DNA of 64,000 nt from Salpingoeca rosetta (taxonomy: Eukaryota > Protista > Choanoflagellata), in the NCBI GenBank assembly GCA_033442325.1, contig JAWQFM010000010.1:1189455-1253454 (forward strand). The letters are read 5' to 3'. This document shows positions 1 to 64,000 of this stretch, in pieces. How positions within the stretch are numbered: the stretch's first letter is position 1; each line of letters begins with the position of its first letter. The translations under genes and the position numbers were made by a program. Below the pieces are notes generated by a model. The model saw only the letters and a program-made list of their open reading frames with translations, ran no database searches and was not told the origin of the DNA.

Positions 1-57
1 CACATACACGTATTCATTCACTCACACACACACACACATTGATTCATTCACTCACTG

Positions 58-117
<60 letters not shown>

Positions 118-174
118 ATTCATTCACCCACACACGCACACACAAATATACGCACTCACACTCGCGTCCTTTAG

Positions 175-3100
175 GGGGAAGCCTTCGTGTGGTGTTGGAG
201 CGCGTGATTCAGCGTGAAAACGCAAGTGTGGAGGCAGCAGTGTCAGGGCAGCAGGACACATACACCTTCTTTGCAGCTTCGAATGATGATCCCCCACAGC
301 AATTTACGTGGGCCACAGGCATCAAGCCAGAGGTGCGTGCCTTTCTTTGTGTTTCCGATGGGCTGGCAAGTGCGACTCGAGTCTTCATTGGTGTTGCTTT
401 TAAATGATCACCTCACACATTCACACAACACCAAACACACACCAAACACACACACACACACACATAACACAGGATGCAGTGTCATTGCGAATCAGGGATA
501 GCTCGACGCAACCAGCAGCACAGGTGAATCAGTGCAATGCTCCAAGCTCCACATGCCATATGCCACACACACATATACACATACGTACACACGCGCGCAT
601 ACACACACACACATACGTACACACACGCGCGCATACACAGCACCGCCCTTGTGTGCTTACGCCTGTTTGCTGTGTCACCTCTCTGGTTGTTGCAGGCCAC
701 GGCGCAGGCATCGCCACCGCGGCTGTGGTCCATCACTGTGCCCGACTGGAACGAAACCGTCAACCTCCGGCTTCACTACACACCATGTGAGTGGCCGCAA
801 GCGCACATTGTCGCGAGCATCGTGAATGTATTTGCTGTGGGAATAGCACGCAAGATGCACATCTATCATGCCTGCAGCTTACAACGAAACACACACACAC
901 ACACACACACTCACACACACCATCACGCACCCCAGATAACCCGTGCTCGAACGCGTCCGCGACGCCGTGCACCACGCCACCAAACACGACGTGTGTGTTT
1001 GAGGGCGTGGACGGCGCGTACGCATGTCAGCCACCGTCACCTCTCACGGACACCAACAACAACGGCACCAACAACAACCCTGACCCATCATCACCACCAT
1101 CATCATCATCGTCGTCGTCGTCGTCGTCGGTGTCTGCGTCGGGGGCCGTGACGCCGAGCACGGCTGCGCTGACGCCTGTTGACCTCAACTACGAGACGCT
1201 CACGGAAGACCAGCCGCGGTTGGAGACCCAGACCATCATCATTGTTGGCTTCATCTCCATCCTCATCGCCGTGCCGCTGGTGGTGGTCTTCCTCCTCCTG
1301 CGCAGCCGCAAACTGGACAATGCCGCCCGCTCCCGCTCGTCGTCGCGTGCACGCCACCGACGCCGCTCACAGGGCAGCGGCAGCTCCGACATGCGCACGC
1401 GCCGCAACGCCGTGTCCACCCACATCACTCCGACACCCTCCACCGTCCGCGCGACACACAAACGCGCAGGCAGCATCCTCGCGCCCCTCATCCCACGCGG
1501 CGCTGGCAGGGGTGGGGGCGGCCCAACGCAGGGGGAGCAGCTCGCCGCGAGTGACGTTGGCAGCGCAGATATGAGCACGGCGTCGGTTGCGTCGCCGCTG
1601 CCACCAATGGTGCACGTGCGAGACATGCACGCGGACCCGAAGAGCCACGAGTACAAGGAGTATGTTCGCATGCAGAAGCGCATCAACAGCCGCCGACACG
1701 ACCCGGATGGTGATGGTGACGGCGACAGCGGCGGTGTTAAGGACGAGTACAGGGACATCTACGTTGCTGATGCGTATCATCGCAGTGACGGCCCCAGCAG
1801 CAGCGGGAACAGCAAGAGCAACAGCGGGCGTGCAAGCAGCTCGGCAGCAACAGCAGGGATCGGTGATGCGCTGCTCTCGCTTGTTGATCCGCCCAGCCCT
1901 GGGTCAACCACAAGCATGGACGCGGCACTCGACACAATCAACTCGCCACTGCCGCGCCGCCTGGACGACATGGATGAGGTCATCATCTCCATGCAAGGAC
2001 AGGAGCGGACGCACAGTCCGATGACTGCACCCTCGGACCAGCTGCTCACGTCACCGCCCCCGCAGCACCAGCCCCGAGGCAGCAACGCGCGCAGGGGCAC
2101 GCAGCCCTTGCGAAGACAGAGCAACCCAACAACAGCAACGGCAGGAGCTGCTGCAACGGGCGTGGTCCAGGCAGGGGTCGCGTCGACGTCATCAAGGACC
2201 GCACCACCGCGGCGGTCATCATCCCCACCCACACTCATTTCGCGTCGTCCCACGTCGCATGATGCCACGACTGTCGCCCCAAATCGCCCCACCGCAACCA
2301 CCAACAGCAACACCAGCAGCACTAGCAACACCAACACCAACCCCAACACCAACATTAACAGCAGCAATGAGGACAATGAGGATGACGTTGCGCATGAGGA
2401 CGGAGTGACATCGGGGAGTCTGCTTGACCACTCGCCACCACCAGCGCTGTCCGCGCGGCGGCAGTACCCGGTCACCAACAGCGGCGACCGCCCTGCGCAC
2501 CCAGCACGGGAGCAGGTCGAGGATGGTGATGGCGATGATGGAGGGGTGGTGCCGGCGTCGTCTTTGGCCGTCGCTGACACGGCGCAACCGCAACAACAGC
2601 AGAAGCAGCAGAAGCAACAGCAGAAGCAGCAGAAGCAGAAGCAACAGCAGCGGCAAGAGGAGCCGGCTTCCCCATCACAGCTGCAGTCTTCCCTGATGCA
2701 GGCGCTGACACGCGCGCAGATGCGACGCGTGGAGGTGAGCGGGAGCAAGCTAACGCCACGCGCGGGGCGGCACCGCAGCCCGAGCAAGCGAACAGCACCG
2801 CAGCGACGGCAGTCCACCACAGCTGTTGTTAGCGGTGATGGGGACAGGTCGTCCGTGGCCTCATCGTCGTCATCATCGTCATCATCATCATCCTCATCGG
2901 CTGCCACAGCTGCAAAGGCAAAGGCAAGGGCAGCGATTGCTGCAGCAACAACGGCCAGACCTGCTGCGACCAAGGCCAACATGCGTGTGCTGACAAGCGA
3001 GCGGGTGCGTTCTGCCTCTGATCCGCTGTCGCCGGGAAAGCGAACACGCCCAGCTGCGGCCTCGTCGTCGTCATCACGAAGACAGGACAGACCACGCGGC

Positions 3101-3535
3101 ACGCCACGCAAGCTGCCCACGCCGACCAGGCTCAACACCAGCAGCACCAGCAACAACAGCGCGCGTGCGGCCAAGGGTGGAGATGGTGGGGGCGATGGTT
3201 GTGAGCAGAGCGTGCTGTCAACCTCGCGTGGTGAGGCAGGGGCGAGCGCAGCAGACGGTGTGGCGACAACCACTGGCGGGGAGGGCGGGCGCCCAAAGCT
3301 GAGCCCCATTGGCACCGTGTTCCGCTGCAAAGACGCGGGTGTGCGGCTGGTGATTGAGGAGCCGTCTGAGAGCGTCCTGCGCACGTCGTCGATGCTGTCA
3401 CGCCACCGCCGCGCCACGATGGACACGGCGCAGCTCGCCCACCACCACCGCCCTCACCACCACGGTGATGTCGACGGTGGTGACCAGGGTGGTGACGACT
3501 TGCACTCGGGATCAGACAGCGAGATTGACCTGTAG
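175..3535 (+). CDS. Single-pass type I membrane protein, 5' end outside the window, with a Cys-rich (EGF-like) juxtamembrane module and a ~740-aa low-complexity cytoplasmic tail
   Basis: Phase-compatible exons 175-332, 473-523, 696-786 and 936-3535 with GT-AG boundaries. Shows YNPCSNASATPCTTPPNTTCVFEGVDGAYAC, then an S/T-rich stalk, then TM segment TIIIVGFISILIAVPLVVVFLLL followed by basic RSRK. Stop at 3533-3535. Confidence 0.75.
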
Positions 3536-4116
3536 CAACAGTTGTTTTGGTTTCCTTTTGGGTGGTAGTGGTGTGTGTGACTGTGAGAGAGAGTGTGTGT
3601 GTGAGTGAGTGTGTGAGTGTGTGAGTGAGTGTGTGAGTGTGTGTGAGTGAGTGAGAGAGTGTGTGATTGTGTGTGTGTGTGTGTGTGGCTTGGTAGCGGG
3701 CATAGGTGATTGACACCGTAATTGATATCCTACATGATGTGACATGTATGTGTATGTGTATGTGTATGTGTATGTAGTTGTCTCGCTCTTGTTGCTTGTG
3801 CTGAGGATGTGCAGTGTTGCACCTGCAAGGGGTCATCTCACACCACCCTCGCTTCTTCTTCCTTCCTTGTCGATTCTTTTGATTAACTTTTTTTTTTCCA
3901 CCACACAGACACACACACACAGACACAGAGACACAGAGACACAGACACAGACACAGACACAGACACAGACACACAAGTCTTGCTTTGCTTGTAAATATAT
4001 TTTCATCAGCAGAGAGGAAGTCAACACCCCACAACTACACAAGCAAACACGCCACGACTGAATTCAGTCACATCCACGGCGCAGCAGTCCTTCGTTGAAC
4101 AACAAGAAGGAGGAAT

Positions 4117-5481
4117 ATGGAGGGCAACGTGTCGCGTGTGTTGGTGAAGGCGGAGCTGCGCAAGGCCATGAAACGCCTGCTCTCCGCCCTGTCTCAGGGA
4201 GAGAAGGCGTCTCAGTCAACCGTTGTCGCAAACAAGGTACGCGACACAGGTCGTGTGTGGTGTTTGTTCTTGAGTTCTGACGCGCCATCGCACTGGGACG
4301 CTTGAGGACATGTGCGATTTGCTTTGCTTCGCTATGCTTCGCTGTGCTTCGCTGTGCTTCGCTGTTATTTGCTTCGTGCGCACTGCGTGTGCAATGCATG
4401 TGCACAACAATGTGACCGCCGTCTTTGACACCACACCACTATTGCGACCCAGGTTGAAGCCTTGCCTGCTTTTCAGAACGCTCGACGAGTGGCGTTCTTT
4501 CTCAGCATGCCCGAAGAAGTGGACACGAACAGCATGCTCAAGGTGCACGCCTGCTCCGTTGTCTGCGTCGCCAGGAGGGTGCCAGCAATGTCCGCTTTCG
4601 TCCCAAGACCTCACTTTGGATTACATCGTGTTATTTGTCCTTTGTACTCGTAGACAGCGTTTGCGACTGGCAAGGAGTGCTTTGTGCCACGCTACACAAA
4701 GACGGACATGGAGATGTATCAGGTCAGTTGCAGTTTGTGTGCATGTGTTTGTGTTTGCGTGTGTGGGTGTGCGTTGATGTTCGTGTGCGTGCGTATGTAT
4801 GTGTGTTTGTGTGTTTGTGTGTTTGTGTGTGCATGGCCGTGACAGTGTGATATGTGATGCTGTCTTGCTCCCTATGCCTCTCAACGAGCAGGCTCATCTA
4901 TACGTTTGCGCCTCGTTCTGTTTTGTTATACTGTGCACAGGTGAGGGATCTGGACGACATTAAGACGCTGCCTCTAACCAAGTGGAACATCCCACAGCCC
5001 GAAGGTGTTGTTACCGTCATCCTCTGCATGGTGGCATTATGTGTCTGCTGTGTATTTCCTTGTGTGTGCATGTATGTACGTGCATCTGCTGCTGCTGCCT
5101 ATGTGAGCATATGTACGCGCTTGTGTGGTGTGCGTGTGGCATGTGAGCTTTTCTCTCCTCACCTTTTTGAGTTGTGACCTGTTGCGTCATGCAGACATTG
5201 ACGCGCGAAAGAGCGCCATGGATGCTGGTGGCCTGGATATGATTATCGTGCCTGGGCTCGCGTTTTCACGGGTATGCACACGCCACTTGCTCAGCACTGC
5301 ACTGGCCATTGACACTTCAAGCTCATCCCAGCTTTGTGCAAATGTGCGTGTATGTGTGCGAATGTGTGTGTGTGTGCATGTGCATATGTGTTGTTGGCAT
5401 GCTAGGACGGCGGGCGGCTTGGACGAGGCAAGGGCTACTACGACAAATACATTCAGAAGTGCAACGACTTTGCAGCTCAGA
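4117..5481 (+). CDS. MTHFS: 5-formyltetrahydrofolate cyclo-ligase (methenyl-THF synthetase); 3' end not resolved
   Basis: Exons 4117-4236, 4453-4542, 4654-4722, 4941-5004, 5195-5271 and 5406-5481 splice to KAELRKAMKRLL...FFLSMPEEVDT...CFVPRY...WNIPQP...[28 protein letters not shown], which are the family signature motifs. Confidence 0.92.
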
Positions 5482-5743
5482 GTGCGTTCCCATCACGGGA
5501 ATCACACCCCCTGTTGTACCCTGTCGCTGCTGTTGCTGTTGCTGCTGCTGGTGGTGTTGTTGTTGTGTGGTGTGGTGTGTATTGCACGCTGATGCGACAC
5601 AATGTCGCTTCCTTGCTTGTCTTGCCTGCTCATCTCCAAGCTGCGCTCATGTCACACACGCACACACACACACACACACAAACAAACAAACAAACAAATA
5701 CACAACAACAACAACAACAACAACAACAACACAAACAAACAAA

Positions 5744-5791
<48 letters not shown>

Positions 5792-5865
5792 GCCCGGAGT
5801 TGACATGGGACATGAACGGACGTTGGGGATGGTGCAGGAAGGTGTGTGTGGGTGGTCAGGCGTGA

Positions 5866-7033
5866 TTATGGCGAGTGCGGTTTCGTGTGGTTCTCGGGAA
5901 ACACGCCCTTTTGGCCCTGCTTGTTACGTCCAAACAGCCAGCCTTCCTCCTAGGGAACGTAAAGACCAGGCACACCGCGCCGTATGTTCGAGGCGTGCGA
6001 CAGTTGATGTGAGAAGCGCCACAAAGAGACAACAGTCATGTAACAACCACGACGCTGATCACACGCATGCAACCGCATACACGACAGCACGGCGCACTGC
6101 ACCGCAGTGCATGGCAGCACAAGACTGCGCTCAAGCCTAAGCAACGTCCACCAGCCACAACAGCAATCAAAGTCACCACAACAATCACAGTAGCACCATC
6201 AACAGTCACCACGCCAACTGGCCGCCGTCAGCAGCGCAGAACGCACCTCAAACTCCGGGTCCTCAAATTCAAGGACGTCAATGACGTCACCCTTGCGTAA
6301 TGTCAACTCGTCCTCGTCTTGTCCGTCGTACGGGTGTGTTGCAATGCGCACCTCAAGCACGTGCGCTGACGTGTCAGGCTCCGGTGCCTGGCGAATTGGG
6401 GTTGCGTGCGGTGGTGGTACAGAAATTGTAGCGATGAGATGGAAGAGAGGCAGGGGTGGGAATGGAGAATACGCACAGGCGAGCAGGCAGAGAAGCAGAC
6501 AAATGCAGACAAATGCACACAAGCCGGCCGACACACACACAGACGCACACACACAAAAAAAATGCACACACAAACGCACAAATAGGCAAATGCACACACA
6601 AATACACACACACACACACACGTACCGAATCGCTCTCTGGTGGCTCGGGCGCTGGGGTCATGAGCACTTCCGGTAGCGCCTGACAGGCGGTGGCACACGA
6701 AGGGCAGAGGTCATGCGTTGGCGTCAGCACACGGTGATGGCGGTGATGGTGGTAGGTGTCGGATGATGGCAACTGATATTCATATGCACAGAAGCGTAGC
6801 TAGGTTTCAATGGCACGCGTACACACTGCACACTGCGCCGTTGAAAACATATCCCTCGTATAGCACAACACAGACACAGACACAGACACAGACACAGACA
6901 CACAGACACAGACACACACACACACACACCTCTGTCGTGGTTTTGTGTGTCTCGTCCTCGGGTATCTGCTGAAAACGATATGTGTTGGAACAAGGTGGCA
7001 AGAAGGGAATGAATGCAACGAGATGGCGAACGA

Positions 7034-7071
<38 letters not shown>

Positions 7072-7652
7072 TACATGGAGCCATCTATACTTGACAAAAA
7101 CAGGCATGCCTCACCTGCTGCTGCTCTTGTGTTGTCGTCCTACTGCCATTCTCCTCATCATCATCATCATCGCCGTCGCCGTCACTGTCGCGCAACTGCT
7201 GATCTTCCAATTCATCACTCATCGGCCGAATCCTGAGTGTGTGAGCGAGCGAGTGAGTGTGTGAGTGAGTGTGTTCAGCATGTGTGACTCGAAGTGCGTG
7301 AGAAGCAATCGTCAAGGTTCCAACATCAAGAGCAAGAATAGGGCTGCCACCTCCGTTCCATAGCCCCCCCCCCCACCCTACCGACCTTGGTGCTTGTGCA
7401 CGTGACGGTACGTTATCCGCAACAGCATCCAGGTACTGCTGCAGTTCCCCGTGTACCTGGCATGGTGGCGGCGGTGATGGTGATGATGATGAAGCCTGGT
7501 GAGGGAGACTGAAAGCCTTGACACTCCAACTGAAACGGCACGGACAACACAGAGAGACAGACACACAAACAGACAGACAGACAGAGAGACAGACACACAA
7601 ACAGACAGACAGACAGAGAGACAGACAGACAGACACACAAACACACACACAC

Positions 7653-7721
<69 letters not shown>

Positions 7722-7730
7722 GAGACAGAC

Positions 7731-7773
<43 letters not shown>

Positions 7774-8057
7774 GAGACAGACAGACAGAGAGACAGACAG
7801 ACAGACAGACAGACACACAAACACACACACACACACACAAATACACACACACACACGCACACAATGCAGCAATCAGCCAGCAGCAGGACGCACCGACTGC
7901 GATGCGCCGTGGAAGACGGCCTCGCTGGTGAAATAGGAGTGCAGGACAGCGGCGTAGAACGGAACGCGGCTGTGGGCAACAGTGTGTGGATGGGTGGAAG
8001 GTGACACGGGTGAGACAAGCGGGCTCAGTCACTCTCACCCACATGCACATACACCCA

Positions 8058-8132
<75 letters not shown>

Positions 8133-10078
8133 CACACCACCCTAATGAAGACACATGCGCACCCTTGGTAGAAGGACGGGAGCATGTCGTGGCATTCGTG
8201 GTTGATGGACTCAAACTGGTGCTTTGCGTTCTCAAATGCGTCTTGTGCCTGCAGGCAATTAACGAGATGAATGCATATGTACCACAAGCACACGCACGTG
8301 CACCTCCCCCCCCCCACACACACACATACACACACGCACACACACACACTCCCCCCTCACACACCAACCAAGCAGCACTGCACCCCCCCCCCCCAACCTG
8401 TTGCGCCTTGTGGGTGCTTGTCTTCTCCTTTGCGTGGTCGAGGACGCGTTTTGCGTGCTCAAAGTCCAAGCACCGTCGGTCGCGCTTGGCAATCCGCGCC
8501 TTGATCACTGCACGCGTCGCAAACGTTGGCACGTGTGAGTTTGGCGTGCGTTGGTGTGAAGGCGCACGAGACGTGCGAGGGTAATGGGTGCTCCAAACAT
8601 GTACATGTACACACACGTGGGGCGTGTTGGCGCATGACAACACTGAAAAAAGAGCCTGGTGCATGAAAAGAGAACGTGGTGCATGAAGAGATGCCTCAAA
8701 CACAATCGCCACCACAAAAGAGGATGAAAATATGCGGCGAGGCGACCTGGGAACTGGGATGTGTACGAGCTGAGGGGTTCAAGCACTTCCTCCTGAAGTT
8801 TCTCCACGAGATCCATATAGATTTGCTCCAGCGTCTTCCCACGAGCAACACGGCAGTTTGGGCACCAGCGCATGCGCATGTGCGTGTCAGCATTGGGGAA
8901 TGGAGGCATGACATTCACAGGCAGGGAAACGACGATTGCAACCACAGTGTTGCGCAACACATACATGCACACATGCACACGCACACACACATGCACACAT
9001 GCATGCACACAGACAAACACACATGCACACGCACACAAACACATGCATGCACACAGACACATGTACACACGCACAGACACAGGCACATGCACACACAGAC
9101 ACACACACACACATGCACACACAGACACGTCCACGTCTCACCTCGATGGTGCTGTATGCCTCTTCGCTGTTGTCCCAATCGGGGTCGTAGACCGTCTTGA
9201 TGGCGTCCCCCAGGGAGCGGCTCGCAGCGGCCATGGCTGCCAAAGTGAATGGTTGAGGTGCAGTCAAATCATCATGACCACAGCAGCAGGTTCGTCAATG
9301 AGCACCCAGCCAAATCACCACCAGCTCACAGAAGGCGACAGCACGCTACGAGAGGGCATATGCACGTATTAGCCGCTGTCTTACTTCGCACTGCCTTGAT
9401 GTAGTTGCCGACCTCCTTGTGCAATCGCGTTGCATGCATCTGCAGCGTATGAAGCAAGCAAGGCAGCACAAGTTGCACACATCAGGCAAATGAAACCAAG
9501 GCAGTGCGCCACCAAGGCAATGTCTCGTCGTTAAGGCGACGCCTTGCCACCACCATGGACACTAACATGATCACAAGCACCAAACCATAACCACCCGCAT
9601 GATCGTGACCACCACCAGTGCTGTGCCAGCATCAACAAGATGGGGTTGGTTGCGCACCGCCTGGGCGTTGAAGTTGGCGACGTGCTCTGCAAACTCCTCG
9701 TCCTCCACATGCTCTGTTTTGCTCAGCTGTCAGGCACAGCCAGTTGACAGAGCGATTAAGACCATGCATTGAACCACGGGTGCTTCTCTCTCTCTCTCTC
9801 AAAGCACAGCACACGATGCTCAAAGCAAACGGTTCGCCCACATGACACGGTGCACATTCACACACACACACCCACACACATCCTCCAAAACGATGCCAAA
9901 GGGACATGCAAGCACGATCCTGGAGACGAAAGAGCAATCTCGCTCAAACAAAACAAACAAACAAACACCATAACCACTCCCGCTCACACGTACGCCCGCA
10001 CACCTTTTGTCTGATCTTCTCCTGCTGGCGCGTCAGTTGCTTCTTGGCAACCCGAAAGAAGCTCTTCTTCTCGCTCAT
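5866..10078 (-). CDS. BIN1: N-BAR + SH3 protein of the amphiphysin/BIN1 family
   Basis: N-BAR: [45 protein letters not shown]...[14 protein letters not shown]...VYDPDW...YTSQFP...[16 protein letters not shown]...RVPFYA. C-terminal SH3: [39 protein letters not shown]...KGVFPENHT. Last exon 5949-5866. About 12 exons. Confidence 0.9.
7550..7815. repeat. (AGAC)n/(AGAG) compound microsatellite in a BIN1 intron
   Basis: Directly visible tandem agac units. Confidence 0.95.
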
Positions 10079-10386
10079 CGTAGCGGGGGGTTTGGATGTG
10101 GATGTGGATGTGGATCGCGGGAGGCGTGGGTTGTGTTTGTGTGTGTGTGCATGGATCCAATCCAAGCCAGCCAAGTAAGCTCACTACAATTTATCATGTC
10201 GGCTATGAAACGACCACCAGCCAGCCAGCGTTGCGCCAGCCCACCATCCATCCCATCCATCCGTTGTGATGTGACTCGCTCCATGTCACATCACGAACAG
10301 GCTGACATACACACATACACACATGCACGCACGCACATACGCCAAGTCTCATCATGCCATGACATGCTCGCTGTCCATCCAGCAGT

Positions 10387-12398
10387 TCACTGGTCCTGTC
10401 TGGTGAGTTGGGTCTCTGCAAACCGAACAAGGTCAGCCAAGTTTGTGATGGGTCTGTCGTCATCGGCAAATGTGTCACGTCTCGCTACGCGTGGGGCCGA
10501 TGCCGCTAGTGTTGCAGATGGGGGTTGCGATCCTTCGCCTGCGCCTGTTCTCCCCGTGCTTCCTCTTCTACTTCCTCTTCGTGCGTGTGGTGCTGGGACG
10601 GAGTAGTGGAGTGAACGTGCAACGCCGAGCGAGTGCTGCGATTGCTGCTGCCGCTGCTGGTGATGGGTGTCGTGTGCCTGTGTCACTGTCCCGGCAGGAT
10701 GGTGACCGCCATGCAGTGCACCGGTGGAGTTCACAGACGAGGCGAGACTCTCCCCAGCCTCAGGCGGGTGGCGAGCGCGGGAAGCAAACTGCCATCGCCC
10801 CCTCATGCTCGCTTGTTCATGTTCTGACACAACCGTGGTTTCCAGCGCGGAAAGTCGAAGTGGGCTCACCATGACCACAGACTCCGGCTCACCGTCTTGC
10901 GGATTTCGTGGCTGCGACTGCTGGTGATGCTGGTTGTGCTGGTGTTGTGAGTGATAGGAGTGGTGGGGATGCATTGCTTGCTGGTGTGGCGCTGTCTCGT
11001 GCTGCTGATCGCCGTACCGAAGTGCTGTTGGTGTGTTTGGTGCGTGCGCCATGGTTGGCGGCGGCGGCCCTGTGACAAATGTTGACGTTGACGGAAGGTG
11101 TTCGTGGCTGGCTTGTGTTGGCTGAGGTGGCACAGATTGTTCACGCAAGTAGCGCACCCACAGGTTGTGGTGTGACAGTTCTGGTGGCAGCGTTGGCAGC
11201 GTTGGCACGTGGTGGGTGTCGGCAGCTCGAGGCTCACTTGTCCACACGTCGGTATCGTCATCATCACGAGCATGTTTCTCTCCCTCCTCCTCCTCTTCGC
11301 CTTCCACCTTATCCTCCCCAGACCCGTCCTCTTGTTCTTCCTCCTCCTCCTCCTCCTCCTCCTCCTCCTCCTCCTCCTCGTCGTGGTTGTCAGTGTTGTT
11401 GAAGCCACCACTCGTTCTGGCTCCAGGAGCTGCGCGTGCTGTGTTTGCTCGTTTGGACTGCCGAATAGGGTGTTGCTGCTGCTGCTGCTGCTGCTGCGTT
11501 TCTGTCGCATGTTCCTGTGCCCCTTTGGTCCTTGCCTCGGTTTGGGATTGCACAAGTTCGCACTGTATTCCCGTGTCCTCAAACCCCTGGTATTGCGTGC
11601 TCGCATCAACCATGACCTGTGCATCAAGCACACGCACATGCACAATTGGTTGGTTCTGAGGGGACAGGATGACCATCAAAGGGAGAGAAACAGGTGGGGG
11701 AGAGCGACAGTCGGGAAAGGGGAGAAACAACGAGAGCGCGTGCGTGTGCATGCGAGAGGCTCGAGGGAGAAGAAGGACGGGTGGCACAGGAAGAAGCAGT
11801 AGCTGTTGCTGCATGGCCAGTGATCCATCACCTTTGCCTCATCCTCTGCCCGTCTGTCGTTGACCGCCTTTGTGAGGACTGTGCACTGTTGTTCGGTGGC
11901 TTGAAGTCGGTCTCGCAGCATCTCAAGCTCCTGTGCGCACGAGTGTGTGTGTGTGTGTGTGTGGGTGGGTGTGTGTGTGTACGCGGGCAGACGATTAGGC
12001 GAGTGCAAACAGCTCGACCAAAGTCAAGGTGCAGGGTGCACCTCGTGGAGTGAGTAGCACACACGCATGGATGCCAGGCCAACCTGTTCCAGGTGTTGGT
12101 TGTGTTCGAGGAGTGCGCTGTTCTGTTCTTGAAGGTCAGCAACGGTTGTCTCGTGTGTCTTGACCATCTCTTGCCGGTTTTGATCTGGACAACGGGGGAA
12201 CAAGAGTGCACATGTGTTGCAGTTGTGAGGAGAGATGCTGGCTCGTCCATTTGCCACATGGGTAATGTAACAAGCTCAACACATCCGCACAGGGCGCAAG
12301 AAAGGGAGCGTTTGTGTCCGCCACGCTTACACGCACTCACACACACCCATGTACATGCACAGCATAGCGCATCAACAAACACATGCTCTCATACACAG

Positions 12399-12436
<38 letters not shown>

Positions 12437-13024
12437 GTATGAACAAAGTGCAACAGCAACCGAAGCACAAGCACCGTGCGGTTGCTTACTGAGTTCTGCC
12501 AGTTCTGCAATAAGCCGAGCGACGCGTCGCTTATCCCCGGGACACAAGTCGACAAAGGTGGCTGTCCCAGAGCGAAGGAGTGGGCCGTTTGCATCTTCCT
12601 CGTGTCCTTCCTCTTCAACATTGTGGCTGTCTTCACCAGCATCACGTCGTTTTGGCAGTGCTCTTCCGGCAATGCTGGGTGCTTTGGCGGTGTGCTGCTG
12701 AGGCTTTCCAATCCTCCCAGCTGCCTTTGCTTGTAACGCGTTGCTCGTGGCTGCTGCTGATGTGCTGCTGTTGTTGTTGGAGGCTGTTCGCAGCGTGGCG
12801 GTTGTGGTTGTGGTTGTGGTGGAGCCATGCCGTGCAGGGTTTTGGGGAAACAAGCGGTGTGACCCCGCCAGCCCTTGCACGCCACGCGGTCTTGCTTGTG
12901 CCTGTGCCTGATTCTGTGCATGTGTGCCACCGCCACTTCTTCCTCGCCGTGTACCATCGTCTCCTTCCTCTGCAGCCGCTTTCTTTGCTGCAGGCCACGA
13001 CCGCAGCGTCGCTGACCACTCCAT
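10387..13024 (-). CDS. KIAA1328: Hinderin/KIAA1328-like coiled-coil protein
   Basis: TFVDLCPGDKRRVARLIAELAELS matches the conserved hinderin motif (L.DLC.EDKRRIA.LI.ELA). Coiled-coil exons follow (DLQEQNSALLEHNQHLEQ; ELEMLRDRLQATEQQC), then a long low-complexity last exon (~11616-10387). Confidence 0.72.
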
Positions 13025-13055
13025 TGTTGTTGACCGTTGCTGGTTGTTGGTGTTT

Positions 13056-13072
13056 TTTCAAATTTGGCGGCA
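13056..13072 (-). promoter_or_regulatory. Putative composite E2F/CDE + CHR (DREAM-type) element upstream of the hinderin-like gene
   Basis: The minus strand reads GCCGCC-AAA-TTTGAA; the plus strand contains TTTGGCGG at 13063-13070. It lies about 35-45 nt upstream of the ATG. Confidence 0.45.
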
Positions 13073-13126
13073 CAAAACAAGGCAATGAAAGGGAAGGATG
13101 TGTGGTGGTGGTTGGTGTGCGAGCTC

Positions 13127-13408
13127 CTAGATGAAGGTGGAGATGAAGACGGTGTCTCCAATGTTGAGGGTCATGTGCCACCATTGCGCATCGATCCACA
13201 GCACCTGGCATGCACCGCGTCATCGAGGCCAATGGAGCAAGGGAGGGGTTATAAAGATGGAGGGCGTGAGGGTGCGTGAGAGTGAGTGTGTATGTGTTTG
13301 TGTGTGTGTTTGTGTGTGTGTTTGTGTGTGTGTTTGTGTGTGTGTTTGTGTGTGTGTTTGTGTGTGTGCGAGAGGGTGAGTGAGTGACGGAGAAACGGCA
13401 ATGCCAAT

Positions 13409-13468
<60 letters not shown>

Positions 13469-14213
13469 CGACAACAATGACAACAACGGCGCAACCTCGT
13501 TGGGGTATAGGGTGCACTCGAGGATCAAGTCCTTCTCCTGCTGAGAGTAGGTGGGCCACACGAGATGCAGCCAGCGATATGATGTCTCGTCAGGGCTGAA
13601 CCGTGGCGTGACCTCAGGCGGCGCCAGGAACCAGCGCTTGGCGCCATGTAACACTTCCGCAAACACTTGCAAATGAAACATGAAGCAGGACACCGAGTCA
13701 AGAAGAAGAAGAAGTGAACATCATCCACACACACGCGGACACATACACGCACATATGTACACACACACATGCGCACGCGCGCGCACACACGCACACACAC
13801 ACACGCGACATACGCACACGCACACACAAACACAAACACACATACATACAAACACACACCTGCGCCGTGTGTGTGAAAGGGGACACCGGAGCCGCTGCCG
13901 CCAATGCCAAAGCTGAAGAAAGGCTCCCTGGTGTATGTGTAGTCTGGTCGATGGTAGTGCTGTGTAAAGTTGGTCCAACTGCCCGCACGCAATGTAATGT
14001 GAGCAACCTCTGCGCGTGCACGCGCGCGTATGTGTGTGCAAGTATGACTCTGGCACACAGGCAAGGTGCTTGGCAGTGCTATTGAAAGGAGCCACACCTC
14101 TTGTCGTAATCGTTGTTTCCAAAGAAGTACCACGTGTCGCCTGAAAGATGCAAATGTTGAGGATGAAGGTTGTGAGTGAAAAGTAGGCGGAGACACGCAA
14201 TCACAAGCAAGCG

Positions 14214-14280
<67 letters not shown>

Positions 14281-15302
14281 CACACACACAACACAAGCAA
14301 ACAAGCACAAGGGTGCACCTGCGACATCGTCCATTGTTCGTGGTCGCACGAGGTGTTCCAAGTATTCCCGAAAGACAAGCTGAGCCAACAAGGAAGATTG
14401 ATGAACACTGAGCAAAGGCATGCACGCACCATTGAACAGGCAACACATGGTGGGACAGAACACAAACAAACGTACGTATGTAGACAGACACGCACTCATA
14501 CGCATTCTAACACACCCACACACTCGTAAGCATTCTAACACACACACTCGTAAGCATTCAGACACACACACACACACACTCTCTCTCTCTAACACACACA
14601 CACACACAACACACACAACACACACAACACACACAACACACACAACACACACAACACACACAACACACACAACACACACAACACACAAGCACCGTGTTCT
14701 TCTTGTAGCTGTGAGTGTTGGCAGAGCTGAGGACAACGGATGTGTTGCCATACTGCTGCAGGAGGTTCTGCTTCGTGCACACGGATTGGAAGTAAGAGTT
14801 GTCCTTGAAGCCGACCAAGATGACGGGATCTGTGCGTCCTTGCGCCTGATACGCCTCCCACTCCTCCTTTGTGTACAGCTTTGGAATGTTGCACCTGCAC
14901 AAGCGCGTGCGATGTGTGCACAATACGTTTTTCGTGAGGCGTCCTGCGCGTGTCATGCGCGTGTCATGCGCGTCATATGCGTCATATGCGTCGTGTATGC
15001 CGGCTCAACAAACACTGTACGCATACCTTGAAGAGTAGAGGGGCTCGTGGTGCACTGGCGGCGTTGCCCAGGTCGCAGCGTCCACTCCTTGCACATCACT
15101 GAGGCAGCAAAACACATCCAATGAACGCATGACCAACAGAGGGAGGGTAGAGCACGCAGAGAGATGGAGAGAGGGAGGAGAGAGGGGAAGAGAGTGTGTG
15201 AGGAGAGACACACACACACAGACACACACACACACAACACACACACACACACGCACACACACACACACACACACACGCGCGCACACGCACACACGCACAC
15301 AC

Positions 15303-15373
<71 letters not shown>

Positions 15374-15462
15374 ACATACTTGCTGGCTTCTCCCGCGCCG
15401 ACGGGCAGCAGCAGCGACAGCGCGACAACAAGCAGCACAGCCATGCCTCTGTGCAACCACAT
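13127..15462 (-). CDS. JMJD8: JmjC domain-containing protein 8 (secretory/ER-type JmjC)
   Basis: Signal peptide MAVLLVVALSLLLPVGAG, then CNIPK...PVIL...CTKQNLLQQYGNTSVVLSSANTHSYKK...WYFFGNND...SFGIGGSGSGVPFHTHG..FAEVLHGAKRWFL..P...LECTLYPNEVLWIDAQWWHMTLNIGDTVFISTFI*. Last exon 13204-13127. Confidence 0.9.
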
Positions 15463-15505
15463 CAACCACGTCCGGATTTTCCCACTGTTGTTGTTGTTGA
15501 CGACG

Positions 15506-17866
15506 ATGATGAATGCGTGGCGGTGCGTGCTTCATGGAATGATGCCTGTGGGCAGACTGCACAGGCCGGCTCACGTGGGCACGCAGGTGAGGGGCTTGGT
15601 TAGAAGGCGGCTGGTCAGGGCGCTACATGGCGGCGGCGCGGCACACATTGATAGGAGGCAGCAGGTATCTCAACGACGGCGATGGTGGTGGCTGGCGTGT
15701 GTCCTTGGCGGCGGTGTGGCGACCACGACAGCAGCAGCGGCGGCAGTGGCCAATGCAGAAGGAGAGCGCCCCCTGGTGGCAAATGAGGCATCCCTTTACA
15801 AGCTACTGCACGCCATCTACAACGACCTTGATGCAGACTATGGCATCGCAGGCTTTGCTGCCCTCTCCGACCAAGAAGAGGACGACATTGATGAATCCGG
15901 TGCGCGCGTATGTGTGTGTGTGTGTGTGTGTTGTGTGTTTAGGTGTGTGTGTGTATGACTGTGCATGCGTGTGTGCGAACACGCGAGAGTGGGAGCTTGT
16001 ATGAGTCAGTGAGTGAGTGAGCCAGTATGTCTCAACAAGTGCGTGCGTGCAACTGCGCTCTGCGTGCCAATGTTCACGCCACTGGCGTCGCTGCAAGGAA
16101 GGCTTGCGTCTGAAATCCCACACCATCCTGTGGATCATCCCCCCACTCGCTCACTCAATCACTCATTCATTCAAGGACCCACCTATTCTGCCACGAACAC
16201 GCATGCACAGGTGGTCACAGCGCGTATGGGGAGATCCTGCCCCAAGGGGTGACGGCGGTCATGCAGGCAATTCAACCCCACCCAGGCTTTGTCTTCTACG
16301 ACCTCGGCTCCGGCCTGGGCAAGATGGCCATGCAGGTGCCACAACGCTGTCACAAACCAAACACCGTGAAACGCACAAGCAGTGTCTTGGAGTAGGGGGG
16401 GGGGGAGAGATTAGCTTGGTGACTCGGACACATCTGAATCTGCCTGCTTGCTTGCCTTGTGCTCGTTCCCTTTGATGACACAGGTATTCTTGCAGTTTCA
16501 AGCTGGGAAAGCGTGTGGTGTTGAGCTGGCGCAGACGCGCCATGAGGCTGCACAGAAGGCCTTGGCCAGGGTGAGTTTGGCAGGTGCTTGTCTGAGCTCA
16601 CACGCATATGTGCAGCATTCGCTTGCCTGTTGCTCTTTGGCATTGTACAAGCGATGCTTGCTCTCAGCATCCTCTTACCAATCACGTTCATGCCTGTGTT
16701 ATCGCGTTCTCAATCATGTGCTGCCTGACGAATTCACACACACACACACATATGAACACAAACTCACACACTCACTCTGTTCCATCTCACACACACCACA
16801 CACACACGCATGTACACACAAACTCACTCACTCACTCTGTTCCATCACACAAACATACACACAAACGCCTTTCTCTCACCCACGTCCTCCCACATCGCTC
16901 GCCTGCTTGCGTTCAGCTGACAAAGATGCTGGGCACGGACCCGGTGAACCTTCAGTTTGTGCACGGCGATATCATGAAGGTGCAAGCAAGCATGCATGTT
17001 CGATGCCATGGCAGTGTTATTCATAGGTACATATAGTCAATTATGCTACAACCAGCGCTTACTCGTGTCTGTGGTGCTGTGTTCCGCTCACATGCTGTTT
17101 TGTCGGCGTAGGCGGACGTGCGCGACGCGGATGTTGTGTATCTCGCCAGCTTGTGTTTTGAGGAGCCGTTTCTCACTGCACTGGCGTCCCGCCTCGTCGG
17201 AGACGCCCCGCGAATGAGGTGCGTGTAGTTGTGCTCGCTGCATGTGTGGCCACGTGTTTGCATGCGTCCTATGCGCGTGTTGCTTGCCCGTGCATCTTGT
17301 CTTCCTCTGTACGCACGTTGTCTCTATGCATCCCCGTCCTTGATTGTGACATTGTTGTGAACGTCGGCACATGTCAGTGCACATTGTCCACCACGATACA
17401 CTTGCCAATCTACCTCTTGCTGCTGCTGCCACTCACGACCACACACTGACGCCCCGAGACTCTTCGTGTTGGTGTCCTTATCTCCCTGCAATCATGTCAT
17501 CATTAGCGTGCTCATCTCCATCCAGCCCATCAGCGAAGCAGCGTCAGACTTCCACGCACAATTCAAGCTGGAAACTGTACGTACGTGCACCCGGTGCCAC
17601 GTCCGCTTGTTACATGTACACACAACGAGGGGAGGAAGGCGTGTTGTGTACCGTGCTCCGCGTACTGCAACTTCTCTGCAAGAGCACATCGCGCTGCGTG
17701 CACGGTGGTGTTTGCTCCCCTGCATTCTATTCCATCAGGCTCAACACCACGCGTTGACTTGGGTTTATCGTGACTTCAGGTTCTCAACGTTCCCATGTCC
17801 TGGGGCAACGCTGACGTGCACGTGTATCGACGTCCACTCAGCATGATCCCAGAGTTCGCCATGTAG
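15506..17866 (+). CDS. DOT1-like class I SAM-dependent methyltransferase with an Arg-rich N-terminal leader
   Basis: Exons ~15506-15899, 16211-16335, 16484-16570, 16916-16979, 17112-17218, 17507-17576 and 17780-17866 give AYGEI, FYDLGSGLGKMAMQ, ACGVEL...RH, FVHGDIMK, ADVVYLASLCF and VPMSW, the motif order of DOT1-type catalytic domains. Start codon uncertain (15506-15542). Confidence 0.8.
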
Positions 17867-18397
17867 CTCTGTGTTCGTGTGTGCGTGTGCGTATGCGCTC
17901 GTGTGTGTGTGTGTGTATGTGTGTGCGCACGTCAACGCACGACATTCGTAGTTGTCACGTTCAGTGCTCCACTTTGCAAAGTACATGTCAATACACCTGG
18001 TCAAACGAGATGTACTCACTCGTGGCTTTGTTATACTCGTTGGCGGCTTGTTCTTTGTGTTTCTTCTGTTTTATTCTCCATCACCTTGGAGTGGCTCTGC
18101 CTAGTCTGATTTAAATACAAAGCGGTGCTGTGACATGAACTCGCAGCACCTTGCGGAATCGCGAACAATCCTCGTGAAAAGCCATCTTCAGACCATGGCA
18201 CAGGCGGGAGACATGCACCACCCAATACAACACACACACACACGCACACACACACTCACAAAACGCGTACCTGCATACATTCAGACAAACACATACCAAG
18301 ACACAACTACACGTACCTCCATGTCTGTGTACAATCTGCTGCCCTCCAAAAGCATTCTACTTGACACACAACCAAGGCGCCGTCTTCGTCGCCTGCA

Positions 18398-34905
<16,508 letters not shown>

Positions 34906-36121
34906 GGTGTGGCGCAGTGATGTCCGGTTGTCGCCTGCTTGCTTGTGTCCTCCCTCCCTCTTCCTTTTTGCTTGTTTGTTCGGTACGTTACTTCGTCAGC
35001 TGTTGCTGTGCGTGCTTGTTTCACACCGTCAGCATCAGCAGCATTACAACCCCTGTTGCTGCTGCTGCTCGTGCTGTTGTGCCTTGTGTGCTTGTCCTAG
35101 ACCTTTTGCTGTTGTGGGGTTGCACGACAAGGACTACCTGCAAAAGACTACATTCCATTCAAGTGTCCACGAAAATTATGTGAAAATCCCGCGAATTATC
35201 CATAACGAAGTGCGTCTGCAAGCAGATGACGTTTCTGCGCTTCAGCTTTCCTTCGGTGCACCGAAGTGGCCCTTGAACGTTAGACCTGCACGCGCGAGCG
35301 TCACCGTTTGGATTCGAACGCGCACGAGCTACACGACGTTGTCGTCTTCTTCATCAACACACACACACACACACGCGCATTCGCACGTTTTCGTTTCCTG
35401 ACGGTTGAGCGCAATCAAACCTAAACAAACGACACCCAACGGTTTTCCCCGGCAGTGTGACCGACATGAGTGGCGATAGGGCACGACCGCACGCGCGCCC
35501 AAAACCAAACCAAAACACAGCAGAGAGAAAAAAAAAAAAAACTGACTGCTGGTGATGTGGTGGTGTTGTTGTTTGAATGGAGCCTTCTCTTGCTTGCTTG
35601 GCGCACTCGCGTCATGGCCATAACCTGTCTGTGTCGCTTGCTGGCCGGCTTGCCTGCTCGTCATGGCCATTTCCCACGACAGCAGCATTCCAGCGACACC
35701 ACCAACCAACAACAGCACAAACGTGTGCTTGCTTCTTCTTCCTTGCTTCTGCTTGTCTTGTTCTGGCTAGCTAGCTAGCTAGCTCGCTCGCACTCAGGCA
35801 CTCAACCCTTGTTGGTTCATTTGTTCATTTACTCTTTCCATTCCACCTTCACAGCACCTCAACCACCCCAAAGCAACCTGCCGGTGTTGGTTTGTTTTCC
35901 CCCAGCCAACCATAGTTTGGGTGCAACAGTCCTCGTTCAGCGCAGCACGTGAAAGTGGTTCGTGCACATTATCTCTCGACTGTACACGAACACCACGAAC
36001 ACCCCAGCAGCACCACTCGTCTTCGACGGGTATCGTCCAGCATTTTCTCCACGAACCCATTTCGTGCCACCAGTCGCATAAACAGCAGCGGCAGCACACA
36101 ACAGCAGATCTCCACCGCGAC

Positions 36122-38674
36122 ATGATGGACCATCAACACCACCAAGCACAGGCACAGCAGCGGCGGTGCAGCGGCGACGATCGCACAGACAGCAGCTGCT
36201 CTTCCTCGCCAACCTGGCCCATGTGGGCCACGGAGGAGACGGCAAACGGCCACGGGTCAGTCGCCAAGCGCATGGTGGCCCAGCGGCCGCCCTGGCACCG
36301 CAACTCTCCGCTCGCCTCCGTCTCTGGCAGCTGCGACTCGCTCCTCGCTGGCCAGGATGACGATGGCCGTTGCGTGCAGTCGCCCCCACCCATTGCGTCC
36401 GGCAGGACGCCCCACAGCAATGACGGCGGCGATGATGGCGACGATGGTGGCAACTACAACAGCGACCACGACGACATTGACGACTTTTCCGATGCCGATG
36501 CCGTGCGTGCAGTGCTCGGCGTTGCCAACACCAGCAACAACAACAGCGACAGCAACAGCAACAGGAGCAACAGCAACAGGCGCAACAGCGAGGACCATGA
36601 CGGTGCCGGTGATGCCGGCTCTGTTGACTCACACGTGTACGAGGATGTGGAGGACGAGGACGAGGCAAGCGTGGGCACGGTGCCAAAGCTGCCACCGCGC
36701 ATCTACCGCTGGAGCAAGGTGCGCAAAGACAGCGGTGTCTGTGTCGTGTCCGCAACCACGTCCGCGTCATCCTCTTCAGCCCAACTCGACATTCCCTCCC
36801 CAATCAAGGAGGCCTCCACATCAACCGCCACCAACGACGCAACAACAACAACAGCCACCAACACCACCGACACAACAACAACTGCGAGCAAGGACGAGGT
36901 CGCACCAGCGCAGGCGGCACTTGGCAAGCTGTTTCCCCAGCAAGGCAAGCACAAGCAGCTCCGGCGCCCGCTCACGCCGCCACAGCACCAGCCCATCATC
37001 GACGCCGCAGCTTCTCTCCCGTCGTCCCCGCTCGCGTCACGCCGCTCGTCCGTGCCGGAGGACCTGCAGCACTTCCAGCAGCACCACCTCCACCAGCAAC
37101 AGCAGCCGCATCACCAGCAGCCGCAGCGGGCCCGGCGCGGGTCTGGCCCGTCTTCGGGTCCATCGTCGCGCGGGCGGTCGCCATCGATGTGGCAGCTGTT
37201 GTGGCAGCCCATCCAGCGGCTCTCACGCTCCCGCTCCCGCTCGCCGCACCCGGCCGAGGCCAGGCCAAAGGGCAAGGGCAAGGGCAAGAGTGGCAACACG
37301 AAGAAGCACAAGCGAGGCAAGGCAAGCAGAGGTGGCAGCGGCAGCGGCAGCAACACCCCGCCCGTGGTGGTGAGCAAGGCAGATGCAAAGCGCGGCTATG
37401 CCGTGCCGCAGGATGCAGTGCTCGCGCCACGCGACGGCGTCGACTACAGCAGCGTGGACAACAGCAGATGCACAAGCGCATGCAGCAGCGTCAGCAGCAC
37501 GGGGACGAGTGTGAGCGGGCTGGACACGTTTGACCGGGAGGCGGCGCTGCGGTCGCCAGAATACGCGCTGGTGCCGGAGGAAGCAGACGGAACGGTGCAC
37601 GAGCTGCCACGCCACCGTGACGGCGACGACAATGACGACGCCTTTGATGGTGATGGTGATGATGATGATGATGATGATGGTACGGAGGTTGGGGATAGTG
37701 AGAGTGGTAACGACTGCAGCAGCGCGTGTGGGGACGATGCCAGCATTGCCACACTGCAGCCACCACAGCACGACAGCCGTGGCACGGACAGCGACGACGT
37801 GCAAGCGCAGCAGCACGAGCAGCAAGAGCAGCAAGAGCACGAGCAGCAAGAGCAGCAGGGGCATAAGGAGGTTAACAGCGCAGAGCAGTGCAGTGAAGAG
37901 GCAAGCAGCAACGACGTCGACAGCTTGGTGGAAGGGCGAGAGGTCAACTGCGGTGGCGTCGTCGTCACATACCACGCCGTGCCCAGTGTGCAGCAGTGCA
38001 CCCACTGCAACACGACGGACAGCCTGCTGTCCTCCTTTGGCGGCAACACGCAGCACCAGGAGGCGCAGGCCCTGCTTGACCGCATCTACACGCAGATTCC
38101 CTCGCGCCAGGAGCGGAGCCAGACCACGGCTGCCACGGGTGCAGTGACGCCAGACAAGAGCGTTGGCGGCTGGCTCAAGAACAACATGCTTCGCCGCAAC
38201 AACAACGGCAACGGCAACGGCAACACCAGCAAGCAGCAGGTTGCAGCTGCGCAGCTTGTGCGCGTTGGCGTGCCAACCCAACCCATCGACGACGGTGCTG
38301 ACAGCAACAAGGCAACAGACACGGCAAGCGACTGCAAAGGAAGCGGCGTCAGTCTTGTGTCTTACGACAACAACGACCTGTGTGCTGAGGTGTGCTATGC
38401 CATGGCAGACCCACCGCAGCACCCGCTTCGCCGTGGCGTGCATGGTGTCCGTGGCTCCGAGCAGGAGCTGGACAGCGATGAGGACAGCGAGCGCTACGAC
38501 GAGCTGAGCGACTTGAGGAAGAGCGTGGTGTATGCAGAGGTGAACAAAGCGGGGCGCGGCAAGCATGCACGACACGTGTCAGCCACCCCATCGGAGTTGA
38601 GTGTTCGTAGTGACGGCTACGCTACTGTTGGGCCTTCCACCTCCGGCAGCGTTCGGAGCGGCCGATGGCAGTAG
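36122..38674 (+). CDS. Intronless ~850-aa disordered protein with many Yxx[VILP] motifs (putative phosphotyrosine docking/scaffold protein)
   Basis: Long uninterrupted GC-rich ORF free of CA repeats; first ATG at 36122. Motifs include YEDV, PKLPPR, YAVP, VDYSSV, YALV, VTYHAV, IYTQI, YDEL, VVYAEV and YATV. No globular domain recognised. Confidence 0.7.
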   Translation: MMDHQHHQAQAQQRRCSGDDRTDSSCSSSPTWPMWATEETANGHGSVAKRMVAQRPPWHRNSPLASVSGSCDSLLAGQDDDGRCVQSPPPIASGRTPHSNDGGDDGDDGGNYNSDHDDIDDFSDADAVRAVLGVANTSNNNSDSNSNRSNSNRRNSEDHDGAGDAGSVDSHVYEDVEDEDEASVGTVPKLPPRIYRWSKVRKDSGVCVVSATTSASSSSAQLDIPSPIKEASTSTATNDATTTTATNTTDTTTTASKDEVAPAQAALGKLFPQQGKHKQLRRPLTPPQHQPIIDAAASLPSSPLASRRSSVPEDLQHFQQHHLHQQQQPHHQQPQRARRGSGPSSGPSSRGRSPSMWQLLWQPIQRLSRSRSRSPHPAEARPKGKGKGKSGNTKKHKRGKASRGGSGSGSNTPPVVVSKADAKRGYAVPQDAVLAPRDGVDYSSVDNSRCTSACSSVSSTGTSVSGLDTFDREAALRSPEYALVPEEADGTVHELPRHRDGDDNDDAFDGDGDDDDDDDGTEVGDSESGNDCSSACGDDASIATLQPPQHDSRGTDSDDVQAQQHEQQEQQEHEQQEQQGHKEVNSAEQCSEEASSNDVDSLVEGREVNCGGVVVTYHAVPSVQQCTHCNTTDSLLSSFGGNTQHQEAQALLDRIYTQIPSRQERSQTTAATGAVTPDKSVGGWLKNNMLRRNNNGNGNGNTSKQQVAAAQLVRVGVPTQPIDDGADSNKATDTASDCKGSGVSLVSYDNNDLCAEVCYAMADPPQHPLRRGVHGVRGSEQELDSDEDSERYDELSDLRKSVVYAEVNKAGRGKHARHVSATPSELSVRSDGYATVGPSTSGSVRSGRWQ

Positions 38675-38965
38675 AGATTGTGTGAAGGCGTACCTGATCG
38701 CCTGACCGACTTGCTTACAATATTATTCATGCGCATGCGTGTGTGCGGGGAGGGAGAGAGATGAATCGCGGCACACCTTCCTCGTTTCGTTCCTTTCGTC
38801 TTACCACTTTCTTTGCTTGCCTAATTAAAGAATCGACATTTGGTGAATATTTTGCCACAGAAATCCGCACTTTCTCTGCCTTGCGTTCTGCAAGCAACAA
38901 CCAATCTCACACCACTGACCGAAACAACCACCAAACGCAACCCCCTTCCCCCACGCTCCATCGTC

Positions 38966-42668
<3,703 letters not shown>

Positions 42669-43270
42669 TTGCTGGCTGATTGCTGTCATTGCCTTCAAGC
42701 TTTTCGACGTCTCCTCTCGCTGGGTTGCTTTCACTCTGACACCCCCCCCACACACACTTTGTCGTTGCAGGCCTGAACAATGTGCTGCACAAGCGACCCT
42801 TGCAGCCTCCTGGTGGGTATTCCCACAACATCTTCGGCTGATGCTGTTCCAACCCCATCATCCGCACACTCGCACACACACACACACACAAGCACGCGGT
42901 GATGTCATCATCTCGTGCAGTTGTCCCGGCAGTTCACAGACGTGTGTGTGTGTGTGCATATGTGTGTACGTTTTTTGAGGGGGTTTCCTTCCGTTGTGTG
43001 TGCGGTGTTGTGCCGTCGCTCGGTTGTTTCTGTTTTGTTTCGTGTTGCTGTTGTGCCAGCTGACGTGGGCTGCTTCGGTGTTACAATGAAACACACATCG
43101 AATTGCCAGTTGCACGCTCGCCTGCCTTTCCACCGACCGGGTGTGGTCACACAACGATAGTACAACCACAACAACCACGCACGCGCAGTCACATCACCAT
43201 CATCCATGCACTCGTGACACGACAGGCGCGCGCACACACACACACAGACAGACAGACAGACAGGCAAACA

Positions 43271-43310
<40 letters not shown>

Positions 43311-43384
43311 GACAGACAGACACACACACACACACAAAACACACACACACAAAACACACAAAAACACACCAAGGTGTCCTCATA

Positions 43385-44423
43385 TCATAGACTGGCCTTG
43401 ACCAGCATGCCGCCATCGACGGGGATGACAGCACCGGTGATGTACGCGCCAGCACGGGAGCAGAGCAGCAACGTCACGCCCGCCATATCTGCCGGTCGGC
43501 CAACGCGGTGCATGGGTACGGCACTCACCACCTCGTCCCCAAGCTGTTCCAGTAGGGCTTTGGTCATCTTGGATGGAAAGGGCCCTGGGGCAATTGCGTT
43601 GATGCAGATGTGATCTTCGGCCAGCTTGGATGCCAGCACGCGCGTCATGTGGTGAATGGCGGCCTTGCTTGCGGCATAGCTGTATGTGTCTGTCAGCGAG
43701 ACCCCAATCCCTGTGATGGAGCCCACGTTGATGATGGAGGCGGGCGCCGCCTCCGTTGCGGCGGCCTTGAGCAGCGGCAGGAACAGCTGGACAAGCCGAA
43801 ACGCCGCCTTCACATTCAAGTTGAGCAGCTTGTCCCAGGCAGACTCCGGGTGCGTCTCCAGCGCTTCTCCCCAAGTGGCGCCGGCGTTGTTCACCAGGAT
43901 GTGCAGCCGGGGCTCGCCCGTCCTCTGAAAGGCAGCAAACAGGGCACCGCAGCCATCGAAGCTGGACAGGTCTGCTGGCAGCGGGTGACAGGATCCCCGC
44001 GCCGTTGCTCTTCTTGCTGTGACTGTTGTTGTTGTTGTTGTTGCTGTTCTTGTGCTGGCAGGGGTTGTTCTTGCTGTTGTTGTTGCTGGTGTGCACTGGC
44101 ATGCGGCGTCTCGCTCCTGTTGGTCTTGTTCCGCAAGTAGCCTGCACCGCTCGTTCACATACTTGGCAAACTTGGTGCAAGCGTCTGCTTTTCGCGAGCT
44201 CACATACACCTACGCCAGTGTGCAGCAGGATGCGCATGTCAAAACAAGTGCTTGTGCAACAACCAAAAGGAGGATGGGGCAGAGTGAGAGATGGAGATAG
44301 ATGGTCGGATGGAGAGGGAGGGAGGGAGAGAGATAGATGGACGGATAGAGAGAGATAGAGAGAGCAGTAACTTGATACACACACAGACACACACACACAG
44401 ACACACACACAGACACAGACACA

Positions 44424-44490
<67 letters not shown>

Positions 44491-44651
44491 CTGTGCCTTG
44501 CCTTTGCGCCGTTGACAGCGAGGGCTTCTGCGATCATTGCGCCAATGCCACGCGATCCGCCCGTGACTAGCGCTACTTTGCCACGCACATCAAACAGGTC
44601 TTGTGTTCGCAACCCACGGCCTCCATCGCGCTCGCGCTCATCCCCCATCAT
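43385..44651 (-). CDS. Classical short-chain dehydrogenase/reductase (RhlG-like subfamily)
   Basis: LFDVRGKVALVTGGSRGIG...NGAK/VYVSSRK...LVNNAGATWG...NVGS...YSYAASKAA...NAIAPGPFPSKMT...GAYITGAVIPVDGG. Two exons, 44651-44502 and 44209-43385. Confidence 0.92.
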
Positions 44652-45054
44652 CGTCAGTGACACGACACCATGAAAAGTAGCCAGACGGTTATTTTCGTCC
44701 CGCATCCACGTGTTTGTTTTGTTGGTGAGTTTGCGGCACTGACAGACCAAGCGTCAGTGCGAGTGTGAGTGTGCAAGTGCTCCGACGCTTCTTTGTGTTT
44801 GTTTGTTCCCTCTCTCGCACTCTCTTGCTTCGTCCCCCCCCCTCACTCACCTCTTGCTTTGCTTTGCTTCGCTCACAGCACATCGCACACTATTGGCTCA
44901 CCCCCTCCCTTCTTTGTTCTCCCCTCCCGACTTGCCTTGCCCTACTATTTTTACGGTTCTGTTAGCTAGTCATAGGTAGCTCGCTGTTGACCAGCCCCTT
45001 CCACCCCAGTCCTCCTCCGCGTCTTCGCCAGCCACTACAACACCACACGGATCG

Positions 45055-45109
<55 letters not shown>

Positions 45110-45176
45110 ATAGACAGCAACTACAGAGCAGGGAAATTGCCGACATCCATAGAGACGCATCCAGACAAAACGCATC

Positions 45177-46565
45177 ATGAGTGACACCGCAACAGCAATG
45201 AGCAACAAGAACGCTGGCGATGACCAGCCGCCAGCCAAGCAGGCCAAGGTCACGGCTGCACCCGCCAACGACGCCAACGATGCTGCCATGCCGGACATCC
45301 GCGTGGCCATCGTCGGCGTTGGCAACTGCGCCAAGTCGCTGGTTGAGGGCGTTCAGTACTACGTGGAGAACCCACACGACCAGGTCGGCCTCATGTATCC
45401 CGACATTGGCGGCTACACGGCCAAGCACCTCAAGTTTGTGGTCGGCTTTGACATTGATGAGCGCAAGTGCGGCAGGTCCCTGGCAGAGGCGCTGCGCGCC
45501 AAGCCCAACTGCGCCATGGACCACGTGCCGGAGATAACAGAGACCAGCGTGCCAGCTGCTGCGCGCGTGCACCGTGGACCAACGCTCGACGGCATCGCTC
45601 CGCACATGACGCAGTACCCGGTTGATACCACCTTCAAGGAGAGTGGCGACAAGCCCGTCACGTTGGACGAGGCCACGGAGATTCTGCAGCGCGAGAAGGT
45701 GGACGTGGTCATCAACTACCTGCCCGTCGGCTCACACGAGGCGTCTGCGTTTTACGTCGACGCGGCCGTGCGCGCGCGCTGCCACTTTGTCAACTGCATC
45801 CCGACCTTCATCTCCACCAAGGAGGCCAAGGCGCTGGAGCAGCGGTTCATTGACGCGGGCCTCACCATTGTGGGCTCGGACATGCGGTCTGCGTGGGGCG
45901 CGTCGCGCGTGAGCGAGGTGCTGCAGGGCGCCATGCTCGACTCTGGGCTCATGGTCACGCAGCACATCCAGATGAACATGGCGGCCGGCACCACGCAGGG
46001 CCACGAGACGCAGCGCACGGGGCGCACCGCAAACACGGACTTCCTGAACATGGCCAAGCAGGACCGATTGCACTCCAAGCACGTCTCCAAGGAGAATGTG
46101 CTCAAGGGCCAGAACGTGGTGCGCGACACAAGCACGGCGGGCATGACGCTCTTTGCGGGGCCCTCCCTCACCGTGCAGCAGAAACCAGGTGGCACGTACC
46201 TTGGCTCCGACAACAAGGTTGCCAACTTTGACATTGTTGCGTATGGGTTTGGCGGCGCGCGGTACGAGCTGACCGCCCGCCTCTCTGTGCAGGACTCGCC
46301 CAACAGCGGCGGTGTTGTGGTCTCTGCCATTCGCTTCTGCAAGGTGGCTGCCGAGCTGGGTATCGTTGGCTTCCTGCGTGGTGCATCCGCGTGGACGCAG
46401 AAGACGCCGCCGCTGCAGATGCGCACGGGTGACGCAAAGTTTGAGTGCGACGCGCTGTCCCGCCGTCAGCTCACGGACCTCACACGTGCGCAGCTGAAGG
46501 AGAACACGCCCGTTGCAGACACCCTTCCATACACGTTCCAGTCGGACACCCTCGACTACGAGTGA
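45177..46565 (+). CDS. ino1: Myo-inositol-1-phosphate synthase, prokaryotic (actinobacterial/archaeal) type, intronless
   Basis: Single 462-aa ORF: IRVAIVGVGNCAKSLVEGVQYY, VGFDID..K, RGPTLDG, DVVINYLPVGS, FVNCIPTFI, IVGSDMRS, NTDFLNM, RLHSKHVSK, DNKVA, DSPNSGGVV, QKTPP. Confidence 0.93.
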   Translation: MSDTATAMSNKNAGDDQPPAKQAKVTAAPANDANDAAMPDIRVAIVGVGNCAKSLVEGVQYYVENPHDQVGLMYPDIGGYTAKHLKFVVGFDIDERKCGRSLAEALRAKPNCAMDHVPEITETSVPAAARVHRGPTLDGIAPHMTQYPVDTTFKESGDKPVTLDEATEILQREKVDVVINYLPVGSHEASAFYVDAAVRARCHFVNCIPTFISTKEAKALEQRFIDAGLTIVGSDMRSAWGASRVSEVLQGAMLDSGLMVTQHIQMNMAAGTTQGHETQRTGRTANTDFLNMAKQDRLHSKHVSKENVLKGQNVVRDTSTAGMTLFAGPSLTVQQKPGGTYLGSDNKVANFDIVAYGFGGARYELTARLSVQDSPNSGGVVVSAIRFCKVAAELGIVGFLRGASAWTQKTPPLQMRTGDAKFECDALSRRQLTDLTRAQLKENTPVADTLPYTFQSDTLDYE

Positions 46566-47098
46566 CGCGCGCATACGCATGTGTGCGCATGTGTGCGTGT
46601 GTGCGTGCGTGTGTGCGTGCGTGTGTGCGTGCGTGTGTGTGTGTGTGTTTGGTGAATTGGCTGCGCGAGGTCGGGGCTTTATGTGTTGACTCAATCAATT
46701 GTGGAATTGAGACGCGTGGACTGTCCTGACTGGTCATACACTTGCCTTCCATCATGTCAGTCTTCACTGGTTCTAGTTCGTTCATTCTCTTGGTTTGTGT
46801 TTGTGCTTTCTTTCTCTTCTTCCTCCACGCCCACCACATCTTCTTCTTTCGTGTGTTTGCGTTATCATCGAAGCAATACAAACGCTGCCGCTGTCCAATG
46901 AATGATACTGAGCATGACAATCCCGAGCAATAGCACACAGACACACACACTCTCTCAACAACGTGCCATCAATACGCCAACAGCACACACGTCTAACGTG
47001 CGCGGACGCAGTGACCACAGATGTGCACAAAGACAACACACACACACACACACACACACAGAGAGCTGCTGTTCACGGTGCACTGATATGGGAAGGGA

Positions 47099-53109
<6,011 letters not shown>

Positions 53110-53391
53110 GACTTCCTCGTAGATGGAAACGGGGGATAGAGAGAGGAGGGGAGAAAGAAGAAGGAGGCAGTGGTCGATGTGGTCGACGTCAGTCTGATGT
53201 GGTCGATGTGGGTCGATGTGGTCGATGGCGAGCGACTGCGCAGACAGCAGACAACAGACACCAGTTTGGTTTGTTGTCGCGCGCGAAAATGAGACCTGCC
53301 TGCGACAGCACATGGAGTAGTCCATTTTGGCGCGCAAATCGTTCAAACAAACCAGAGACGACTTTGGCGGCAAACAGCAACACCCACGACG
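53110..53391. promoter_or_regulatory. Bidirectional SSRP1/LIG1 promoter with three E2F-consensus sites and a CHR-like hexamer
   Basis: 282 bp lie between the divergent ATGs. Sites: GCGCGAAA at 53281-53288, TTTGGCGCGCAAA at 53326-53338, TTCAAA at 53342-53347 and TTTGGCGGCAAA at 53363-53374. Confidence 0.65.
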
Positions 53392-61280
<7,889 letters not shown>

Positions 61281-61596
61281 GCACGTGCGACCTGCGAACA
61301 CGTTCTTGCTGGTTGTCGCGGTGTGTTGACACGTGGTCAAGGTGGTGAGTGGTGATTGGGTGATGGGTGACTGGATTGGGCGTTGTGTTGATGGCGGCGG
61401 CTGCGTTGATGTCGCGTTGTTCCTTCTTGCATGTTCCTTTGTCAGCACTCTGCGTTTGTTGCGTGGCCAATGATAGAGCCTTGTCTCTTGTAAGTCTTGC
61501 ATCTTTGTTGTATTGCTTCATTAAACGTCCCCGCATTCATCTCTCTTAAAACCACACCTCCCACCCAGCACACACACACACACACACACACACACC

Positions 61597-61664
<68 letters not shown>

Positions 61665-61733
61665 ACGCACACGCACACACGCACACACACGCACACACAC
61701 GCACACACACACACTCTCTCACTCACATCGTGG

Positions 61734-62735
61734 TTATGGTATGGTGGGCGAAGTTGAGGACGCGTGGTCGGCAGGTGCGCCAACATCATTGTCACGACCT
61801 TGCTTGGGTGCCATGTAATAGGAACACGTGTGCAACGCGGCACCAAGCATGCGCACCATAAACGTGTACGCGAGTCCTTGGCCTGGTGGCGGTGTCGCCC
61901 TGTGGTCGTATCGCAGCACGAGCACGGGCCGTGGTGTGTCCGACATGTTGGCCATGCCGCGGTGCAGGGTGCGCGAGTCGTACATGAGGGCCTGCCCTGC
62001 ATGTGCCACGGCCTTGCACGTGGGTTGCTGTGCCAGCGCACGCAGCAACTGGGGCGTCGACCGCCGTGGCGGTGTCGCTATCGAAGCGGCCGCGTTCTCT
62101 CGTGAAACTGGAGGCGTGTTGTTGTCGTGCGTGGGCGTGAGTGCGTGGGTTCCGGGCAGAAGCTGCGTCGGGCCCATGGGAAGTGTGATGGATGTGAGCG
62201 GGATGATCATGGTGAGTCCACGCGCCGCGTTGTCTTGGTGGTAGAACTGTGCCTCGGACTGCGGCAGGGAAGTCAGGAACTGGCACTGTGACAGGTACAC
62301 GTCGTCCCACTGTGTGTCGCTGGCGTCGAAGAAGGCGCGGGCAAACGGCTCCACCGCGCTCCGGATGTCGGCGACGGCAAGCTTGCTGTCGTCGTCCTCA
62401 AAGGCAGTGCGATGGAACCTGCCACGTGTGGACTGCACATGCTTTGGCGTGGCTGCTGTGCGGTGCGGGGAAGGCTGCGATGCCGCTTGGGGCGCGTGGC
62501 GGCACAACACACGACAGCTGTTTGCGAGAACCGTCTGGTCCACGCAGCTGTCCACGATAGCCACACCCCTTGTGTTGAGCAGGCGTGTTACGTCGTCGAC
62601 GCCGCTGGCGGTGAAGCTGGAGTTGTCGCTGGCGCACACGCGGTCGTGCGCGTCGATGTGTGAGTGCATCATGGAGCCAGCCGCAACGGGTCCAACGAGC
62701 GCCGTCGCAACAACAGCCACCACCCGGCGTGCCAT
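61734..62735 (-). CDS. Intronless PhyH-family Fe(II)/2-oxoglutarate dioxygenase with an N-terminal hydrophobic segment
   Basis: MARRVVAVVATALVGPVAAG; LNTRGVAIV; QFYHQD (HxD); IPL...MGPTQLLPGTH; AGQALMYDSRTLHRGMANMS..PRPVL (distal His and 2OG-binding Arg). Confidence 0.88.
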   Translation of the reverse strand: MARRVVAVVATALVGPVAAGSMMHSHIDAHDRVCASDNSSFTASGVDDVTRLLNTRGVAIVDSCVDQTVLANSCRVLCRHAPQAASQPSPHRTAATPKHVQSTRGRFHRTAFEDDDSKLAVADIRSAVEPFARAFFDASDTQWDDVYLSQCQFLTSLPQSEAQFYHQDNAARGLTMIIPLTSITLPMGPTQLLPGTHALTPTHDNNTPPVSRENAAASIATPPRRSTPQLLRALAQQPTCKAVAHAGQALMYDSRTLHRGMANMSDTPRPVLVLRYDHRATPPPGQGLAYTFMVRMLGAALHTCSYYMAPKQGRDNDVGAPADHASSTSPTIP

Positions 62736-63132
62736 GCTTTGGTCGTGCGTGTTTGGTGTGTGTGGTGTGTTTGGTGTGTGTCTGTGGTGTGTGTGGTAAG
62801 GATGGGGCGATGGAAGGATGGAGACAAAGCCAACAGGGAAGGGGTGCAGGGGGGAAGGGAAGGAGTGCAGCACGGGACACTGGGACACTCTTGTGCACTG
62901 GCTCACTCGTGCATGTGCGTGTGTTTGGGCAACTGCTGGTGTGTTGTCGTTCATTAATTTGCGCGCAACGGATTGAAGGGCGAGGGATTGCAAGCAGTTG
63001 ATTGGATTGGTGTGTGCCGTGTTTTTCGTGTGCTGTGCCTTGCTTGCTTGCTAGCTTGGCTGCGTATGAGCTTGCTGGTTTGGATGGCTCGCTCGTTCCA
63101 GCTCGTGTGTCCTGTTCTCTTGCACCCTTCTC

Positions 63133-63302
<170 letters not shown>

Positions 63303-63414
63303 TCATACCCCCTTGCCCCCTTGCCTGCTTGTCTTGTCTGTTCGCCGACAGGCAGGTTTTCACTCTCACAATCACTGCTTGCGTGCACATGCAATACTGG
63401 AACAACGCTGGCGA

Positions 63415-63987
63415 CTCGCTGACAGGGAGTGCAATGATATGCAGTGGAGGGAAGAGCAGGCCAGCTGCTGGCTGTGGTTGTCATACTGACGCTGCCGTGG
63501 GTTCGGGTGGGAGCTTGCTCATATCGGGCTCCAGTGAGTACATCATGGTGAACCTGGTGCACGACAGTGCGAACAAAAGTGTGTGTGTGTGTGTGTGTCT
63601 GTGCGTGTGTGTGTGTGTGTGTGCATATCATGTGCGAACGGACTGTATGTGCAGATTGAATGTGAGGCCAGCGGCATCCATTGTTACTGTGTCGGTTGGT
63701 GCACGTCGCTCGTGTCGTGCTTGCGCGCCGTCTCTGTGTTGCATTGTTTATTGCGGGCAGTCGCCCACACCCATTAGACCGAACGAATCACAGACGCTTA
63801 CAATGGTAGGGGTTGCACCTCGCTGACAGGGAGTGCAATGATATGCAGTGGAGGGAAGAGCAGGCCAGCTGCTGGCTGTGGTTGTCATACTGACGCTGCC
63901 GTGGGTTCGGGTGGGAGCTTGCTCATATCGGGCTCCAGTGAGTACATCATGGTGAACCTGGTGCACGACAGTGCGAACAAAAGTGTG
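63415..63987 (+). repeat. Exact 169-bp direct repeat, copies at 63415-63583 and 63819-63987
   Basis: The two copies look identical by eye (ctcgctgacaggg...gaacaaaagtgtg) and are offset by 404 bp. Confidence 0.92.
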
Positions 63988-64000
63988 CATGTGTGTGTGT

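What the first reader, a model, noticed from the sequence alone, without database searches (positions are those of the whole stretch)
45177..46565. Intronless prokaryote-type inositol-1-phosphate synthase: likely horizontal acquisition
Seen: 1.39 kb with no introns among intron-dense neighbours, flanked by host-type (CA)n repeats. The motifs are of the short actinobacterial/archaeal type (VGVGNCA, YLPVGS, DSPNS) rather than eukaryotic INO1/ISYNA1 (GWGGNNG, LWTANTER). Unusual features are a ~12-aa insertion in the active-site lid (MAAGTTQGHETQRTGRTANTDF versus the usual GGNxDF), GSDMRS in place of GDDIKS, and an added N-terminus with NLS-like PPAKQAKV. Inference: HGT from a prokaryote or via a giant virus, replacing or supplementing eukaryotic MIPS, possibly with altered chemistry.
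Basis: partly seen in the sequence, partly recalled or inferred. Interest (0 to 1): 0.7.

Follow-up and report, generated by a model that had tools for sequence, protein, structure and literature searches.

The report
Choanoflagellate inositol-phosphate synthase of bacterial/phage origin
This intronless, well-expressed choanoflagellate gene for an inositol-phosphate-synthase-like enzyme came from the bacterial world, as a 2021 paper already reported; what I add is that most of its closest relatives sit in marine phages, inside DNA-modification gene clusters.

Summary
Window 45177-46565(+) is one uninterrupted 462-aa ORF flanked by (CA)n/(TG)n repeats and by intron-bearing eukaryotic genes. It is transcribed without splicing.

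The genome is Salpingoeca rosetta and the gene is PTSG_04054/EGD83447. Matriano et al. 2021 (PMC7971027) already list it as a zero-intron HGT candidate, so the core claim is known.

- **The "unusual" motifs are family traits.** The 15-aa insert at the active site and GSDMRS are invariant across a large prokaryotic/phage subfamily that is 58-74% identical to the query. They are not lineage-specific oddities.
- **Few eukaryotes carry it.** Only five choanoflagellate sequences were found, and they form one clade.
- **Most close relatives are in phages.** 214 IMG/VR contigs encode a relative. Of the 79 loci examined with the ORF, 74 also carry DNA-hypermodification genes. The published "Planctomycetaceae TMED10" best hit lies on such a phage-like contig. 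Some Spirochaetota and a Bdellovibrionales genome carry it in ordinary cellular contexts.
- **Donor unresolved.** Bacterium and phage both remain possible, and nothing points to a giant virus.
- **Probable role.** No canonical INO1 was detected in the genome, whereas IMPase was. The gene is therefore probably the cell's only inositol-3-phosphate synthase. Neither activity nor substrate has been tested.

The parts
45058..45108 (.). (CA)n microsatellite upstream of the gene. It probably lies inside the 5' UTR, because RNA reads run over position 45110.
   Evidence: Sequence read directly. 239 and 370 reads run over the ends of the laid stretch.
45177..46565 (+). Single-exon CDS of 462 aa plus stop. 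It encodes an Ino1-like NAD-dependent sugar-phosphate cyclase (PTSG_04054 / EGD83447).
   Evidence: ORF list. PF01658 scores 33.3 bits against a cut-off of 27. TIGR03450 scores 228 bits, below its cut-off of 638. 1GR0 matches at E 7.5e-57. Stranded RNA-seq depth is about 100-500 with no joints. Identified in PMC7971027 supplement.
45177..45290 (+). N-terminal extension (residues 1-38) that the prokaryotic and phage homologues lack. It varies among choanoflagellates and is predicted disordered. M38 sits where the prokaryotic proteins start.
   Evidence: Alignment A1. pLDDT is 36-37 over residues 1-30.
45873..45890 (+). GSDMRS (residues 233-238), in place of GDDIKS of M. tuberculosis Ino1. D235, M236, R237 and S238 are invariant in the subfamily and S234 nearly so.
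45984..46028 (+). 15-residue insertion (A270-T284) between catalytic-loop positions N267 and D288. It is conserved in the whole long-lid subfamily and is modelled with low confidence.
   Evidence: HMMER alignments to 1GR0. Multi-lineage alignment. pLDDT falls below 50 at 272-275 and 280-282.
46179..46196 (+). Second, 6-residue insertion (Q335-T340) relative to 1GR0, also shared by the whole subfamily.
46570..46650 (.). Imperfect (TG)n/(TGCG)n tract directly after the stop codon, probably within the 3' UTR.
   Evidence: Sequence. Reads run over 46570.

Best explanation
The feature is a real, single-copy, single-exon nuclear gene of the choanoflagellate Salpingoeca rosetta (PTSG_04054). It encodes an NAD-dependent sugar-phosphate cyclase of the actinobacterial Ino1 branch. 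It belongs to a distinct "long-lid" subfamily marked by a conserved 15-residue insertion in the active-site loop.

- **Origin.** An ancestor of several craspedid choanoflagellates took the gene from the prokaryotic gene pool, either from a bacterium or from a phage carried by prey. The phylogenetic pattern is shown. The donor and route are inferred.
- **History since transfer.** It has been inherited vertically, adapted to host codon usage, given a variable disordered N-terminal extension, and kept under strong purifying selection (shown).
- **Function.** It most likely converts glucose-6-phosphate to inositol-3-phosphate as the cell's only MIPS. Host inositol monophosphatases would then dephosphorylate the product for phosphatidylinositol synthesis. 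This follows from the conserved catalytic positions, the absence of a canonical INO1 and the presence of IMPase. Activity and substrate are untested.
For: **The gene is real and belongs to the host**
- The ORF is intact and single copy on a 1.89-Mb scaffold of the 55-Mb genome.
- Two stranded RNA-seq runs cover all of 45110-46570 at about 100-500x, with no splice joints or variants, and reads run over both ends.
- GC3 is 0.83, against a median of 0.22 in the viral homologues.

**Family assignment**
- PF01658 is over its cut-off. 1GR0 matches at E 7.5e-57, and the AF2 model (pLDDT 80.8) matches 1GR0 best, with TM 0.85 normalised to the target.
- D235, N267, D288, K301, K305, K347, D373 and K409 are invariant in 60 relatives. 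Their spacing fits the A. fulgidus residues D225, N255, D261, K274, K278, K306, D332 and K367. PDB entries exist for the N255A, K278A and K367A mutants. The mapping itself is my inference from motif spacing.

**Horizontal transfer**
- Thousands of prokaryotic or phage proteins of 424-432 aa are 70-74% identical.
- A profile built from the choanoflagellate sequences ranks only five eukaryotic sequences above that mass: 955 bits or more, against 822 or less. They are S. rosetta, Microstomoeca roanoka, Barroeca monosierra, Hartaetosiga balthica and one sequence from a public run.
- These five form one clade with SH-aLRT 99 in two trees.
- It is published as an HGT candidate with 0 introns.

**Role in the cell**
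- PF07994 gives no hit in the genome, and PF01658 hits only this gene.
- The same search method finds IMPase exon by exon at three loci.
Against: - No member of the long-lid subfamily has a measured activity that I could find.
- The protein scores far below the TIGR03450 equivalog cut-off (228 against 638).
- The conserved insertion splits the N267...D288 catalytic loop, and GDDIKS is changed to GSDMRS.
- Ari2 (6K96) keeps much of the same residue set but makes a five-membered cyclitol phosphate from another sugar phosphate. Conserved catalytic residues therefore do not fix the substrate.
- In phages the gene sits in DNA-hypermodification modules, which hints at a product used for something other than lipids.
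- The absence of INO1 rests on six-frame family scans of a single assembly.
- I did not measure how widely the gene occurs in other choanoflagellates. The paper labels it 'Urchoanoflagellate', whereas I found it in only five sequences.
Confidence: 0.7

Rival explanations
1. The gene and the transfer are the same, but the donor was specifically a T4-like marine phage, taken up directly or inside infected prey. In that phage the enzyme belongs to a DNA base-hypermodification pathway. The choanoflagellate then put it to use for inositol supply.
For: - P0001 hits phrog_33138 at E 5e-113, and 214 IMG/VR contigs encode relatives at 69-73% identity.
- 74 of 79 viral loci with the ORF carry a hypermodification hallmark. 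The hallmarks are a thymidylate-synthase-like gene, 5-hmdU DNA kinase, TET/JBP and amino-acid:DNA transferase.
- The MAG contigs labelled Marinovum, Flavobacteriaceae, Caulobacterales and Planctomycetaceae TMED10 have these same phage neighbours.
- In tree 2 the well-supported crown clade of 53 rows holds 32 phage-context rows against a few cellular ones.
Against: - The AU test does not reject a tree that places the choanoflagellates outside all 48 crown phage and bacterial rows (p 0.61, and the likelihood is slightly better).
- Genuine cellular carriers exist. Spirochaetota and Bdellovibrionales carry the gene among Rnf, ApbE, two-component and P-type ATPase neighbours. The Bdellovibrionales sequence sits in the same unresolved polytomy as the choanoflagellates.
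- Phage-to-eukaryote transfer needs an additional step.
Confidence: 0.4
2. The enzyme is not a true MIPS. The long-lid insertion changes substrate or product, so that it makes another cyclitol phosphate. The choanoflagellates would then use it for a metabolite other than myo-inositol and obtain their inositol from prey.
For: - The conserved 15-aa insertion lies inside the catalytic loop, and GSDMRS replaces GDDIKS.
- The score is far below the TIGR03450 cut-off.
- The related fold Ari2 carries out different chemistry.
- The prokaryotic contexts are DNA-modification modules and a capsule/polysaccharide locus, not inositol-lipid operons.
Against: - All eight catalytic positions, the NAD-binding motif and the C-terminal phosphate-binding lysine are invariant.
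- The protein matches a proven MIPS (1GR0) over about 385 residues at E 7.5e-57.
- The genome shows no other MIPS, although eukaryotes need inositol.
- In phages a HAD-like phosphatase directly follows the gene, and one precedes it in an Acidobacteriota genome. That pairing matches a synthase-plus-monophosphatase pathway.
Confidence: 0.2
3. The gene is bacterial or phage contamination, or a mis-assembly, and is not part of the choanoflagellate genome.
For: The gene has no introns, and its best hits are prokaryotic or phage.
Against: - It is embedded 1.23 Mb into a 1.89-Mb scaffold, between intron-bearing eukaryotic genes and host-type microsatellites.
- GC3 of 0.83 is far from the median of 0.22 in the viral homologues.
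- It is strongly and strand-specifically expressed, and the reads continue into both flanks.
- Orthologues occur in the transcriptomes or genomes of three other choanoflagellate species, and their branching agrees with the species relationships as I recall them.
Confidence: 0.01
4. The gene reached the choanoflagellates through a giant virus (NCLDV).
For: None was found. IMG/VR does hold giant-virus contigs, and some viral loci are long, up to 360 kb.
Against: Every annotated viral neighbourhood is of the tailed-phage type, with T4-like UvsX, PolB of phrog_262, a DnaB-type helicase, a primase and dCMP deaminase. The cultured carriers are Caudoviricetes infecting Ralstonia, Stenotrophomonas and Caulobacter.
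Confidence: 0.03

Closest known systems
Mycobacterium tuberculosis Ino1 (inositol-3-phosphate synthase, PDB 1GR0; NCBIfam TIGR03450)
   Same: It has the same fold (best Foldseek hit, TM 0.85 on the target) and the same short architecture without the eukaryotic N-terminal domain. It aligns over about 385 residues and shares the motifs GVGNCA, YLPVGS, N-x-DFLNM, SK..SK, DSPNS and K-x-PP.
   Different: The query has a 15-aa and a 6-aa insertion, GSDMRS in place of GDDIKS, and an extended C-terminus ending in YTFQ...DYE. It scores 228 bits against an equivalog cut-off of 638.
Phage-encoded ino1-like genes (Ralstonia phage RP13; Stenotrophomonas Menderavirus phages such as Moby; Caulobacter phage Cr30)
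   Same: RP13 is 60.6% identical and has both insertions. These genes are annotated as inositol-phosphate synthases in T4-like genomes.
   Different: The Moby and Cr30 types are only 39-45% identical, and Moby lacks both insertions (Cr30 was not aligned). Moby's copy sits in a 7-deazaguanine DNA-modification cluster. The uncultured marine phage copies are much closer, at 70-74%.
Eukaryotic INO1/ISYNA1 (yeast 1P1H/1JKI, C. elegans 1VKO, rice 9M53)
   Same: The overall MIPS fold and the presumed reaction are the same.
   Different: Identity is only 12-16% in structural alignment, and sequence search does not find them. The eukaryotic proteins are about 510-530 aa with an added N-terminal region. 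PF07994 does not hit the query.
Bacteroides thetaiotaomicron BT_1526 MIPS (PDB 7NWR; Heaver et al. 2022, PMC9246714)
   Same: It is a bacterial MIPS of similar length (426 aa) with proven activity.
   Different: It belongs to a different branch, the archaeal/eukaryote-like one. Identity is 15% in the structural alignment, and phmmer does not hit it.
Ari2, five-membered cyclitol-phosphate synthase (PDB 6K96)
   Same: It is the second-best sequence and fold match (E 1.7e-27) and shares several catalytic motifs.
   Different: Identity is about 25%. It lacks both insertions and carries out different chemistry. It shows that this fold can change product.

Membership tests
Myo-inositol-1-phosphate synthase superfamily (Pfam PF01658 Inos-1-P_synth) | The Pfam catalytic-domain model scores above its gathering cut-off. 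| tested here: met
   33.3 bits against a cut-off of 27, residues 285-374.
Myo-inositol-1-phosphate synthase superfamily | A Rossmann NAD-binding N-terminus and the MIPS fold. | tested here: met
   GVGNCA aligns to 1GR0. The AF2 model has pLDDT 80.8. The top 28 Foldseek hits are all MIPS or MIPS-like structures.
Myo-inositol-1-phosphate synthase superfamily | The catalytic Asn/Asp/Lys set (A. fulgidus D225, N255, D261, K274, K278, K306, D332, K367). | tested here: met
   D235, N267, D288, K301, K305, K347, D373 and K409 are invariant in 60 relatives. I mapped them by motif and spacing through 1GR0, not by superposition.
Myo-inositol-1-phosphate synthase superfamily | The enzyme converts glucose-6-phosphate to inositol-3-phosphate. 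| not testable with these tools
   I found no biochemical data for any long-lid member.
Actinobacterial Ino1 equivalog (NCBIfam TIGR03450, mycothiol_INO1) | The score reaches the equivalog cut-off. | tested here: not met
   228 bits against a cut-off of 638. I do not file it as this equivalog. It is a sister subfamily.
Eukaryotic INO1/ISYNA1 | A PF07994 NAD_binding_5 match, a length of about 510-530 aa, and motifs such as GWGGNNG and LWTANTER. | tested here: not met
   PF07994 does not hit. Identity to the eukaryotic structures is 12-16%.
Prokaryote-to-eukaryote horizontally transferred gene | A narrow eukaryotic distribution forming one clade within prokaryotic or phage sequences. | tested here: met
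   Five choanoflagellate sequences form one clade with SH-aLRT 99. In the profile search a gap of 955 against 822 bits separates them from the rest.
Prokaryote-to-eukaryote horizontally transferred gene | Physical integration in the host genome, and expression. | tested here: met
   1.89-Mb scaffold with eukaryotic neighbours. RNA-seq coverage. GC3 of 0.83 against a median of 0.22 in the viral homologues.
Prokaryote-to-eukaryote horizontally transferred gene | An identified donor lineage. | tested here: inconclusive
   The sister group is unresolved. The AU test allows the choanoflagellates to sit outside the whole phage and bacterial crown.

The most novel reading that the evidence does not exclude
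The long-lid Ino1-like enzyme would be a part of phage DNA-hypermodification toolkits. Together with the HAD-like phosphatase that follows it, it would make a free cyclitol that phages attach to hydroxymethyl-pyrimidines in their DNA. Choanoflagellates would have captured this phage gene, directly or through infected prey, and now use it as their only source of inositol in place of the ancestral eukaryotic INO1.
Probability: 0.2. Interest if true: 0.75.

Novelty: already known. Interest (0 to 1): 0.4.

Why it matters

Two points reach beyond that. First, the "bacterial" best hits behind the published HGT call lie largely on phage contigs binned into MAGs. Donor assignments in such screens can therefore mistake phages for bacteria, and a phage-to-eukaryote route becomes a live possibility for a housekeeping enzyme in the closest relatives of animals.

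Second, S. rosetta seems to rely on a non-eukaryotic, biochemically uncharacterised MIPS variant for inositol, the precursor of all phosphoinositide signalling. S. rosetta is genetically tractable, so this can be tested directly.

The link between this enzyme family and phage DNA-hypermodification clusters could also point to an undescribed DNA modification.

Tried and rejected
- **First AF2 model.** The alignment had 14 sequences and the model was poor (pLDDT 57, with residues 234-377 below 50). I replaced it with a 60-sequence run.
- **Careful ML tree.** It did not finish in the time limit, so both trees are quick IQ-TREE searches with SH-aLRT support only.
- **Nesting inside the phage radiation.** I first read tree 2 as showing the choanoflagellates nested among phage sequences. 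The AU test did not support this, so I dropped the claim.
- **Reads from older runs.** Contigs of runs X1 and X16 did not lay on the stretch. Only the two raw-read RNA runs are informative.
- The transcript ends were therefore not mapped.
- **Literature.** Searches linking inositol-phosphate synthase to phage DNA hypermodification or to auxiliary metabolic genes found nothing relevant.
- **PDB profile searches.** The neighbouring phage families A4 (phrog_13881) and A6 (HAD-like) gave nothing usable. The HAD assignment rests on weak Pfam and PHROG hits plus motifs.
- **Searches not run.** I did not run the large representative-protein search, because the word search and the family scans answered the question. 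I could not query the genome with a real eukaryotic INO1 sequence, since no tool had supplied one.
- **Short orthologue contigs.** The contigs for the B. monosierra orthologue and for the unnamed orthologue are too short to say anything about introns or flanks.
Full report
**1. What is in the window**

Positions 45177-46565 on the + strand hold one open reading frame of 462 codons. A (CA)n run lies at 45058-45108 and an imperfect (TG)n tract follows the stop.

The neighbours are ordinary eukaryotic genes. Upstream is a short-chain dehydrogenase on the minus strand whose coding pieces are separated by a repeat-rich stretch. Downstream is a gene that another reader noted as SSRP1.

The window is G000:C10:1189455-1253454, on a 1.89-Mb scaffold of a 55.4-Mb assembly. 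The protein is single copy in that genome.

**2. Identity of the organism and prior knowledge**

The protein matches a public entry exactly. The supplement of Matriano et al. 2021 (PMC7971027) lists EGD83447 / PTSG_04054 / F2U7N0 as "Myo-inositol-1-phosphate synthase".

- The entry has PF01658, a CDS of 1389 bases, 462 aa and 0 introns.
- Its best hit is Planctomycetaceae bacterium TMED10 at 71.8%.
- It is classed as foreign and shown in Figure S1-35.

The genome is therefore Salpingoeca rosetta, and the HGT call is already published.

**3. Expression**

Two stranded RNA-seq runs of 2026 cover all of 45110-46570 at a depth of roughly 100-500. The first mate falls on the minus strand, as expected for an RNA of the + strand. 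No joints, indels or variants appear, and hundreds of reads run over both ends.

The CDS is transcribed and unspliced. I laid only the stretch between the microsatellites, so I did not map the transcript ends.

**4. What kind of protein**

- **Family scans.** PF01658 is just over its cut-off and PF07994 does not match. NCBIfam TIGR03450 (actinobacterial Ino1) aligns end to end but scores 228 bits against a cut-off of 638.
- **Solved structures by sequence.** The matches are M. tuberculosis Ino1 1GR0 (E 7.5e-57), Ari2 6K96 (1.7e-27) and TM1419 3CIN.
- **Fold.** An AlphaFold model from a 60-sequence alignment has pLDDT 80.8 and pTM 0.84. It matches 1GR0 best (TM 0.85 on the target), then Ari2, TM1419, A. 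fulgidus MIPS, yeast, plant and worm MIPS, and BT_1526 at 12-17% identity.
- **Differences from 1GR0.** There is a 15-residue insertion (A270-T284), a 6-residue insertion (Q335-T340), GSDMRS in place of GDDIKS, and a longer C-terminus.
- **Catalytic positions.** D235, N267, D288, K301, K305, K347, D373 and K409 are invariant across 60 relatives. By motif and spacing they correspond to A. fulgidus D225, N255, D261, K274, K278, K306, D332 and K367. That mapping is my inference. The PDB titles confirm that N255, K278 and K367 were the residues mutated.

It is modelled with low confidence.

**5. The "unusual" features are family traits**

The word-based search returned more than 7000 relatives. 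After the choanoflagellate sequences, the best are proteins of 424-432 aa at 70-74% identity.

Both insertions and GSDMRS occur in marine phage copies, Ralstonia phage RP13, Spirochaetota, Sediminibacterium and Acidobacteriota. Both insertions are absent from Stenotrophomonas phage Moby and from 1GR0. I call this the long-lid subfamily. I found no characterised member.

**6. Distribution in eukaryotes**

A profile of the choanoflagellate sequences ranks five eukaryotic proteins at 955-989 bits and everything else at 822 or below. The five are S. rosetta, Microstomoeca roanoka, Barroeca monosierra, Hartaetosiga balthica and one sequence from a public run.

They form one clade with SH-aLRT 99 in both trees, with Hartaetosiga branching first. 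From my own knowledge, that order agrees with the species phylogeny.

The paper labels the gene family 'Urchoanoflagellate'. I did not find it in other choanoflagellates, but the search lists only the top 120 hits and only proteins of similar length.

**7. Who carries the closest relatives**

- **Phage family.** The protein hits phrog_33138, of unknown function, at E 5e-113.
- **Viral contigs.** A scan of IMG/VR found 214 contigs encoding a relative, including contigs of 115, 118, 172 and 360 kb.
- **Neighbourhoods.** I clustered all ORFs of 105 loci. The gene order around the synthase is strongly conserved and comes in two mutually exclusive forms.
  - Form A runs PolB, MazG-like pyrophosphohydrolase, primase, thymidylate-synthase-like protein, dCMP deaminase, synthase, a 128-aa HAD-like phosphatase, 5-hmdU DNA kinase, phrog_13881, C5 methyltransferase-like protein, UvsX.
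  - Form B runs UvsX, DnaB-type helicase, TET/JBP dioxygenase, amino-acid:DNA transferase, synthase, the same small phosphatase.
- **Counts.** Of the 79 IMG/VR loci with the ORF, 74 carry at least one of these hallmarks. 44 have the kinase and 18 the transferase, and none has both.
- **Mis-binned MAG contigs.** The contigs labelled Marinovum, Flavobacteriaceae, Caulobacterales, Rhodobacteraceae, Pirellulales and Planctomycetaceae TMED10 show the same phage neighbours. This includes the paper's best hit.
- **Cultured carriers.** These are Ralstonia phage RP13 (60.6%), sixteen Stenotrophomonas Menderavirus records (about 45%) and Caulobacter phage Cr30 (39%). In Moby the gene lies between FolE and QueC, a TGT-like transglycosylase and QueE, which together form a 7-deazaguanine DNA-modification cluster.
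- **Cellular carriers.** Spirochaetota and Bdellovibrionales carry the gene among Rnf, ApbE, two-component and P-type ATPase genes. More distant copies (58-61%) sit in a capsule/polysaccharide locus of Sediminibacterium and next to a HAD hydrolase in Acidobacteriota.

**8. Donor**

In tree 2 a crown clade of 53 rows (support 100, stem length 1.09) holds 32 phage-context rows, 12 of unknown context, 4 Spirochaetota and the 5 choanoflagellates. The choanoflagellates sit in an unresolved polytomy that includes the Bdellovibrionales row.

An AU test does not reject a tree with all 48 non-choanoflagellate crown rows held together. Its p value is 0.61 and its likelihood is 7.8 units better. The choanoflagellate clade may therefore be sister to the whole crown rather than nested in it.

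The donor lineage is not resolved. Bacterium and phage are about equally likely, and nothing suggests a giant virus.

The transfer is old. GC3 is 0.83 in S. rosetta against a median of 0.22 in the viral copies, and the gene is shared by at least four species.

**9. Likely role**

Six-frame family scans of the whole assembly find PF01658 only at this gene and PF07994 nowhere. The same method finds inositol monophosphatase exon by exon at three loci, so it can detect split genes.

The simplest reading is that this enzyme is the only MIPS of S. rosetta and feeds the usual eukaryotic route to phosphatidylinositol.

Against certainty stand four points: no biochemistry exists for the subfamily, the catalytic loop carries an insertion, Ari2 shows that the fold can change product, and the phage context is DNA modification.

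In favour of a synthase-then-phosphatase pathway, a HAD-like phosphatase directly follows the gene in 43 of the 49 loci that have one. That assignment is itself weak. It rests on PF03767 matches in 7 of 10 members with a best E of 0.003, on phrog_415, and on a DxDGV...TGR...K...DD motif.

**10. Verdict**

The HGT interpretation is right but already published. The "unusual features" belong to the donor subfamily, and the giant-virus route has no support.

The new element is that the closest relatives are mostly phage genes in DNA-hypermodification modules. This changes the donor question and raises an untested idea about phage DNA chemistry.

Noticed in passing
Loci L027-L106 (IMG/VR) and L005, L008-L011, L024, L025 (MAG contigs); for example L010:4827-12088 and L055:7302-12200: In marine T4-like phage contigs the long-lid Ino1-like gene sits inside DNA-hypermodification modules. 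These come in two mutually exclusive types, one with a thymidylate-synthase-like gene plus 5-hmdU DNA kinase and one with TET/JBP plus amino-acid:DNA transferase. A 128-aa HAD-like phosphatase nearly always follows the gene directly. I found no paper linking a cyclitol synthase to phage DNA modification.
   Followed up: partly
L005 and L025 (NHBP01000004.1 and NHBP01000076.1, 'Planctomycetaceae bacterium TMED10'): This is the published best 'bacterial' hit for the S. rosetta gene. Both contigs carry phage neighbours, including 5-hmdU DNA kinase, a methylase and UvsX, and L005 also carries a thymidylate-synthase-like gene and dCMP deaminase. They are probably phage DNA binned into a MAG, and the two copies are nearly identical.
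   Followed up: partly
L108 (Stenotrophomonas phage Moby, MN095772.1 28981-30231): A short-lid ino1 homologue lies between FolE and QueC, a TGT-like transglycosylase and QueE. This is a 7-deazaguanine DNA-modification cluster located between uvsX and the gene 41 helicase. It is a third kind of DNA-modification context for this enzyme family.
   Followed up: no
L023:2831-11480 (Sediminibacterium goheungense) and L014:5000-7272 (Acidobacteriota MAG): The cellular long-lid copies at about 60% identity sit in a capsule/polysaccharide locus (WecA-type glycosyltransferase, Polysacc_synt_2, two Wzi-like genes) or next to a HAD hydrolase. This suggests a cyclitol or sugar building block for glycans.
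   Followed up: no
window 43385-44750 (-): The short-chain dehydrogenase gene next door has a threonine/alanine-rich low-complexity stretch in its large exon. Its two coding pieces are separated by a stretch made largely of (CA)n.
   Followed up: no
window 45462: Four RNA reads of run X22 carry about 46 unrelated letters before position 45462, inside the CDS. This may be a rare chimera or a minor alternative 5' end. It is far below the main coverage.
   Followed up: no
window 45110-45260 and 45940-46140: There is low-level opposite-strand read signal, about 5% of the sense depth, in both RNA runs. It could be library leakage or weak antisense transcription.
   Followed up: no
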